From contig DGVV01000168.1 in the NCBI GenBank assembly GCA_002395085.1, positions 60,840-124,839 of the forward strand: 64,000 nt of DNA, read 5' to 3'. Under the pieces are notes generated by a model that saw nothing but the letters and a program-made list of their open reading frames with translations, was not told the DNA's origin and made no database searches. The position numbers were made by a program, and so were the translations under genes. Positions 1 through 64,000 of this stretch are shown piece after piece (the stretch's first letter is position 1; the number at the start of each line of letters is the position of its first letter). Source of the DNA: Ruminococcus sp. UBA4275 (lineage in GTDB: Bacteria; Bacillota; Clostridia; Oscillospirales; Ruminococcaceae).

Positions 1-1507
1 CACCTCCTGCGATTGTGTTCATGATGTGCGCCTGCGTGAGCTGATCGCCAGTCAGTTCACCGACCTGTTTACGGTCACGCATGACCAGCAGGCGGGAACA
101 GGTGCGGAGCATCTCATCCGTTTCCGAGGAGATGAACGTCACGCTCATACCCTCCGACGCCAGTTTTAAAACCAGCTTCTGTATGTCGATTTTCGTGCCG
201 ACATCAATGCCGCGCGTAGGCTCATCAAGGATCAGGTATTTCGGATGTGTCAGCAGCCAGCGCGCCAGAATGACCTTTTGCTGATTTCCGCCCGAGAGCG
301 ACTTGATCGGCGTATCGACCGATGCTGTTTTGATGTCCAGCAGCTTGATGTATTCCTCAGCAAACTGCGTTGCTTTTGCCTTCGAGAACGGTTTGAAGAA
401 ACCGGTCAGAACCTGAAGAGCCAGAATAATGTTATCCTTAACGGAAAGATCGCCGACAATGCCGTCCCGTTTACGGTCTTCCGGCAGGTAAGCGATGCCG
501 GCTTTCATGGCCTCAATCGGTTTTGTGATTTTGACCGCTTTTCCGTCCACGCGAACTTGTCCGCTCGTAACATGATCAGCACCGAAAATTGCTCGGACAG
601 ATTCGCTTCTGCCTGAACCAAGCAAACCTGTGAAACCATTGACCTCACCCTTGCGGATGTAGAAGTCAAACGGTGCAATTCCCTCAGAGCTGCAAAGCCC
701 TCTCGCCTCATAAACCGGCGAATCATCCTTCTGTGTGTAGACCGGAATGTCATTTTTGATATCCGCCATATCATTGAGTTCCTTGCCAAGCATCTTGGAA
801 ACAAGCTTGACGCGCGGCAGTTCTGCGATCGGATATTCACCGACCAATCTGCCGTCCCGCAGCACAGTAATGCGGTCACAGACCTCGTAGACCTGATCCA
901 GAAAATGCGTGACAAAAATAATGCCGACGCCGCGTTCTTTCAGATGCCGCATCAAACCGAACAGCTTCTCGACTTCAGATTCATCCAGTGATGAAGTTGG
1001 TTCATCAAGAATCAGAACCTGACAGTCCATATCCACAGCGCGCGCAATTGCGACCATCTGCTGCACCGCGATAGAACAACTTGCAAGCTGCTGTGTCGGG
1101 GAAACAGCAATGCCAAGCGAATCTAAAAGTTGTTTGGCTTTCTGGTTCATTTTCTTCCAGTTGACCGTACTTCCTTCGCCGCGAGCGATAAAAATATTCT
1201 CCGCAACGGAGAGATTCGGGCAAAGTGAGATTTCCTGATAAACCGTACTGATGCCGGCACGCTGTGCCTGCTGCGGCGAATGAATCTGAACCGCACCGGC
1301 ATATCTGCCGCGCAGATAGATTTCGCCGCTGTCTTTCGGATAAACGCCGGTCAGAACCTTGATCAGTGTAGATTTTCCAGCGCCGTTTTCGCCCATCAGC
1401 GCATGAATTTCGCCCTTTCGCAGCGTAAAATCAACGCCCTGTAAGGCACGTACACCAGGGAAAGATTTGTAAACCCCCCGCATTTCGAGAACAGAATCCT
1501 CCTGCAT
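1..1507 (-). CDS. Sugar ABC transporter ATP-binding protein with two fused ATPase domains; 3' end runs off the window
   Basis: Absent from the ORF track because it is open at the window edge. Minus-strand translation from ATG 1507 gives MQEDSVLEMRGVYKSFPGV... It has Walker A GENGAGKST, a second P-loop GLLGSGRSE and the signature LSGGNQQKV. An AGGAGGG RBS lies upstream. Confidence 0.9.
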   Translation of the reverse strand, partial: MQEDSVLEMRGVYKSFPGVRALQGVDFTLRKGEIHALMGENGAGKSTLIKVLTGVYPKDSGEIYLRGRYAGAVQIHSPQQAQRAGISTVYQEISLCPNLSVAENIFIARGEGSTVNWKKMNQKAKQLLDSLGIAVSPTQQLASCSIAVQQMVAIARAVDMDCQVLILDEPTSSLDESEVEKLFGLMRHLKERGVGIIFVTHFLDQVYEVCDRITVLRDGRLVGEYPIAELPRVKLVSKMLGKELNDMADIKNDIPVYTQKDDSPVYEARGLCSSEGIAPFDFYIRKGEVNGFTGLLGSGRSESVRAIFGADHVTSGQVRVDGKAVKITKPIEAMKAGIAYLPEDRKRDGIVGDLSVKDNIILALQVLTGFFKPFSKAKATQFAEEYIKLLDIKTASVDTPIKSLSGGNQQKVILARWLLTHPKYLILDEPTRGIDVGTKIDIQKLVLKLASEGMSVTFISSETDEMLRTCSRLLVMRDRKQVGELTGDQLTQAHIMNTIAGG

Positions 1508-1533
1508 ATTCGACCCTCCTTCAATTGGTTGCA

Positions 1534-1575
1534 AAAAGGCGGGGGACATACAGCAAACTATGTCCACCCGCCCCT
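1534..1575 (-). terminator. Intercistronic hairpin (partial terminator/attenuator) between the binding-protein and ATPase genes
   Basis: GGGGCGGGTGGACAT..ATGTCCCCCGCC stem followed by TTTTT on the minus strand. Confidence 0.5.
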
Positions 1576-1606
1576 GCTAATGCGATGTTACTGGATCAAA
1601 CAGGAA

Positions 1607-2644
1607 TCAGATGCCGTACTTCTCAACATCTTCAGCCGTGATCGTTGCGGCGTCAAAGCCCTTCTCTTCCATGATAATGGTCTTCTGATCGAGTGTTTCG
1701 CCGGCTTCGAGCTTCTTGATGATGTCATTGATGTACGAAGACTGGAACGGGTTGCACTGACCATCGTAGTTCCAGTTCTGCGCCTTCAGCTCTTCAAGCG
1801 CCCATTTGTTGCAGTCAAAGCCCATGACGATGACATCCTTGCCGACGCCGTGAGTAATATTTGCCTTATCGAGTGCTGCAACGGCACCCTTTGCCATGTC
1901 GTCATTTTCAGCGTAGATTACGTTGAATTTCTTGCCGGAGTCAATGACAGACTGCACAATCTGCTGTGCCTTTTCTGCGCTCCACTCAGCGGTCTGCTGG
2001 GTGACAACATTCCAGCCGAGCTCGGTAACTGCTTTGTCAAGCGCGCCGGATCTGCCCTTCTGCGCATCCGAGCCCATGACACCCTGCAGGTGAATAATAT
2101 TGTAAGAATCGAGGCTCTGTCCCTTCAGCCACTCGACTGCGGTTTCGCCTTCCTTCAACATATCCGAAACAATGGATGCCTCATAGAGGCTTTCGTCGGC
2201 GTCGATGGTGCGGTCAAAGAGGATGACTCTGACACCAGCCTTCTGTGCATCCTGAAGCACAGAATCCCAGCCGGCGGTATCTGCCGCAGAGAGCAGCAGG
2301 TAGTCAACTTCGTCCTGAATGAACTTCTGCGCATAAGTAATCTGCTCGTCGTTCTTGAGGCTGTATGCAAACTGTGCATCATAGCCGTTTTCCTTCGTGA
2401 AGGTAGCCTTCAGGTCGTTGACGTTTGCGGTACGGTAGCCGGACTCATTCGGGTCATTGTTGATGATGCCGACTTTGATGAGGTCTGATTTCGACTCGCC
2501 GGTATCAGCAGCGCCGGTATTTGCACTGTTGTTTGCGGCGGTATCTGCGGGGCTGTTTGCAGCCGGTTCATTACCGCAGGAGATCAGGCATGTGCTGCAC
2601 AGAGCAGCGCCCAGGATCACGGAAATAAGTTTTCTGGTTTTCAT
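1607..2644 (-). CDS. Sugar ABC transporter substrate-binding lipoprotein (periplasmic-binding-protein fold)
   Basis: 345 aa. Lipoprotein signal MKTRKLISVILGAALCSTCLISCGNE, followed by a ribose/galactofuranose-binding-type PBP sequence. It lies adjacent to the ABC ATPase. Confidence 0.9.
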   Translation of the reverse strand: MKTRKLISVILGAALCSTCLISCGNEPAANSPADTAANNSANTGAADTGESKSDLIKVGIINNDPNESGYRTANVNDLKATFTKENGYDAQFAYSLKNDEQITYAQKFIQDEVDYLLLSAADTAGWDSVLQDAQKAGVRVILFDRTIDADESLYEASIVSDMLKEGETAVEWLKGQSLDSYNIIHLQGVMGSDAQKGRSGALDKAVTELGWNVVTQQTAEWSAEKAQQIVQSVIDSGKKFNVIYAENDDMAKGAVAALDKANITHGVGKDVIVMGFDCNKWALEELKAQNWNYDGQCNPFQSSYINDIIKKLEAGETLDQKTIIMEEKGFDAATITAEDVEKYGI

Positions 2645-2784
2645 AGTAGGTTCACCCTCCTTAATGTTTGCGCTAGCGCTTCCCCCGCTAACTTGTACTT
2701 ACATTATAAACTTACAGTGCGTACATTTCAACCGGAAATTTTATCCGATTTGTGTATTATTTTATGTTATCAACTCTCTGTATC

Positions 2785-3495
2785 TTAGAGGCTGACATTT
2801 GCGCTGCTTTGAAACTGCCGTGGTGTTTGTCCGGTATATTTCTTGAAAATCTGACTGAAATAACGATAATCGCGGAAGCCGACTTCGTATGCGACTTCGT
2901 AGATCAACTTGGACGTACAACACAGCAGTTCCTTGGATTTGTGGATACGAAGCTGGGTCAGGTAATCAGAGAAATTACGGTTCATCTCGCGTTTGAATAA
3001 TGCACTGAGATACGTCGGGCTCAGTCCGACTGCATCCGCAACAGATGTCAGCGAGAGATCATCCCGCATATAGTTCTGGTCGATGTAATCCTTTGCGTTC
3101 TGCACAATCGGATTGCTGTTCTCCGATGCAATGGCAATCCGCCAGAGGATACACTGTTCAATCATGTCATTCAGAAACGAAATTGTCTCGTCAACTGTCT
3201 GCAAATGGGCAGCAATCTCATCAATTGTGCCAAACCTCGAAATGAATTTCGCCTTCGGGATGCCGAGTTTATCTGTGAAGCTCTTGGCGACAATGTAAAT
3301 ATCCATGCCGACATAGAGCCGCAGCATCAGAGATTCCAGATTGCGGAACTGGACCTGATCGAGATAGGAATCCAGTACCTCACCGCAGTTTTCGAGCTTT
3401 CCGCTTTGCAGCAACCGCTCAATCTGAAGCGTATCGAACCGCCGGATGTCACAGTAATCTTCTGAAACTGGAACCTGCGCCATAGACTGCATCAC
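2785..3495 (-). CDS. AraC-family transcriptional regulator (YesN-like middle and HTH domains, no receiver domain)
   Basis: 236 aa. The C-terminal AraC HTH reads LSPTYLSALFKREMNRNFSDYLTQLRIHKSKELL...GFRDYRYFSQIFKKYTGQTPRQF. Confidence 0.8.
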   Translation of the reverse strand: MMQSMAQVPVSEDYCDIRRFDTLQIERLLQSGKLENCGEVLDSYLDQVQFRNLESLMLRLYVGMDIYIVAKSFTDKLGIPKAKFISRFGTIDEIAAHLQTVDETISFLNDMIEQCILWRIAIASENSNPIVQNAKDYIDQNYMRDDLSLTSVADAVGLSPTYLSALFKREMNRNFSDYLTQLRIHKSKELLCCTSKLIYEVAYEVGFRDYRYFSQIFKKYTGQTPRQFQSSANVSL

Positions 3496-4612
3496 CGCCT
3501 AACAGTTTTTCACCGAATGCACCTCTGGTCTTTCTGTCAAGGATCCGTACAGAATCACGAATGACCAGATCAGGCACAAAAATCACATCCTTCTGCTGTG
3601 TATCCGGATCTGTCATCTGGTCGATCAGCATTTTTGCGGCGACTTCGCCCAGAAGCTGATGCGGGTGTCTGACAGTGGTCAGCGGAACATCGCAGATGGT
3701 CGAATATTTGGAGTCGTCAATGCCGACAACGGAAAGGCTGTCCGGCACACTGATGTCATGTTCTCTGCAAAAGCGCAGAAGATCGACGGCGAGCTTGTCA
3801 TTATAGCAGACAACAGCCGTAGAATTGACCAGCAATTCAATGAGCCGCTTCTGCTGATGCTGGAAGATGGCTGAGCGCTCTGACGTCGCAAACCACAGCA
3901 CATTCTTCTCAGCGGTACGGACATTGTGCGCCAGGCAGCTTCTCATGAAGCCGCCGTAGCGCTTATGTCCCTGAATATCATCGAGTGCAAAGATGCCGGA
4001 AATCTGCTTGTGGCCGCAGTCAAAGAGATAATCCGTAACGATCTGACCGGCAGAATCGTCATTCATCGCTGCGTAGGGGAAATCAGCCCATGGATATTTT
4101 GCATTGAAGAATACAAGCGGGATATTGTTCCGGCGAATCTCCTGATAGAGATCCATATTCGGATTCGGAAGCGCACTCTTAGAAGGCTCAACAATAAGCC
4201 CGTCCACGCCGTTCGAGATCATGGTTTTGAGTGCCTGCGCTTCTTCACAGACCTGATTATGGGTAATGGCAAGCTGCATGGCAATACCGGAGCTGTTCAG
4301 CACGGACTCAATGCCAGTGACGATCTGCGGAAAGATATAGTCACTGAAATAGGTCGAGACCACGCCGACGCGCTTCGAGCTTGCGCTGCCGTTTGAGATG
4401 CCGTTTTTCACGAAAGTACCGCTGCCGCGCACACGGCAGATGACACCGTCGCTCTCCAGGCACTTGAGCGCCTGCCGCACTGTCTGTCTGCTGACACTGT
4501 GAATGGCACACAGTTCCTTCTCAGACAAGAAGCGGTCATTGGGCTGGAGATGTTCCGAAACAATGTAGTTTTTGATCCAATCTACGATAGCGAGATACTT
4601 GTAGTCTTCCAT
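3449..4612 (-). CDS. GntR-family regulator with a LacI/PBP-type sugar-binding domain (AraR-like architecture)
   Basis: N-terminal GntR wHTH (LPNDRFLSEKELCAIHSVSRQTVRQALKCLESDGVI) followed by a PBP fold. The start was moved to ATG 4612, which is preceded by AAGGAGG. Confidence 0.85.
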   Translation of the reverse strand: MEDYKYLAIVDWIKNYIVSEHLQPNDRFLSEKELCAIHSVSRQTVRQALKCLESDGVICRVRGSGTFVKNGISNGSASSKRVGVVSTYFSDYIFPQIVTGIESVLNSSGIAMQLAITHNQVCEEAQALKTMISNGVDGLIVEPSKSALPNPNMDLYQEIRRNNIPLVFFNAKYPWADFPYAAMNDDSAGQIVTDYLFDCGHKQISGIFALDDIQGHKRYGGFMRSCLAHNVRTAEKNVLWFATSERSAIFQHQQKRLIELLVNSTAVVCYNDKLAVDLLRFCREHDISVPDSLSVVGIDDSKYSTICDVPLTTVRHPHQLLGEVAAKMLIDQMTDPDTQQKDVIFVPDLVIRDSVRILDRKTRGAFGEKLLGGDAVYGAGSSFRRLL

Positions 4613-4680
4613 AGGATCCTCCTTGAGCTTTTTCAAACATTGATATTAGGCAGATCGGATTTCGATGCTGATATGGGCGA

Positions 4681-6210
4681 TCAGCGAAGATCCAGATCTA
4701 CAAACTGAACCTGTCCGAACACGGCATTGCCGGTACGGTTGGTCATATCCTTAAGGGTAGAGATAATAGATGCGTCAATTCCTTCACTCTTCTTTGCAAC
4801 GGCGATCTTGTAATCAGCATTGATCGGGCCGGCAGAGGTTTCGAGAGAAGCAAGCAGGGCAGCGTGTGCCGTATTGACGTTGTTGATGACGGAATTGTAA
4901 CCGGTCGTATTGTTTTCGACCTGAATCATCACGACAAATTCATCCGAACCGGTACGGTAGACATTGCCGTTCGGGAAGACCTTTTTCAGCGTTTCAACCG
5001 TAGCGCGCAGCACCTGATCACCGATGTCATTGCCGTAACGGATATTGATGTCACTGAAATCGCTGATATTCAGCATGACGAAGTAGTAGGGGAATTCCTG
5101 ATTCGGTTCGAGACGCTCTGCGTCCATCGTAAAGGAAACGCGGTTGCTGACATCCGTGAGAATATCGCGGAACATCGCCGTTTCGAGGGATTCCTTTGTC
5201 TTTTCGTTGCGCAGGATCTGCGTAGAGAGCTTTTCGACAATCTGTTCCTGCTTCTTATTGATGAGATGGAACATCACAACGAGGCCGAACATCAGCAGAC
5301 CGATTATTGCGAAGAACACACGCATACTGATAGAGAGGCGGTAGATTTCCGATTTTGCAGCATCCAGCATCAGAATCCAGCCGTATTCTTTCATGTATGT
5401 GTAGGTTGAGATGTACTTGTCGTCATCATACTTGTACTCAAAATTACCGGAGTAATTCTTCGGATCTTTGCCGATTTCCTCGCAAAGTGTCAGGATTTCG
5501 GGCTGCTGGGTAACAGTCGAGACAAGAGATTTGTCAGGATTGAAGATGTACTTGTTATCTGCAGTATTGACCATGCTGTAGAATGAGGTGTCAATGCCGC
5601 GGATCTGAAGCTTATTCAGCGTATTGATGAGACCGTCGGTGTACAAACCGAGACCGACCAGACCGATCGGCTCATTGTTGTCATCCATAACAGCCATATA
5701 CATCGAGACGATCTGCTTGCCGGAAGCAGGGGAGACGATGATACCGGTATCGTAGACACCGGGACTTGCTGCCAGCATTGCATCATGAAGCTGTTTCAGA
5801 GGGCCTTCTTCCTTGCGGGTGATGATACCGACAACGCTCTTGTCCGTATGTGCAAGAACATGGGTATTCCACTCACTGACATAGATACCTTCCAGGTCCG
5901 GAATGTCTCCGGAAAATTTTTCAGTATACTTTTGCGCCGCAGTTTTTGCAGCGGGATCTTTCGGATTCAGCAGCACATCTGTAATCTGACCTGCACGCGC
6001 ATAGGCGCTCAGGGTTTTCTCAGCGTTCTCAATGTAGCTTTCGATGATGTGCGCACGTTCTTCAGTAATCGTAGCCATATGATCAAGGGAGCTTTGCCGT
6101 GTTCTGCTGCTGACGATTTTCGTAATCAGCAAAGTCAGGAGCAGCATGACCACCAACTCAATGATCAGCGCGATGTTTACGGTTGACATCTTTTTCTTTT
6201 TCTTGCTCAT
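4681..6210 (-). CDS. Membrane sensor protein: TM, Cache-like extracytoplasmic domain, TM, GGDEF-type domain with GSDEF motif
   Basis: 509 aa with two hydrophobic segments. The C-terminal diguanylate-cyclase-like domain ends ...GDQVLRATVETLKKVFPNGNVYRTGSDEFVVMI. Confidence 0.8.
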   Translation of the reverse strand: MSKKKKKMSTVNIALIIELVVMLLLTLLITKIVSSRTRQSSLDHMATITEERAHIIESYIENAEKTLSAYARAGQITDVLLNPKDPAAKTAAQKYTEKFSGDIPDLEGIYVSEWNTHVLAHTDKSVVGIITRKEEGPLKQLHDAMLAASPGVYDTGIIVSPASGKQIVSMYMAVMDDNNEPIGLVGLGLYTDGLINTLNKLQIRGIDTSFYSMVNTADNKYIFNPDKSLVSTVTQQPEILTLCEEIGKDPKNYSGNFEYKYDDDKYISTYTYMKEYGWILMLDAAKSEIYRLSISMRVFFAIIGLLMFGLVVMFHLINKKQEQIVEKLSTQILRNEKTKESLETAMFRDILTDVSNRVSFTMDAERLEPNQEFPYYFVMLNISDFSDINIRYGNDIGDQVLRATVETLKKVFPNGNVYRTGSDEFVVMIQVENNTTGYNSVINNVNTAHAALLASLETSAGPINADYKIAVAKKSEGIDASIISTLKDMTNRTGNAVFGQVQFVDLDLR

Positions 6211-6258
6211 TTCCGTAATTCCTTTCCATATACTTCCTTTTTCGTTTCAGGCATTCGG

Positions 6259-6862
6259 TTATTTCTTACCGAACAGACCGCCGAACAATTTCTTTACGCT
6301 GAAGGATTCCTCCTCCTCTTCTGGTTCGGCAGGGGCAATCTCATCCGCAGCATTCAGCAGCGAATTGACGCGGTCACGCAGATAATCTGCGCTGCTGGCT
6401 TTCGGAACTGCGGGGGCAGGATGCGCAGCATCCTCAGATCCTGCCGAACCGGACACTTTCGGCAGATTGCCCTGTAACTCCGAAAACTGACTGAGCTGCG
6501 AGATTGCAACGGCACGGTCGTGCATGAGAATCTCACATTTCTCGTTTTCCTTGTTCAGCGCCAGGATACATCGCAGGCAGTGATCACACGGCAGCAGAGG
6601 TGTACCGTCCGCAATGGACATCAGCAGGAGTCCGCGAATGATTGCTTCGCTGCCCGCCTGCATATTGCGGATTGCCTCCGCCTCAGCATGAATCTGCATG
6701 ATTTTGCCGCCCACACGATCACGGCGATTCAGTCCGACATAGATTCTGCCGGTCTGCGTGTATATAACACAGACAGTATCATCCGGAAAGACCTGCGCAC
6801 CGCTTTGCATTCGTGAGGAAGCAACCTCCCGCGCTTTTTGGAACAAGACATCGTAATTCATT
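6259..6862 (-). CDS. Cytidine/deoxycytidylate-deaminase-fold protein with a low-complexity tail and an amphipathic C-terminus
   Basis: Zinc motifs HAEAEAI and PCDHCLRC. The start was moved to ATG 6862, preceded by GGAAAGGAGGG. The tail reads ...PAEPEEEEESFSVKKLFGGLFGKK. Confidence 0.7.
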
Positions 6863-7236
6863 AGGGTTTTCCCTCCTTTCCATAACCGCAGCACAGCACC
6901 GGAACAGGGGATCATTCCAAGATGTCCGTACTGCTTGTTGTACGTATTATACAAGATATATTCAAGAATGTCAAGGTAGAATTTGCAGATTTAATGGACA
7001 AAGCGTATAAATCCATATAAAAACGTCGAATTTACTTTGTGCATCCATGTTCAAAATTTACGATTTGTATTGTAGTCAACTAAGTTTGCAGAATGGATAA
7101 TCGAAATAAACTCCGCAAAAATGCTGCGCATCTCCTGAACATATCGCAAAAAATGAGCAGTCTCATCCGATATGTACGGAATCACAGCGTTCCTGCGGAA
7201 AAGATACTTTAGATTTGAAATTTCACAGAGAACCCA

Positions 7237-7265
7237 TTGCTTTTTTATCGAAAATATGATATAAT
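7237..7265 (+). promoter_or_regulatory. Sigma-70-type promoter for the Spo0A-C-like gene
   Basis: TTGCTT, 17 nt, TATAAT, with a TG-extended -10 (TGATATAAT), about 30 nt upstream of ATG 7296. Confidence 0.5.
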
Positions 7266-7295
7266 AGCAACATAAATTTAATATGGAGGTGCCTC

Positions 7296-7709
7296 ATGGA
7301 ACTCAGAGCAGACATTGATTCAGAAATAACAGAAATTCTCTACAGCCTAGGATTCCGCGCAAAACTGCTTGGTTTCCACTACATCCGCCGCGGTATTATG
7401 CTTGCAATAGAAGCAGGCGGCGGAAAACTCGTCATGAAAAAACTCTATGACGATATTGCGGCAGAATTTCAAACGACCGCATCCTGTGTTGAACGCTCCA
7501 TGCGCCATGCAGTGAAGCTTGCATGGGAACACAAAGAGGAATTGGATGGATTCCGGCGCTTGCCGCCTTTTATGCTGAACAGCAGTCCGCGCAATTCCAT
7601 GTTGATTACCTTTATCGCGGAAGAATTACGGACAAATCAGTCCGGCTGCTTCCAGAAGCCATCTCCGATCATCCGTCTTGACCATAAAGGGGCATATACC
7701 GGCTTCTGA
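7296..7709 (+). CDS. Stand-alone Spo0A C-terminal (DNA-binding) domain protein, no receiver domain
   Basis: 137 aa. The pattern LGF..KLLGFHYIRRGIMLA...LYDDIAAEFQTTASCVERSMRHAVKLAW matches the Spo0A_C signature (TT.S.VER.IRHAI..AW). GGAGGTG RBS. Confidence 0.75.
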   Translation: MELRADIDSEITEILYSLGFRAKLLGFHYIRRGIMLAIEAGGGKLVMKKLYDDIAAEFQTTASCVERSMRHAVKLAWEHKEELDGFRRLPPFMLNSSPRNSMLITFIAEELRTNQSGCFQKPSPIIRLDHKGAYTGF

Positions 7710-7737
7710 ACCTGTACAAATACGTAATATTGCAAAC

Positions 7738-7776
7738 AAAAACCCCTTGCCTGTCCATACCGGCAAGGGGTTTTTC
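7738..7776 (+). terminator. Rho-independent terminator of the Spo0A-C-like gene
   Basis: AAAACCCCTTGCC..GGCAAGGGGTTTTT. Confidence 0.8.
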
Positions 7777-7787
7777 TGTAGAAATAA

Positions 7788-7821
7788 GACAGCGTTCCGA
7801 TGCAAAAAACGGAACGCTGTC
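7788..7821 (-). terminator. Probable native ssrA terminator, now separated from ssrA by the prophage
   Basis: Hairpin GACAGCGTTCCG..CGGAACGCTGTC followed by a T-rich run on the minus strand, directly downstream of the displaced tmRNA 3' fragment. Confidence 0.6.
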
Positions 7822-7829
7822 TGGCAGAA

Positions 7830-7854
7830 TGGAGGCGGCGGGAATTGAACCCGC
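7830..7854. repeat. attL core: displaced copy of the last 25 nt of tmRNA
   Basis: TGGAGGCGGCGGGAATTGAACCCGC is identical to 45383-45407. Confidence 0.85.
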
Positions 7855-7883
7855 TATACAGCAACGCAGATACGTGGTTTACG

Positions 7884-8933
7884 TCACTTCGTGTCATGTT
7901 TCGTGTCATGTTCACAGTTTTCGAGATTACTGTACATTGCAGCGTATCGGCTATTCATTAGTGCATCGGCATTGCGCCGGTCCGCGCTGAAAGTATGCTG
8001 GTACACCTGCTGCATGGTCTGCGTGCCAGACCAGCCGCCGCGCTCGGCCGCAACACGATCCGGGATGCCCTGCGCGTGCATATCAGATGCCGCGATGTGG
8101 CGCAGATCGTGGAAGCGGACACCGGGAAAGCCTGCCGCAGCCATGCGCCGTGTGAACTGCTTGTAGATCGCCTGCCCGGTCAGCGTGGTCGCATAGTCCG
8201 TCTGTGCGGCGAGGATCATGTCGCGCAGGAAATCCGGCAGCTCTTCGATGCGGCGAGTTGCGTCCGTCTTCGCGAGCACTTTTTCGATGTGCTGGCCGTC
8301 CACCGTGACGATCACACGCTCGATCAGCAAGTGGTTGCCTTGTACGGCTTCTTTGCGAATACCGCGCACCTCGCTGACGCGCAGGCATAGGCACAGTGCC
8401 AGCAGCACGGGCAGCTCTGCCGGCTCGCCGTGCATCACGCGCATCACATCCTCGCTCGTCGGCAGGTCGCGCTTGAGCTGCTTGATCTTGCGTGGCAGCG
8501 TCGTCCGCAGCACAAAGTCCGGATTGTGCATTGCCAGCGCGGCGGCGAGCAAGCCGTGCGCATTGATCACCGTCTTGGCGCTGTGCGTCCGAGCCTGATC
8601 GTTGACGGCGATCTGGATCTGCTCCCGTGTGAGCCGGTCGATCGGGATCTCCATAAGCGATTGCAAATAGTTCCGGCGCATCTTGCGATACTCGTTTATT
8701 GTGGTCGGCGACAACACAGTATCTTTGGATGCGATGTACCGATCTATCGCCTCGCCTACTGTCATCCGCTCGACGGTCGTTTTCTTCTTTGCTGCATACT
8801 CTGCTGCCAGATACTCAGCCTGCTTTTTCGTAGATGCCGTAAACGATCTGTACACATCTTTGCCGTCTGCGTTTTTGCCGTCGTAGACGCGCACACGCCA
8901 GCTCCCAGACGGGAGCTTTTTTGCTTTTGCCAT
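7884..8933 (-). CDS. int: Tyrosine-type site-specific integrase
   Basis: N-terminal SAM-like domain and catalytic region with R...HDLRH...Y (VRFHDLRHIAAS, QQVYQHT). The start was moved to ATG 8933, which follows GGAGGTG. Confidence 0.95.
   Translation of the reverse strand: MAKAKKLPSGSWRVRVYDGKNADGKDVYRSFTASTKKQAEYLAAEYAAKKKTTVERMTVGEAIDRYIASKDTVLSPTTINEYRKMRRNYLQSLMEIPIDRLTREQIQIAVNDQARTHSAKTVINAHGLLAAALAMHNPDFVLRTTLPRKIKQLKRDLPTSEDVMRVMHGEPAELPVLLALCLCLRVSEVRGIRKEAVQGNHLLIERVIVTVDGQHIEKVLAKTDATRRIEELPDFLRDMILAAQTDYATTLTGQAIYKQFTRRMAAAGFPGVRFHDLRHIAASDMHAQGIPDRVAAERGGWSGTQTMQQVYQHTFSADRRNADALMNSRYAAMYSNLENCEHDTKHDTK
7889..7911. repeat. Arm-type repeat block (2 x CGTGTCATG) at the int-proximal arm
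   Basis: TCGTGTCATGTTTCGTGTCATGT is identical to 45245-45267. It overlaps the int stop region and encodes the HDTKHDTK tail. Confidence 0.6.
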
Positions 8934-8955
8934 GGTGTACACCTCCGATCACATA

Positions 8956-9645
8956 TCAAGGCTCATAGATGTACTCGATTTCATCATAATCCAGATCGTA
9001 CACAGATAACGATACCACTTCCTCGCTGCCGACACCGTTCAGACCGTCGGCGTACACCGATATAGTGCATTCTTCATCGTATACGATTTCGCCAGATTTG
9101 TAAAATAGTATCTTAAACTGCGATGATGGTGAGATGCCATCAGCCGTCTGCCGGAGCGTGAGGCGCAGATCGTCACCGTCTCTGTCGTAGCTCACAAGCT
9201 CAACGGCATCATTTGTGCCTCGATCGCTTCTCTCCACGATCTGAGCAGTTTCTTCTTTTACGGCATCTGCCGGAATTTCAAAATCAAAATCGAATTTGAA
9301 AAAATTGGCCTTTCCAGTTTCAAGATTGATTTCACTTTCGGATTCACCAATTTTTTCACCGGTACTATCTTTCAAAATGACCTTCTTTATGATAGTTTCA
9401 TCAGCTTTCCCGGTGACCTTTTCGATCAGCGTAGACTTATACGATCCGTTGCTGTGCGTGCCGCTCTGGATCACCTTGAAACAGTCATCGGCTGATTTCT
9501 GCGCTTCCGGCTCGGATTGAGACACTTGCGGCGCCTGCTGCTGAGAAGCGATCTGCCGAGCCTTCTGTGAGCGTATAAATCCCACAGCAGCGAAGAGTGC
9601 CGCAAGGCACACGCACGCAGCAATAGTAATCCCCGCTTTCCTCAT
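8956..9645 (-). CDS. Membrane-anchored protein of unknown function between int and repressor
   Basis: 229 aa. N-terminal TM/signal anchor MRKAGITIAACVCLAALFAAVGFI followed by a soluble domain. AGGAGGTAG RBS. Confidence 0.7.
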   Translation of the reverse strand: MRKAGITIAACVCLAALFAAVGFIRSQKARQIASQQQAPQVSQSEPEAQKSADDCFKVIQSGTHSNGSYKSTLIEKVTGKADETIIKKVILKDSTGEKIGESESEINLETGKANFFKFDFDFEIPADAVKEETAQIVERSDRGTNDAVELVSYDRDGDDLRLTLRQTADGISPSSQFKILFYKSGEIVYDEECTISVYADGLNGVGSEEVVSLSVYDLDYDEIEYIYEP

Positions 9646-9657
9646 ACATCTACCTCC

Positions 9658-10305
9658 TCAAAATTCATGGAAAACGCCCTTGACGATGCCGACAACGCGG
9701 ATGCGCAGCACTTCCTCACCCTCGAAGCGACGCGGCGGATAGTACGGATTGATGCTTTGCAGCTCGATCCAGTCCGTGCCGTATACCACCCGCTTGACTA
9801 GGCCTTCCTCGCCGTCGAGCAGTACGACTGCGATGCTTCCGCTGTCCACACTCTCCTGCTTGTGGCACTGGATCAGGTCGCCGTCCTCAATTTTCGGGGA
9901 CATACTGTCCCCCGTAACTCTGATCGCGATTGTTTCTGCGGCTTCTGCGTCGCTGACGATCCGCAGCGGCATATAATCCACGATCTGCCCGTCTGCGTAT
10001 GCGCCGAAGCCGGCAGAAACGCTCTCGAAAACTGGTATCATCCGGAAACTATCATTGAAAACTGCGTTGATGTTGGATCCTTCGTCGATGCCCTTCAGGC
10101 CGTCCGTCTCCTCATCCAGCAGTGCGATCGGCGACACCCGCAGCGCCTCCGCGAGCTTCTGGATGCGGTCGCGTCTCATGTTGGAAATGTCACCGGATTC
10201 CCAGCGGCTGATAGATGCCTTGGACACGCCGACGCGCTGCGCGAGCTCGTCCTGTGTCATGCCGATCTGTTCGCGACGCATTGCGATTGCTAATCCTGTC
10301 TTCAT
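9658..10305 (-). CDS. CI/LexA-like phage repressor (XRE HTH plus S24 self-cleaving peptidase domain)
   Basis: HTH MTQDELAQRVGVSKASISRWESG. S24 motifs GDSMSP and LVKRV. The start was moved to ATG 10305, which follows AAGGGAG. Confidence 0.9.
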   Translation of the reverse strand: MKTGLAIAMRREQIGMTQDELAQRVGVSKASISRWESGDISNMRRDRIQKLAEALRVSPIALLDEETDGLKGIDEGSNINAVFNDSFRMIPVFESVSAGFGAYADGQIVDYMPLRIVSDAEAAETIAIRVTGDSMSPKIEDGDLIQCHKQESVDSGSIAVVLLDGEEGLVKRVVYGTDWIELQSINPYYPPRRFEGEEVLRIRVVGIVKGVFHEF

Positions 10306-10328
10306 TTCGATCACTCCCTTCTATCGTC

Positions 10329-10357
10329 ATTATAACACAGCGGTTGCAAAAATGCAA
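10329..10357 (-). promoter_or_regulatory. Leftward promoter for the repressor gene (PRM-like)
   Basis: On the minus strand: TTGCAT, 17 nt, TATAAT with an upstream TG. The -35 lies inside the palindrome 10343-10358. Confidence 0.55.
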
Positions 10358-10358
10358 C
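10343..10358. promoter_or_regulatory. Operator palindrome GTTGCA-AAAA-TGCAAC
   Basis: Perfect 16-bp palindrome in the switch region. Confidence 0.6.
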
Positions 10359-10363
10359 TATGT

Positions 10364-10383
10364 ATTTGTATATTTATACAAAT
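10364..10383. promoter_or_regulatory. AT-rich inverted repeat ATTTGTA-N6-TACAAAT
   Basis: A second, different inverted repeat lying between the two promoters. Confidence 0.4.
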
Positions 10384-10391
10384 GTTACGTT

Positions 10392-10411
10392 TTCGCAACA
10401 AAAGTTGCGAA
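10392..10411. promoter_or_regulatory. Operator palindrome TTCGCAAC-AAAA-GTTGCGAA
   Basis: Perfect 20-bp palindrome. It uses the same hexamer family as 10343-10358 but with the half-sites inverted. Confidence 0.6.
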
Positions 10412-10427
10412 AATGGGTTGACTTTTC

Positions 10428-10456
10428 GCAACAAACGTGCTATAATCGAATCATCG
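10428..10456 (+). promoter_or_regulatory. Rightward early promoter (PR-like)
   Basis: TTGACT, 17 nt, TATAAT. The spacer contains a CGCAAC half-site (10437-10442). Confidence 0.65.
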
Positions 10457-10496
10457 GTTACGGAAACGCAACCAAACAATTAAAAGGAGGGATCGC

Positions 10497-10748
10497 ATGA
10501 ACAAGATCGAGCTTGAGGTCGTTCTGCTGCGGAAGGGTAAGAGCATCGCCGAGCTGTCCGAGAAAATCGGCATGAACCGCGCGACATTTTACCGGAAGCT
10601 GCAAACCGGCAAGTTCGAGCGCTCCGAGATCATCCAGATCCGTGACGAGCTCGGACTAAGCGATGAGGAGATGCTCCTCATTTTTTTCAGCGGCGAAAGT
10701 TGCGTAAACGCAACAAACGCCGAGACGGCATCTGTGCAGGAGGTGTGA
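10497..10748 (+). CDS. Cro-like small HTH regulator
   Basis: 83 aa. HTH SIAELSEKIGMNRATFYRKLQTG. AAAGGAGGG RBS. Divergent from the repressor gene. Confidence 0.8.
   Translation: MNKIELEVVLLRKGKSIAELSEKIGMNRATFYRKLQTGKFERSEIIQIRDELGLSDEEMLLIFFSGESCVNATNAETASVQEV
10699..10714. promoter_or_regulatory. Distal operator-like palindrome GTTGCG-TAAA-CGCAAC inside the 3' end of the cro-like gene
   Basis: Perfect 16-bp palindrome with the same arrangement as 10343-10358, about 356 bp away. Confidence 0.5.
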
Positions 10749-10751
10749 GCC

Positions 10752-11030
10752 ATGGCACGTGCGCGTATAGTGCGGCAGAAAACGCCGGCGGAGTGCATCG
10801 GCGATATCCTGCGATCAGCGATGAGCGCGAAAGGCATTACCGCAGAACAGCTTGCAAAGGTCGTGGGGGTACACGCAAACACGGTGTACAGCGATCTGCA
10901 TGATCCGGATCGGATCCAGATGCGGCGCGTGTGGTTATACTTCACAGCGCTGGAGATCCCGGTGGACGATGCGTTGCTTGCGTTCGCTGACAGCTTCGCA
11001 CGGTCACTCGTTGCACGCGGAGGCAGCTGA
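10752..11030 (+). CDS. Small HTH protein (XRE-like)
   Basis: 92 aa. Contains GITAEQLAKVVGVHANTVYSDL. Confidence 0.7.
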   Translation: MARARIVRQKTPAECIGDILRSAMSAKGITAEQLAKVVGVHANTVYSDLHDPDRIQMRRVWLYFTALEIPVDDALLAFADSFARSLVARGGS

Positions 11031-11281
11031 TGAGACCACTGACACCATTTGAAAAGGTCTCCGGCGTCACTGTTTGCGTGATCGCAGTAGTCATCATCGT
11101 GCTGATGATTGCAGGCGGATTCAAAATCGCATCTGACGCAAAGATCAAAGAAGCGGAAAAGAGCGTAGAGAGGCGCGCAAGGCAGCTCGCACGGCAAATG
11201 GTGCGGGAAGCCCTGAAAAATGTCCGCATCGAAGTCACACAGCACATTGCTGTGATCGAGGATGATCTGAAAAAGGAGTGA
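11030..11281 (+). CDS. Small single-pass membrane protein
   Basis: 83 aa. TM segment VTVCVIAVVIIVLMIAGGF followed by a charged helix. The start overlaps the upstream stop (TGATG). Confidence 0.6.
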   Translation: MRPLTPFEKVSGVTVCVIAVVIIVLMIAGGFKIASDAKIKEAEKSVERRARQLARQMVREALKNVRIEVTQHIAVIEDDLKKE

Positions 11282-11285
11282 AAAA

Positions 11286-11660
11286 ATGAAGGGCCAGAAA
11301 ATCACGGATGAACAGGCTGCCGATATGTACCGCCTGTACACGGAAAGCAAGCTGACATACAAGAAAATCGCAGAGAAGTATGATGTCAGCATCCCGACGG
11401 TTGTCAAGGCGGTCTCGGCGCAGGAAGCTGCACACCGCTGGGATGATCCCGCGAGCGCACCGCTTGTCTGCGATCAGGAGAGCAAACCGACTGTACCGCA
11501 AAGCGTCGTGGATGCGATCAGCGACACAATCGCGCTGCTCAGCGTGGAAATCGACAACCGCGTGCTGAGTATCAAGGAACAGCAGCGCGAAGTCGAAAAT
11601 ATGCGCAGCCGTCTCGCAGAGCTGAAGAAGTGGAAGGAGGCGCAGCAGAGTGGCAGCTGA
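11286..11660 (+). CDS. HTH (sigma-r4/resolvase-like) plus coiled-coil protein
   Basis: 124 aa. Contains LTYKKIAEKYDVSIPTVVKAVS. Confidence 0.65.
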   Translation: MKGQKITDEQAADMYRLYTESKLTYKKIAEKYDVSIPTVVKAVSAQEAAHRWDDPASAPLVCDQESKPTVPQSVVDAISDTIALLSVEIDNRVLSIKEQQREVENMRSRLAELKKWKEAQQSGS

Positions 11661-12042
11661 GAAGATCACACTGGAAGCCGGCAAGACATACCGCAACAAA
11701 GGCGGAAGCCGTTTCCGCTGCATGAGCGTAAACCGGGACGGCAGTGCAGTCGTCTGCAACATCGAGAGTGGATGGACTTGCATCGCGCACAACACCGCAC
11801 AGTTCCCTACCGGCGAAATCGAATGGGGACACAGCACGGACGGCAGATTTGACACAGGCGCACATCTGCAAGCACAGATTGATATGCTGGACGATCTGCA
11901 CAACATCATCAGCTGCGCGGCTATGGAGTGCCCGTGCGTCAGCGCTGAGGGCATGGAGATGATTCAGACGCTGCTCGGCAAGCTCCACGTGGAACGATGG
12001 GCAAAGATGTGGCAGCGTGCAGCGGAAGGAGAAAGATCATGA
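11650..12042 (+). CDS. Hypothetical phage protein
   Basis: 130-aa ORF packed in the early operon. GTG start, which is uncertain. Confidence 0.5.
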   Translation: MAAEKITLEAGKTYRNKGGSRFRCMSVNRDGSAVVCNIESGWTCIAHNTAQFPTGEIEWGHSTDGRFDTGAHLQAQIDMLDDLHNIISCAAMECPCVSAEGMEMIQTLLGKLHVERWAKMWQRAAEGERS

Positions 12043-12353
12043 AGGCACTAAAAATCGCAGGAGTTGTCTCGCTGTGCGATGTGGGCGGAGATCTGAAATC
12101 GCTCCGGAGCAAGCTGCTCGGCGGAGACGTATCGACAATCGGCCTGATCGACGGCGGAGTCATGATCGTGGATGCAAACGGACAGCAGCACGGCAAGCCA
12201 TACAACCAGCTTGCAAGCCTGGTCGCGCACACAGCAGTCTACGGCATCGCACTGATCGTCGGCGCGGACGATGCGAACGACGAGTTTGACGATGTGCCGG
12301 GAAAGTATCTGGCACTGCTGAGCTGTGGAGATCAGGAAGATGCAGCACACTGA
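12039..12353 (+). CDS. DUF3846-like protein
   Basis: The start was moved to ATG 12039, which follows GGAAGGAG. The sequence MKALKIAG...GGDVSTIGL..GVMIVDANGQQHGKPYN...YGIALIVGADD resembles the DUF3846 pattern as I recall it. Confidence 0.65.
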   Translation: MKALKIAGVVSLCDVGGDLKSLRSKLLGGDVSTIGLIDGGVMIVDANGQQHGKPYNQLASLVAHTAVYGIALIVGADDANDEFDDVPGKYLALLSCGDQEDAAH

Positions 12354-13074
12354 AAATATTGCCGAGTGGAAGCGCCGGATCAAGGAGGATCAGGCGCGGC
12401 AGCGAGCCAAGGCGCTCAGATACAAACGCCCTGCACTAGCTTCGCTCGGATGGCACAGCATCCTGATCGAGCTGGAAACGATCGCGGAAGAATGCGACGA
12501 CATCCGCTGGATCGAGGAGAGCGGCGACATCACGAAGGAAGTGCTGAGCGGAGACGAGGACGATGGTGCAGGCTATCGCATGGACTTTGCGCAGCTCTCT
12601 GGAGACGCAAACCGGATGCTCTCCATTCTGTACGATGTGTGCGGCGATGAAGATGAAGACGGCAACACTGGATTTGACGATTGCACGGTCGCGCTGATCG
12701 GAAACCGCTTTGACTGCGTCGGGTATGACGACATCGAAATGGACTATTTTTCGCTGTGTCGGTATGAATCCGACCTCGCACAGCGCGAAAGCGCCAAACG
12801 CCTGATGCGCAAAACTAAGACGGACATGATCGCGACGATCGGACAGTGCGTCGGTATACTGCTGGCATTTTACGATCTGCGCCAGCGGTACGACTACGCA
12901 AAGGCGGCACTCGCAACAGCTACAGAGCACAATCTCGACACGCTCCGCACCGTGCGATCTGTCGAAGACGCATACAACGCATGGTGTGACGACGATTGCA
13001 GACTGTACAGTGATGCGTATGACCGGCTCAGCAGAGCCGCAGACGACCTTCCGGACGAAATCTGGATTGCATAA
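12340..13074 (+). CDS. Strongly acidic hypothetical protein
   Basis: About 245 aa and rich in D/E (SGDEDDGAGY, CGDEDEDGNTGFDDC). The start is uncertain (12325 GTG or 12340 ATG). Confidence 0.65.
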   Translation: MQHTENIAEWKRRIKEDQARQRAKALRYKRPALASLGWHSILIELETIAEECDDIRWIEESGDITKEVLSGDEDDGAGYRMDFAQLSGDANRMLSILYDVCGDEDEDGNTGFDDCTVALIGNRFDCVGYDDIEMDYFSLCRYESDLAQRESAKRLMRKTKTDMIATIGQCVGILLAFYDLRQRYDYAKAALATATEHNLDTLRTVRSVEDAYNAWCDDDCRLYSDAYDRLSRAADDLPDEIWIA

Positions 13075-13093
13075 ATTGCATAAGGAGGATCTA

Positions 13094-14869
13094 ATGCAGG
13101 TAAATGAACTGAATCTCGATGAGAAAACGCGGAAGCGGATCGACAAAATCGGCGCCGAGACTACCGATCAGCTGATCATCGCGATGTACCAGCCGGAAAG
13201 CTACAAGCTGATCTCTACGCCGGACATGAAGCGCGTCGAGCAGGCGCTGAAAGAAGCGGGGATTATCAAGTATGTCCGCGGCGACGAAGTCATCGAGGAC
13301 GACATCAAACAGAAGCCGTTGACATGGGACGAGCTGCACGACTATGTCGGAAAATTGGTTGTGTGCGATGACAGCACACAGTCTCACCGGTGGCTGCATC
13401 TGTGCTGGATTTACAGCATCAAGGATGACGGCCCCACAAGCCTGATGTACATCTGCCGCGACAATGCGTTCAGCAACACGCGGAGATCCAGCGTTGAAGA
13501 CAGCAACACGAAAACGGTTGCGCTTTACGGCAGCAATCTGCTGCATGAAGGCCATTTCTTCGCGCTGAAAGACGGCGTATGGCGGCTCGATCACCGCAAT
13601 GGCTTCGACACGGATTACGGCAAGGAGTACAACGGCGAGACAGACAGAGCATACTTCGGCAAGGAGCTGACATTCGACGAGCTGGCATCTCTCCCCGAAG
13701 GCACAAAGGTGCTCGTCTTCGACGAAGCAGACGAAACGAACGACGATGACGACATCGACGCAGTGCTGTACGAGACAGAGGGGCAGTATGAGGGATTCCC
13801 GTTTAAGGTCTGCCGAACAGATGAAAACGATGTACTCGATGAAATGGTGATCGGACCGACGAACATGAGCCCTTCAGACATCTACCTTTATACGCGCGTC
13901 TGGCTGTATAAAGACGCAAACACTGCGCAGCCGGGCGAGCAGGATGCACCCGCTGAGATCGTTCCGCAGATCACTGCACAGGTAGCCGTGCCGGATGAAT
14001 ATGCAAGAGCAGTCGCTCTGACACGTTCCATCATCGCAAACGCACAGGCAGCACAGCAGTCGCTTTTGGAGATGTGCAAAGGACTTGCTGAGATGCGGGA
14101 TGCCAAGCTGTACAAGGAGATCGGATACGGCACATTCGAGGACTACTGCGAGCAGGAGATTGGCATCACCCGCCGGCAGGGGCAGAAGTATGCAGCAATC
14201 GCGTCACTCGACGGGAAGTCAACTTCCGATTTTAAGCGCATCGGCGTGGAAAAACTGTATCTGCTGGCAAAGATCGACGATGAGCAGCGCGAGCAGATCA
14301 CTGAGACCGTTGACGTCGAGAGTGTGACCGTCCGCGAGCTGAAAGCGCAGATCAACGCGCTGAAGCACCAGAACGAACAGACCGAGTCAGCATTGCAGGA
14401 CGCTGAAGAACGCGCACAGAGATGGTGCGACAACGCCGAGGAAAGACGGCAGCGCATCGACGAGCTTGGCGGCAAGGTTGACAAGCAAAAAATGGAAGTC
14501 GAAAAGCTGAATGCGGAAGTTGCGAACAACAACAGGTACATCCAGCAGCTGCAAGAACGGAATCGCGGGAAGGATGCAGACATCGAACAGCTGCAAGCAC
14601 GCATCACAGAGCTGGAAAGCCGTCCGGTCGATGTCGCTGTGCAGGAAGACACCGCAAAGCTGGAAAAGCTCCGCACGGAGTACGAGAAGAAGCTCGCAGA
14701 GGCGAAGGAAGATGCAGAGTACCGTGAAATCATGGCGATGTGCAAGCTGGCACGCGATCAGGTCAGCACGCTTTGCACGAGGCTGCGCGGCATCCGTTCC
14801 GGCAAGGGAAAGGAAAGTCTGCTGAAATATGTCAGGGAAATCGGGCTGCTTATCGGGCAGCTCATGTAA
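13094..14869 (+). CDS. Phage DNA-binding protein (ParB/KorB-like HTH region) with a long C-terminal coiled coil
   Basis: The start was moved to ATG 13094, which follows AAGGAGG. The central segment is LYKEIGYGTFEDYCEQEIGITRRQGQKYAAIASL, followed by about 200 aa of heptad-like E/K/Q-rich sequence. Confidence 0.75.
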   Translation: MQVNELNLDEKTRKRIDKIGAETTDQLIIAMYQPESYKLISTPDMKRVEQALKEAGIIKYVRGDEVIEDDIKQKPLTWDELHDYVGKLVVCDDSTQSHRWLHLCWIYSIKDDGPTSLMYICRDNAFSNTRRSSVEDSNTKTVALYGSNLLHEGHFFALKDGVWRLDHRNGFDTDYGKEYNGETDRAYFGKELTFDELASLPEGTKVLVFDEADETNDDDDIDAVLYETEGQYEGFPFKVCRTDENDVLDEMVIGPTNMSPSDIYLYTRVWLYKDANTAQPGEQDAPAEIVPQITAQVAVPDEYARAVALTRSIIANAQAAQQSLLEMCKGLAEMRDAKLYKEIGYGTFEDYCEQEIGITRRQGQKYAAIASLDGKSTSDFKRIGVEKLYLLAKIDDEQREQITETVDVESVTVRELKAQINALKHQNEQTESALQDAEERAQRWCDNAEERRQRIDELGGKVDKQKMEVEKLNAEVANNNRYIQQLQERNRGKDADIEQLQARITELESRPVDVAVQEDTAKLEKLRTEYEKKLAEAKEDAEYREIMAMCKLARDQVSTLCTRLRGIRSGKGKESLLKYVREIGLLIGQLM

Positions 14870-14880
14870 GGAGGAAAATA

Positions 14881-16182
14881 ATGTCAGTCAAAATCGTATC
14901 TCTGGAGGCGCAGAACGTCAAGCGCCTGAAAGCCGTCGAGCTGACGCCGACGCAGGACGGTCTCAATCTGATCGGCGGAAAGAACGGGCAGGGCAAGACC
15001 AGCGTGCTCGACGCGATCGCGTGGGCGCTCGGCGGTGAGAAGTTTGCGCCGAGCAAGCCGAAGCGCGCGGAGTCCGTCACGGATCCGGTGATCCGCGTGA
15101 CGCTCTCCAATGGCTTTGTCGTGGAGCGCTCCGGCAAGAACGGCACGCTCAAGATCAAGGATCCTTCCGGCAAAAAGTCCGGGCAGAAGATCCTCGATGA
15201 ATTCATCGAAAAGCTGGCGCTGAACCTTCCGGCGTTTATGGAGATGAACGATAAGGAAAAAGCCAAGGTGCTGCTCCAAATTATCGGCGTAGGCGATCAG
15301 CTGTACGAGCTCGACACCAAATGCAGCACGCTCTACAACCGCCGGCTGGAGATTGGCAGAATCGCAGATCAGAAGGAAAAATTCGCGAAAGAGATGCCGG
15401 TATATCCGGATGCGCCGAAAGAGCCGGTCAGCGCGTCTGAACTGATCGCACAGCAGCAGGACATCCTTGCGCGGAACGGTCAGCGGCAGCAGTGGCAGCG
15501 TGAGATGCAGAGCATCGACATCGCGATCCAGAATGTCACCGCCGAGATTGCCCGCACCGAGCAGACACTCGCAAATCTCCGCGCCCAGCTCGCAGCATTG
15601 CAGGAGAAAGCCGATGCCGCGAAGAAGTCGCCGGAGGAGCTTGCAATGGAATCCACGGCAGAGCTGGAAGAACAGCTCCGAAGCATCGAGACGATCAATG
15701 CAAAGGTTCGCGCAAACATGGACCGCGAAAAGGCGGATCTCGATGCGGAAGCGTACCGGAAGCAGTACAACGACCTGACCAGTGAGATCGACGCACTCCG
15801 CGCTGACCGCATGGCACTGCTCAACGGCGCGGAGATGCCGCTGGAAGGCCTCAGCGTCGAGGAAGGCGTCCTCACCTACCACGGGCAGGCATGGGACAAT
15901 ATGAGCGGTGCAGAGCAGCTCAGATGCGCCGCTGCAATCGTTCGGAAACTGAATCCGGAATGCGGCTTCGTCCTGATGGACAAGCTCGAACAGATGGATC
16001 TCGACACGCTCCGCGAGTTCGGTGAATGGCTTGAAGCCGAGGGCTTGCAGGTGCTCGCGACCAGAGTAAGCACCGGCGAGGAATGCGCCGTCATCATCGA
16101 GGACGGCTACTCACACAGTAACGATACAGCGCCGGCAGCAGTGCCGGCAGAACCGAGGACATGGAAAGCAGGTGAATTTTAA
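14881..16182 (+). CDS. SMC/SbcC/RecF-like AAA ATPase (phage recombination module)
   Basis: The start was moved to ATG 14881, which follows TAAGGAGG. It has the P-loop GGKNGQGKTSVLDAI, a central coiled coil and the C-terminal segment LMDKLEQMD (Walker B-like). Confidence 0.85.
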   Translation: MSVKIVSLEAQNVKRLKAVELTPTQDGLNLIGGKNGQGKTSVLDAIAWALGGEKFAPSKPKRAESVTDPVIRVTLSNGFVVERSGKNGTLKIKDPSGKKSGQKILDEFIEKLALNLPAFMEMNDKEKAKVLLQIIGVGDQLYELDTKCSTLYNRRLEIGRIADQKEKFAKEMPVYPDAPKEPVSASELIAQQQDILARNGQRQQWQREMQSIDIAIQNVTAEIARTEQTLANLRAQLAALQEKADAAKKSPEELAMESTAELEEQLRSIETINAKVRANMDREKADLDAEAYRKQYNDLTSEIDALRADRMALLNGAEMPLEGLSVEEGVLTYHGQAWDNMSGAEQLRCAAAIVRKLNPECGFVLMDKLEQMDLDTLREFGEWLEAEGLQVLATRVSTGEECAVIIEDGYSHSNDTAPAAVPAEPRTWKAGEF

Positions 16183-17300
16183 TGAATATCACGAGAGGAA
16201 TTCAGAACAAGCCGATCAAGGCGGTGATCTACGGCCCGGAAGGCATCGGCAAGACTACTTTCGCAGCGCAATTCCCTGACCCGCTGTTTGTTGATGTCGA
16301 GGGCTCGACGACGCGCATGGACGTCGCCAGAACGGACACACCGACCAGCCTTGCGATGCTGCTCGGCATCCTCACTGAGATCCGCGACCATAATCCCGGA
16401 TGCAAGACGGTCGTCATCGACACTGCGGACTGGGCAGAACGTCTTTGCATCAAGACGGTGTGCGACAAGTACAAAAAGACCGGCATCGAGGAGTTTGGAT
16501 ACGGCAAAGGATACACATACGTCTACGAGGAGTTCGGCGGGATCCTGAATCTGCTCAACGACATCGCAGACCGCGGCGTGAATGTTGTGCTGACAGCACA
16601 CGCGGCGATCCGGAAGTTTGAGCAGCCCGACGAAATGGGCAGCTACGACCGCTGGGAGCTGAAAATGATCAACTCGCCGAAATGCAACGTCTGCGCGATG
16701 ATTAAGGAATGGGCTGATCTGGTGCTGTTTGCAAACTATAAGACCACCGTCATCTCCACTGACAAAGAGGGCAAGAAGAACAAAGCCAGGGGCGGACAGC
16801 GCGTCATGTACACAACGCATGATCCGTGCTGGGACGCAAAAAACCGTTTCGGGCTCGCCCCAGAGCTGCCGTTTGACTTCGCGCAGATCGCGCACATCTT
16901 CGGCGGCCAGCCGGCGCCGATCCATCAGACAGCGCCGCAGCAGACTCCGCCGCCTGCACAGCCGGTACAGCAAACCGCTCCGCAGCCTGTCCAGCAGCAA
17001 ACGGCTACGCCGGAAAAGACTCCGGCAGCACGGGCGATGGATAAGCTGCTGGAAGGATCCGAGCCGCTGGAAAGCATCGGCACGATCCCGGCGGGCATCA
17101 ATCCCGCACTCGCAGATCTGATGCGGCAGAACAACGTGTCCGAGGATGAGATCCGGCTTGCTGTCAGCATGAAAGGCTACTTCCCGTATGATATGCCGAT
17201 CACCGCATACCCGCCTGGCTTCGTACAGGGCGTTTTGATCGGTGCATGGCCGCAGGTCTTCGGCATGATCAAGGAAAATCGTGCCGTCCCGTTTGAATGA
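16182..17300 (+). CDS. Sak4-like RecA-family ATPase (AAA_24 type)
   Basis: P-loop IYGPEGIGKTTFA and Walker B VVIDTAD, with a Q/P-rich linker. Confidence 0.85.
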   Translation: MNITRGIQNKPIKAVIYGPEGIGKTTFAAQFPDPLFVDVEGSTTRMDVARTDTPTSLAMLLGILTEIRDHNPGCKTVVIDTADWAERLCIKTVCDKYKKTGIEEFGYGKGYTYVYEEFGGILNLLNDIADRGVNVVLTAHAAIRKFEQPDEMGSYDRWELKMINSPKCNVCAMIKEWADLVLFANYKTTVISTDKEGKKNKARGGQRVMYTTHDPCWDAKNRFGLAPELPFDFAQIAHIFGGQPAPIHQTAPQQTPPPAQPVQQTAPQPVQQQTATPEKTPAARAMDKLLEGSEPLESIGTIPAGINPALADLMRQNNVSEDEIRLAVSMKGYFPYDMPITAYPPGFVQGVLIGAWPQVFGMIKENRAVPFE

Positions 17301-17314
17301 AAAGGAGGTAAAGC

Positions 17315-17878
17315 ATGGCAAACTACAACGAGTATGACGAGATTGGCTATGAGGGCACGATTGAGGAGGAAGGCAGTGACTTCGTACTGCTGCCGGAGGG
17401 TGACTACGAATTCACGGTGAACAAGGTCGTTCGTACCCGGCACGAAGCATCTCAGAATCTTCCTGAATGCAACGAGGTTGATGTCGAGCTGACGGTCTGG
17501 GGCGCATCCGACAAGGCCACTATTACAACACGTTTTTACCTCATCCGTAAGTTTGAGTGGAAACTGTCGCAGTTCTTCCGTTCGATCGGGCTCAAAAAGC
17601 ACGGCGAGCCGCTGAACATGCGCTGGAACATCGAGGGGTATCGCGGTAAATGCCGTGTGATCGTCAACAAATTCCAAAGGCGCGACGGAAACGGCGAGGG
17701 GCAGAACAACGAGATCAAAAAGTTTTACGCTCCCGAAGACGATGTACAGACTGTCTCTGCACCGGTGCAGCAGTATCAGGCACCGCCGGCACAGTATCAG
17801 CATCCTGCACAGGGATACCAGCAGCAGACATGGCAGCAGCCGCAGCAGTCCGGCGGCTGGAAGCCGGGGCAGTGGTAA
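17315..17878 (+). CDS. DUF669-like protein (putative ssDNA-binding partner of Sak4)
   Basis: 187 aa. Contains FVLLPEGDYEFTV. The tail is Q-rich. AAAGGAGG RBS. Confidence 0.8.
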   Translation: MANYNEYDEIGYEGTIEEEGSDFVLLPEGDYEFTVNKVVRTRHEASQNLPECNEVDVELTVWGASDKATITTRFYLIRKFEWKLSQFFRSIGLKKHGEPLNMRWNIEGYRGKCRVIVNKFQRRDGNGEGQNNEIKKFYAPEDDVQTVSAPVQQYQAPPAQYQHPAQGYQQQTWQQPQQSGGWKPGQW

Positions 17879-17881
17879 ACA

Positions 17882-19519
17882 ATGGAACTGAGACCGTATC
17901 AGCAGGCGGCACGGGTGGCGGTACAGGACGAGTGGCAGCAAGGCAACACACGCACCCTGCTCGTCCTGCCGACCGGCTGCGGCAAGACCATCGTCTTCGC
18001 CAAGATCACGGAGGACTGCGTGAGACTTGGCGACCGCGTTCTTATCCTTGCACACCGCGGCGAGCTGCTTGACCAGGCTGCTGACAAAATCAAAAAATCA
18101 ACCGGGTTGCAGTGCGCGACAGAAAAGGCAGAGCACTCCTGTCTCGGCTCGTGGTTCCGGATCACGGTTGGCTCGGTACAGTCGATGATGCGTGAGACAC
18201 GCCTGCAAAAGTTCCCGGAGGACTACTTCGACACCATCATCATCGACGAAGCGCATCACGCGATTTCTGACAGCTATCAGCGCGTGCTCGACCATTTTCA
18301 TGATGCAAAGGTGCTCGGCGTCACAGCGACGCCTGACCGCGGCGATATGCGCGAGCTGGGCAATGTCTTTGATTCGCTTGCTTACGAGTACACACTGCCG
18401 CAGGCAATTAAGGATGGCTACCTCTCACCGATCAAGGCGGTGACGATTCCTTTGCAGCTCGACCTTTCCGGCGTTGCGGTGCAGTCAGGCGATTTCAAGC
18501 CAGGTGATCTGGACTGTGCGCTTGAACCGTACCTCGAACAGATTGCACGGGAGATGCAGACATACTGCGCAGACCGCAAGACGGTCGTCTTCCTGCCGCT
18601 CATCAAGACCTCGCAGAAGTTTCGCGACATTCTCAACGGCTTCGGCTTCCGGGCAGCGGAAGTCAACGGCACATCAGAGGACAGAGCTGAGATTCTCGCA
18701 GACTTTGACAGCGGCAAATACAATGTGCTTTGCAATTCGATGCTTTTGACAGAGGGCTGGGACTGCCCGTCTGTTGACTGCGTGATCGTGCTCCGCCCGA
18801 CAAAGGTGCGCTCGCTTTACTGCCAAATGGTCGGACGCGGGACACGGCTCTGCGAGGGCAAGGATCACTTATTGCTGCTGGATTTCCTCTGGCACACGGA
18901 ACGGCATGAGCTGTGCCGCCCTGCGCACCTGATCTGCGATAACAGCGAGGTCGCGGAGAAAATGACCGAGGATCTCGCAGAGCAGGCAGGGTGCGAAATG
19001 GACATCGAAGAAGCGGCACAGGCCGCATCCGATGAGGTGCAGCAGCAGCGCGAGGAAGCACTTGCAAAGAAGCTCGCAGAGTGCAAGAAACGCAAGCGCA
19101 AGCTCGTTGACCCGCTGCAATACGAAATGTCGATCTGCGCGGAGGATCTGAGCGGGTATGTTCCGGCGTTCGGCTGGGAATGCGCACCGCCGACCGAAAA
19201 GCAGAAAGCGATGCTCGAAAAGCGCGGCATCTTCCCGGACGAGATCGAGAGCGCCGGCAAGGCGAAGCTGCTCATTGAGCGTCTGGAAAAGCGCCAGAGT
19301 GCCGGTCTCACGACGCCGAAGCAGATCCGATTCCTCGAATCACGGGGCTTTCAGCACGTCGGCACATGGCAGTTTGAAGCGGCATCAAACATGATTTCCC
19401 GCATCAGCGCAAACAACTGGCAGATTCCGCGCGGCGTCGTACCGGGCGAATACATCCCGCCGGTGGAGGTAGCAAACTATGAACCTTTTGGAGATTTTGG
19501 GACAGCTTCCGGCATCTGA
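17882..19519 (+). CDS. DEAH-box superfamily-2 helicase
   Basis: Motif I PTGCGKT, motif II IIDEAHH, plus helicase-C motifs (LTEGWDCP, QMVGRGTR). Confidence 0.9.
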   Translation: MELRPYQQAARVAVQDEWQQGNTRTLLVLPTGCGKTIVFAKITEDCVRLGDRVLILAHRGELLDQAADKIKKSTGLQCATEKAEHSCLGSWFRITVGSVQSMMRETRLQKFPEDYFDTIIIDEAHHAISDSYQRVLDHFHDAKVLGVTATPDRGDMRELGNVFDSLAYEYTLPQAIKDGYLSPIKAVTIPLQLDLSGVAVQSGDFKPGDLDCALEPYLEQIAREMQTYCADRKTVVFLPLIKTSQKFRDILNGFGFRAAEVNGTSEDRAEILADFDSGKYNVLCNSMLLTEGWDCPSVDCVIVLRPTKVRSLYCQMVGRGTRLCEGKDHLLLLDFLWHTERHELCRPAHLICDNSEVAEKMTEDLAEQAGCEMDIEEAAQAASDEVQQQREEALAKKLAECKKRKRKLVDPLQYEMSICAEDLSGYVPAFGWECAPPTEKQKAMLEKRGIFPDEIESAGKAKLLIERLEKRQSAGLTTPKQIRFLESRGFQHVGTWQFEAASNMISRISANNWQIPRGVVPGEYIPPVEVANYEPFGDFGTASGI

Positions 19520-21698
19520 ATGCACCTATGAAGAATGGGTACAGGTCGGCATGGCGCTGAAGCATGAAGGATATACAGTATCAGACTGGAACACATGGAG
19601 CATGGCAGACAGCCGGTACAAAGCCGGCAATTGCGCGAAAAAGTGGGAGTCGTTCAAGGGCAACGCCGAGCCTGTGACAGCCGGCACAATCGTCCAGATC
19701 GCCAAGGATCACGGCTGGACGCCGCCGCACAGCGGAAACAGCTACAGCGATGACTATACGCAGATTGACTATGAGGGTATCATCTCATACGAGGGAGAGG
19801 CGGAGCCGGTCAAGAAAAGACCGGTCTCCCGCGATCCCGTCAGCGAAATCATCAAGTATCTGCGGGCGCGTTTTGAGCCGGACGACTACATCGGATATGT
19901 CACCAGCGTTTACGAGACGGACGGCAAGCTTGCACCGACACGCGGCAGCTGGGGACGCACCGCCGGGCAGATCATCGACCTGCTTGAAAAGTGCAAAGGC
20001 GACATCGGCAGCGTGCTCGGTGATGCTGACCCGCGCGCCGGCGCATGGATCCGTGTGAACCCGCTCGACGGCAAGGGCATCAAGGACGAAAATGTCACCG
20101 ATTACCGCTATGTGCTGGTCGAGTCGGACAGTCTGACAATCGAGCAGCAAAACGTCCTCATGCGCGAGCTGGCACTGCCGATCGTCACGCTGACGCACAC
20201 CGGCGGCAAGTCGCTCCATGCGATCTGTCACATCGACGCAGGAAACAACCGAGAGTTGTACCGCCAGCGCGTCGCGTATATGTTTGATGTCTGCGAGAAA
20301 AACGGTCTGAAGATTGACAAGAACTGCAAGAATCCGTCACGCCTGACCAGACTGCCGGGCTTTCAGCGCGGCGAAAACTGGCAGTACCTCGTAGACACCA
20401 ACATCGGCAAGGCATCGTTTGAGGAGTGGAAAGACTACATCGAGGAGATCACCGACGATCTGCCGGACGAGATCAGCTATGACGAAATGAAGGATCATCT
20501 TCCGCCGCTGCGTCCGGCTCTGATCGATGGCGTGCTCCGCTGCGGACACAAGATGCTGCTCGCCGGGCCGTCAAAAGCCGGCAAGTCGTTCTCGCTGATT
20601 TCTCTTGCGATCGCGATCGCGGAGGGCGGCGAATGGCTCGGCTTCCGGTGCAGGCAGGGCAAAGTGCTGTATATCAATCTGGAGCTCGACGAGGCAAGCT
20701 GCTGGAACCGCATCGCGGAAGTCTACAAGGCAAACGGCGTCGAGGCGAAAAACGCAAAGAATCTCACTGTTTGGAACTTGCGCGGACGGTCGATGCCAAT
20801 GGACAAACTCGCACCGTCGATGATCCGCAGAGCAAAGAAAGCCGGATACACAGCAATCATCCTGGATCCGATCTATAAGGTGATCACCGGCGACGAAAAC
20901 AGTGCCGAGCAGATGTCACATTTTTGCAATGTGTTTGACCGGATCTGCCGTGACGCAAACTGCGCAATGATCTACTGCCACCACCACAGCAAGGGTATGC
21001 AGGGCGGTAAGAAGTCCATGGACAGAGCATCCGGTTCCGGCGTCTTCGCGCGAGATCCAGACGCGCTGCTGGATATGATCGAGCTGCCGGTTTCCGAACA
21101 GCTGCGCAAGACGCGCGAAGACAAAGCCGTCTGCGCGGTATGCAAGGAGTGGCTGCAACGGTTTCTCGGCGATCGCTACGGCGACACAGTCTCTCTCGAC
21201 GACGAGCAGAGCCGCTCCCGCATGATGGAACACTGCCGGAACTACCTGAAATCCAACAGCATGACGCTGATGCAGAAGGAGATCCAGCGGGCATCGGCGA
21301 TGGTGAGCAGTCAGACAGCATGGCGTATCGAAGGCACGCTCCGAGAGTTCCCACGCTTCCAGTCTGTGAACGTGTGGTTCGAGTGGCCGCGCCACATCAT
21401 CGACCAGACCGGCGCGCTGAAGGACGTCAATCCGGACGCGACGTGGCAGCAGAATTTCCCGAAGCGGAAAACCAACGAAGAACGGAAGCAGGAACGCAAA
21501 GACGGCATCATGACAGCATTCTCCAGCGCAGCCGATCAGAACGGCGAAGCCGATATAAAAGACATCATGACATATCTCGGAGTGTCCGAAAATACCGTCC
21601 GAAGCCGCCTGAAAGAACACGGTGGTTTCTGGTTCGGAGACGGCAAATGCGGTCTCAAGGCAAGCTCAAAAATCGGTGATTTGAGCTCTGATGTGTGA
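19479..21698 (+). CDS. Bifunctional primase-polymerase / RepA-like (AAA_25) replicative helicase with a C-terminal HTH
   Basis: 739 aa. It has an N-terminal PriCT-like segment, the P-loop LLAGPSKAGKSF, the Walker B ILDPIY, and the C-terminal segment IMTYLGVSENTVRSRLKE. Confidence 0.9.
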   Translation: MNLLEILGQLPASECTYEEWVQVGMALKHEGYTVSDWNTWSMADSRYKAGNCAKKWESFKGNAEPVTAGTIVQIAKDHGWTPPHSGNSYSDDYTQIDYEGIISYEGEAEPVKKRPVSRDPVSEIIKYLRARFEPDDYIGYVTSVYETDGKLAPTRGSWGRTAGQIIDLLEKCKGDIGSVLGDADPRAGAWIRVNPLDGKGIKDENVTDYRYVLVESDSLTIEQQNVLMRELALPIVTLTHTGGKSLHAICHIDAGNNRELYRQRVAYMFDVCEKNGLKIDKNCKNPSRLTRLPGFQRGENWQYLVDTNIGKASFEEWKDYIEEITDDLPDEISYDEMKDHLPPLRPALIDGVLRCGHKMLLAGPSKAGKSFSLISLAIAIAEGGEWLGFRCRQGKVLYINLELDEASCWNRIAEVYKANGVEAKNAKNLTVWNLRGRSMPMDKLAPSMIRRAKKAGYTAIILDPIYKVITGDENSAEQMSHFCNVFDRICRDANCAMIYCHHHSKGMQGGKKSMDRASGSGVFARDPDALLDMIELPVSEQLRKTREDKAVCAVCKEWLQRFLGDRYGDTVSLDDEQSRSRMMEHCRNYLKSNSMTLMQKEIQRASAMVSSQTAWRIEGTLREFPRFQSVNVWFEWPRHIIDQTGALKDVNPDATWQQNFPKRKTNEERKQERKDGIMTAFSSAADQNGEADIKDIMTYLGVSENTVRSRLKEHGGFWFGDGKCGLKASSKIGDLSSDV

Positions 21699-21866
21699 GC
21701 TCAAAAATCGGCATTTTACCGATATTTGCGCTAAGCAAAAAAAAAGGCGATTTACCGATATTTGAGCTAAGAGATCAAAAAAGGGAAAAACACCGATATT
21801 TGAGCTTTGAGCTCAAACCGTATATATATTTATATATATTTTTTGGGCTTGAGAGCGCCCAAAAAA
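21663..21866. repeat. Putative phage replication origin: iterons plus a 24-nt pure A/T tract and flanking hairpin
   Basis: Direct copies of ACCGATATTTG(A/C)GCT at 21718, 21754 and 21792. Inverted copies AGCTCAAA(AA)(T)CGG at 21663, 21698 and 21810. The A/T tract is 21821-21844 and the hairpin TTTTTTGGGC..GCCCAAAAAA is 21839-21866. Confidence 0.6.
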
Positions 21867-21919
21867 ATATTGCATAAATATCCGCGCTACCAGACCGGCG
21901 CGCAGAATGGAGCGACGCT

Positions 21920-22084
21920 ATGACTGAAACGCAGGCGATCGAAGTGCATCATGTACTTAACGTGATCGACAAATTTCTTGAGTTGCAGCGGCTGCTTGAC
22001 GGACTGACGGAATCCGAGCTTGATCTTTTGAAACGGACTTTGAAATACTGCAAGGAGCAAAAAGGAGAGGTGAGCAATGACTGA
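21920..22084 (+). CDS. Small hypothetical protein (54 aa)
   Basis: Below the ORF-track size cut-off. The sequence is MTETQAIEVHHVLNVIDKFLELQRLLDGLTESELDLLKRTLKYCKEQKGEVSND. A GGAG lies 7 nt upstream and the stop overlaps the RusA start. Confidence 0.45.
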   Translation: MTETQAIEVHHVLNVIDKFLELQRLLDGLTESELDLLKRTLKYCKEQKGEVSND

Positions 22085-22643
22085 GTTCTTCATGCCGATG
22101 ATCCCGCCGACTGCGACGAAGCAAGCCCGCGGGTGGGGGAAGACGAAGTCCGGCAAGGTGATCTCATACGACAGAGCGAATGCCGCAACAGAGGGGAAGT
22201 TGACTTCCTATCTTGCACAGCACATCCCGCCGAAGCCGTACACCGGAGCGATCCGCCTGACCGTCAAGTGGATGTTTCCGCTCAAGGGCAAGCACTACGA
22301 CGGCGAGTGGTACACAAACAAGCCGGATTACGACAACTTGCCGAAAGCGATGAATGACATCATGACGAAGCTCGGCTACTGGAAAGACGACTGCATCATC
22401 GCGTCCGGCATCACGGAAAAGTTCTGGTCAGCGACGCCTGGCATCTATGTCCGGATCGAAGAACTGAAGCCGAGTTGTGTCAAGAGGTCTGGATGCTATG
22501 TCTGCCAGTATGGTGACTGGGGTGCTGACGGATGCACTTGCAAGCTGGATGGGCTGCTTGTCCGGGATCCGCGGCGCGGCTGCGAGTGCCAAGCTGGGGA
22601 GGAGGTAAACGAAGATGCCGAAAGCGATACTGAAGAACCTTGA
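22077..22643 (+). CDS. rusA: RusA-family Holliday-junction resolvase with a Cys-rich acidic C-terminal extension
   Basis: The RusA pattern is MIPPTATKQ...KPDYDNLPKAMNDIMTKLGYWKDDCII. It is followed by CVKRSGCYVCQYGDWGADGCTCK...GCECQ. Confidence 0.85.
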   Translation: MTEFFMPMIPPTATKQARGWGKTKSGKVISYDRANAATEGKLTSYLAQHIPPKPYTGAIRLTVKWMFPLKGKHYDGEWYTNKPDYDNLPKAMNDIMTKLGYWKDDCIIASGITEKFWSATPGIYVRIEELKPSCVKRSGCYVCQYGDWGADGCTCKLDGLLVRDPRRGCECQAGEEVNEDAESDTEEP

Positions 22644-22947
22644 TTCAGGTCAGCTTGAAATGATGTGGTCGATGCTGAAACTCGGAGGGCTGAAAGCAAG
22701 CACACATGATGTGCAAGCAATGATTAACAGCGCCGACTACATCCGGCAAGCACTGATTCAGAAAACAGGCGGGCAAAGGTCAGATGACCCGAACGGATAT
22801 GTTGACTTTGACGATCTGCAAACGCACATAAACATTCTTGTATGCGCCTGTTTGTCATTACGAGCAAGCGGAGTGCTTGAAAAAATGGCGGAGATCATGG
22901 AAATGGAGGGCGAAAATGGACAAAGCAAAAATCCTGCGGCTGTTTGA
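22615..22947 (+). CDS. Hypothetical phage protein
   Basis: 110-aa ORF in the same-strand operon. Confidence 0.55.
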   Translation: MPKAILKNLDSGQLEMMWSMLKLGGLKASTHDVQAMINSADYIRQALIQKTGGQRSDDPNGYVDFDDLQTHINILVCACLSLRASGVLEKMAEIMEMEGENGQSKNPAAV

Positions 22948-23257
22948 TGAAGCTGACGATATTGTAAGCGCATTATACAGGCAAGGTGCAAATAAAGATT
23001 ACAAGTGCAAATCGCTGCGTGAAAAGCTGAAAGAAATCGCCGCAGAGATCAGCGCACCGCCGAAAACGAACGCAGACCGCATCCGTCAGATGACGGATGA
23101 AGAACTTGCAGATTTTATCAATGATGTTACGGACTGCTGCTCTGACGGGGATATCTGCGAAAAATGCCCGCTGAATTCAGTTGGAGAACACTGCAATATT
23201 TTTACGTTTGAAAAATGGCTTGAACAGGAGGTGAGCGAAGATGCCGGAACTGATTGA
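22916..23257 (+). CDS. Hypothetical protein with a C-terminal Cys cluster
   Basis: The start was moved to ATG 22916, which follows GGAGGG. The cluster is DCCSDGDICEKCPLNSVGEHC. Confidence 0.6.
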   Translation: MDKAKILRLFDEADDIVSALYRQGANKDYKCKSLREKLKEIAAEISAPPKTNADRIRQMTDEELADFINDVTDCCSDGDICEKCPLNSVGEHCNIFTFEKWLEQEVSEDAGTD

Positions 23258-23627
23258 CAAAAAGCGTACAGAAGCGAAAGTTTTTCTGATTGCGAGACTT
23301 TTTATAGATCGTCCTGATCGAGAGATTGAACTTGTGAAGGCTGTTATCCACAGATGCTGCGAAGAAATAGATAAGCAGCCCGCAATCGAGCCGGAAGTGC
23401 GGCACGGGCGGTGGGTTCCGCAAGAAAGCGGTCGCTATAAATGCTCTCGGTGTGGGCATGAAGTTGAAATTACGGTGTCTGAGTTGGTAGACCCCCGCGA
23501 TTACGGGTGCTATCTCGACGATTATTGCGGGGGCTGCGGCGCGAAGATGTACGCTGACGGCGAAACGATCAGCAAAGAACGATTCGCAGAAATAATGGGA
23601 GGTGCTGACAATGGACGGTGCAACTGA
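23241..23627 (+). CDS. Zinc-ribbon protein
   Basis: Contains CSRCGH ... CGGCGAKM. Confidence 0.65.
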   Translation: MPELIDKKRTEAKVFLIARLFIDRPDREIELVKAVIHRCCEEIDKQPAIEPEVRHGRWVPQESGRYKCSRCGHEVEITVSELVDPRDYGCYLDDYCGGCGAKMYADGETISKERFAEIMGGADNGRCN

Positions 23628-24024
23628 CAATTACATGCCGAAAGAAAAATACATCCCTGCAAGTGCGCTACACATGGCGATTGTCATGGTGAATGCTGCG
23701 GATCAGTGTGATCAAGCAGGGAGCTGGGACAGAGAGCACCGGAATGCTTGCCGGCATATCCTCGAATGGATGGATTCCGAAGATTATGCGGTTACCTGCG
23801 CAAAAGCTGATGCGGAAACAGATGTGATCCCGATTCGGGAAGCTCGGCTGAGACAGGAATGCACAGGACAGTGGTGTGAAATACGGAGATTCCGCGAGAA
23901 CGGCGTCGAAATGGCACTGTACCAATGCACTTGCTGCGGACACAAAATCGAACGCCGGCGTAGATACGTTCCGCCGTATTGTGAATCGTGCGGCGCATCT
24001 ATGAAAGGGGTTGTATACCGATGA
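23611..24024 (+). CDS. Zinc-ribbon protein
   Basis: The start was moved to ATG 23611, which follows GGGAGGTG. Contains CTCCGHK ... CESCGAS. Confidence 0.65.
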   Translation: MDGATDNYMPKEKYIPASALHMAIVMVNAADQCDQAGSWDREHRNACRHILEWMDSEDYAVTCAKADAETDVIPIREARLRQECTGQWCEIRRFRENGVEMALYQCTCCGHKIERRRRYVPPYCESCGASMKGVVYR

Positions 24025-24536
24025 CAAAACATGACTGCGCTGTGATTATGGCGTATACCGGTGCTATTATGCTGACTGGTGATGATACAAAGATCTTTTA
24101 CGAGTACATCACGCGCTTAATGGGCAAGCCGATCTACTCGCACGAGTTGCCGGAGTACGAGGACGAGATCAAGAAGAGAGCAAAATCCGATTTTATCGAG
24201 ATTTGCAAATCGGCAGGCGACGCGCCGGACTGGATCCTATGCAGCGACCATCTGCCGGACAGAGATACACTTGCAGTGTTCGTCAGCTTCGAGCCTTGGA
24301 TATTTCCGAATCATCCGTGGGGCTGCTTCCCGCATATCGGCCACAGATACGGCAATCAGTGGCAGGACATTCAGACAGGTGCGGTATTTGACGATGGCGA
24401 CAACAAGTGCATAGTGACACACTGGTTTCCGTTTCCGGATTTCCCGTCTTCCGGCGTACCGTCGGTAAGCCCGCTTGATTTCCTCTCTGCGGAGTGGGAA
24501 AGGAAGCATCCGCAGCAATTCCAGTTCCAAGAATGA
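24021..24536 (+). CDS. DUF551-like protein
   Basis: The start was moved to ATG 24021. The C-terminal half (WILCSDHLPD...VTHWFPFPDFP) resembles the DUF551 pattern. Confidence 0.7.
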   Translation: MTKHDCAVIMAYTGAIMLTGDDTKIFYEYITRLMGKPIYSHELPEYEDEIKKRAKSDFIEICKSAGDAPDWILCSDHLPDRDTLAVFVSFEPWIFPNHPWGCFPHIGHRYGNQWQDIQTGAVFDDGDNKCIVTHWFPFPDFPSSGVPSVSPLDFLSAEWERKHPQQFQFQE

Positions 24537-24546
24537 GGTGATCAGC

Positions 24547-24945
24547 ATGGATATTTCGGAGGTCAAGCAAAACCTCGGACGGCGGGTGCAGGTGAGAGAT
24601 GATCGCCTGATGCTGGACGGAGAGTACATCCTCACAGGCTGCATCATCCGGCGAGATGACAAGTTTGGATTTTACTATCAGGTCGAGCTGACGAAAGACC
24701 ATGCGGTCACAATTACCGGCATCGGCAATATTACCGCGATTGACCCCGCTCCGCCGGAAAAGACTGTAAGCAGACATTCCGCAAACATTGCAAGCGATAT
24801 GCTTGAAGGATACCGAAACCGTCTGTTTATCACCGACAATCCGGATGAGATTCCGCTGCTGTATTCCGGCGCACTGTTTCAACTTCGGCAGATCGTCGAT
24901 TATGCCAGAGGGCGGCTCGCGAAGAAAGAAGGCGGCAGCGGATGA
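24547..24945 (+). CDS. Hypothetical phage protein
   Basis: The start was moved to ATG 24547, which follows GAGGTG. Confidence 0.6.
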   Translation: MDISEVKQNLGRRVQVRDDRLMLDGEYILTGCIIRRDDKFGFYYQVELTKDHAVTITGIGNITAIDPAPPEKTVSRHSANIASDMLEGYRNRLFITDNPDEIPLLYSGALFQLRQIVDYARGRLAKKEGGSG

Positions 24946-25463
24946 CGGATGCGGAGTACAGTGCGATCGCGGCATTCATCGTTTCGTTTTTCGCGTGGGT
25001 GGCATGGACGGCAATTCGCCGCCCGCCGCCCGCTCAAGAACCGCAGGAGGATCCTGAAGACGAGCCGGATGACTTTGAGTTTCTGACAGTCCGCGAACAG
25101 ATCGCCGCAGTGAAATGCACATCGGATCAGCTCGGCGATCTCGAACAGCTCCGCACCGACATGGATATGTGCAATGCGGATGATGTGTCTGTCGTGCATC
25201 TTGAATGGCTCGGCCGCGATAACGCGAAACATGAATATGATCTATTCTGCACCGGCGACAACACTGCGACCGACTGCCTGAAGCTGATAACTGAGCGCGA
25301 GATTCACGACCTGAGAAGCATCCTCGCTTTTCAGTGCGTCACGCTGACGGAGCGGGTGCGGAGTAGAAAAAACGATCGAAAAAACATAGCCGATATGATA
25401 GGGGATGAGAGCGATGCTATACAAACAATGCGTGATCTGTGGGAAGCCGATTGCGACAGCTGA
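24942..25463 (+). CDS. Hypothetical membrane-anchored protein
   Basis: N-terminal TM segment IAAFIVSFFAWVAWTAI. ATGA overlap with the upstream stop. Confidence 0.6.
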   Translation: MTDAEYSAIAAFIVSFFAWVAWTAIRRPPPAQEPQEDPEDEPDDFEFLTVREQIAAVKCTSDQLGDLEQLRTDMDMCNADDVSVVHLEWLGRDNAKHEYDLFCTGDNTATDCLKLITEREIHDLRSILAFQCVTLTERVRSRKNDRKNIADMIGDESDAIQTMRDLWEADCDS

Positions 25464-25689
25464 CTGGTATGCCTATATCAGGCTGAAATACTGCAAACAC
25501 TGTGCGGCAGAAGCGGCACGACAGCAAAAAGCGGACTATGCGCGGGAGCTCCGCCGGAAGACGCGGGAACAGAACGCCCTCACGCGGGAGCTGTGCCGGA
25601 ATCAGCAGCAGGAAATTGAGCTGCTCCGGCAGGTGGTACAGCGGCAGCGCGAGCGCCTGCGCGTTCTGGAAAAGGAGGCTGGAAAGTGA
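25414..25689 (+). CDS. Zinc-ribbon plus basic coiled-coil protein
   Basis: Contains CVICGK ... CKHC followed by an R/Q/E-rich helix. The start is 25405 or 25414. Confidence 0.6.
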   Translation: MLYKQCVICGKPIATADWYAYIRLKYCKHCAAEAARQQKADYARELRRKTREQNALTRELCRNQQQEIELLRQVVQRQRERLRVLEKEAGK

Positions 25690-26012
25690 TGAGAAAATCA
25701 AGCACCGGCAAACGGTACGAAAAGCACTGTGCGCGGAAGATGCGCTGGCGGGGCTGGCTGTTCGTCCGGCGGATCGGCGGTGCAGGTGACTTCGGCGCGG
25801 ACATTATCGCGCGGGGTTTCCTGCTGAGCAAGATTGTGGTGCAGTGCAAGCACTACGCCAGACCGGTCGGCGTTAAGGCCGTGCAGGAAGTGTGTGCGGC
25901 ACGGCTGTACTACGGTGCAAGCCGGGCTGCTGTGGCGACTAACAGCACTTTCACGCGGGGCGCAAGAAAGCTGGCGCAGAGATGCGGGGTGGAATTATGG
26001 CAGCGGTATTAA
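25686..26012 (+). CDS. Minimal Mrr-type restriction-endonuclease-fold nuclease (Mrr_cat domain only)
   Basis: 108 aa. The sequence GKRYEKHCARKMRWRGW...GDFGADIIA...IVVQCKHYARPVGVKAVQEV...AAVATNSTFTRGARKLA matches the PD-(D/E)xK Mrr_cat pattern (D, then QCK). Confidence 0.8.
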   Translation: MMRKSSTGKRYEKHCARKMRWRGWLFVRRIGGAGDFGADIIARGFLLSKIVVQCKHYARPVGVKAVQEVCAARLYYGASRAAVATNSTFTRGARKLAQRCGVELWQRY

Positions 26013-26287
26013 AGCACTGTAAAACTTGCGGCAGAATTTTTGCGGTCGATTCTCCGCGGTATGCTGCCGTGTACTGCTCCGATGCTTGCCGCGTCAAGTG
26101 GCGCCGGGAGACTCAGCGCCGGAAGATGCGTTTGCAATACGTTCCGCGCGCACCGCACGAGATCATCTGCAAAAAATGCGGCAAGCCGTTTCTCGGACGC
26201 TGGAACGCGGGGTACTGCCCCGGATGCCTGTCTGACGGATCCGCATACATGAATAAATTGCGCGGCGCAAGGACGGTGGATCCATGA
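25997..26287 (+). CDS. Double zinc-ribbon protein
   Basis: Contains CKTCGR..CSDAC and CKKCGK..CPGC. It overlaps the end of the nuclease gene. Confidence 0.6.
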   Translation: MAAVLKHCKTCGRIFAVDSPRYAAVYCSDACRVKWRRETQRRKMRLQYVPRAPHEIICKKCGKPFLGRWNAGYCPGCLSDGSAYMNKLRGARTVDP

Positions 26288-26478
26288 AGGGACAGGCGCC
26301 GTGCAAGGATTGCGAGTGCCGAACAGTATCGTGCCACGCATCCTGCGAGAAGTACAAGGTGTACCGCGCTGAGCTCGACGAGCTGAAGCGTCAGCGGGAG
26401 CATGAATCAGAGCACGCCGGGTACTGCCGGAATCTGCGGCTGTTCGTCTTCAAGAAATCGCGCAGCCGGGAAAGGTAG
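26284..26478 (+). CDS. Small Cys-rich protein
   Basis: Contains PCKDCECRTVSCHASCEKY. ATGA overlap with the upstream stop. Confidence 0.55.
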   Translation: MKGQAPCKDCECRTVSCHASCEKYKVYRAELDELKRQREHESEHAGYCRNLRLFVFKKSRSRER

Positions 26479-26485
26479 GAACTGT

Positions 26486-26671
26486 ATGGATGTGGTAAAA
26501 AAGAGCGAAGTCGAAGAGACAGTCGAGCTGCATAAGGTATCGAGCAGGCCGAAGTCCGAGAAGTATGTCTGTGTAAGCTGTGGGAAGTTCTGCTACTATC
26601 CACACTGCAAGGCTGGAATTCAATACCGGTTCTGTCCGAACTGTGGGAAGAAGGTGATAGGCTATGCCTGA
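26486..26671 (+). CDS. Small zinc-ribbon protein
   Basis: The start was moved to ATG 26486. Contains CVSCGK..C..HC...CPNCGK. Confidence 0.55.
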   Translation: MDVVKKSEVEETVELHKVSSRPKSEKYVCVSCGKFCYYPHCKAGIQYRFCPNCGKKVIGYA

Positions 26672-26879
26672 TAAAAAATTAAAAGTAACGATTGGTTTTC
26701 GCAATGGCAACAAGATCGAATTTTACTGCGATGAAATTACTTTGAGCAGAAACAATCTGACCGGAGAGCTTTTAGGATATAAGATCAAAGGCTTGGACGA
26801 AAGAACAAATCCGATGTACATAAACATTAGAGAAATTATCTATGTGCTTACATCGCAGAGAGGTGCTGAAAATGGCTGA
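26664..26879 (+). CDS. Small hypothetical protein in a visibly AT-rich segment
   Basis: 71 aa. The ORF overlaps both neighbours. Its composition looks clearly lower in GC than the flanks (judged by eye). Confidence 0.55.
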   Translation: MPDKKLKVTIGFRNGNKIEFYCDEITLSRNNLTGELLGYKIKGLDERTNPMYINIREIIYVLTSQRGAENG

Positions 26880-27051
26880 TTTGATCGGAAATATCCTTGT
26901 CGGATATGCTGCGGCAGCGTGGGCGCAAGGCTTTCGCGCAGAAGATCGAACCATGATCGGAATGCTGCTTAGTGTTCGCGATGAGGATCTGGACATTATT
27001 TGCTCTCTGCTGGCGAAGTGGGAGAAAGAGGAAGAAAGAGGAGGCGATTGA
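26872..27051 (+). CDS. Small hypothetical protein
   Basis: The start was moved to ATG 26872. 59 aa. Confidence 0.5.
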   Translation: MADLIGNILVGYAAAAWAQGFRAEDRTMIGMLLSVRDEDLDIICSLLAKWEKEEERGGD

Positions 27052-27052
27052 A

Positions 27053-27328
27053 ATGCCGGACGGCACCTGCATGGTCTGCGGTCGCATCATTCCGGAAGGC
27101 CGGCACATCTGCCTGAGCTGCGAGGGGCAGAACGAGATGCAGACTTTCCGCCGCAAAGAATCGAGCCGTGCGAAACGATACTTCCGCATCGTGGATGACT
27201 GCGGGTGGGTGTATTACATTGCGACGGACAACGACAAAATGATCGCAGCAAACATCGCGCTGCTTGTGCCGCATGTCCGGTCGGCAGCTGAGATCACGAA
27301 AAAAGAATTCGAGGAGGAAAAAACATGA
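27053..27328 (+). CDS. Zinc-ribbon protein
   Basis: The start was moved to ATG 27053. Contains CMVCGR..CLSCEG. Confidence 0.6.
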   Translation: MPDGTCMVCGRIIPEGRHICLSCEGQNEMQTFRRKESSRAKRYFRIVDDCGWVYYIATDNDKMIAANIALLVPHVRSAAEITKKEFEEEKT

Positions 27329-27726
27329 CATCGCAGGAAGCAAAAGAGTATCTGATGCAGTACCGCGAATCCATGAACCGCACCAAGGAAATCGCCGATC
27401 ACCTTGCGGATCTGCGGTCGGTCGCAGAAAGTCTGGGACATGAGCACGGACAGCGCGCGTCTCTCGATGAAGCTGTCGCCGCTCTGGTCGATGCACAGGA
27501 TGAGACGGCGCATGAGTTGAATCGTCTGTGTGCGCTGCGCGGTGAGATCATCGGCACGATCGACAGCGTGCCGAAGGTATATCGCCCTGTCCTGGTCGAG
27601 CGGTATGTAAACGGGCACACCTGGGAAAAGATCGCAGTGAACCTCAACTACAGCTATCGTGGGATCACGAAGCTGCACGGCCGCGCGCTGCTTGCAGTGA
27701 TCGAGATCTTAGAAAGAGTGCATTGA
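27325..27726 (+). CDS. Sigma-70 region-4-like phage late transcriptional regulator (DUF1492/ArpU-RinA-like)
   Basis: 133 aa. The C-terminal segment is PVLVERYVNGHTWEKIAVNLNYSYRGITKLHGRALLAV. It is the last gene before the packaging operon. Confidence 0.7.
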   Translation: MTSQEAKEYLMQYRESMNRTKEIADHLADLRSVAESLGHEHGQRASLDEAVAALVDAQDETAHELNRLCALRGEIIGTIDSVPKVYRPVLVERYVNGHTWEKIAVNLNYSYRGITKLHGRALLAVIEILERVH

Positions 27727-27752
27727 AGTTCCCACTCGCTCTGTGGTACAAT
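27723..27752 (+). promoter_or_regulatory. Candidate late promoter
   Basis: TTGAAG, 18 nt, TACAAT with a TG-extended -10 (TGGTACAAT). Confidence 0.4.
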
Positions 27753-27839
27753 GAAAATGTGGAAAAGCGACAGAGCGATGCAGGCTTTTCCCGGAGGCGC
27801 GTCTCCGCTTTTCCTGCTCTGTCAGATTATCACGAATTC

Positions 27840-27874
27840 GGCGCTCGGCTGTACGGTCGGGCGCCTTAGTTTTT
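27840..27874 (+). terminator. Intrinsic-terminator-like hairpin 12 nt upstream of the HNH gene
   Basis: GGCGCTCGGCT-GTAC-GGTCGGGCGCC forms an 11-bp stem (including G-U pairs) and is followed by TTAGTTTTT. Confidence 0.6.
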
Positions 27875-27886
27875 GGTGATGCGGAT

Positions 27887-28228
27887 ATGTATACGGCGGA
27901 TCAGATCCGGCAGCTCATCGCAGCCGGCATGGTGGAAGAATTTTACAACGATAAATTCTGGCGGAGACTGTCGAAGGAAATCATCGACGAGCATCACGGT
28001 GAGTGCCTGATGTGTAAGGCCGAGTGCAAACTGACTCCTGCGACACTGGTGCATCATGTGCAGCACTTAAAGGCCGCCCCGGAGCTGGCATATTCCCGGA
28101 CATATACCGACAGCAACGGTGAGGAGCAGATGCAGCTCATGCCGCTCTGCCACGACTGCCATGAGAGAATCCACAAGCGCGGCATATACGCGCCGCCGCG
28201 CGGGTACACGAACGAGGAAAAATGGTGA
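27887..28228 (+). CDS. HNH endonuclease (packaging-associated)
   Basis: Contains HHVQHL ... LCHDCHERIH. It lies directly upstream of the terminase genes. Confidence 0.85.
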   Translation: MYTADQIRQLIAAGMVEEFYNDKFWRRLSKEIIDEHHGECLMCKAECKLTPATLVHHVQHLKAAPELAYSRTYTDSNGEEQMQLMPLCHDCHERIHKRGIYAPPRGYTNEEKW

Positions 28229-28332
28229 TACCCCCGTCGAAAAAATCGCGTTTTTTCTGAGCGGCGGAACAACGGGGGCGCCCTCGACAAAATAAATTTT
28301 CCTCGCGCGTATGCGTAAAAATCACGGAAGGA

Positions 28333-28647
28333 GTGAGCAACGTGACGAGAAAAGCACTTGAAATGTCGCTGCTGGATCAGCTGAGAGCGAACGGTGCAGA
28401 CATCGAAGTCTTCCGCGGACTGATCGCGGATTACATGATGATGTTCAGCGTCGTTGAGAAGCTGAAAAGCGACATCCGGAAGCGCGGCACGATTGTCGAA
28501 GTGCCAAACGCGCGCGGCATCATGGTGAAGCAGCCGAACAGCTCCATCAAGGAACTGCGCGACACAAACAAGTCGATGCTCGCGATCCTGAAACAGCTGA
28601 ATCTCAGCATCGACACCGTGGCGGCGGTGGACGATGACCGGCTGTAA
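28333..28647 (+). CDS. Terminase small subunit (P27 family-like)
   Basis: 104 aa. The sequence ...YMMMFSVVEKLKSDIRKRGTIVEV...VKQPNSSIKELRDTNKSMLAILKQLNL matches the family pattern. The start is GTG 28333 or GTG 28342. Confidence 0.8.
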   Translation: MSNVTRKALEMSLLDQLRANGADIEVFRGLIADYMMMFSVVEKLKSDIRKRGTIVEVPNARGIMVKQPNSSIKELRDTNKSMLAILKQLNLSIDTVAAVDDDRL

Positions 28648-30295
28648 AGAAATTGATGACTATATCGGCATTGTGCGCAGCGGTGAGTACGAAGTCTGCA
28701 AAGACCAGCTGAAACTTTGCGATTTCGTGGAGCGGATCTTCGCGACGGAAACGCTGACGATCGACACCGACCAGCTTGCCGAGTATCTAAGCTATGAGAA
28801 ATACTTTCCGTTCGCACTCTTCCCGTGGGAGAAATTCGTTTTCGCACTGCACAACTGCACATACCGTGCAGACGGTCAGCTGCGGTTTCCGATCGTGTTC
28901 GTGTATGTCGGGCGCGGAGCCGGCAAGAACGGGTATCTTGGATTCGAGGATTTTTGCCTGCTGACAAAGACCAACGGTGTGCCGGAATACGACATCGACA
29001 TTTTCGCGACCTCGGAGGATCAGGCAAAGCAGTCGTTCACGGACGTTTGGAACGTGCTCGAAGCCAACAAGCAGAAGATGCGCAAGCACTTCCGCTGGAC
29101 AAAAGAGCTTATCACATGCACAGACACCGGATCAAAGTTCCAGTTTCGGACATCGAACAGCAAGACAAAAGACGGTGCGCGCCCCGGCAAGATCGACCTC
29201 GACGAGATTCACGCATACGAAAACTACCGCTTGATCACCGTCGCGACAACCGGCCTCGGTAAAAAGCGATTTCCGCGCCAGACATGGACGACAACCGACG
29301 GCGATGTCCGCGGCGGCCCGCTCGACGACAAAATCGAGCAAGGAGAGGCAATCCTCAACGGTGACGAGCCTGACAATGGGATGCTCGTTTTCATCTGCCG
29401 GCTCGACGATGACGAAGAAGTCTATAACGAGCGGATGTGGTACAAGGCGAATCCGTCACTGCGGTATCTGCCGACACTGCTCGAACAGATGCGCGTCGAG
29501 TTTGCGGAGTACAAACGCAATCCGGCGAGCAATACCGCATTCATTACAAAACGCATGAACCGCCCGCCGAAGATCCGCGAGAACGGTGTAGCCGCGTGGG
29601 AGGATATTCTCGCCACGAATCAGGAAATCCCGGAGACGAATCTGATCGGCAGACCGTGTGTGATCGGCATCGACTACATGAAGACGACCGACTTTCTCGG
29701 CGCCGGCCTGCTCTGGCGTGTTGGCGACCGGGATGTCTGGATATCGCATACATGGATATGCAATCAGTGCGCGGATCTGAAACGGATCAAGGCGCCGCTG
29801 CGCGAGTGGGAAGCCCGCGGGCTTGTGACATTCGTTGATGCGGTCGAGATTCCCCCGGAGTTGCCGTGCGTATGGCTGGCAAATGAAGCGGCAAAGCGGA
29901 ATGCACCGATGCTGCTTGCCGGCATTGACGATTACCGGTTCGCACTGATGAAGAATGCGCTTGAAGAAATCAACTTTTACGCCGACAAAGATCGCCGGAA
30001 CGTGCTGCTCATCCGTCCGAGAGATGAGATGCGCAGGATCCCGCTGATCACCAGTGGTTTTGTCGGGCATCGTTTCATCTGGGGAGATTCTCCGGTGATG
30101 CGGTGGATGACGAACAACAGCAAGACGGTGACAGCGCCGTCAGGAAACATCACATACGGCAAGATTGAGCCGAAGAGCCGCAAGACGGACACGTTCAAGG
30201 CGTTTGTTGCTGCGGAGTGTGTATCCGATGTGCTGGACGCATACGCGAACACGAAAACTGCTGAGCCGGTAGTTTCCGGTGTGTGGACATACTGA
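28634..30295 (+). CDS. Terminase large subunit
   Basis: 553 aa. It has a Walker A-like segment VGRGAGKNG and a C-terminal nuclease domain. It sits between TerS and the portal gene. Confidence 0.95.
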   Translation: MTGCKEIDDYIGIVRSGEYEVCKDQLKLCDFVERIFATETLTIDTDQLAEYLSYEKYFPFALFPWEKFVFALHNCTYRADGQLRFPIVFVYVGRGAGKNGYLGFEDFCLLTKTNGVPEYDIDIFATSEDQAKQSFTDVWNVLEANKQKMRKHFRWTKELITCTDTGSKFQFRTSNSKTKDGARPGKIDLDEIHAYENYRLITVATTGLGKKRFPRQTWTTTDGDVRGGPLDDKIEQGEAILNGDEPDNGMLVFICRLDDDEEVYNERMWYKANPSLRYLPTLLEQMRVEFAEYKRNPASNTAFITKRMNRPPKIRENGVAAWEDILATNQEIPETNLIGRPCVIGIDYMKTTDFLGAGLLWRVGDRDVWISHTWICNQCADLKRIKAPLREWEARGLVTFVDAVEIPPELPCVWLANEAAKRNAPMLLAGIDDYRFALMKNALEEINFYADKDRRNVLLIRPRDEMRRIPLITSGFVGHRFIWGDSPVMRWMTNNSKTVTAPSGNITYGKIEPKSRKTDTFKAFVAAECVSDVLDAYANTKTAEPVVSGVWTY

Positions 30296-31508
30296 GAGAG
30301 GAGTGATTCCGACGGGAAAAATCGTTGACTGGCTCGGCCGGATGTTCAAGCCGCCGAAGGCCGGGCTGTATGATGTTACAAACTATCGCAGCGGCACGAT
30401 CGAAGAAAAAGCAGCGCTCGATGCGTTCGCACTTTTTTCGGTGGTGCATCTGATCTCCGGGCTGCTGTCCGGCTGCGAGTTCCGCGTCTACCGCGACGGC
30501 AAAGAGACGCACGGCGCGGAATGGGCAGCGCTGAACGTGAAGCCAAACCTGAATCAGAATGCAGCAGCGTGGAAGCGTGAAATGATCGCGCGGCTGCTCC
30601 TCTCCGGAGAATCGCTTTGCGTGGAGCTTTCGGACGGGCAGCGGATTCTCGCGGAGAGTTTCAACCGGACGGAAGACGCGCTCCGCGGCGACATTTTCAG
30701 CGACATCCAGCGCGCAGATGTTACCGTCTCGCGGCAGTTCCGCAGCGCGGATGTATTCTATTTGCAGTCTCCCGTCAACGCTCGCGCCGCATGGCTCCAG
30801 CAGATCATGATGCAGTATGAGCGTCTGATGGCTTCTGCGGCAAAGCGCTTCCAGAAGGCCGGCGGAGAAAAAGGCATCCTCAAAGTCTCAGCGGTCGCGC
30901 AGGGCAAGACGAATTTCGAGGAGCAGTTCAAAAAGTTGCAGACGGAGTATTTCCGCAACTACTTCGAGAGTGCGAACGCCGTGCTGCCGCTGTTCGACGG
31001 CTACGACTACACACCGCAGAGCAGCGGCGGCAGCTCCGGCACCTACACCAACGACCTGACATCCGTCAAGACGCTGGCGGACGAGGCGATCAGCAGAGCG
31101 GCGCAGGTCTTTGGCGTCCCGCCGAGCTACATGCGCGGAGATGCTGCCGGAATCAAGGATTCGCAGGCTGCGATGATGACGAACTGCATCAAGCCGCTGG
31201 CGGAAATGATCTCGCAGGAGCTGACCGGCAAGCTGTACACCACACACGACATTATGCAGGGCGGACGGATCGTTGTTGACACCGGAAGCATTCTGCATCA
31301 CGATCTTCTCTCCGATTCTGCCGGTATCGACAAGCTGATTGGCACAGGCTGGACGATCAACGAAGTCCGCAAGGCGCTCGGCGCGCATGAACTGGATGAT
31401 CCGGACGCTGACGTCCGTTTTATCACGAAAAATTACGGCACCATTGCCGAAGCACTGGAAGGAGGTGAGGGGAATGCGGACACCGACAAGCTGGAAAATG
31501 GAGTATGA
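30279..31508 (+). CDS. Portal protein (HK97 family-like)
   Basis: About 400 aa in the canonical position. The start codon is uncertain (GTG 30279, GTG 30303 or ATG 30342). Confidence 0.9.
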   Translation: MCGHTERGVIPTGKIVDWLGRMFKPPKAGLYDVTNYRSGTIEEKAALDAFALFSVVHLISGLLSGCEFRVYRDGKETHGAEWAALNVKPNLNQNAAAWKREMIARLLLSGESLCVELSDGQRILAESFNRTEDALRGDIFSDIQRADVTVSRQFRSADVFYLQSPVNARAAWLQQIMMQYERLMASAAKRFQKAGGEKGILKVSAVAQGKTNFEEQFKKLQTEYFRNYFESANAVLPLFDGYDYTPQSSGGSSGTYTNDLTSVKTLADEAISRAAQVFGVPPSYMRGDAAGIKDSQAAMMTNCIKPLAEMISQELTGKLYTTHDIMQGGRIVVDTGSILHHDLLSDSAGIDKLIGTGWTINEVRKALGAHELDDPDADVRFITKNYGTIAEALEGGEGNADTDKLENGV

Positions 31509-32169
31509 GCCGCAAAAGGACACGCTTGAGCTCCGGATCTACAGCAACGTCGAAAGTGACAGCTGGTGGAAAGAGTCAGAGACCTCTGCTAAGTATTTTT
31601 CCGACAAGCTCAAAGAGTATGAAAATGCGAAAGAGATTAAGATCTACATCAATAGTCTCGGCGGCTCTGTGCTGGAGGGCATCGCGATCTACAATCAGCT
31701 CAAACGCCACAGCGCACACAAGACCGTATACATCGACGGTTTTGCGTGCTCGATCGCGTCCGTCATCGCAATGGCAGGCGATACCGTCATCATGCCGAAA
31801 AACACCTGCATGATGATCCATAATGCGTGGATTGTCGCAATGGGCAGCGCCAAAGAGCTGCGCAAAGCTGCCGACGATCTCGACGTCATCAATTCCGCAG
31901 CGATTCAGGCGTATCTCGACCGCGCCGGCGATAAGCTGACACGCGAGAAGCTGACGGAGATGCTCGACGCGGAAACCTACCTCACAGCCGAACAGTGCAT
32001 CGAGTACGGTTTTGCCGACAAGCACAGCGACGATGATGCTGGAGACGATTCGGAACCGGACGGCGCCGCAAAGAATCTGGCTGCCGAAACGCTGACAAAG
32101 CAGGCAGCCGCCGAAGAAATGGAACGCCGGCACGCAAAGTGCATGGCGATCATCAATCAGTTTATCTGA
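31474..32169 (+). CDS. Head maturation protease (ClpP/S14 family)
   Basis: The start was moved to ATG 31474, which follows GGAAGGAGGTG. Contains INSLGGSVLEGIAIYNQL...GFACSIASVIAMAGD. Confidence 0.9.
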   Translation: MRTPTSWKMEYEPQKDTLELRIYSNVESDSWWKESETSAKYFSDKLKEYENAKEIKIYINSLGGSVLEGIAIYNQLKRHSAHKTVYIDGFACSIASVIAMAGDTVIMPKNTCMMIHNAWIVAMGSAKELRKAADDLDVINSAAIQAYLDRAGDKLTREKLTEMLDAETYLTAEQCIEYGFADKHSDDDAGDDSEPDGAAKNLAAETLTKQAAAEEMERRHAKCMAIINQFI

Positions 32170-32181
32170 AGGAGGAAAAGC

Positions 32182-33378
32182 ATGAAAAATCTGGACAAGA
32201 TCAAGCAGGAAAAAGACAAGCTGCGCAATGCGCTTGCCGATGCGATCCGCGCGAACGATGAGGAAGCACTCGGCGCCGCAATGGACAGCTGGATGCAGTT
32301 TGTGTCCGAGACCGTCATGGACGAGGCGACCGGTCTGGTCGATGCGACTGACCGCAGCATCCTCGCAGCACGCGGCATCCGCCAGCTGACCGCTGAGGAG
32401 ACCAAGTTCTACAACGATTTCATTTCCGCTGCGCGCGGCGACGCACAGACCGTCATCACCAACATCACCGGCGCACTCCCGCAGACCGTCATCGACAGCG
32501 TGATGGACGATATGCGCGCAGCTTATCCGCTGCTCGATATGATCGACTTTACGAATACCGGCGCTGCGATCAAGTGGGTGCTCAACGCACAGGGCGCACA
32601 GGCTGCAACGTGGGACGAGCTCAACACTGCGATTACCAAGGATCTTGCCGGCGCGCTGAGCATCGTCGATCTGACGCAGTGCAAGCTCTCCGCGTATATG
32701 TTCACAACGCAGGATATGCTCGCGCTCGGGCCGCAGTGGGTTGACCGCTATGTTCGTGCAATCCTGGCGGATGCGCTCGCAGCTGGACTGGAAACTGCAA
32801 TCGTGGACGGCGACGGCGTCAAGAAGCCGATCGGCATGACGCGCAACTTCACCGGCAATTTCAATCAGACCACCGGCTACGCACGCAAGACCGCAACCGC
32901 CGTCACAAAGCTGGATCCGACCACTTACGGTACGCTGCTCAAAACGCTCGCAACCGACGGTCTGACCAGCAAGCCGCGCGCGATCTCCCGTGTCATCCTG
33001 CTTGTCAACCCTGTTGACTACTTTGACAAAGTCATGCCGGCGACGACTGTTATGACTCCGCTCGGCACTTATGTCGGAAATGTTCTTCCGTTCCCGACTG
33101 ACGTCGTGCAGTCCGTCGGCGTTCCGTCCGGCAAGGCTGTCATCGGTATCGCTAAAAAGTACTTCATGGGAGTTGGCACCGGCAGGGGCGGCAAGCTGGA
33201 GTACAGCGATGAATACAAGTTCGTCGAGGATCTCCGCACCTACAAGATCAAGTTCTACGGCACCGGCCGTCCGTATGACATCAACGCATTTATGTACCTC
33301 GACATTTCCGGTCTGGTCGCAGCGTCTCCGGTCGTAACGATCAACGGCAGCATCGAGAACACGCCGCAGACGGCCTGA
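32182..33378 (+). CDS. Major capsid protein (HK97 fold)
   Basis: 398 aa with an N-terminal helical delta-like segment. It follows the protease gene. AAGGAGG RBS. Confidence 0.9.
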   Translation: MKNLDKIKQEKDKLRNALADAIRANDEEALGAAMDSWMQFVSETVMDEATGLVDATDRSILAARGIRQLTAEETKFYNDFISAARGDAQTVITNITGALPQTVIDSVMDDMRAAYPLLDMIDFTNTGAAIKWVLNAQGAQAATWDELNTAITKDLAGALSIVDLTQCKLSAYMFTTQDMLALGPQWVDRYVRAILADALAAGLETAIVDGDGVKKPIGMTRNFTGNFNQTTGYARKTATAVTKLDPTTYGTLLKTLATDGLTSKPRAISRVILLVNPVDYFDKVMPATTVMTPLGTYVGNVLPFPTDVVQSVGVPSGKAVIGIAKKYFMGVGTGRGGKLEYSDEYKFVEDLRTYKIKFYGTGRPYDINAFMYLDISGLVAASPVVTINGSIENTPQTA

Positions 33379-33394
33379 TGTGAGGTGAGCAGTA

Positions 33395-33709
33395 GTGGCA
33401 CTGATCGACGACGTTAAGACTTATCTCGGCATCACATGGAGCGATCCGCACACCGACAGCAATGTCGCCGGCATCCTCGCAAGAGCGCAGACCAAGCTCT
33501 GCGGCTATGCCGGCACAACGCTGGATTTTGAAACGGAATCGTCCGAGAAGCAGCTGCTCCTCGATCTGTGCCGCTACATCTACAACAACGCGAGCGAAGA
33601 TTTTGAGAGCAGCTACAAGCACGAGCTCGTCATGCTTCGAGCTACACACGCAGTGGAGGTGATCGGCGATGAAACCGGCGAAAGCGTCGAAGACGAAAAC
33701 ACCGGCTGA
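33395..33709 (+). CDS. Head-tail connector (gp6-like)
   Basis: 104 aa. GTG start after GAGGTG. Contains IDDVKTYLGITWSD... Confidence 0.75.
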   Translation: MALIDDVKTYLGITWSDPHTDSNVAGILARAQTKLCGYAGTTLDFETESSEKQLLLDLCRYIYNNASEDFESSYKHELVMLRATHAVEVIGDETGESVEDENTG

Positions 33710-34331
33710 GCAGGCCGAAGACCGTCTCGTTTTCGACAGACCGTTTGAGCTGCAACACTACGACCTGACGCAGCACATTTGGACATCGTTTGAGCATCTT
33801 CACGGCAACATCAACAAAGCGATCAGCACGGGCGGGCAGAACCCGTCCGACAGCGCACACAGCAGCCGCTACACGTTCCGCATTCGGTATCATGCTGCGC
33901 TTGACGGTGTCCGCAGTGACATCCAGCACTACCGGATCATCTACGGCGGCGAGCCCTTTGAGCTGGCGGACTACGACGACTACAACGAGCGCCGCACAAT
34001 CATCAAACTGATCGCAAGCAGGATCCGCACCGGAACGCTCGCTCTGATCTCAGAATCGTCCGCAGAGGATGATATCGGACAGCAGATCCCGACAGAAAGC
34101 ACGATCGACCTGCCGTGTATCGAGTACGAGACCACGCAAGAAGAACGCGCTGACGCATACCAGATCTCGCTCCGGCTTGCTTACCGGCTTCGGATCTTCC
34201 GCGGCGAGTACAACGGCGAACGCCGTGCAGAGTACGACGGGAAAACGTACCGGATCGGCTCTGTGCGGTATGTCGGGGACTGCGTTGATCTGTATCTTGG
34301 CGAGAGGATCGGTGATCTCGATGCCTCGTGA
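33669..34331 (+). CDS. Head-closure/head-tail joining protein, apparently two tandem domains
   Basis: 220 aa, about twice the usual size. Each half ends in a head-tail-joining-like pattern (YTFRIRY...YRIIYGGEPFEL and LRIFRGEY...YDGKTYRIGSV). Confidence 0.7.
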   Translation: MKPAKASKTKTPAEQAEDRLVFDRPFELQHYDLTQHIWTSFEHLHGNINKAISTGGQNPSDSAHSSRYTFRIRYHAALDGVRSDIQHYRIIYGGEPFELADYDDYNERRTIIKLIASRIRTGTLALISESSAEDDIGQQIPTESTIDLPCIEYETTQEERADAYQISLRLAYRLRIFRGEYNGERRAEYDGKTYRIGSVRYVGDCVDLYLGERIGDLDAS

Positions 34332-34692
34332 AGATCTGAGCATCCAGCTCACAAGTGTGATCCGGCTGTATAACGAAGATGTGCGGGAAAACATCCGCTC
34401 CGGTCTGACATCCGTTGCAACCGCAGCCGTGATGAAGGTCAAGGTTGCATCGCCGAAGGATACCGGCAAATATCGCCGCGGATGGAAACTGGATATCTCC
34501 GAAAAAAACGGCGAGATGAGTTTTGTTGTGCATCAGGGAAAGGCTCGCGCCGGCCTGACACATCTGCTCGAAGACGGACACCGGACACGAACCAAGAAAA
34601 AATGGGTGAAGGCACAGCCACACATCCGCGCAGTCGAAGCGTGGGCAGAAACCGAATCCCTGAAAGCGATTGAAAAGGCGGTGAAGGGATGA
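34321..34692 (+). CDS. HK97 gp10-family tail component
   Basis: The start was moved to ATG 34321. Contains ASPKDTGKYRRGWK. Confidence 0.8.
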   Translation: MPREDLSIQLTSVIRLYNEDVRENIRSGLTSVATAAVMKVKVASPKDTGKYRRGWKLDISEKNGEMSFVVHQGKARAGLTHLLEDGHRTRTKKKWVKAQPHIRAVEAWAETESLKAIEKAVKG

Positions 34693-35009
34693 CACTCGCG
34701 GAGCTGAAAACTGAAATTGCGAAGCTGAAAATCCCGTATGCCTACGGCTATTTCAGCGGGAAGCAGCCCACAAAGTACATCGTCTATGAGGAGACACTCC
34801 GCAACGTCATTTTTGCAGACGGCGTGGAAGTCTACTCCGAGCCGTGGATCGTGCTGCGGCTTGTCTCGAAAAATCGCGATCTCGCAGCGGAGGCGTCCAT
34901 TTGTGCGATGCTCCGCGAAAATAAATTTCCGTATGACGATCCGGAGTACATCTTCGACGAAGAAGAAGGAATCCACATCGCCACATTCTACTTTTCGATT
35001 GGAGGGTAA
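34689..35009 (+). CDS. Tail completion/terminator-like protein
   Basis: 106 aa. It lies between the gp10-like gene and the tail tube gene. Confidence 0.6.
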   Translation: MTLAELKTEIAKLKIPYAYGYFSGKQPTKYIVYEETLRNVIFADGVEVYSEPWIVLRLVSKNRDLAAEASICAMLRENKFPYDDPEYIFDEEEGIHIATFYFSIGG

Positions 35010-35012
35010 ATC

Positions 35013-35639
35013 ATGCCTGAAACTCCGAAAGCAAAAATTCGCCGGACAATCACTGATCTGGGCTTTGCTCCGATCACCGCAGTTGCGGCTGACGGCAAGC
35101 CGACTTACGACTCCGTCACCTGGTTTGCACACCACGAAGCGGGTGGAAGAGATTACGATGCGCAGCCCGCAGGCAACTCCGGCGGCATCTGGGCGGATGG
35201 CCGCGAAGTCTACGCCTACGAAGATAATCAGGGCTACAATATCAGCCTGACGACGGTCGGTGTGACTGACGACATCGACAAAGCATGGTACGGCCGCACA
35301 GTTCTGGAATCCGGAGCTGTGGAAGAGTACGCAGACGGCGCCGAGTATCCGCACTTTGCGCTTGTGATCGTCGAGGATACGACCGACGGCACCGGCGAGA
35401 CCACCATTTTCTACGATTGCCACATCCAGCAGCGCAGCGGCAAGCAGGGCGCCACGAGCGAGGGCAACGGCCTGAACCCGCAGTTCCCGCAGCATAACAT
35501 TGCAGCTCGTCCGCGTCTGGATTGCTTCGCAGTCAAGATGACGCTGCCGAGTAAGACCAAGATTACCACGATCCCGGAGCCGAGCAAGGCGGCATCTGGA
35601 ACGACTGGTGGCGGTGCAACGACTGGCGGTGGTAACTAA
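35013..35639 (+). CDS. Major tail (tube) protein
   Basis: 208 aa. GGAGGG RBS. It is located upstream of the chaperone pair. Confidence 0.75.
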   Translation: MPETPKAKIRRTITDLGFAPITAVAADGKPTYDSVTWFAHHEAGGRDYDAQPAGNSGGIWADGREVYAYEDNQGYNISLTTVGVTDDIDKAWYGRTVLESGAVEEYADGAEYPHFALVIVEDTTDGTGETTIFYDCHIQQRSGKQGATSEGNGLNPQFPQHNIAARPRLDCFAVKMTLPSKTKITTIPEPSKAASGTTGGGATTGGGN

Positions 35640-36031
35640 TGGATAAGACCATTATCATCGACGGCAGACCGGTGACTTTCCGCAAGACTGCCGGCACGAT
35701 GTTGCGTTACAAGCGCCAGTTTGGCCGCGAGCTGTATCCGGATCTGCTCAAGATCTACAGCCTTTACCCCGCAATGAAGGATCTGAAGGATCTCGGCAGT
35801 GAAGACGAGATGACGAAGGAGCAGAAGATGCAGCTCGCACAGGTCGTGCTTACCGCCGAGACTGAGTGGATGTACGACATCGCATATATCATGGCGCAGC
35901 AGGCGGATCCGACGATCCCTGACGAGCTGACATGGCTTGACGGCTTCGAGGATTTCAACATTCTTCTCATCTTCGTTGAGCTGATGCCTTTGATTCAGGC
36001 GGAACAGCGGGTATCACCAAAAAACGCATAA
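35639..36031 (+). CDS. Tail assembly chaperone (gpG-like)
   Basis: 130 aa. It ends just after an A_AAA_AAC slippery heptamer. Confidence 0.75.
   Translation: MDKTIIIDGRPVTFRKTAGTMLRYKRQFGRELYPDLLKIYSLYPAMKDLKDLGSEDEMTKEQKMQLAQVVLTAETEWMYDIAYIMAQQADPTIPDELTWLDGFEDFNILLIFVELMPLIQAEQRVSPKNA
36019..36025 (+). other. -1 programmed ribosomal frameshift site A_AAA_AAC
   Basis: The zero-frame codons are CCA AAA AAC GCA TAA. A -1 slip reads ...KKRISSGAENADSSPLTAVEF..., in frame with ORF 36064-36348. Confidence 0.6.
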
Positions 36032-36348
36032 GCTCTGGCGCTGAGAATGCCGACAGCAGCCCCTTGACAGCGGTAGAGTTTTGCAGCCTGCTAATGTCAA
36101 GGGGCTTTCCGCTGTCCGAAATTGACGCCTGGAACACAGGCGATCTGATCGACTGGGCAAAGGAGCATGATCGCGGGATTCTTCGCGCCCGCGGCGAAGA
36201 TGTGCCGGATAATTATGAGCAGTACCAGAAGCTCAAAGCAATGGAGCCGGAGATCGAGCGGATGCACGACGCGGGACAGATTCGCGAAGCAAAATATAAA
36301 TCTTATAAGCAGGCGCTTGCCACCTGTGAAAAGCAGCTGAGGGAGTGA
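36025..36348 (+). CDS. -1 frame extension of the tail chaperone (gpGT-like fusion product, joined to 35639-36024)
   Basis: The downstream ORF has no ATG or RBS of its own (the track starts it at TTG 36064). It is open in the -1 frame from the slippery site. Confidence 0.6.
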   Translation, partial: RISSGAENADSSPLTAVEFCSLLMSRGFPLSEIDAWNTGDLIDWAKEHDRGILRARGEDVPDNYEQYQKLKAMEPEIERMHDAGQIREAKYKSYKQALATCEKQLRE

Positions 36349-36352
36349 GATA

Positions 36353-38650
36353 GTGGCGACGAAAAAAGTGAACGGCATCACAATCGCAATCAATGCGGAC
36401 ACCAACGGTGTGACAGCCGGCCTGAAAGATCTGACCGGTGATTCTATCGCACTGTCGAAGCAGCTAAAGACGGTGAACAGCCTGCTCGAATTGGATCCCA
36501 CTAATACCGATCTGATGGCGACGCAGCAGGAGCTTCTCGCGAAATCCGTCGATACGACGCGGAAACGGCTCGAAGCGCTCAAAGGGGCGCAGGAAGACGT
36601 CAAGGCGGCGGTAGCACGCGGAGACATCGGAACCGATGAGTATATCGCATTTCAGCGTGAGCTCGTGCAGACTGAGCACCGGCTCCATGATCTCGAAGAT
36701 CAGACCGACGATACCGGTGAGGAAGTCGAGGATCTGAGCGAGGATGTGGAAGGCGCCGGCACTGAGATGCAGAAGACGGAAAAGAAGTCCGGCAAGCTCG
36801 GCGAAGCGCTGAAAAACGGACTCGCCGCAGGTGCGAAGCTCGCCGCTGCCGGAATCGGTGCAATGACCGCAGCAGCAACCGCAGCAGTCGCAGGGATTAT
36901 CAAAGCATCCAGCGAAACTGCTGAGTATGGCGACAACATCGACAAAATGAGCCAGAAGCTCGGCATGAGCTCCGATGCCTATCAGGAGTGGGACTTCATC
37001 ATGCAGCACTCCGGTTCGGACATCGACAAGATGACGACGAGCATGAAAAAGCTCGCAGATGCCGTGCAGGATCCTTCCTCGGATGCCGTAGCCGCCTTTG
37101 AACGGCTCGGGATCAGCCTCGAAGACGCGAAAAACATGTCTCAGGAAGACCTCTTTGCAACGACGATCACGGCGCTGCAAAAGCTGGAATCCGGCACGGA
37201 GCGCACATCTCTTGCGAATGATCTGCTCGGCAAATCCGCAATGGATCTCGGTGCGCTGCTGAACACCAGTGCGGAAGACACTGAGGCAATGCGGCGGCAA
37301 GTGCATGATCTTGGCGGCGTGATGAGTGAAGACGCTGTGAAATCGGCGGCAGCGTATCAGGACAGCCTCCAGAACGTAAAAACTGCGCTCAGCGGCATGA
37401 CGCGAGACATCGGCAGCAGTTTTATGCCGTCCATGGTGAAAATCATGGACTCCACAGCCGATCTGGCGACTGGAAATCTCGATGCGATCGACGGTGTGGA
37501 AGCCGGTCTCGATGATTTTTTACAAAATCTTGAAAAAGTCGCTGACCAGATCGCAGAAATGGCGGAAACTTTTGTCCCTGTGATCGTCGATGCGATCAGC
37601 AGGGCGCTCCCGCGTCTGATGCAGTCCGGTGTGAAGATCATCCGGACGCTCGCAGATGCTATCACGAAATATCTGCCGATGCTTTTGACGGCTGCCGGGA
37701 AAATTATCCTCGATATTTCAACTGAACTGCTCCGAGAAATGCCGAAAATCATCAAAATTGGCTTTGAAATCATCACCTCGCTTGCACATGGCATTGCAGA
37801 CGCTCTCCCCTCGATGATCCCGCAGATCGTCGGCATTGTGACGGAGATTGCGACGATTCTCACCGAGCCGGAAACGCTCGGCGCCCTGATCGACGCAGCA
37901 TTCGCGATCATCGACGCGCTGATCGAGGGACTTCTGAGCGAGGAAAGCATCAACAAAATGGTTGAAATGCTGCCGGAAGTCGTGACGAACATTGTTGATG
38001 TGCTCGTAAGCAGCGTTGATAAGCTGCTCGAAGCGGCTGAAAAAATCATCAAGGCACTGTGCGACTACTTTTTCGACCAGAAGAATCTCGACAAGATCAG
38101 CGAAGCTGCCGGAAAAATCCTCAAGAAGCTCGGCGGCGCGCTGAAAGATCTTGTGAGCAACTTGCTGCCGTTTATCCGCGATGTGGCGACCGCATGGGCT
38201 GAGATGATGATCGGCGAGATCGACTATGACGCGACCGCGCTTGACATCATCAAGCGGCTCGGAGCCGCGTTTGTGCGTAATTTTACACACGGATTCTACA
38301 ACATGGGCGCCCTGATGTACGATGTAATGCACCCGGACGGTGTGCCGGATGTCGAAGGCCACTATGCCCGCGGCGGCATCGTGACTGCTCCGACGCGCGC
38401 TATGATCGGCGAGAACGGCGCGGAAGTAATCCTCCCGCTGGAAAATAATACCCGCTGGATGGATATTCTTGCGGCGAAAATAGGAGGAAACGGCGGCGTG
38501 ACGATCGGAGAGATCAATGTCGATGTACGCGGCATAGATGGTGTCGATGACATCGGCGATACGATCGTCCGGAAAATCGACGAAGCGCTCCGCATCTACC
38601 AGATCGGGCAGATGCGCGGCACAGGAGGTACAGGATGGATGGATATGTAA
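36353..38650 (+). CDS. Tape measure protein
   Basis: 765 aa, alpha-helical and repetitive, with a central hydrophobic region. It follows the chaperone pair. Confidence 0.9.
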   Translation: MATKKVNGITIAINADTNGVTAGLKDLTGDSIALSKQLKTVNSLLELDPTNTDLMATQQELLAKSVDTTRKRLEALKGAQEDVKAAVARGDIGTDEYIAFQRELVQTEHRLHDLEDQTDDTGEEVEDLSEDVEGAGTEMQKTEKKSGKLGEALKNGLAAGAKLAAAGIGAMTAAATAAVAGIIKASSETAEYGDNIDKMSQKLGMSSDAYQEWDFIMQHSGSDIDKMTTSMKKLADAVQDPSSDAVAAFERLGISLEDAKNMSQEDLFATTITALQKLESGTERTSLANDLLGKSAMDLGALLNTSAEDTEAMRRQVHDLGGVMSEDAVKSAAAYQDSLQNVKTALSGMTRDIGSSFMPSMVKIMDSTADLATGNLDAIDGVEAGLDDFLQNLEKVADQIAEMAETFVPVIVDAISRALPRLMQSGVKIIRTLADAITKYLPMLLTAAGKIILDISTELLREMPKIIKIGFEIITSLAHGIADALPSMIPQIVGIVTEIATILTEPETLGALIDAAFAIIDALIEGLLSEESINKMVEMLPEVVTNIVDVLVSSVDKLLEAAEKIIKALCDYFFDQKNLDKISEAAGKILKKLGGALKDLVSNLLPFIRDVATAWAEMMIGEIDYDATALDIIKRLGAAFVRNFTHGFYNMGALMYDVMHPDGVPDVEGHYARGGIVTAPTRAMIGENGAEVILPLENNTRWMDILAAKIGGNGGVTIGEINVDVRGIDGVDDIGDTIVRKIDEALRIYQIGQMRGTGGTGWMDM

Positions 38651-39342
38651 TCCGCGGGCGCTGCGATTTCCGCATCAACGGTGTCTCGGCGCGCACGGTC
38701 GGTTTGGTGGTGGACGCTCTGCGTCCGCCCCCTATGGCGAAGCAGCGGCACACAGTCTGGCAGACGGGCATCGACACAGATTTCTCGTCCCCGGATGATA
38801 CCTACGAATCGCCGGAATATCATATCACGGCGCGCATCATCAAACAGCCGAATTTCAACACATCGCCGGTGTACGCTTTTCTCGCGGAGGCAAAAACGCT
38901 CACGCTGAGCAACCAGCAGGGCTTTTTCTTTCGTGTACAGCAGGTGCTCGGCATCAATCCCACCTCGACGGCACGAGGAAACGAGCATACATACGATATC
39001 GGATTTATTCTCGCGCCGTTCAAGTACCACATCGAAAACGCTGAAATCGAGATCACGGCGGACACCCTGCAAAACCCCGGCACACGGTACAGCCGCCCGA
39101 TCTACCGGATCACGCACACAGGCGCCTGCACACTGACTGTCAACGGCGAGGTGCTGCGGATCGCGGCGGACGCACCGTCTCCGATTTTTGTGGACGCTGA
39201 GCGCATGATTGCATACAGCGCGAACGGCGACAACGCCACGAAGTACACAACGGGCAATTTCGCATTTCTGAAGCCCGGCGTAAACGCGATCACGGCAAGC
39301 GGCTGCACGGTGGCCGTGACCGGGAATTGGAGGGATTACTGA
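38635..39342 (+). CDS. Distal tail protein (Dit)
   Basis: 235 aa, located immediately after the tape measure gene. Confidence 0.8.
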   Translation: MDGYVIRGRCDFRINGVSARTVGLVVDALRPPPMAKQRHTVWQTGIDTDFSSPDDTYESPEYHITARIIKQPNFNTSPVYAFLAEAKTLTLSNQQGFFFRVQQVLGINPTSTARGNEHTYDIGFILAPFKYHIENAEIEITADTLQNPGTRYSRPIYRITHTGACTLTVNGEVLRIAADAPSPIFVDAERMIAYSANGDNATKYTTGNFAFLKPGVNAITASGCTVAVTGNWRDY

Positions 39343-40118
39343 TGGCAACGGTCAATGTGCAAAACTGGTCTGAGTTTGTGGAGGCGGTTGCTGTCGCAGG
39401 CGACACCGTTGTGCTCCCGGAGGCAGAGCGCTGGGATATGAATGTCATCGCGCCGGAAGGTGTTACCGGGAATATCGCAGTGAACTGCGCGAAAATTATC
39501 GGCAATGGCACGGCGATCTGGAACGGTCATTTTTACGGTGCGTTTCAGGTTTCTGGTACGCAAATCGAAGATTTTCACATCGTGAATTTTCTTGCGAGCG
39601 GACTGATTCAAAACTCGAATTCACCTTCGTATGATCGGTGCATGTTCTCCGGATTACTTCTTGGAGAAAATCGGCTGTTCGCGTTAGGAAATGCAGCATG
39701 GAATCGGTGCTCCGTGAACATCGAATCGCAGTCAACGAACAGGTCTGCCATTGGCAATGATGTTTTCACCGGAACAATGAGCTATTGCCGCATTATATAC
39801 CATGCGTCGAACATCGGCACAATTCGTTTTGATGGATTTTCAAATTCCGAATTCGTTTTGTATGCGCCGCAATGCACCAAAATCTATGTCGAAAAACTTA
39901 AAAACTGCACAATGCGCGGAAATCTTAGTGCCTGCACTTATGTCGGATATTATTCCTACAAATATGAAAGCTTAATAAATGTGGTAAACACGGATGATCT
40001 TGCTGATGGTGCAACGCTGATGTTCACGGAACTTGTTGGCGTTACAGACGCGCAGATGAAGGATGCCGCATATCTTGCATCTATCGGTTTCCCCATCGGC
40101 GGAGGTGATGATGCGTGA
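39342..40118 (+). CDS. Hypothetical tail-associated protein, beta-helix-like, in a lower-GC segment
   Basis: Start at ATG 39342, overlapping the Dit stop (ATGA). It has short repetitive N/G/C-rich strand-like segments. The C-terminus is VGVTDAQMKDAAYLASIGFPIGG. Confidence 0.65.
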   Translation: MATVNVQNWSEFVEAVAVAGDTVVLPEAERWDMNVIAPEGVTGNIAVNCAKIIGNGTAIWNGHFYGAFQVSGTQIEDFHIVNFLASGLIQNSNSPSYDRCMFSGLLLGENRLFALGNAAWNRCSVNIESQSTNRSAIGNDVFTGTMSYCRIIYHASNIGTIRFDGFSNSEFVLYAPQCTKIYVEKLKNCTMRGNLSACTYVGYYSYKYESLINVVNTDDLADGATLMFTELVGVTDAQMKDAAYLASIGFPIGGGDDA

Positions 40119-41506
40119 GCTGGTTTATCGACGGCGGCTATCCGGACAACACCGAGTTTATCGACGCGCCTGAGCAGCCGCAGAGTGAACTGCCGCGCAG
40201 TCAGTGGCGCATTGTCGAAGGTGAAAACGACGGCTACCCATGGTTTGACCTGTTACCGGAAATCCCGCCGCTGCACGTTGACCCAGTGAAGCAGCGCCCG
40301 TATATCTGCGTATACGATAAAAAAACGGCGAAGGCGGATTTCACGACAAACGGTCTCGCAATCCTGATCCCGGCGGTCTGTGAGGTGACGGAAACCCTGA
40401 ACGGCGCATGGACGGTGCAGATGCAGCACCCGATTGACCCGGAAGGGCGCTGGCAGCTGCTGATTATCAGCAACATCCTCAAAGTCAACGGTCAACTGTT
40501 CACGATCAAATCCGTTGACCCGCAGTTTACCGGAAACAGCGGCAGCGTCAGCGTTTATGCAGAGCATATTTTTTACCAGCTTAACGACGGCTGGATCTTC
40601 CCGCCTGCGTACCTCACCGGCAGCAACGGACAGTCTGCGGTCAACAACATCCTCTCCCGCGTTGATTATCAGGCACGTCCGGGCGCGTTTATCTACAGCT
40701 ACATCGGTTCGTCCGACATCACAACGCCTTTCCGGCGCGAGGTGAGCGCTGGCTGCACGCCTGTTGACGCTCTGATCGGCGGCGGCGGACTGGTCGAAAA
40801 ATGCGGCGGTGAGCTGTACCGCGACAACTTCTATTTCAGCATCAATTCGCGCATGGAAAACGCGAAAGACGATGCGTTTGACATCCGCGTCGGCAAGAAT
40901 CTGCGCGGCATCCGGCGCACCGTCGATATGACCAGCATGGCAACATACTTCCGTGGTTATGACGCATGGGGTGGATGGATCGCGTTTGCGTGGGATTTCG
41001 AGGCGTTCTTCGGTGATCTGTTTCCGCATTATGTGGTACGCTCGGAAAATTTCAGCAAGCCGCAGCGCGCAGACGAAGAAGATTTCGACTATGACGACTG
41101 GTTCGACAACGATTTCACGCAGGAGGTGCTTGCGTTTTTCAAGCGCAACTGCAAGCCGATTATCCGCTACGAGATTGATCTGGATGATGTGCGCAACAAT
41201 CCGGATTTCGAGATCACCGCGGACGAGCGCTTCCGCGTAGGCGACAAAGGCAGGGTGTATGATGTCCGTCTCGGCGGTGAGCTGACGATCGAGCTGACGG
41301 AAACGGTGTACGACGCTGTGCGCGATAAGTATACCCGCATCGCGATCGGAGACCGGCAGAGTTTCGTGAAAACGGCATCCCCGACAATCGTCGTAGACAT
41401 CGCTGCGCTGCCGGTTGCATCGCTGACGCCGGTGCTGGATGCGTCCGGTGCGCTGTGCTATGACGCATCCGGAGAGCAGATTTTCGAGGAAAGGAGCTAT
41501 CAGTAA
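40115..41506 (+). CDS. Tail-associated lysin / prophage tail endopeptidase-like protein (Tal)
   Basis: 463 aa in the canonical position. GTG start after GGAGGTG. Confidence 0.8.
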   Translation: MSWFIDGGYPDNTEFIDAPEQPQSELPRSQWRIVEGENDGYPWFDLLPEIPPLHVDPVKQRPYICVYDKKTAKADFTTNGLAILIPAVCEVTETLNGAWTVQMQHPIDPEGRWQLLIISNILKVNGQLFTIKSVDPQFTGNSGSVSVYAEHIFYQLNDGWIFPPAYLTGSNGQSAVNNILSRVDYQARPGAFIYSYIGSSDITTPFRREVSAGCTPVDALIGGGGLVEKCGGELYRDNFYFSINSRMENAKDDAFDIRVGKNLRGIRRTVDMTSMATYFRGYDAWGGWIAFAWDFEAFFGDLFPHYVVRSENFSKPQRADEEDFDYDDWFDNDFTQEVLAFFKRNCKPIIRYEIDLDDVRNNPDFEITADERFRVGDKGRVYDVRLGGELTIELTETVYDAVRDKYTRIAIGDRQSFVKTASPTIVVDIAALPVASLTPVLDASGALCYDASGEQIFEERSYQ

Positions 41507-42549
41507 TGGCACAATTCAGCAGACTGGTCTCGCAGATTGACGCGCTGCTCGATGAGCTGGTTGCGGCGCGCGGCGGATACAGTACACTCGGCGAGGCTAT
41601 TGAAGCTAAGGCCGGAGAGGAGGATCTCGCGGAGATCGAAGAAGCGCTCGATGCGGTCGATGCGGCGCTTGCCGGAAAGATCACGTACGGCATCACAACG
41701 GTGATCAGTGCAACGCAGGCAAATCGCGCGGATGTGAACACGCTTACAAAGTACGGGAGCTATCAGTACACCACACAAGACATCCCGTATATCGACAATC
41801 TCCCCGCCGGAGTGTCATCGCCGGGCCGTATTGATGTTATTGTGCTGCCTGCTGCGCGGCGGCAGCAGATTCTTCGCACAACCGGAGGCACTGCACCGAT
41901 CTTTGTGCGAAACTCCACATCCGCGCCAGCGCCCGTTGCAACATCCCTGATCCCCGTGATGACCTCCGCGACGACGCCAAGCGGTGAGGTGATCGAGAGC
42001 GGGCATTATGAGTCACGGTATGGCTATCTCGCATTCGACGGCGTGGATTCCCAGACATACGCACGGAATGCATGGGGTGACGGTACGAATGCGCTGAATG
42101 GTACGCCGGAAGCGTGCTTTGTCGGCTATATCTGGGGTAGTCAACAGATAGTATCATCTGTAAAGCTGGCGTTTTACTCTGACACTAACTACACCTGCAT
42201 CGTACAGTGCCGCGTTGACGGCGAGTGGCAGACAGTGCTTGATAACGTCCCCATCGTGGGCGGGGCGCCATACTACAGCGTTGTGGAGCGCACGTTTTCT
42301 GCTCCTACCACCTGTGACGGCATCCGGATGTGTGTGGTATCTGGCGACAGAGAACGTTTCTGTACTGCAAGTTACGGCGGAAACGTGTGCGAGTTCACTG
42401 TATACGGCGACGGCGGCACAACAGCAACATGGGGTACGTGGAAACGAATTATCACGGAGGAAGTGCAAGCGGCTAGCAGCACAAACAATGCGGCGCTGCT
42501 TGTTGCATCTATCAACGAAAAAGAGGGTGATTTCAATGCAGCCGAATGA
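41506..42549 (+). CDS. Tail fibre / receptor-binding protein with a C-terminal carbohydrate-binding-like domain
   Basis: 347 aa. It has an N-terminal coiled-coil segment and a C-terminal beta-rich domain (YLAFDG...WG...VKLAFYSD...CEFTVYG) that is reminiscent of discoidin/galactose-binding folds. Confidence 0.7.
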   Translation: MAQFSRLVSQIDALLDELVAARGGYSTLGEAIEAKAGEEDLAEIEEALDAVDAALAGKITYGITTVISATQANRADVNTLTKYGSYQYTTQDIPYIDNLPAGVSSPGRIDVIVLPAARRQQILRTTGGTAPIFVRNSTSAPAPVATSLIPVMTSATTPSGEVIESGHYESRYGYLAFDGVDSQTYARNAWGDGTNALNGTPEACFVGYIWGSQQIVSSVKLAFYSDTNYTCIVQCRVDGEWQTVLDNVPIVGGAPYYSVVERTFSAPTTCDGIRMCVVSGDRERFCTASYGGNVCEFTVYGDGGTTATWGTWKRIITEEVQAASSTNNAALLVASINEKEGDFNAAE

Positions 42550-43021
42550 GCCGGAAGCCGTCACCCTCTATACGAAGGAGGGAAAAACATTGCAGCACTT
42601 TATCAAGGCGATTTCCGCACTCTGCTGCTCGCTGGCATCGTTCCTGTGGGGAGAGCTCGACGGGCTTCTGATCGCGCTGATCGCATTTATCTGCTTGGAT
42701 TACATCAGCGGCCTGATCGTCGGCGCGACGCGGCACCGGCTCAACAGCGCGGTCAGCTTTCGCGGGCTGGCGAAAAAGATGTTTATTCTGGTAGTTGTTG
42801 CGGTGGCGCATATCATCGACACACAGATTCTTGGTGGCAGCGCTGCGGTGCTGCGCTCTGCCACTTGCGGCCTGTACATCGCCAACGAAGGGCTCAGCAT
42901 CCTCGAAAATGGCGGCAAGCTCGGCGTGCCGTATCCGAAAAAGCTGAAAGAGCTGCTCGAACAGCTTAAAAATGATTCTGAAAAAGGAGGAACAAACCGT
43001 GATCCAGATCACAAAGCCTGA
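42536..43021 (+). CDS. Holin (Phage_holin_4_1 / LL-H-like)
   Basis: Contains LIALIAFICLDYISGLIVG...SAVSFRGLAKKMFILVVVAVAHIID. The start is ATG 42536 or TTG 42589 (after AGGAGGG). Confidence 0.8.
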   Translation: MQPNEPEAVTLYTKEGKTLQHFIKAISALCCSLASFLWGELDGLLIALIAFICLDYISGLIVGATRHRLNSAVSFRGLAKKMFILVVVAVAHIIDTQILGGSAAVLRSATCGLYIANEGLSILENGGKLGVPYPKKLKELLEQLKNDSEKGGTNRDPDHKA

Positions 43022-43691
43022 GAAAGGCGATCCGTTCTTCAACAATGCCGCTGGCGGCGGCATCTCCACCTGCATCACGATCAAGAACTGTGAGCCCGGA
43101 CTGAACGTCCTGCCGAACTGCGTCGGCGGAGCGATCGGCGCATACAACAAAGCGGCTTGCGGTGACGGACCTGCCACGTTCAAGCATCTGAGCTACCCGC
43201 CCAACGCGGAAAACATCATGGCGCGAGCTGAGCAGGAAGGTCTTCCGATCTCGCAGAAGCCCGCTGTCGGCGCTCTGATCGTCTGGCAGAAAGGCGAAAC
43301 GCTCAGCAGCGCAGACGGTGCCGGACACGTTGCGTTCGTGACGTCCGTCGATGCAGACGGCACGATTCACACCGCAGAAAGCGAGTACGGCGGTCGCGCC
43401 TGGGTGAATCGTGCGTACAAGCCGCCGTATGTGTACGGCAGCGCTTACAAGTTCCTCGGATTTATCCACCAGCCCACGAAAAAGCCGGCAGTGTTGCACG
43501 AAGGTGATCACGGCGCGGAAGTCGAGCTGATGCAGGCGCGGCTTCATGCTCTTGGGTATATGCGCAAAGGCGAGATCGACGGCGACTTCGGCAAGATTAC
43601 CAAGGGCGCTGTGCTCTGCTTCCAGCTCGAAAACGGCCTCGATGTTGACGGCATCTGCGGCCCGGCAACGCAGGCGGCGCTTGCAAAATAA
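42999..43691 (+). CDS. Endolysin: CHAP peptidase domain plus PG_binding_1 domain
   Basis: GTG 42999 follows AAAGGAGG. The CHAP pattern is PNCVGGA...GALIVWQKG...GHVAFVTSV. The PG-binding domain is LHEGDHGAEVELMQARLHALGY...GPATQAAL. Confidence 0.9.
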   Translation: MIQITKPEKGDPFFNNAAGGGISTCITIKNCEPGLNVLPNCVGGAIGAYNKAACGDGPATFKHLSYPPNAENIMARAEQEGLPISQKPAVGALIVWQKGETLSSADGAGHVAFVTSVDADGTIHTAESEYGGRAWVNRAYKPPYVYGSAYKFLGFIHQPTKKPAVLHEGDHGAEVELMQARLHALGYMRKGEIDGDFGKITKGAVLCFQLENGLDVDGICGPATQAALAK

Positions 43692-43701
43692 CGATACAAC
43701 G

Positions 43702-43734
43702 AAACCGGCAGAGGATTCGTTCCCCTGCCGGTTT
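43702..43734. terminator. Bidirectional terminator between the endolysin and the reverse-strand accessory operon
   Basis: AAACCGGCAG..CTGCCGGTTT, flanked by A- and T-rich runs. Confidence 0.75.
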
Positions 43735-43740
43735 GCTTTA

Positions 43741-44178
43741 TTACTGCGCTGCTTCCATGATCCAGCGCTCAAGGAGCTTTCCCTGCGGAATGCCCTGCTT
43801 TGCAGCTTCCGCCTTCAACTTTGCCGCTGCCGCTGCGGAGACGTTGAGGCCAAGCGTCACGGTTTCGCCGCTCTCGTCAGGCTCGCCGAAAATCTCGCAG
43901 TACTCGTCACCGTCGAGATGGTCTTCCGCCCACTTCTGAGCCGCTTTGTACGTCATCGGCTCGATCTTCTCACCGCCGCACCACTCGTTCTGCCCGCAGC
44001 TCTTGCTGTACGGGCTTGCAGCATTTCCTTCGCCGTGAAGAAAAAACTCGCCGGTCTTCTTCTGATAGAGCGTTTCGCAGTACCAGTGGAAATCGCTGCG
44101 GTACGGATTCGGCTCGTATTCGCCACGCTTCTTTGCGGTGTCGGTATCGTACACCTTGCCATTGATAATCTTTTTCAT
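43741..44178 (-). CDS. Accessory operon gene 3: unknown N-terminal domain plus C-terminal ribbon-helix-helix module
   Basis: 145 aa. It starts MKKIINGKVYDTDTAKKRGEYEPNPY... and has 4 Cys. The C-terminus TVTLGLNVSAAAAAKLKAEAAKQGIPQGKLLERWIMEA fits a strand-helix-helix (CopG/Arc) pattern. AGGAGGAAAC RBS. Confidence 0.75.
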   Translation of the reverse strand: MKKIINGKVYDTDTAKKRGEYEPNPYRSDFHWYCETLYQKKTGEFFLHGEGNAASPYSKSCGQNEWCGGEKIEPMTYKAAQKWAEDHLDGDEYCEIFGEPDESGETVTLGLNVSAAAAAKLKAEAAKQGIPQGKLLERWIMEAAQ

Positions 44179-44233
44179 GATGTTTCCTCCTATTCATTGT
44201 GCCGGGTTTTGCCGCCCGGCTCGGCTGTTTTTA

Positions 44234-44599
44234 TCAGATTCGGTCTCTCGCAGAGAGCGACAGTTTGAACGTCTGCACGATCGTTCCGTCTGCATCTGCG
44301 TAGTCAGGATTGTTGCACGGAACTCTGAAGCAGTCGCCGCTCCAGAGCTTTCCGCTTTCGTGGCGAATCGTGACCAGTCCGCTGCTGCTGTTATGACGGA
44401 TCAACTTCACGATGCCGATCTTAGTAAGACCGATTTCCCGCGTAAGCTTTTCGCCGTCCTTCGCAGGATCCTCGCAAACCCAGCGCAAGGATTCGAGGAA
44501 CATGTCTTCCGTGAGGTTCGGAAGGAGCTCTTGCCAGTTCTTGAAAATCTTGCTCTTTCCTGCGAGAACGATTTTCTCTTTTGCTTCGTAGTTGTTCAT
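44234..44599 (-). CDS. Accessory operon gene 2: hypothetical protein
   Basis: 121 aa counted from ATG 44599, which follows AGGAGGTAAAAAA. An alternative ATG at 44617 overlaps the gene-1 stop (ATGA). No recognisable motif. Confidence 0.7.
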   Translation of the reverse strand: MNNYEAKEKIVLAGKSKIFKNWQELLPNLTEDMFLESLRWVCEDPAKDGEKLTREIGLTKIGIVKLIRHNSSSGLVTIRHESGKLWSGDCFRVPCNNPDYADADGTIVQTFKLSLSARDRI

Positions 44600-44613
44600 T
44601 TTTTTACCTCCTT

Positions 44614-45057
44614 TCATGCGAGCAGCGCTGCGACTGCTGCTGTGATTTTAGTGCCGAAATGGCGCTCCATCGTGCTGTCCATGTGCAGCGTGTTGTCGGT
44701 CAGATCAAAGTATGCCTTGCTTCCCATGATCCGGCGTGCTTCGCAGTTGCTGATGCTTTCACCGTCAACTGCTGCGCTGGAGATATTGCCGCTGCGATAG
44801 TAGCTGACTTCCATGCCGAGATCAGTTCCGTTGAAGTAAATCCGATCGTACACCTTGCCATTGGAGCCTTTCTTAGTCCAGCGACCGAACTTCTTCGTCA
44901 GCGCTTCGATGATGTCCTCGCGGCTCTGCTTCGCAGTTCCCTTTGCCTCTGCCCATGCCATCCGGAGGGCTTCCTTCATGTACTCGCGTGCCTTACCGCC
45001 GAACTGTGCGATTGCGTTCTTGACGATTTCCCATGCTCTCATCATGATCTTTTTCAT
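44614..45057 (-). CDS. Accessory operon gene 1: hypothetical protein
   Basis: 147 aa. It starts MKKIMMRAWEIVKNAIAQFGGKAREYMKEALRMAWAEAK... GGAGGTAAG RBS. No recognisable catalytic motif. Confidence 0.7.
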   Translation of the reverse strand: MKKIMMRAWEIVKNAIAQFGGKAREYMKEALRMAWAEAKGTAKQSREDIIEALTKKFGRWTKKGSNGKVYDRIYFNGTDLGMEVSYYRSGNISSAAVDGESISNCEARRIMGSKAYFDLTDNTLHMDSTMERHFGTKITAAVAALLA

Positions 45058-45109
45058 TTTACTTACCTCCGTTTGATTCTCTTGGGTTTGCTTCCCTTTC
45101 CTTGATTAC

Positions 45110-45138
45110 ATTATACCATATAGTTTCTAGAAAGTCAA
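45110..45138 (-). promoter_or_regulatory. Near-consensus sigma-70 promoter of the accessory operon
   Basis: On the minus strand: TTGACT, 17 nt, TATAAT. Confidence 0.65.
45122..45135. promoter_or_regulatory. Operator O1 AGTTTCTAGAAAGT (core TTTCTAGAAA) overlapping the -35 and spacer
   Basis: 10-bp perfect palindromic core. Confidence 0.55.
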
Positions 45139-45153
45139 TAGAAAATCACAAAA

Positions 45154-45167
45154 AGTTTCTAGAAACT
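45154..45167. promoter_or_regulatory. Operator O2 AGTTTCTAGAAACT
   Basis: Perfect 14-bp palindrome whose centre lies 32 bp from the O1 centre. Confidence 0.55.
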
Positions 45168-45195
45168 CCAACTTTGTATACATGCACAAATATAA

Positions 45196-45203
45196 AGTTT
45201 CTA
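45196..45203. promoter_or_regulatory. Operator half-site AGTTTCTA
   Basis: Third copy of the half-site, 42 bp from the start of O2. Confidence 0.35.
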
Positions 45204-45244
45204 CATTGTCAAATATGCTGAATGCGCCGTAAAAAAAGCGCATC

Positions 45245-45275
45245 TCGTGTCATGTTTCGTGTCATGTCGTGTCAT
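45245..45275. repeat. Arm-type repeat block (3 x CGTGTCAT) at the attR-proximal arm
   Basis: TCGTGTCATGTTTCGTGTCATGT (identical to 7889-7911) followed by CGTGTCAT. Confidence 0.6.
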
Positions 45276-45324
45276 AAAATCGCGTGATTTGACCACGTTT
45301 TACTGTTGCTAGTTCACAAACAAG

Positions 45325-45373
45325 ATAAAATAAAAAGCAAGCAAACACTATATTTTCAAGTGCCTGCTTGCTT
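45325..45373 (-). terminator. Phage-supplied terminator now serving ssrA
   Basis: On the minus strand, just after the CCA end: AAGCAAGCA..CACT..AGTG..TGCTTGCTT followed by TTTATTTTAT. Confidence 0.6.
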
Positions 45374-45379
45374 CTCGTT

Positions 45380-45726
45380 TGGTGGAGGCGGCGGGAATTG
45401 AACCCGCGTCCGAAAACCGATCCATCCGATCATCTACGAGTGTAGTTTGTCTTTTACATTCCCGCACCGCACCGCCGGCAAACAGGCTTTACGGATAGGT
45501 AGCGCATTGTGCGACTGCTGCCTATGCGCGTCAGCAGCAGACGTTCACCGCGTCATGACGCCAGACACCGAATACGCGGTCATCTTCGGGCTGACGGACG
45601 GCCTTAAGCGGCCATCAGAACGGAATCGTTGTTCTCGTTTAAATTTATAAGGTTGCACATTTTACGGGTTATGCGCCCGACTCGCCAATCGAACTTCCCA
45701 GCCCCCGTCGAAACCTTTACGCCCCC
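45380..45726 (-). ncRNA. ssrA: tmRNA (SsrA), about 347 nt with an encoded CCA
   Basis: The 5' end GGGGGCGTAAAGGTTTCGACGGGG pairs with the 3' end CGCCTCC-A-CCA and includes a G3-U pair. The T-arm is GGGTTCAATTCCCGCC. The internal tag frame ...AAC GAG AAC AAC GAT TCC GTT CTG ATG GCC GCT TAA occupies 45604-45639. smpB is nearby. Confidence 0.9.
45383..45407. repeat. attR core, which forms the 3' end of the functional tmRNA
   Basis: Identical to 7830-7854. Confidence 0.85.
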
Positions 45727-45754
45727 ATGACGGAGAACCGGTGATTCTCACTCT

Positions 45755-45783
45755 ATTATACTGCAAATATGCGAATTTGTCAA
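45755..45783 (-). promoter_or_regulatory. Consensus promoter of ssrA
   Basis: On the minus strand: TTGACA, 17 nt, TATAAT. It would give a leader of about 20-25 nt before the mature 5' end. Confidence 0.7.
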
Positions 45784-45795
45784 CTGCAAAAAATG

Positions 45796-46908
45796 TCAGA
45801 GCAGCACGATCTCCTGCCGATCTGCATGAACCTGCGCTTCTGCACCGTAGGGGAGAATCGTTCTGGGTGCTGCGTGGCCGAAATTGACATTATAAAGAAT
45901 CGGAAGATCCGGATTTCCGGCGGCATCACGCCAGACAGCCTTATATTCCTCATAATAGCGCTCGTTCATCGGCTTGCCGACCAGAATGCCGTTCAAATGG
46001 TCAAACACGCCTGCCTGCCTGAATGCTGAAAGAAATTTGTGCAGACGTTCCGCTGAAACGCAATCCTCGCTTGTTTCTGCAAACAAGATCTTGCCGCGCC
46101 ATTCATCGGGCTGCGGAAAAATTTCGTATTTTCTGGAGATTTCAGTCTGATTCCGGAAAACATCTGTATCCGCAATACCGCATTCGGCAAATTTCGCTGC
46201 ATAATAATCTGCGCAGTCACCAAGCAGCATCTCACCCATGCTGTCGATGCATCCGCCAAGCAGTTCGCCCGCAAAAACAGGTTCACCCTGCAAAAGCTCA
46301 TATCCGTGCGTCTCAGGATGCGATACCGCCTGTGTTCCAAGCGCCTTTGCGGAATAATCGCTGCGTTCCTCATACCAGACAGGTGCAGGCGTAATTCTCC
46401 GCCCGTGATACGGCGCAAAACAGCTTGCAAACTGTTCTTTGGAATAGGGGAGCATATCGCCGGAAAGTTCCGCCATGTCGGAAAGAAAACTCTGTCCGTA
46501 GAAGGTTTGCAGGCCCAGACGGTGCAGCATCAGGTGCGAATTGGTCGAATCAGAATAGCCAAGAAAGAACTTCGGATGTTCCCGTACAGCAGCCGCAAAT
46601 TCAGCATCCTCCATGAGAAACGGAAAGGTGCGGAAGGAGTCGATCCCGCCGATTGCACAGATAATGCCCTGAATGCTGTCATCGAGAAAGGCAGATTTCA
46701 GATCGGCAGCGCGCAGTTCCGGATGACTCCATACCGCCTGCACTCCGGAGAGCGAATGCTGCATAAATACGGGTTCCAGCCCGAAGGAACGAAGCATTTT
46801 TTCGCCCAGTGCTTTCTCATGTGCGCAGGCATCTTCTCCAAGAATGCCGGTTGAAAGGCTGATCACTGCAATGCGGTCGCCTTTTTGCAGCGGCTTCGGA
46901 CAGATCAT
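45796..46908 (-). CDS. LD-carboxypeptidase / MccF-like S66 peptidase
   Basis: 370 aa. Contains KGDRIAVISLS and the nucleophile motif GYSDSTN. Confidence 0.85.
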   Translation of the reverse strand: MICPKPLQKGDRIAVISLSTGILGEDACAHEKALGEKMLRSFGLEPVFMQHSLSGVQAVWSHPELRAADLKSAFLDDSIQGIICAIGGIDSFRTFPFLMEDAEFAAAVREHPKFFLGYSDSTNSHLMLHRLGLQTFYGQSFLSDMAELSGDMLPYSKEQFASCFAPYHGRRITPAPVWYEERSDYSAKALGTQAVSHPETHGYELLQGEPVFAGELLGGCIDSMGEMLLGDCADYYAAKFAECGIADTDVFRNQTEISRKYEIFPQPDEWRGKILFAETSEDCVSAERLHKFLSAFRQAGVFDHLNGILVGKPMNERYYEEYKAVWRDAAGNPDLPILYNVNFGHAAPRTILPYGAEAQVHADRQEIVLL

Positions 46909-46923
46909 AGACAGCTCCTTTCG

Positions 46924-47388
46924 TCAGCGGTTTCTGGTTTTCACAGCACGGTCGATGTCGCGGTTCGCAGATTTAATGGCAGCATCTTCGCGCTTATCAA
47001 AGAGCTTTTTACCCTTGCAGAGACCAAGCTGCACCTTGACTCTGCCGTCTTTGAAATACAGCGAGAGAGGAATCAGAGTCAGCCCCTGCGTTTTGAGCGT
47101 ACCAAACAGCTTCAGGATCTCGCGCTTATGCATCAGCAATCTGCGGACGCGCCGGGGATCTTTATTGAACACATTACCTTTTTCGTAAGGAGATACGTGC
47201 ATATCGCGGAGAAAGAGCTGCCCTTCGTCGATGGAACACCAGCTATCCTTGAGATTGACATTGCCGTTTCGGATAGATTTAACCTCTGTACCGATCAGTT
47301 CGATGCCGGCTTCATAGGTCTCCAGCACAAAATAATCGTGCCGCGCCTTGCGGTTATCTGCGATCTGCTTGATGCCTGTCTGCTTCAT
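46924..47388 (-). CDS. smpB: SsrA-binding protein SmpB
   Basis: The start was moved to ATG 47388. Contains IADNRKARHDYFVLETYEAGIELIGTEVKS...LLMHKREI... Confidence 0.95.
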   Translation of the reverse strand: MKQTGIKQIADNRKARHDYFVLETYEAGIELIGTEVKSIRNGNVNLKDSWCSIDEGQLFLRDMHVSPYEKGNVFNKDPRRVRRLLMHKREILKLFGTLKTQGLTLIPLSLYFKDGRVKVQLGLCKGKKLFDKREDAAIKSANRDIDRAVKTRNR

Positions 47389-47603
47389 GCGGCATTCTCC
47401 TTTCGTGATTTTCACTATATTATAACATAATTGCGTATGCTTGTCAAGCGCGGTGCATATCACATTTTCAGCCGAAACGTCAAATTCTTGTAAATTTATG
47501 GTGAAAAATAGTATAAAAGGGATTGACTTTCTTGCTCCGATGTGCTAAACTAATACTGTCTATCTATAATTTCGCATCTTGACCGCCATAAACGGAGGAT
47601 ACT

Positions 47604-48497
47604 ATGCAGCAGACTGCCTGCGATCTCTGTCCGCGCCGCTGTCACGCAGACCGCAGCGCAAGCACCGGTTTTTGCGGTGAATCACACACGCTTCGGATCG
47701 CACGCGCTGCACCGCATTACTGGGAAGAACCGCCCATCAGCGGAAAAAACGGTTCCGGCACGGTTTTCTTCAGCGGATGCAGTCTTCGCTGTATCTACTG
47801 CCAGAATCATGAAATTGCCGTTTCTCATCTGGGATACAGCATTTCACCGGCGGCGCTGGTTCAGGAAATGTTCCGCCTGAAAGGGGAGGGCGTTCATAAT
47901 ATTAACCTCGTGACGCCCAGCCATTTTACAGAGGAGCTGATCCCTGTTCTCCGCGCTGCAAGGGAAGGCTGCATCGGAATCCCGTTTGTCTGGAATTCAA
48001 GCGGATATGAGTATCCAGAAACACTTGCGAAACTGGAAGGCCTTATCGACATCTATTTGCCCGACTTCAAATACATCCGGCGCGAAACTGCAAAGGCGTA
48101 TTCCTCTGCACCGGATTATCCTGACATCGCAAAAGCAGCACTCGCTGAGATGGTACGTCAGTGCGGTACACCGCAGCTCGATCCGCAGAGCGGTCTGATG
48201 ACCCGCGGTGTGCAGGTGCGCCATCTGGTACTGCCCGGCGGTGCGCAGGAATCGCGCGAGGTGCTTTGGTATCTGCACAGCACCTACGGAAACAGTATCG
48301 GCTACAGCATCATGAATCAGTATACCCCTATGCCGCAGATGTCTGCACATCCGCTGCTGTCCCGCCGCGTCACAGCTCACGAATACGAAACAGTCACTCG
48401 CTACGCATTACAAATCGGAATTGAAAACGCTTTTACACAGGAGGGTGAAGCATCATGCCAATCCTTTATCCCGCAGTTTTCTGGGCAGCCTTTATGA
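47604..48497 (+). CDS. Radical SAM protein (PflA/PflX-like activase family)
   Basis: Contains the CSLRCIYCQN cluster. 297 aa. Confidence 0.85.
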   Translation: MQQTACDLCPRRCHADRSASTGFCGESHTLRIARAAPHYWEEPPISGKNGSGTVFFSGCSLRCIYCQNHEIAVSHLGYSISPAALVQEMFRLKGEGVHNINLVTPSHFTEELIPVLRAAREGCIGIPFVWNSSGYEYPETLAKLEGLIDIYLPDFKYIRRETAKAYSSAPDYPDIAKAALAEMVRQCGTPQLDPQSGLMTRGVQVRHLVLPGGAQESREVLWYLHSTYGNSIGYSIMNQYTPMPQMSAHPLLSRRVTAHEYETVTRYALQIGIENAFTQEGEASCQSFIPQFSGQPL

Positions 48498-48919
48498 AAC
48501 CAATCTCCTGCGCCGGCTTCACGACCGGCTTCTTCGCACTAATCCTGCTGATCCCGCTCATTATGGCCATCCGTGATATCCGGGAATACCGCCGCCTCAA
48601 GCGTGACGGCCTCAAGGTCTATGCGCACATCACGAAATGTGAAAAGCGCTGGGCAGGGCCCGGGGGCGTCAGCTGGCAGTCTCCTTACAGCTATTGCGTC
48701 GGCGGAAAGTATTTCGTCGGAGAATTTCTGACAACATACCGCTCCCCGAAACTTACCGTAGGCAAGCGGATCGAGGTGCGCTGCGATAAGGATGACCCCG
48801 ATCATCATATCACCCTGCCGTATTCCCTGTGGTCATGTGCCGCAGAGCTGTTCTTATCATGTATTGTGTTCATCCCGCTTGTCATCGTCTTTGCGGTCGA
48901 GCTGCTCAAATGTTTCTGA
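48455..48919 (+). CDS. DUF3592-like membrane protein
   Basis: It has TM segments at both ends and the central segment VYAHITKCEK...GGKYFVGEF...VGKRIEVRCDKDDP. The start is 48455 or 48494 (ATGA overlap with the upstream stop). Confidence 0.6.
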   Translation: MPILYPAVFWAAFMKPISCAGFTTGFFALILLIPLIMAIRDIREYRRLKRDGLKVYAHITKCEKRWAGPGGVSWQSPYSYCVGGKYFVGEFLTTYRSPKLTVGKRIEVRCDKDDPDHHITLPYSLWSCAAELFLSCIVFIPLVIVFAVELLKCF

Positions 48920-49097
48920 GCAGCCCGCCGGGGGATTGCGGGATGAACTCTGCCATACAACGTGTCCGCCGCCGCAATGGGCAGAGCGGACTTTTTCTTT
49001 GCCCGCAGATATTTTCCCTTCGCCCATTGCTTTTTCCTTTATAATGTGGTATAATGAGGGAGCAATCTTTTCACATTACCTAAAGGAGTGTATCATC

Positions 49098-50279
49098 ATG
49101 GATATTATGGAAAAGGCGCTTGCTGCGCATCACGAATGGCACGGAAAGCTCGACATCCGCTCGAAGGTCGCGATCAAAGACAGAGATTCTCTCTCCGTCG
49201 CATACACACCGGGTGTTGCGCGCCCCTGCCTGGAGATCGAGAAGGACAATGCGCTTTCTTATGATCTGACCGGCAGAGCCAATCTGGTTGCTGTCATCAC
49301 GGACGGTACTGCTGTGCTGGGTCTGGGCGACATCGGTCCGCTTGCAGCTATGCCGGTCATGGAGGGCAAATGTGCCCTGTTCATCGAGTTCGGCGGCGTC
49401 AGCGCGATTCCGCTCTGCGTGAATACGAAAGATCCCGATGAATTCTGCAAGACCGTCGCGAATATCGCAGGCAGCTTCGGCGGTATCAATCTGGAAGACA
49501 TCTCCGCACCGCGCTGCTTTGAGATTGAAAAAAAGCTCAAGACAATGGTGGATATTCCGGTCTTCCACGATGATCAGCACGGTACTGCCGTTGTCGCATC
49601 TGCTGCAATCATCAACGCTGCAAAGCTCGCAGGCAAGGAACTCTCTGAGCTGAAAACCGTCATCAACGGTGCTGGTGCAGCCGGTGTCGCAATCGCAAAT
49701 ATGCTGCTGACGCTCGGCATCAAGGACATTACCATGATCAATTCCAAAGGCATCGTCTGCGACGGCGACAAGCTCTCCTCTGAGGCTCTTGCAGATCTTG
49801 CAAAGCGCACTAATCTGGCGCACAAGCACGGCACGCTTGCCGATGCAATGCAGGGGGCAGATGTGTTCATCGGTGTTTCCAAGCCGAATCTGGTCACGCC
49901 GGAAATGGTGAAATCCATGAACGCGAAGCCGTTTATCTTTGCAATGGCAAATCCGACGCCGGAAATCATGCCTGATCTTGCAAAGGAAGCGGGTGCATTT
50001 GTTGTCGGCACGGGCAGAAGCGATTTCCCGAACCAGATCAACAATGTGCTGGCATTCCCCGGCATTTTCAAGGGCGCACTGGCTGTCCGCGCATCCGATA
50101 TTACCGAAGGCATGAAGCGTGCAGCAGCGTTCGCGCTTGCAAATGCAGTGAAACCGGAAGATCTTTCTCCGGACTGCGTCATTCCGAATCCGTTTGATCC
50201 GACTGTTGCGGAGTCCGTCGCAAATGCTGTTATGCAGGCTGCAATCGAGGACGGCGTTGCGCGCGTGAAGCCGCAGTAA
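49098..50279 (+). CDS. NAD(P)-dependent malic enzyme
   Basis: The start was moved to ATG 49098, which follows AAAGGAG. Contains AYTPGVA, VITDGTAVLGLGDIG, NLEDISAP and INGAGAAG. Confidence 0.9.
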   Translation: MDIMEKALAAHHEWHGKLDIRSKVAIKDRDSLSVAYTPGVARPCLEIEKDNALSYDLTGRANLVAVITDGTAVLGLGDIGPLAAMPVMEGKCALFIEFGGVSAIPLCVNTKDPDEFCKTVANIAGSFGGINLEDISAPRCFEIEKKLKTMVDIPVFHDDQHGTAVVASAAIINAAKLAGKELSELKTVINGAGAAGVAIANMLLTLGIKDITMINSKGIVCDGDKLSSEALADLAKRTNLAHKHGTLADAMQGADVFIGVSKPNLVTPEMVKSMNAKPFIFAMANPTPEIMPDLAKEAGAFVVGTGRSDFPNQINNVLAFPGIFKGALAVRASDITEGMKRAAAFALANAVKPEDLSPDCVIPNPFDPTVAESVANAVMQAAIEDGVARVKPQ

Positions 50280-50303
50280 CGAAGCGTATATGGAGACAGC
50301 ATC

Positions 50304-50966
50304 ATGACAAAGGAAGAATTCATCGCAAAGGCAGAAGCCGATCACGAATGGGCGCCCGGCTGGGATGCAATTGAGCAGGAGTTTTCCCGCCTGTACCCGA
50401 ATCAGGAGCCGCAGCATTACGGCACAGTTATCACCTCACGTGCGATCTTCGGCGGCGAGGAGTATCTCGACGGTTACTCCCTTTATCGCTCAGAGAAGGG
50501 CTATTTCCATGCCGTCACGTTCGGAATGTCTGAACTGTATGCTGAACCGGAAAAATTCGGCGGTCAGTGGAGCAAATGGGGCTACGAAATGACCATGAAG
50601 CTCAGAGAACCCGATGCAGAAAGCTGCATCTGGGCGCTCAATATGATGGGCAATCTCGCACGGTATACATTTCAGACTGAGCGCTATTTTGAAGCGGATC
50701 AGTACATCGCGGGCAAAGATCCTGCTCCGATCAAAATCGGCTCTGATACACTGCTGACCGGTCTGCTGATTGTGCCGGATACGGAGGCAAAGGGTCAGGA
50801 TACGGTTTACGGGCGCATGGAGTTTTTGCAGCTTGTCGGCGTGACGGAAGAAGAAGTGCAGGCAGTCCGTGCGGACAGATCGAACCTTGCACGGATCATC
50901 GCGAACATGAAGCAGGATAATCCGGATCTTGTAACCGATCTTTCGCGCACGAAATCCTATCTGTGA
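50304..50966 (+). CDS. Suppressor-of-fused (SUFU)-like domain protein
   Basis: 220 aa. Contains EWAPGWDAIEQEF..LYPNQEPQHYGT...GGEEYLDGYSLY...FHAVTFGMSEL. Confidence 0.8.
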   Translation: MTKEEFIAKAEADHEWAPGWDAIEQEFSRLYPNQEPQHYGTVITSRAIFGGEEYLDGYSLYRSEKGYFHAVTFGMSELYAEPEKFGGQWSKWGYEMTMKLREPDAESCIWALNMMGNLARYTFQTERYFEADQYIAGKDPAPIKIGSDTLLTGLLIVPDTEAKGQDTVYGRMEFLQLVGVTEEEVQAVRADRSNLARIIANMKQDNPDLVTDLSRTKSYL

Positions 50967-50975
50967 GGGCGCGGA

Positions 50976-51788
50976 ATGTATAAGCTCATACCTGCCCTGG
51001 CAAATGCGGTCAGCACACATAGTATTCTCCGGCTTTGCCTCATCGGACTGGCTGTTCTCGGCGCTGTATTTTTCCTGAGTCCGATGGTTTTCCGTATTGT
51101 CAATATCGGCAATCTGTTCGGACTTGCGGTCAGTTTGATTGTGTTGGTGTTTTCGCTTCTGAGCAAGCGGATTGCACCTGCCCTCAGCACTTGCTGTACG
51201 TATAAGGCGGGGCGTATCACACTGAATGCCGTCACCGGCATCATCCTGCTTGGGATGCTGTACTGTCTTGCAATGACCTGCCTGATGCTGCACGGTGCGC
51301 ATAAAAAGCCGAAATCCGAACCGGCAGCAATTATTGTACTGGGCTGCAAAGTTCGCGGGACAGAACCGAGTCTGATGCTTTACCGCCGGATTCAGCGGGC
51401 GTATCAGGCATTGCAGACGTATCCGGACGCGGCTGCGGTCGTATCGGGCGGAAAGGGCGATGCAGAGGAGATCTCCGAAGCTGAATGTATGCGGCGCGAA
51501 CTGAGCGCAATGGGAATTCCGGAAACGCGCATTCTGTTGGAGGATCAGTCTACTTCTACATCTGAAAATCTGCGGTTCTCCAAGCAGATTCTCGATGAAA
51601 ACGGCATTTCCGGCGAGCTGGTTCTTGTCACGGATGCTTACCACGAAAAACGTGCGCAGATTCTCGCGAAAAAGGAAGGTCTTCCGCCGTGCAGTGCCGC
51701 CTCCGCGCATACCTCATGGTATCTCGTCCCGACGTACTGGGTGCGGGAATGGTTCGGTCTGGCGCACGCATTTGCCTTTGGCACATAA
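50976..51788 (+). CDS. YdcF/DUF218-family membrane-anchored protein
   Basis: N-terminal TM segments followed by IIVLGCKVRG...VVSGGKG..EISEAECM...LLEDQSTSTSEN. Confidence 0.85.
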   Translation: MYKLIPALANAVSTHSILRLCLIGLAVLGAVFFLSPMVFRIVNIGNLFGLAVSLIVLVFSLLSKRIAPALSTCCTYKAGRITLNAVTGIILLGMLYCLAMTCLMLHGAHKKPKSEPAAIIVLGCKVRGTEPSLMLYRRIQRAYQALQTYPDAAAVVSGGKGDAEEISEAECMRRELSAMGIPETRILLEDQSTSTSENLRFSKQILDENGISGELVLVTDAYHEKRAQILAKKEGLPPCSAASAHTSWYLVPTYWVREWFGLAHAFAFGT

Positions 51789-51901
51789 ACAGTTCGCCGC
51801 AGTTTGCCGGTATTTTTCCGGTAATACTGCGGCGTTTTACTTGACATTTGGAGCAAATCGCAGTATAATATGAAAGCAATTTGCATAAAACGGAGGAAGA
51901 A

Positions 51902-52978
51902 ATGGAAAAACGAAAATCCAGAAAGAAGATCGTGCTTGCCGTGATACTCATAATCCTGATTCTGCTGCTGATCGGATGGTGCATCATGTTAATCGTGATC
52001 TACAACCAAAATTTCAATCACCGCTTCACAAGCGATGAACCGCTGATGATGTATCCGGAGGATTTCGAGGGATTGCAGCGCACCAGATACGAATTCCCCT
52101 CGGATAAAGGGCAGATGCTGACAGGCTATCTTTACGAAGCGGGAACAGACCAGCGCGGGATCATCGTGCTGGCACACGGCATGGGCGCAGGACATAATTC
52201 CTATATGGACTGTGCGGATTACTTTGCGCAGAACGGCTACTATGTGTTTGCTTATGATGCCACCGGCTGCGATGAAAGCGAAGGCGAAGGCATCGGCTGT
52301 GTGCCGCAGGGCGTTGCAGATCTTGACCATGCAATCTCATTCGTGGAGGATAGCGGTAATTTCCCCGAACTGCCAATCGTGCTGTTCGGACATAGCTGGG
52401 GCGGCTACAGCGCCTGCAATGTGCTGACCTATCATCCGGAGGTGCGCGCTGTAATCGAGTGTTCCGGCTGTAACCGTTCATCTGATCTGTTTGAGGCGGG
52501 CGGACTGCGGCAGGCAGGCGGAATCATCTACACGATGCTGCCGTTCACCAATCTCTATGAACGTATCCGCTGCGGCAAATACGCTGCCAATTCCGCAATG
52601 GATGGCTTTGCGGCAAGCGATGCAGCGGTATTGGTGCTGCACAGCGCAGATGACGGCGTACTGCCGATTCGCTATGGTTACGACGTATACTATAATGCGT
52701 ATCAGAATGACCCGCGCTTTACATTCATCCGGTATGAGGACAGAGGGCATAATTATGTGTTTCATGATCTGACCTATATCCGCGAATTTGAAACGGGCTT
52801 TGAAGCATGGCGCAATACGCTGGACTACGATTATCAGGCAGCGGAAAACCGCACACGCTTCCAAAACGACAGAGCCGCATATATTCAGGAAAACCTTGAC
52901 CGCGAAAAATGGTGCAATTCGCTGGATACCAAGCTGTTTGAGCAGTTTGTCAGCTTCTACGATGCGCATATTCAATGA
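51902..52978 (+). CDS. Membrane-anchored alpha/beta hydrolase
   Basis: The start was moved to ATG 51902, which follows GGAGGAAGAA. It has a TM anchor, the nucleophile elbow GHSWGG and HSADD. Confidence 0.8.
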   Translation: MEKRKSRKKIVLAVILIILILLLIGWCIMLIVIYNQNFNHRFTSDEPLMMYPEDFEGLQRTRYEFPSDKGQMLTGYLYEAGTDQRGIIVLAHGMGAGHNSYMDCADYFAQNGYYVFAYDATGCDESEGEGIGCVPQGVADLDHAISFVEDSGNFPELPIVLFGHSWGGYSACNVLTYHPEVRAVIECSGCNRSSDLFEAGGLRQAGGIIYTMLPFTNLYERIRCGKYAANSAMDGFAASDAAVLVLHSADDGVLPIRYGYDVYYNAYQNDPRFTFIRYEDRGHNYVFHDLTYIREFETGFEAWRNTLDYDYQAAENRTRFQNDRAAYIQENLDREKWCNSLDTKLFEQFVSFYDAHIQ

Positions 52979-53087
52979 ATATATCCATACAAGCCCCGAA
53001 TGCAGATTGTACCTGTGTTCGGAGCTTTTTGCTTCAGGCTGCGGCGGGAAGGTCGTTATTTTGCTGTGAAAAAAGTATGTGAAAATA

Positions 53088-53116
53088 TTGACAATCATGC
53101 AGAAATCGGGTATAAT
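53088..53116 (+). promoter_or_regulatory. Consensus promoter of ddh
   Basis: TTGACA, 17 nt, TATAAT. Confidence 0.7.
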
Positions 53117-53155
53117 ATATGCTGTAAATCTTGTAATTTCAAGGAGGTCTTTCCA

Positions 53156-54145
53156 ATGAGCAACATTCGTATCGGTATTGTCGGTTACGGCAACCTCGGC
53201 AAAGGCGTCGAGCTTGCAATCCGCTGCAATCCTGACACCTCGCTCGCATTCGTTGCGACCCGCCGTGATCCCGCAACTGTCCAGCTCAAAACGGACAACG
53301 TGCCGGTTTATCGCTATGCGGATCTCGCAAATCATACTGCTGATGCAGACGTCGTGATCGTCTGCGGCGGCTCTGCAACTGATCTGCCGCAGCAGACACC
53401 GGAGCTTGCAAAACTGTTCAATGTCGTGGACAGCTTTGATACCCACGCCCGCATTCCGGAGCATTTTGCAAAAGTCGATGCGGCTGCAAAGGAAAGCGGC
53501 CATGTCGCGATGATCTCGGTTGGCTGGGATCCGGGTATGTTCTCGCTGGCACGTCTTTACGGAAACTGCATTCTTCCGGACGGCAAGGATTATACCTTCT
53601 GGGGCAAGGGTGTCAGCCAGGGTCACTCTGATGCAATCCGCCGCGTAAACGGCGTGCAGGACGGCAAGCAGTATACTGTCCCGATCGAGGCTGCTATGGA
53701 CGCAGTCCGCCGCGGTGAACAGCCGGAGCTGACGACCCGTCAGAAGCATCTGCGCGAGTGCTATGTTGTTGCAAAGCCGGATGCAGACCGCAAGCAGATT
53801 GAGCATGACATCAAGACCATGCCGAACTATTTTGACGAGTACGATACGGTTGTCCATTTCATCTCGCAGGAGGAGCTGAACCGCGATCACGCCGGTATTC
53901 CGCACGGCGGCTTTGTTATGCGCAGCGGCAAATCCGGTGAAAACGGTGAACATAAGCACCTGATCGAATACAGCCTCAAGCTCGACTCAAATCCGGAATT
54001 CACCACAAATGTTCTGGTTGCATTTGCCCGCGCAGCAGCCCGCCTTGCTGCTGAAAAAGCTACCGGCTGCAAGACCGTTTTCGACATTGCTCCGGCATAC
54101 CTTTCTCCGCTCTCCGGAGAAGAAATCCGCGCGCATCTGCTGTGA
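53156..54145 (+). CDS. ddh: meso-Diaminopimelate D-dehydrogenase
   Basis: The start was moved to ATG 53156, which follows AAGGAGG. It starts MSNIRIGIVGYGNLGKGVE and contains VSQGHSDA. Confidence 0.9.
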   Translation: MSNIRIGIVGYGNLGKGVELAIRCNPDTSLAFVATRRDPATVQLKTDNVPVYRYADLANHTADADVVIVCGGSATDLPQQTPELAKLFNVVDSFDTHARIPEHFAKVDAAAKESGHVAMISVGWDPGMFSLARLYGNCILPDGKDYTFWGKGVSQGHSDAIRRVNGVQDGKQYTVPIEAAMDAVRRGEQPELTTRQKHLRECYVVAKPDADRKQIEHDIKTMPNYFDEYDTVVHFISQEELNRDHAGIPHGGFVMRSGKSGENGEHKHLIEYSLKLDSNPEFTTNVLVAFARAAARLAAEKATGCKTVFDIAPAYLSPLSGEEIRAHLL

Positions 54146-54234
54146 TTTCCTTCCCGTGGTTATGTAAATATCGCCAAGTTTTCGACGGAAACCGATCTGT
54201 TTCTGATTGAAAAATCCGAATTATCGGTTTATAT

Positions 54235-54264
54235 TTGACAAATCACGTATTTTCGTTATATAAT
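54235..54264 (+). promoter_or_regulatory. Promoter of the HU gene
   Basis: TTGACA, 18 nt, TATAAT. Confidence 0.6.
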
Positions 54265-54297
54265 ACAGATAGATTTTAATTATAGGAGGAAATCCCC

Positions 54298-54579
54298 ATG
54301 AAGAAAAATGATCTTGTTGCGGCAATTGCCGAAAAGGAAAATGTCTCGAAAAAGGAAGCTGACAAGGCTCTGAACATCGTGCTGGATGCAATCAGCGATG
54401 CTCTGATCGCCGGTGAGAAGGTTTCCATCACCGGTTTTGGCACGTTTGAGGTTCGTGACCGTCCCGCAAAGCTCTGCAAGAACCCGCGTACCGGTGAGCC
54501 GATGACCACGAAGCCCTGCAAGGCTCTGGCATTCAAGGCTGGCAAGACCCTGAAGGACGCTGTTAATTCCGAGAACTGA
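54298..54579 (+). CDS. hup: DNA-binding protein HU
   Basis: 93 aa. Contains ...GFGTFEVRDRPAKLCKNPRTGEPM.... Confidence 0.95.
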   Translation: MKKNDLVAAIAEKENVSKKEADKALNIVLDAISDALIAGEKVSITGFGTFEVRDRPAKLCKNPRTGEPMTTKPCKALAFKAGKTLKDAVNSEN

Positions 54580-54609
54580 TAACCATTCCGGACACAGGAG
54601 GTAGCGATC

Positions 54610-55035
54610 ATGGCGAGAACAAAAAAGGAAGTTGCTGAGAGCGCAAAGGCAGTCGCAGAGACTGTTGCTGAGAAGGCAGGCGCTGTCGCTGAAACCGTTG
54701 CTGAGAAGGCTGAGGCTGTTGTTGCCGCTGCAAAGAGTGCTGCAAAGCCGCGCCGTGCTGCAAAGAAAACCGCTGAGACGAAAGATGCTCAGGCTGCGAA
54801 AGCTCCGCGTGCTGCGAAGAAGGCTGCTGACAAGCTGAATACGAAGGTTGTGATTGAGCTTGCCGAGAGATCTGCCTCCGCTGATTCTCTGATTGAGCGT
54901 GCCAAGGAGGACTGGACTGCAAAGGGCAATGTTCTGGATGATATGAAGGAACTTGCACTGTATGTCAATGCAGGCGAGGGCATGGTTTACTATGTTGTGA
55001 ACGATGATTACCTCTCCGGTTCGTTTGCAATCTGA
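54610..55035 (+). CDS. A/K/E-rich repeat protein with a conserved-looking C-terminal domain (DUF6465-like)
   Basis: 141 aa. It has an N-terminal AETVAEKA repeat and a lysine/alanine-rich tract. The C-terminus is ...LALYVNAGEGMVYYVVNDDYLSGSFAI. Confidence 0.75.
   Translation: MARTKKEVAESAKAVAETVAEKAGAVAETVAEKAEAVVAAAKSAAKPRRAAKKTAETKDAQAAKAPRAAKKAADKLNTKVVIELAERSASADSLIERAKEDWTAKGNVLDDMKELALYVNAGEGMVYYVVNDDYLSGSFAI
54652..54717 (+). repeat. Tandem 33-nt coding repeat (2 copies)
   Basis: GTCGCAGAGACTGTTGCTGAGAAGGCAGGCGCT followed by GTCGCTGAAACCGTTGCTGAGAAGGCTGAGGCT. Confidence 0.8.
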
Positions 55036-55139
55036 TTTTCTGAATGACAAGCTTCATTATGCGCATCAGATCTGCGGATCTGGTGCGCATTTTGTATATC
55101 TGCGGAAAAACAGCACATACTTTCCCCTGGAAAGGGGAG

Positions 55140-56750
55140 ATGAATATGCCGCAGAAACCTTCGTTTCGGATGAATGTACTTGCCGGTACACTCCTGCTGT
55201 GTATGCTGGGTCTGATCGTGCAGCTTATGCGCGTGCAGCGCGGTGACCGCATCGCGGAAGCGGGTGTGAGACAGGGCAAATATCATCTTCATGTACCGCT
55301 TTGTGCCGGCACAATTTACGACCGGAATCTGAATCCACTGAACAATTCCGAGGAGCAGATTTTAGCCGTTGTGAACCCGACACCGGAAACAATCTCATCA
55401 ATCTTCGCGAAAATCCGGGATAAGGATGCGCTCACTGCACAGTTACAGCGCGTTTCCCCATTTGTCTGTAATCTGACGGAAGCTGCCCCTTCCTCGCAGA
55501 ATCTCATTGTTCTGCACGGCAGATGCGATGCAGCGGGCGCGCGTCCGGCACAGCATTTGCTGGGCTATGCACAGAACGGCGAACGTGTTGCAGGGCTGGA
55601 ACGTGCCTATGCGGATTGGCTTGCTGAGTGCGATGCAGCAGCGGATATTACATTTACAGTCAGCGGGGTGGGGGAGGTGCTGGCGGGCGCAGACAGCAGC
55701 TTTCAGCTCAGCGGCAAAGCAGGCGGCGGTATCCTTACCACACTGGATTTACGTGTGCAGGAAATTGCAGAACGCGCCCTCTCGACATTAAATGTGCCTG
55801 GGGCAGCCGTTGTGCTGGATTGCCATACCGGAGACATCCTCGCCTGTGCGAGTCTGCCGGCTTATGCACCGGATGATCTGGCCGCTGCGCTGGATGCCCC
55901 TGATGCCCCCTTCGTAAACCGCGCCCTCTCTGCATACAGTGTCGGGTCAGTTTTCAAGCTCGTGATTGCTGCTGCCGCACTCGAAAACGGATTCAATACA
56001 CAGTATCGCTACGATTGCACCGGTCAAATCAACATCTATGGACAGCGTTTCCGCTGTCACAAGTGGAACGGTCACGGGCTGCTGAATATGGAAAACGCAT
56101 TGATTCATTCCTGCAATCCATATTTCATCTCGCTGACACGCATTCTGCCGGCAGATATTCTGCACGATACCGCTTCCGCATTGGGGTTTGGTGAGGAGAT
56201 TTCGCTTGCAGACAGCTTAGGGTCGGTATCAGGCACGCTGCAAAGTGTGCGCGATTTGCAGATTGATGCAGAAAAGGCGAATTTCAGTTTCGGGCAGGGC
56301 AAACTTCTCGCGACGCCGCTTCAGGTCGCAGCCATGACCGCCTGTATTGCCAATGACGGCGTATACTGTGTGCCGCGTCTGGTTATCGGGAAAACACCTG
56401 ACGGCATCACAGCACAAGCAGACGCAAAGCAGGAATCTCAGCGCTGGCGGGTACTGCGATCTGAAAACGCAGCCGCAATCCGTGAGATGATGACAGCAGT
56501 TCTCGAAAAGAGTGATTCAGCAAACGGCAAGCCCTACAATACCCGCGCGGGCGGGAAAACCTCTACTGCGCAGACCGGTCAGTTTGATGAAACCGGCACG
56601 GAACTTTGTCACGCATGGATGACCGGTTTCTTTCCGGCAGACACGCCGCAGTATGCTGTCACAGTATTTGCGGAGAACGGCGGTTCCGGCAATGAAACCG
56701 CCGCACCGGTCTTCCGTGCCATCATAGAGGCGATGATGCGCTTACAGTGA
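55140..56750 (+). CDS. Penicillin-binding protein 2 / FtsI-SpoVD-type transpeptidase
   Basis: It has a TM anchor and the motifs SVGSVFK (SxxK), SCN (SxN) and GKTST (KTG-like). The start is 55140 or 55146. Confidence 0.9.
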   Translation: MNMPQKPSFRMNVLAGTLLLCMLGLIVQLMRVQRGDRIAEAGVRQGKYHLHVPLCAGTIYDRNLNPLNNSEEQILAVVNPTPETISSIFAKIRDKDALTAQLQRVSPFVCNLTEAAPSSQNLIVLHGRCDAAGARPAQHLLGYAQNGERVAGLERAYADWLAECDAAADITFTVSGVGEVLAGADSSFQLSGKAGGGILTTLDLRVQEIAERALSTLNVPGAAVVLDCHTGDILACASLPAYAPDDLAAALDAPDAPFVNRALSAYSVGSVFKLVIAAAALENGFNTQYRYDCTGQINIYGQRFRCHKWNGHGLLNMENALIHSCNPYFISLTRILPADILHDTASALGFGEEISLADSLGSVSGTLQSVRDLQIDAEKANFSFGQGKLLATPLQVAAMTACIANDGVYCVPRLVIGKTPDGITAQADAKQESQRWRVLRSENAAAIREMMTAVLEKSDSANGKPYNTRAGGKTSTAQTGQFDETGTELCHAWMTGFFPADTPQYAVTVFAENGGSGNETAAPVFRAIIEAMMRLQ

Positions 56751-57482
56751 AAGATATTCGCCGCTGACATAACCGGTTTTTCCGCCGTACCGCGTCACGT
56801 ACCAGCCGTCTGTTTCGCCGTCCAGTACAAGCTGTGTGCCGTCAGGAATCTGCGCAATCACATTGCCTGAAAGAGAAGGATAGCTGCGCAGATTCAGACG
56901 GCTGCCTTCCGTCTGAACGGTTGCAGGAAATGGCTGCGTTGCGGAAATGAACGGAATGCCGAAGTAATCCGTCAGGGACAGCACCAGCGTCTGCGCAATC
57001 AATTCCAGATTTTCCAGCAGCCACGCCGCATCTTCCGGATTATCGTGGTATCCGAGTTCCGCAAGAATCGCCACAGCACGGGTTCGCAGCACCTCTCCGA
57101 GACTGCTGGTCGGACGTGCAAGCACCTGCGAGGGCATGGGATAGATGTGCTGCAAATTGTTCGCAGTAATGGTCGCAAGCAGCTCACTCTGATCGCTTGC
57201 GGGCGCGTAGTAAATGTCGATTCCGCGCAGCAATCCGGAAAACTGTTCCGGAGCAGCATTGGAATGCAGCGCAAGATGCACGTCAAATCTGCCTGCATTG
57301 GAATCCGCAATCGCACCGCCTGCATTCCGCACGGGATCATTGCGGACAAAGTCGATGCCGCAGGAACGCAGATAGGGTTCCATGCGTTCTGCAAGCTGAT
57401 TCATGACCTGTTCCTCGTTCTCCTGACCGGTCACATAGGGATTCCACTCCTGCGTGGAAGGGCTCAAAAATACGATCGGCAT
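56742..57482 (-). CDS. N-acetylmuramoyl-L-alanine amidase (Amidase_3) with a C-terminal SH3b domain
   Basis: The start was moved to ATG 57482. Contains HLALHSNA, ELGYHDN and the SH3-like segment LNLRSYPSLSGNVIAQIPDGTQL...GWYVTRYGGKTGYV. Confidence 0.85.
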   Translation of the reverse strand: MPIVFLSPSTQEWNPYVTGQENEEQVMNQLAERMEPYLRSCGIDFVRNDPVRNAGGAIADSNAGRFDVHLALHSNAAPEQFSGLLRGIDIYYAPASDQSELLATITANNLQHIYPMPSQVLARPTSSLGEVLRTRAVAILAELGYHDNPEDAAWLLENLELIAQTLVLSLTDYFGIPFISATQPFPATVQTEGSRLNLRSYPSLSGNVIAQIPDGTQLVLDGETDGWYVTRYGGKTGYVSGEYLSL

Positions 57483-57562
57483 AGCAGCCACCTCTTTCTG
57501 AAATTTTTGTATATTCTATGCGGGATTTCACAAAATGTGCATAGAAAAGTGACAAAAGGTAC

Positions 57563-57591
57563 TTGCAATTTCCGGCTGTTTCCTGTATAAT
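57563..57591 (+). promoter_or_regulatory. Promoter of the two-component operon
   Basis: TTGCAA, 17 nt, TATAAT. Confidence 0.65.
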
Positions 57592-57622
57592 ATAAGTAGT
57601 ATAAAGGAAGGATGTGTCTGCA

Positions 57623-58300
57623 ATGCGGATCTTGCTCGTGGAAGATGAGGTCGCGCTGTGCGAAGCGCTGATCCAGATTTTTCACAAAAACAAATACATC
57701 GTTGACGCTTGCTACGACGGGGAAAGCGGTCTTGACAATGCACTTTCCGGCATCTATGACATGATCGTGCTTGACGTGATGCTCCCGAAAATGAACGGTC
57801 TGGATGTCCTGCGTGAGATCCGGAAAAAGAAGCTCAATACCCCTGTTTTGCTGCTGACAGCAAAAGATACCATCGCGGATAAAGTAGCCGGTCTGGATGT
57901 CGGTGCGGATGACTATATGACAAAGCCCTTCTCCTCTGAGGAACTGCTGGCACGCATCCGTTCGCTTTACCGCCGCAATGCAAATGTCATTTTTGAAAAT
58001 GTTCTGACCTGGAGTGACCTGACGCTGAATCTCTCGACCTATGAGCTGTTCTGCGGACAAAATTCGTTTAAGCTTGGTTTGAAAGAGTTTTCGATGATGG
58101 AGCTGTTCCTCAAAAACGGCAGCCGCATCCTCTCGAAAGAGACACTGATTGTCAAAATCTGGGGCTACGAATCTGATGCAGAAAATAACAATGTCGAGGT
58201 ATATGTCAGCTTTCTGCGCAAGAAACTCGCACATATGCACTCAAAGGTCGCGATCAAAACCGTGCGCGGCGTCGGGTATTGCCTTGAAGAAAAGGAATGA
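57623..58300 (+). CDS. OmpR-family response regulator
   Basis: It starts MRILLVEDE and contains DMIVLDVMLPKMNG. A winged-helix C-terminal domain follows. Confidence 0.9.
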   Translation: MRILLVEDEVALCEALIQIFHKNKYIVDACYDGESGLDNALSGIYDMIVLDVMLPKMNGLDVLREIRKKKLNTPVLLLTAKDTIADKVAGLDVGADDYMTKPFSSEELLARIRSLYRRNANVIFENVLTWSDLTLNLSTYELFCGQNSFKLGLKEFSMMELFLKNGSRILSKETLIVKIWGYESDAENNNVEVYVSFLRKKLAHMHSKVAIKTVRGVGYCLEEKE

Positions 58301-58322
58301 ATCCTGAAAGGAGTGTGCAGCC

Positions 58323-60302
58323 GTGATCAAAAAACTCAGACGCAGATACCTCATTACCAATATGGCTCTGCTGAGCTGCACGCTGATTGTCGGGCTGACC
58401 ATTCTGTTCTTTGTTCTGTATCATGCTCAGGTACAGGAATCTTACACCGTCATGCAGGAGATGATCAAGGAACAGGAAATGCTTCCGCCGCCCAATGAGG
58501 CTGATAACAGACCGCGTCCTCCGATGCCGGATCAGAATATCAGCAATGCACCGCTTGTTGCACCGCTCAGCAATACCATTCTCGATGAACATGACGATGA
58601 CGACGATGATGAGCATGAGAACGGGAATCCGGAATGGAATCCGTGGGAGAACAATCAGTGGGGCAATAATCCGTGGGAGAATCCCTATTGGAACGGCTGG
58701 TGGTGGTACTGGTACGGTTCACCGCGTATGACACCGCCGCCTTACTGGGGGGATTTCGGCGGTGATTACAACGGCGGTTTCAACGGGCAGAACGGCGAGC
58801 AGAATCCGTGGATGCAGCCGCCTTGGGGGTGGAATCAACCCTCTGACGATCAGCAGGAACAGCCCCCCCAGGACGATCATCACGAGGATTGGAATGAACC
58901 GCGGGATGATCACCGCGAAGAACAGCCGCCTCAGACGCAGCCGCCGCAGAATGAACAGCGCGAACGGCATTCTGAAATCAATCCGGAACAGCGTGACAGA
59001 GAACGCTTTGAGCCTGTCACACCGCCGGAAGAAGCGTATGAAGAACCGGCAGATCCCGGATTGCCGCCCGATGCGCCGGCGACTGAACCGCCGGAGACTG
59101 CACCGTCTACAGCTTCTTCCTCGAAAACAACAAAGACAACCGCTTCAACGCGGCCGACCACCGCTGCAACAGAGCCAGCAGTTTCTGAAGCAGAGGCGGA
59201 AAGCGATCCTGACAATGAACCCTCCGCAGAGACAACTGCCGCACAGATTGTACCTGTCGATGAGGGACAGTATGTGCCGGATGCTTTTATCGCACAGATC
59301 GACGAAGACGGCAACATTGCCTCTTATGCCGGCAATGCAACCGACCACAGCGATGCAGATGATTATAAAATCGTCAATCATGCCCTAGAACGAATCGGCA
59401 GACGCGGTCCGGGCGCCGGCACGCTGCATATCGGTGATTCGTCGTTCCGTTATCTGATGAAAGCGGATGATACCGGCAGCTATCACCTGGTGCTGCTCAG
59501 CCGTTCTCTGGAGCTTTCTACGCTCAGACGTCTGCTGTTTATTTTCCTGTTCTTCCTGGTTGTCGGTTTGATCTGTATGTTTGGTCTGAGCATGATGCTC
59601 GCAAACTGGACTGTCACGCCGATTGCCGCTGCATGGGAAAAGCAGAAACAGTTTGTCGCAGATGCCTCTCACGAGCTGAAAACACCGCTCGCAGTTATCT
59701 CTGCCAATACAGAGGTGATTCTCGCGAATCCGGCGGAATCCGTCGCGAACCAAAGCAAATGGCTTACCTACATCCAGTCTGAAACCATGCGGATGTCAAA
59801 GTTGATTACCAATCTGCTGTCTGTAGCCCGCATGGATAACAAAGACGATGTGGCACATATCGAGCCGCTTTCGCTCAGCGAAATCGTCTCCAATATCTGT
59901 CTGGTATTTGAGCCGATTATCTACGAAAACGGCAAGACGCTGAATACCGTGATTCAGCGGCACGTTACTATGCGTGCTGATGAGGACAACATGAAACAAC
60001 TTTTGTCGATTCTGCTGGATAATGCCGTGCTGCATTCTGTTCCGCAAGCGCAGATTACTGTGACTCTCTCACGCGATGCACAGGGGAAAATCCGGCTTGC
60101 GGTTGCAAATACAGCCAAAGACATCCCGCAGGAACAGCTCTCGCATCTGTTTGAGCGGTTCTATCGCCTTGATACTGAAGGAAGTCCGAACGGTTCGGGT
60201 CTGGGTCTCAGCATTGCAAAGAGCATTGTGCATCAGATGGGCGGCACATTGAATGTCACGAGTGAGAATCAGCTTGTGACTTTCGTTGCAACATTCTCAT
60301 AA
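58323..60302 (+). CDS. Sensor histidine kinase with a very large low-complexity extracytoplasmic region
   Basis: 659 aa. There are two TM segments about 370 aa apart, the H-box FVADASHELKTPL and HATPase motifs (NAVLHS, GSGLGLSI). Confidence 0.9.
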   Translation: MIKKLRRRYLITNMALLSCTLIVGLTILFFVLYHAQVQESYTVMQEMIKEQEMLPPPNEADNRPRPPMPDQNISNAPLVAPLSNTILDEHDDDDDDEHENGNPEWNPWENNQWGNNPWENPYWNGWWWYWYGSPRMTPPPYWGDFGGDYNGGFNGQNGEQNPWMQPPWGWNQPSDDQQEQPPQDDHHEDWNEPRDDHREEQPPQTQPPQNEQRERHSEINPEQRDRERFEPVTPPEEAYEEPADPGLPPDAPATEPPETAPSTASSSKTTKTTASTRPTTAATEPAVSEAEAESDPDNEPSAETTAAQIVPVDEGQYVPDAFIAQIDEDGNIASYAGNATDHSDADDYKIVNHALERIGRRGPGAGTLHIGDSSFRYLMKADDTGSYHLVLLSRSLELSTLRRLLFIFLFFLVVGLICMFGLSMMLANWTVTPIAAAWEKQKQFVADASHELKTPLAVISANTEVILANPAESVANQSKWLTYIQSETMRMSKLITNLLSVARMDNKDDVAHIEPLSLSEIVSNICLVFEPIIYENGKTLNTVIQRHVTMRADEDNMKQLLSILLDNAVLHSVPQAQITVTLSRDAQGKIRLAVANTAKDIPQEQLSHLFERFYRLDTEGSPNGSGLGLSIAKSIVHQMGGTLNVTSENQLVTFVATFS

Positions 60303-60309
60303 TCTCGGA

Positions 60310-60340
60310 GAGTCGGGATCATCGCATCCCGACTCTTTTT
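60310..60340 (+). terminator. Terminator after the kinase gene
   Basis: GAGTCGGGAT..ATCCCGACTC followed by TTTTT. Confidence 0.8.
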
Positions 60341-60387
60341 GCGCATGATTTCACGCACCCGTGCATAAAATGTCACGAGGTGAGGGC

Positions 60388-61890
60388 ATGGCAAAACATC
60401 GGACTTTATTGCACGAATCTGCTTATCTGAGTTTATTTTCCGTCGGCTTGCAGGGGATGGGTCTCCTGCTCAATATCTTTCTGACGCGAAGGCTGGGGTC
60501 TGCGGCAGTCGGTATCCTTACACTGATGAGTTCTTTTTACGGTCTGGCTGCAGTGCTGTCTGGCGGCAGCGGATTCATCACTGTGAGCAGATTTATGTCA
60601 GAAGCAATCGGGCGAGGGGAGAGTCCGCGGAGAATCTTCCGGTATGCGCTGCGGTTTTGTGTGATACTCAGCGTTAGCTGTACGGTTTTGCTTGTTCTGT
60701 TTGCCCCGCGAATAGTCCGTATGATTCCGCAAACCGGTGCAACAGCGGTCAATCTGCGGCTGCTGAGTCTGACGCTGCCATTCGCCGCAGTAATTGCCTG
60801 TCTCAAAGGGCGATGCTACGCATTCGGGCGCGTCTATCTGCCGGCAATCGCAGACTGCATTGAGTTTTTGCTGCGTTCCGGTGTGATGGCGTTCTGTGCA
60901 GTTTTCTGCATTCCGAACGGGAGAATGAATCTGTTGACGGCATTTGCCGGTTCGCTGTTGAGCGGAGAGGGGAGTACCCTGCTGTTTTTGCTGCTGTGCC
61001 GGATGCCAAAAGAGCGATATACAATCCGAAAAACAACGCATTTTAGCCATTTTCTGATGCAGGCGCTTCCGATCATGGGCAATGCCTGTCTGGTCTCGCT
61101 CCTAAGCAGCGCAAATGATGCGCTTGTTCCGTTGACGCTTTTGCAGTATGGCGACAGCACGGAACAGGCACTTGCACAGTTCGGACAGTTTGAAGCAATT
61201 ATCCTTCCGACTCTTTTTTTCCCGTCGGTCATTCAGTGCTGTATGTCGGGGCTGCTCGTACCGGAACTGTCGCGAGCGCGTGCCGCGAACGATTTTGCAC
61301 GCATTCAGGCACACACGCAGCGTGTTCTGGAGCAAACGATGTCCTTCTCGCTTTTCGTTGTACTGATTTTGGTGCAATTCGCACTGCAAATAGGTACACT
61401 TCTTGGCGGCGATGCTTTCGTGGGGCATATTTTGCGTGTTATGTCGCCAGTTGTGCCGTTCATTTATCTGGAGATTATTCTGGAAGGGGTACTGCGCGGA
61501 CTTGGCAAACAAAATTTCTCCTCAGTAAATTATCTTGCAGAATATACAGTTCGGATTTCCGTGCTGCTGATTTGCGTACCGCTGTTTGGATTTTACGGCA
61601 TTGTCGCATCATATCTGGCGTGCAATCTGACCGGCAATGCTGTTCGCATATATTTTGTGCTGCGCGCAACAGATTTGCACCCAAACTGGAAACGCATTTT
61701 ACTGAGACCGGCATTTGCGCTGATCATCAGTTGGCAAATGTCTGAGCTGATTCACGCGATTCTGCTTCATTTCCGTATCACCGATCTTCCTGCAATGACA
61801 ATTTATATACTAATCTGCGGTGGAATGTATCTGTTTCTGCTGCGCGTTCTGGATCAGCTTCCGCAGACGAAAGCGCTTTCAGTCGAATGA
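60388..61890 (+). CDS. MOP-superfamily flippase (SpoVB/MurJ-like polysaccharide or lipid II flippase)
   Basis: About 500 aa and polytopic (about 12-14 hydrophobic segments). The start was moved to ATG 60388. Confidence 0.8.
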   Translation: MAKHRTLLHESAYLSLFSVGLQGMGLLLNIFLTRRLGSAAVGILTLMSSFYGLAAVLSGGSGFITVSRFMSEAIGRGESPRRIFRYALRFCVILSVSCTVLLVLFAPRIVRMIPQTGATAVNLRLLSLTLPFAAVIACLKGRCYAFGRVYLPAIADCIEFLLRSGVMAFCAVFCIPNGRMNLLTAFAGSLLSGEGSTLLFLLLCRMPKERYTIRKTTHFSHFLMQALPIMGNACLVSLLSSANDALVPLTLLQYGDSTEQALAQFGQFEAIILPTLFFPSVIQCCMSGLLVPELSRARAANDFARIQAHTQRVLEQTMSFSLFVVLILVQFALQIGTLLGGDAFVGHILRVMSPVVPFIYLEIILEGVLRGLGKQNFSSVNYLAEYTVRISVLLICVPLFGFYGIVASYLACNLTGNAVRIYFVLRATDLHPNWKRILLRPAFALIISWQMSELIHAILLHFRITDLPAMTIYILICGGMYLFLLRVLDQLPQTKALSVE

Positions 61891-61891
61891 A

Positions 61892-61925
61892 AATTCCCCT
61901 GAGAACAATCGCTCTCAGGGGAATT
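61892..61925. terminator. Bidirectional terminator between the flippase and ArsC-family genes
   Basis: AATTCCCCTGAGA..TCTCAGGGGAATT. Confidence 0.8.
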
Positions 61926-61929
61926 GCTT

Positions 61930-62277
61930 TCACAATATCATTGACCAATCGCTCTCACGGAAACCAACCAGCACCGCGTTTTCTGTCACAAGAATCGGAC
62001 GCTTGACCAGCATTCCGTCGCTCGCAAGCAGCTCAAGCTGCGCATCTTCAGACATTTCCGGCAGCTTTTTCGCAAGTTCCATAGCACGGTAAATCTGCCC
62101 GCTGGTATTGAAAAACCGGCGCAGCGGTAAACCGCTTTTCTGCTGCCAAATGCGCAGTTCATCAGCGCTGGGATTCTCGGATTTTATGTCGCGCAGCGTG
62201 TATGCAACGCCGTGGTCATCGAGCCATTTCTGCGCTTTCTTGCAGGTAGAACACTTCGGATAACAAACATACAGCAT
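61930..62277 (-). CDS. ArsC/Spx-family (YffB-like) thioredoxin-fold protein
   Basis: The start was moved to ATG 62277, which follows AAGGAGG. It starts MLYVCYPKCSTCKKAQKWLDDHGV and contains LVKRPIL. Confidence 0.85.
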   Translation of the reverse strand: MLYVCYPKCSTCKKAQKWLDDHGVAYTLRDIKSENPSADELRIWQQKSGLPLRRFFNTSGQIYRAMELAKKLPEMSEDAQLELLASDGMLVKRPILVTENAVLVGFRESDWSMIL

Positions 62278-62288
62278 AGAGAACCTCC

Positions 62289-62603
62289 TTAAATCAGCAA
62301 CGGTGTGACCAGCATAGTCGCATACGCTGCTGCGGATGCAGCCAAAGCAACCACGATCAGCGGGCAATTCCGATACGCCAGTACAATCGCAATGATTGTT
62401 CCGACAATCGCAGATGCAAGATCACCGGTTGCATAGAAAATCGACGGAATGGTCATCGCACTTAATACAGAATACGGAATGTAGTATAAAAAGCTCTGAA
62501 TGAACCTATTTTCTATTTTTTTCCGCACAAATACAAACGGAATCATCCGGATAAAATAAGTCGTCAGCGCCATGACCAGGATTGGAATAATCATTTTGCT
62601 CAA
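62289..62603 (-). CDS. azlD: Branched-chain amino-acid exporter small subunit AzlD
   Basis: 104-aa hydrophobic protein, translationally coupled to azlC. Confidence 0.8.
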   Translation of the reverse strand: MSKMIIPILVMALTTYFIRMIPFVFVRKKIENRFIQSFLYYIPYSVLSAMTIPSIFYATGDLASAIVGTIIAIVLAYRNCPLIVVALAASAAAYATMLVTPLLI

Positions 62604-63301
62604 GATTCTGCCTCCTTTTGCGTGTCAACCGGAAATACAACGGCACAGATTGCAGCCGCGGCAACTGCGGCAAGAATCATCGCAAATCCGCCGCTCATAG
62701 ACCGGAAACAGAATTTGATCAGGACAGAAATTGCAGCCGCAATGAGAACCGCCGCGAGAATTCCGCGTGATTTGCGTGCCGGCGGAAGAATAATTGCCAG
62801 AAACATTCCGTACAGCGCGATGCCAAGTGCATTCGTGATTTGTTGCGGCAAAAGTGTGCCGGCAGATGCCCCAAGCCATGTACCGGCTGTCCAGCCAAGT
62901 GCCGCAATGACCGTCAGACCGTACATATACGACGGCTTAAGCGGTTCTTTCTGAATGGATGAGACCGCAAAAATCTCGTCCGTTACACCATAAGATGCAA
63001 GCAGACGATGCGGCAGCGTAAAGGAGCGGTCAGCCTTTTGCGAGAGCGCAAGGCTCATCAGTGCATAGCGGATATTGATGATGAATTCCGCGAGAATCAG
63101 TTCCGGTAATGCAGCAGACACGCCGATTAGCTGAACGCCGGCAACCTGACCGGCAGAAGTCAGATTCGTGATGGACACCAATACAGCTTCCAGGACAGTC
63201 AGCCCGGACTGGATTGCGAGTATACCAAAACTGAACGAAACAGAAAGATAACCAAGTGCAATCGGGATGCCTTGCCGAATGCCTTTGCGAAACGGGTGCA
63301 T
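62600..63301 (-). CDS. azlC: AzlC-family branched-chain amino-acid permease subunit
   Basis: 233-aa polytopic protein with an AzlC-like N-terminus, GIRQGIPIALGYLSVSFSFG. Confidence 0.85.
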   Translation of the reverse strand: MHPFRKGIRQGIPIALGYLSVSFSFGILAIQSGLTVLEAVLVSITNLTSAGQVAGVQLIGVSAALPELILAEFIINIRYALMSLALSQKADRSFTLPHRLLASYGVTDEIFAVSSIQKEPLKPSYMYGLTVIAALGWTAGTWLGASAGTLLPQQITNALGIALYGMFLAIILPPARKSRGILAAVLIAAAISVLIKFCFRSMSGGFAMILAAVAAAAICAVVFPVDTQKEAES

Positions 63302-63333
63302 AATTTGCCTCCTGTAAATAATCAGTACGCTTT

Positions 63334-63362
63334 ATTATACCATTCTTCTGCGTTTTTGTCAA
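63334..63362 (-). promoter_or_regulatory. Consensus promoter of azlCD
   Basis: On the minus strand: TTGACA, 17 nt, TATAAT. Confidence 0.65.
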
Positions 63363-63570
63363 ATGAACATTGTAGTCAGACTGGAAAAGCGGCTGCAAAA
63401 TGGATACGAGGTTTTCTTCTTCTAATTGCGCCAAATTACGATTAGGTGCAATTGGAAGAGCAAAAAAGCAGATTACATTTTCTGAGTCTTACGTATAATC
63501 CTTTATCCCCCTGCGCATACTAAAATCAGGAATCAAGCGGTTCCAATATCAATACACGGAGGTAACTAAT

Positions 63571-63705
63571 ATGAACACGCAGAATGATCCGCTTTGGAAC
63601 AACGGACAGACCCCGACATCGAACAGCGGCGAACAGAAACAGACACCTGAAGACGAAGCCAAGAAGCAGAATGACAAGAGCGCCCGGAACAAGCGGAAAC
63701 ACTGA
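63571..63705 (+). CDS. Small hydrophilic basic protein (44 aa)
   Basis: Below the track cut-off. The sequence is MNTQNDPLWNNGQTPTSNSGEQKQTPEDEAKKQNDKSARNKRKH. A GGAGGT RBS lies 8 nt upstream and a strong terminator lies downstream. Confidence 0.45.
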   Translation: MNTQNDPLWNNGQTPTSNSGEQKQTPEDEAKKQNDKSARNKRKH

Positions 63706-63734
63706 GTGCTTTTCGTAATCTGCACCATAATCTG

Positions 63735-63774
63735 AAAAAGACTGCGTAGCCAATTGGGTACGCAGTCTTTTTTC
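63735..63774 (+). terminator. Rho-independent terminator
   Basis: GACTGCGTA..TACGCAGTC followed by TTTTTT. Confidence 0.75.
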
Positions 63775-63848
63775 GCGGACTCCCCTTCTGCCGGAACAGC
63801 AAAGAGGCAGATACCTCCTGCGAAGTATCTGCCCCCAGTTAAATCTGA

Positions 63849-64000
63849 TTAGCCAATCACACGGACGCGGATAACATCCTCCAGCTTACGGAGACCGTCA
63901 ATCACATCGTCAGCAATATCGCCGGTGACGTCGATCATGGTGTACGCATAATCCTTGCGGCTTGCGTTGACCATATTCTCGATGTTGCCGCCTGCATTTG
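63849..64000 (-). CDS. C-terminal ACT-domain fragment of a protein running off the window (possibly phosphoglycerate dehydrogenase-like)
   Basis: The minus-strand translation ends ...NAGGNIENMVNASRKDYAYTMIDVTGDIADDVIDGLRKLEDVIRVRVIG*, which is an ACT-like pattern. Confidence 0.55.
   Translation of the reverse strand, partial: NAGGNIENMVNASRKDYAYTMIDVTGDIADDVIDGLRKLEDVIRVRVIG

Follow-up and report, generated by a model that had tools for sequence, protein, structure and literature searches.

A candidate self-repressed, acr–aca-like accessory operon in a Ruminococcus prophage, anchored by a widespread two-domain protein with a predicted ribbon–helix–helix tail

A prophage of 37.6 kb, with the tmRNA gene as its insertion site, was found in the 64-kb stretch of Ruminococcus DNA analysed here (the window), and the last cargo slot of this prophage is occupied by a three-gene operon (g1, g2 and g3) on the - strand. 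The chances that this is an acr–aca-like, self-repressed, anti-defence-type accessory operon belonging to a temperate phage of Ruminococcus are judged to be about evenly balanced, and the parts of this description differ in strength. Comparison of related sequences makes it very likely that g3 shuts off its own promoter, whilst a role of the operon against host defence is, on this analysis, tentatively put at slightly below an even chance. None of the proteins encoded in the window was homologous to a known Acr or other anti-defence protein in the searches run, and the anti-defence call is for that reason one of guilt by association. The features on which the argument draws are as follows.

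43702–43734, both strands: bidirectional terminator hairpin, common to the convergent endolysin gene
43741–44178, - strand: g3, 145 aa, last gene of the operon
44201–44220, - strand: intercistronic hairpin with a 6-bp GC stem and an 8-nt loop, directly 5' of the g3 ribosome-binding site
44234–44599, - strand: g2, 121 aa, middle gene
44614–45057, - strand: g1, 147 aa, first gene
45110–45138, - strand: sigma-70 type promoter; -35 TTGACT at 45138–45133, 17-nt spacer, extended -10 TGgTATAAT
45122–45135, no strand assigned: operator O2, palindrome core TTTCTAGAAA at 45124–45133, within the spacer and abutting the -35
45154–45167, no strand assigned: operator O1, perfect 14-bp palindrome AGTTTCTAGAAACT
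45172–45190, no strand assigned: conserved imperfect inverted repeat TTTGTGCATGTATACAAAG (operon sense), upstream of O1
45196–45205, no strand assigned: degenerate third operator-like half-site AGTTTCTACA, 75% identity to O2
45245–45277: TCGTGTCATGT direct repeats between the operon promoter and attR, with copies beside attL at 7889–7911
45383–45407: attR core in the 3' end of the tmRNA gene, a 25-bp repeat of 7830–7854
45380–45726, - strand: tmRNA gene

The prophage gene set (integrase, CI-like repressor, holin and CHAP endolysin) was confirmed by analysis. The positions of the endolysin, the att repeat and the tmRNA gene agree with the proposal of the first-pass annotation that an independent operon fills the final cargo slot ahead of attR, between the endolysin terminator and the attachment site; the TCGTGTCATGT repeats are probable arm-type sites of the integrase. 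All three predicted - strand ORFs were present, and the GGAGG-type ribosome-binding site claimed for each was located 7–8 nt 5' of the ATG of g1, g2 and g3. A translational restart of g2 had also been suggested. An alternative ATG at 44617 does form an ATGA overlap with the g1 stop, and its product would be 127 aa long, but homologues of g2 begin at the MNN... position of the 121-aa product and the second ATG and its GGAGG are therefore taken as the conserved start. Transcription in the direction g1–g2–g3 would run towards the lysis genes, up to the bidirectional terminator, for which, as predicted, a strong fold was calculated on either strand (-26.6 and -22.8 kcal/mol; z -5.6 and -5.0). The GC hairpin noted between g2 and g3 is real, although thermodynamically ordinary (z -1.3); it is kept at the cassette junctions of about 11 related loci, with two compensatory base-pair changes. 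Folding analysis of the operon 5' UTR detected no significant structure.

The near-consensus promoter proposed for the operon was borne out, with 11 of 12 consensus positions (-10 hexamer at 45115–45110) and the TG of an extended -10; in the region scanned for promoters, two promoter-like sites turned up against an expectation of 0.8. The same promoter had been described as laden with operators. The core TTTCTAGAAA occurs in exactly two copies in the window, one in the promoter spacer and one at 45156–45165, so that the centre of O1 lies 32 bp, or three helical turns, upstream of the centre of O2. This layout recurs in related loci on the same promoter scaffold: the O2-type position between -35 and -10 is kept, and the TTTGTGCATGTATACAAAG repeat is constant across operator types (window, L001, L005, L011, L012, L015 and L027). 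Across 21 non-redundant loci, for which a within-locus operator match (≤1 mismatch) was the selection criterion, the two operators of a pair were identical or nearly so inside a locus and different between loci. At L005 the same operator is carried by two successive promoters.

The operators vary together with the predicted DNA-binding part of g3, a C-terminal ribbon–helix–helix (RHH) module. Operators of the TTTCTAGAAA type pair with an RHH strand xLGLxVS (window and L001), those of the TTTCTACAAA type with ALNLxIS (L011 and L027), and those of the TTTGTGGCAA type with KMTVRLS (L005-8, L012 and L091, among which the cargo differs). Operator distance was correlated with RHH distance (Mantel r 0.32, p 0.003), also when partialled on the distance of the g3 N-terminal domain (p 0.001), whereas no correlation was found between operator distance and N-domain distance itself (Mantel, p 0.26). 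The correlation applies to the whole RHH; for the beta-strand alone, a segment of 10 residues, it was not significant (Mantel, p 0.10). Part of the grouping of operators with RHH types could reflect shared ancestry. A dual-operator promoter was present upstream of 28 of the 107 RHH-bearing g3 homologues and of none of the 28 RHH-less ones (Fisher p 6e-4), the share of RHH-bearing loci with the strict pattern being no higher than about a quarter to 40%, and in 423 kb of sequence upstream of g3 homologues such promoters numbered 43 in sense and 0 in antisense orientation. The architecture read from the window at first, in which an operator-rich promoter drives small ORFs and, after them, the gene of a presumed DNA-binding repressor, thus stood up to comparison.

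The g3 gene is the anchor of these loci. Its product comprises an acidic (pI 4.9), beta-rich N-terminal domain (aa 1 to ~103) and the predicted RHH module (~aa 106–145). The module had been proposed from the last 40 aa or so of g3, and three lines of evidence agree with it: weak Pfam matches of relatives (RHH_1, E 2.4e-4; NikA-like, 7.8e-5; HicB, 4.4e-4), alongside an RHH_3 match at E 7e-7; an hhalign alignment to the RHH of Aca14 (E 2e-4, 47% probability, 21% identity) that covers 39 RHH columns only; and two C-terminal helices visible in the AF2 model (pLDDT 86). The window protein itself matched just BrnA among RHH-type profiles (E 0.047). The RHH strand is absent from the AF2 monomer; a strand of this kind forms only in the dimer.

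Homologues of g3 fall into at least 1,846 clusters at 90% identity. The N-domain forms 2,728 clusters at 50% identity, distributed over Firmicutes, Bacteroidota, Proteobacteria, haloarchaeal plasmids and one inovirus, and no Pfam family was matched by it. Foldseek comparison of the g3 model with the PDB gave no fold match (the best, Pur-alpha, was non-significant at E 0.5), and in BFVD only uncharacterised phage proteins were matched. In relatives the N-domain is joined to RHH, HTH_3 or ROS/MucR DNA-binding domains, or stands alone. A reading of g3 as repressor only was accordingly abandoned: two thirds of the protein is a highly conserved separate domain that is also found alone, and g3 is therefore probably bifunctional as judged from these sequences. 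That the N-domain is a new and very widespread anti-defence effector, with effector and regulator combined in one protein, is rather doubtful. In one version of this reading the domain would be a toxin-neutralising ‘orphan antitoxin’, disarming MazF/PemK-type or other abortive-infection toxins; in phages, on this reading, it would have become fused to a specificity-switching RHH.

The operon was compared with about 185 related loci. The trio was not conserved as a unit: g3 is widespread, the g1 family, although the commonest upstream partner, precedes it in 30 of 96 loci, and g2 is rare cargo, seen elsewhere in one other phage group only. The first-pass annotation had named a lack of co-conservation as evidence against a defence or anti-defence module; it is not counted as a refutation here because acr–aca-type loci are expected to show cargo turnover. 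Genes directly upstream of g3 are small and hypervariable, with a median pI of 5.3 and almost none with a Pfam family, and position -1 is occupied by dozens of unrelated families. In seven loci this position holds a 330-aa AcrVA2-like protein (PF26125), a match present in the precomputed Pfam table only and not obtained with an older Pfam version (the family version numbers differ). Moraxella phages and 609 conjugative plasmids carry homologues of this protein, a distribution that indirectly supports the assignment. In L005-L008 a g2 homologue (86% identical) lies one base upstream of the AcrVA2-like gene.

A second link to anti-CRISPR genes comes from g1, a basic protein (pI 9.5) with a three-helix Gp111-type domain at its N-terminus. 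This region (aa 4–63) matched PF07410 Phage_Gp111 at E 5e-17, with 62.9 bits against a gathering cut-off of 27.1, and aligns to model positions 2–60 of 117 only; the family was matched by 13 of the 19 g1 family members. In the Streptococcus thermophilus phage D4276 the Gp111-family member D4276_027 is located immediately upstream of acrIIA5, and a conserved gene upstream of acrIIA5 has served as the neighbourhood marker that led to AcrIIA6 (Hynes et al., 2018; PMC6060171). A literature search on Gp111/PF07410 returned matches only to an unrelated drug. The C-terminal domain of g1 is conserved, alpha/beta and other than the second half of Gp111, and its relatives in actinobacteria are fused to MerR/HTH_17 DNA-binding domains. 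The AF2 model of g1 (pLDDT 89) had no fold neighbour in the PDB by Foldseek (best E 0.3–0.5 for g1 and g3). The g1 family forms 29 clusters, and relatives without g3 were found in S. thermophilus phages and in Chromobacterium and Streptomyces elements. Homologues of g2 form 22 clusters, in which the motif LTRE (residues 52–55) is invariant and SARD (116–119) nearly so; g2 matched no family or structure in Pfam, NCBIfam, PHROGs, PADLOC or PDB, and Pfam scans of all g2 family members gave noise only.

For the three proteins together, sequence and profile searches against the PDB found nothing, no functional label was obtained from NCBIfam, PHROGs or PADLOC, and no Acr or anti-defence family was matched in the general libraries (Pfam, NCBIfam, PHROGs and PDB). 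PADLOC gave no match for g1, g2 or g3 (E up to 1), and 45 cargo genes taken from related loci were likewise without a match. The first-pass suggestion of a defence or anti-defence module was therefore only partly upheld: operator–RHH co-variation and the AcrVA2-like and AcrIIA5 neighbourhoods speak for anti-defence, whilst the lack of PADLOC matches speaks against defence. The comparative evidence thus favours an acr–aca-like anti-defence operon over a defence system.

Several known systems provide points of comparison. Aca14 of Pasteurella multocida is an RHH regulator of acr operons (bioRxiv 10.64898/2026.07.27.740549). As with Aca14, small and variable genes come first in the operon and the gene of the RHH protein last, the core promoter and an inverted repeat overlap, one operator can serve more than one neighbouring promoter (here in L005), and known acr genes are among the cargo of related loci (here the AcrVA2-like gene, as assigned by the precomputed table). 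Unlike Aca14, a stand-alone RHH of 67 aa, g3 carries a conserved 103-aa extra domain before its RHH; BLASTP gave no alignment with Aca14, so that g3 would belong to the same fold class but to another family. The hosts differ (Clostridia phages here, Pasteurellaceae for Aca14), and there is no relation between the operators. The two-domain organization is closer to that of bifunctional Acr–Aca proteins. AcrIE10 has an N-terminal RHH and an Acr domain (PMC13530269), and AcrIIA1 and AcrIF24 an HTH and an Acr domain (cited in PMC13530269); g3 likewise appears to join a DNA-binding module, presumed to be an autorepressor, to a separate globular domain. A palindromic operator overlaps the -35/-10 region as in these systems, two operator copies suggest binding as a dimer of dimers, and some g3 relatives lack the DNA-binding module or have one of another type in its place (RHH, HTH_3 or ROS/MucR). 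The domain order of g3 is nevertheless the reverse of that in AcrIE10, with the effector-like domain first and the RHH last, and the N-domain resembled no solved Acr protein in sequence or fold. The locus also resembles the S. thermophilus phage acr locus in that g1 has the Gp111 N-terminal domain (PF07410) and that a Gp111-type gene comes first in a small operon after the lysis genes. The next gene in D4276 is acrIIA5, however, whereas here g2 and g3 follow, both unrelated to AcrIIA5/6, and g1 differs from the S. thermophilus Gp111 in matching the first half of the model only and in carrying another C-terminal domain.

In the proposed mechanism, dimers of g3 would bind O1 and O2 cooperatively through their RHH tails and block RNA polymerase. 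With g3 binding at two operators, the operon would fire in a burst once phage DNA enters a cell without g3, after which expression would stay at a low steady level, in the lysogen included. The g1 and g2 genes would be exchangeable cargo, most likely neutralizing host immunity, and the acidic N-domain of g3 may work as a module of its own, an effector or a sensor, as in AcrIIA1, AcrIF24 and AcrIE10.

A toxin–antitoxin function is an unlikely alternative for which the relatives nevertheless provide some evidence. Here g3 would be an antitoxin of HicB-like layout, with a toxin-binding N-domain and an RHH autorepressor, and the toxin would be either g1 (a toxin-first arrangement, acting in prophage stabilization or abortive infection) or absent, g3 then being an orphan antitoxin. 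HicB-type type II antitoxins similarly combine a globular N-terminal domain with a C-terminal RHH (or HTH), which is an autorepressor in HicB, and the fusions of the N-domain to RHH, HTH_3 and ROS/MucR resemble antitoxin families. Two distant g3 homologues lie directly ahead of toxin genes. One, a 139-aa protein with both N-domain and RHH that carries a HicB-family antitoxin annotation, is encoded on the Methylobacterium plasmid NZ_CP155001, where 8 nt separate its end from a PemK/MazF gene; the other, in L077, consists of the N-domain alone, and the gene after it encodes a PemK toxin (E 8e-26). The ‘HicB’ label, however, derives from the RHH part only (PF05534, aa 81–128), the N-domain gave no HicB fold match, and neither HicB nor any other antitoxin fold was among the PDB matches of the g3 model (Foldseek). 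Unlike HicB, g3 lacks a neighbouring toxin gene in the window, and so do nearly all relatives: tblastn with the two PemK toxins found none in the window or in the ~185 other loci, and an additional metagenome scan gave no more MazF cases, for which reason the toxin–antitoxin explanation is kept as a rival and not as the main call. The contrast between a basic g1 and an acidic g3 N-domain is the charge pattern of a toxin and its antitoxin, and the g1 family is the most frequent upstream gene; yet g1 had no toxin family or fold match and g2 no toxin family, two thirds of the loci have g3 but no g1 and g1 relatives are also found apart from g3, g2 stands between the two in the window, and the upstream partners, in contrast to toxins, are for the most part acidic and hypervariable.

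The position of the operon at the prophage end, its orientation independent of the late operon and the location of most relatives beside integrase genes are also what would be expected of a lysogen-protecting moron, that is, superinfection exclusion or a new defence system expressed from the prophage, with g3 merely setting the level of expression; an autorepressed promoter would give steady low expression in the lysogen, independent of CI. This explanation is considered very unlikely, given the lack of PADLOC matches for the three proteins and 45 cargo genes, the presence of g3 homologues in a 5.8-kb inovirus and on plasmids, and annotated neighbours that are anti-CRISPR-like and not defence-like; moreover, virulent streptococcal phages have Gp111-family genes in the same position, beside acrIIA5 (PMC6060171). 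A g3-regulated early-gene cassette unrelated to immunity, concerned with host takeover, the lysis–lysogeny decision or DNA/RNA metabolism, is quite unlikely. It would accommodate three proteins that lack functional annotation, two of which (g1 and g3) were modelled and had no fold neighbour in the PDB; the MerR/HTH_17 fusions of the g1 C-terminal domain hint at nucleic-acid-related work, and Pur-alpha, the top but non-significant fold hit for the g3 N-domain (E 0.5), is a nucleic-acid binder. Cargo that is hypervariable and exchanged rapidly behind a conserved regulator is, however, the signature of an arms race and not of housekeeping phage functions, and the AcrVA2-like and AcrIIA5 genes are direct neighbourhood links to anti-CRISPR loci.

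For the preferred reading, an acr–aca-like anti-defence operon, the consequences lie mainly with g3. Most anti-defence loci have been found via a few helix–turn–helix Aca regulators, mainly in Proteobacteria and in few Firmicutes, and to our knowledge the first reports of RHH-type regulators for such loci date from 2026. The phage-immunity biology of gut Clostridia is little explored and experimentally hard to approach. In phages of these hosts g3 would contribute the anchor of variable operons, a two-domain family that is large and lacks annotation and that could act as a marker for new phage counter-defence genes, and the conserved promoter scaffold with its swappable operators would provide a natural set of orthogonal repressor–operator pairs. 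If the N-domain is indeed an effector, it would be among the most widely distributed counter-defence domains known, and g3 would be a new Aca-like marker through which thousands of hypervariable gut-phage cargo genes become accessible to guilt-by-association discovery; if it is an antitoxin domain, the evolution of toxin–antitoxin systems would be linked with phage counter-defence.

The first-pass annotation had described a three-gene minus-strand operon between the endolysin and attR of a prophage, and the three ORFs (g1, g2 and g3, in operon order) were recovered there. The prophage (37.6 kb) is inserted at the 3' end of the tmRNA gene.

Features of the prophage ends and of the operon (window positions)
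7830-7854 and 45383-45407, repeat pair, 25-bp att core TGGAGGCGGCGGGAATTGAACCCGC
7889-7911 and 45245-45277, TCGTGTCATGT direct repeats, just within each prophage end
7884-8942, tyrosine integrase (Pfam)
9658-10314, CI-like S24 repressor (Pfam)
Holin (Pfam)
42972-43691, CHAP/PG-binding endolysin (Pfam)
43741-44178, minus strand, g3, 145 aa
44201-44220, sense strand, GC hairpin (GCCGGG, 8-nt loop, CCCGGC), within a few nucleotides of the ribosome-binding site that follows
44234-44599, minus strand, g2, 121 aa
44614-45057, minus strand, g1, 147 aa
45138-45110, minus strand, near-consensus promoter TTGACT, 17 nt, TGgTATAAT (promoter scan)
45124-45133, operator O2, copy of TTTCTAGAAA within the promoter spacer
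45154-45167, operator O1, copy of TTTCTAGAAA in a perfect 14-bp palindrome, 32 bp upstream of O2
45172-45190, imperfect inverted repeat TTTGTGCATGTATACAAAG (operon sense), just upstream of O1
45196-45205, degenerate operator-like half-site
45380-45726, minus strand, tmRNA gene (ARAGORN)

The TCGTGTCATGT repeats would flank attP in the circular phage form and probably serve as arm-type sites for the integrase. The interval from the CI-like repressor gene to the first early gene on the plus strand contains recurring palindromes (TTTTCGCAACAAAAGTTGCGAAAA and its variants; 10384-10475 and 10685-10717). They probably act as operators for the lysis-lysogeny switch and bear no relation to the g3 operators. 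On the host side, just beyond attL, a 137-aa ORF (7296-7709, plus strand) corresponds to the Spo0A C-terminal DNA-binding domain alone (E 2e-22).

All three operon genes have GGAGG 7-8 nt before the ATG. An ATGA overlap between g1 and g2 had also been proposed; the ATG at 44617 is present, but the homologues start at the downstream ATG instead. Strong in either orientation, the hairpin at 43702-43734 is a predicted terminator common to the operon and the convergent endolysin gene; folding of the operon 5' UTR revealed no notable structure. The g2-g3 intercistronic GC hairpin recurs, always on the sense strand, ahead of the next ribosome-binding site at cargo-cassette junctions in about 11 related loci (among them L005 5289-5315 and 5954-5980; L011 481-507; L017 68-94; L089 4963-4989; L115 and L151 2451-2496; L059 2671-2718; L085 4380-4429). 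Among six sequences, two compensatory changes preserve its pairing. It lacks a U-tract, which rules out a terminator; possible roles are in RNA processing or stability, or as a recombination joint.

None of the three proteins showed homology to any validated anti-defence protein. The nearest public copy of g1 is in a Ruminococcus sp. MAG. Pfam assigns the N-terminal 60 residues of g1 to Phage_Gp111 (E 5e-17); behind them lies a conserved alpha/beta domain without a family match, which in actinobacterial relatives is joined to MerR/HTH_17 domains instead. The AF2 model of g1, a confident one (pLDDT 89), had no neighbour in a PDB fold search. No match to g2 was obtained by family, profile or PDB search; among its homologues an LTRE motif is invariant and SARD near-invariant. 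In g3 an acidic, beta-rich N-domain (pI 4.9) precedes a basic tail of 40 residues, predicted by AF2 to form an extended segment followed by two helices. Members of the g3 family match several ribbon-helix-helix (RHH) Pfam families, and the tail aligns to the RHH of Aca14 with hhalign. For the N-domain, neither Pfam nor the PDB (searched by sequence and by fold) gave a match, and BFVD gave uncharacterised phage proteins only.

At 90% identity there were at least 1846 clusters of g3 homologues, compared with 29 of g1 and 22 of g2, and the g3 N-domain alone gave 2728 representative clusters at 50% identity. The best 150 of these representatives comprised 20 with the N-domain alone, 96 with a tail of about 40 aa and 34 longer proteins, including fusions to HTH_3 (four cases) and ROS/MucR (one case). 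N-domains were also seen in the 5.8-kb inovirus bajarodino virus 27 (L102 1195-1548), adjoining Zot, and on the haloarchaeal megaplasmid Halorubrum pHLAC01 (L104 2501-2812), adjoining a DUF262 gene. The host range of the N-domain is unusually broad for an unannotated domain.

Gene context was compared across about 185 loci from viral contigs, genomes, metagenomes, phage records and plasmids. In phages, the window included, g3 usually lies between lysis genes and an integrase or recombinase. Its most frequent partner is the g1 family (30/96 loci, directly upstream in 17), and in seven loci the gene directly upstream encodes a protein of 330 aa that a precomputed Pfam match marks as AcrVA2-like. 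Outside the window g2 was found in a single other phage group, where the AcrVA2-like gene starts one base later. The other genes upstream of g3 are small and mutually unrelated. Their products are often acidic, with a median pI of 5.3, hardly any falls into a Pfam family, and PADLOC matched none of them. Co-conservation of the trio was therefore not borne out: given the variable genes ahead of g3, the trio is one filling of a cassette site, not a co-evolving unit. g3 represents a previously undescribed two-domain anchor family with a predicted RHH tail.

Loci with different cargo share a promoter scaffold composed of an imperfect TTTGTGCA..TATACAAA repeat at its upstream end, O1, TTGAC-O2-CTATGnTATAAT and a conserved 5' UTR with its ribosome-binding site. 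The TTTGTGCATGTATACAAAG element, also present in L001, L005, L011, L012, L015 and L027, is constant though the operators differ by locus, and is probably a site for another conserved factor of phage or host. The 64-kb window contains exactly two copies of the 10-bp palindrome TTTCTAGAAA, those in O1 and O2; in other loci, too, the paired operators are alike, and their sequence differs from locus to locus. Operator sequence goes with the RHH strand: TTTCTAGAAA with xLGLxVS, TTTCTACAAA with ALNLxIS and, in two phage groups whose cargo differs, TTTGTGGCAA with KMTVRLS. Across 21 non-redundant loci, RHH distance correlated with operator distance (r 0.32, p 0.003), also when N-domain distance was controlled for (p 0.001); operator distance did not correlate with N-domain distance (p 0.26) or significantly with the RHH strand alone (p 0.10). 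A dual-operator promoter lay upstream of 28/107 RHH-bearing but 0/28 RHH-less g3 homologues (p 6e-4), and all 43 such promoters were in sense orientation. The grouping, the correlations and this distribution provide good, though indirect, evidence from sequence comparison that the g3 tail binds sites of the O1/O2 type. Since O2 lies within the core promoter, binding should repress, and two g3 dimers would bind cooperatively at O1 and O2, which the 32-bp spacing fits. The two operators of L013 (4320-4410), TTTAGCCAAA and TTTGGCTAAA, are reverse complements and not direct copies, as expected for a symmetric dimeric binder on a pseudo-palindrome. A single accessory region of L005 contains the entire promoter-operator-5' UTR cassette twice (4300-4440 and 5385-5520), with identical operators (TTTGTGGCAA), so that one g3 would control two successive transcription units, resembling the multi-operon control reported for Aca14.

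The likeness to acr-aca (anti-CRISPR operons with their own repressor gene) noted at first pass is supported for architecture and regulation: in these operons, too, small hypervariable cargo genes accompany a DNA-binding anchor that is conserved, and a palindrome covers the core of a strong promoter. Experiments have recently established RHH versions (Aca14, bioRxiv 10.64898/2026.07.27.740549; AcrIE10, PMC13530269). This match makes anti-defence a plausible and our preferred function for the operon, and several further observations favour it. One is the AcrVA2-like gene adjoining g3 in seven loci, whose product has homologues in Moraxella phages and hundreds of conjugative plasmids. Another is that the Gp111 family, to which the N-domain of g1 belongs, includes D4276_027, directly upstream of acrIIA5 in Streptococcus thermophilus phage D4276; judging by position, this would be the conserved gene upstream of acrIIA5 that led Hynes et al. 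(PMC6060171) to AcrIIA6. PADLOC defence-system models matched neither the trio nor 45 cargo genes of related loci, and the occurrence of relatives in virulent streptococcal phages, an inovirus and plasmids fits counter-defence better than protection of the lysogen. Past acrIIA5, the D4276 operon (L010 4285-7183) continues with two hypothetical genes, a PAPS-reductase-like and a ParB-like gene; PAPS-reductase genes under Aca regulation appear in Supplementary Figure S10 of the 2026 Aca preprint.

The main alternative is a toxin-antitoxin relationship. On a Methylobacterium plasmid (NZ_CP155001; L103 2501-3363) 8 nt separate the end of a distant, RHH-bearing g3 homologue, annotated as a HicB antitoxin, from a PemK/MazF toxin gene; in L077 (3970-4781) another distant homologue, a lone N-domain, lies immediately ahead of a second PemK toxin gene. 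The HicB annotation traces to the RHH part, the sole part matching the HicB model, the fold search gave no HicB similarity for g3, and a PemK/MazF toxin was found in no other of the approximately 185 loci. These two arrangements suggest toxin neutralisation as a mechanism of the N-domain, which may act in this way in some lineages. If true, neutralisation by a phage without a toxin gene would in itself be a counter-defence function. On the preferred anti-defence reading, the g3 family would be a practical marker for finding counter-defence genes in phages of gut Clostridia.
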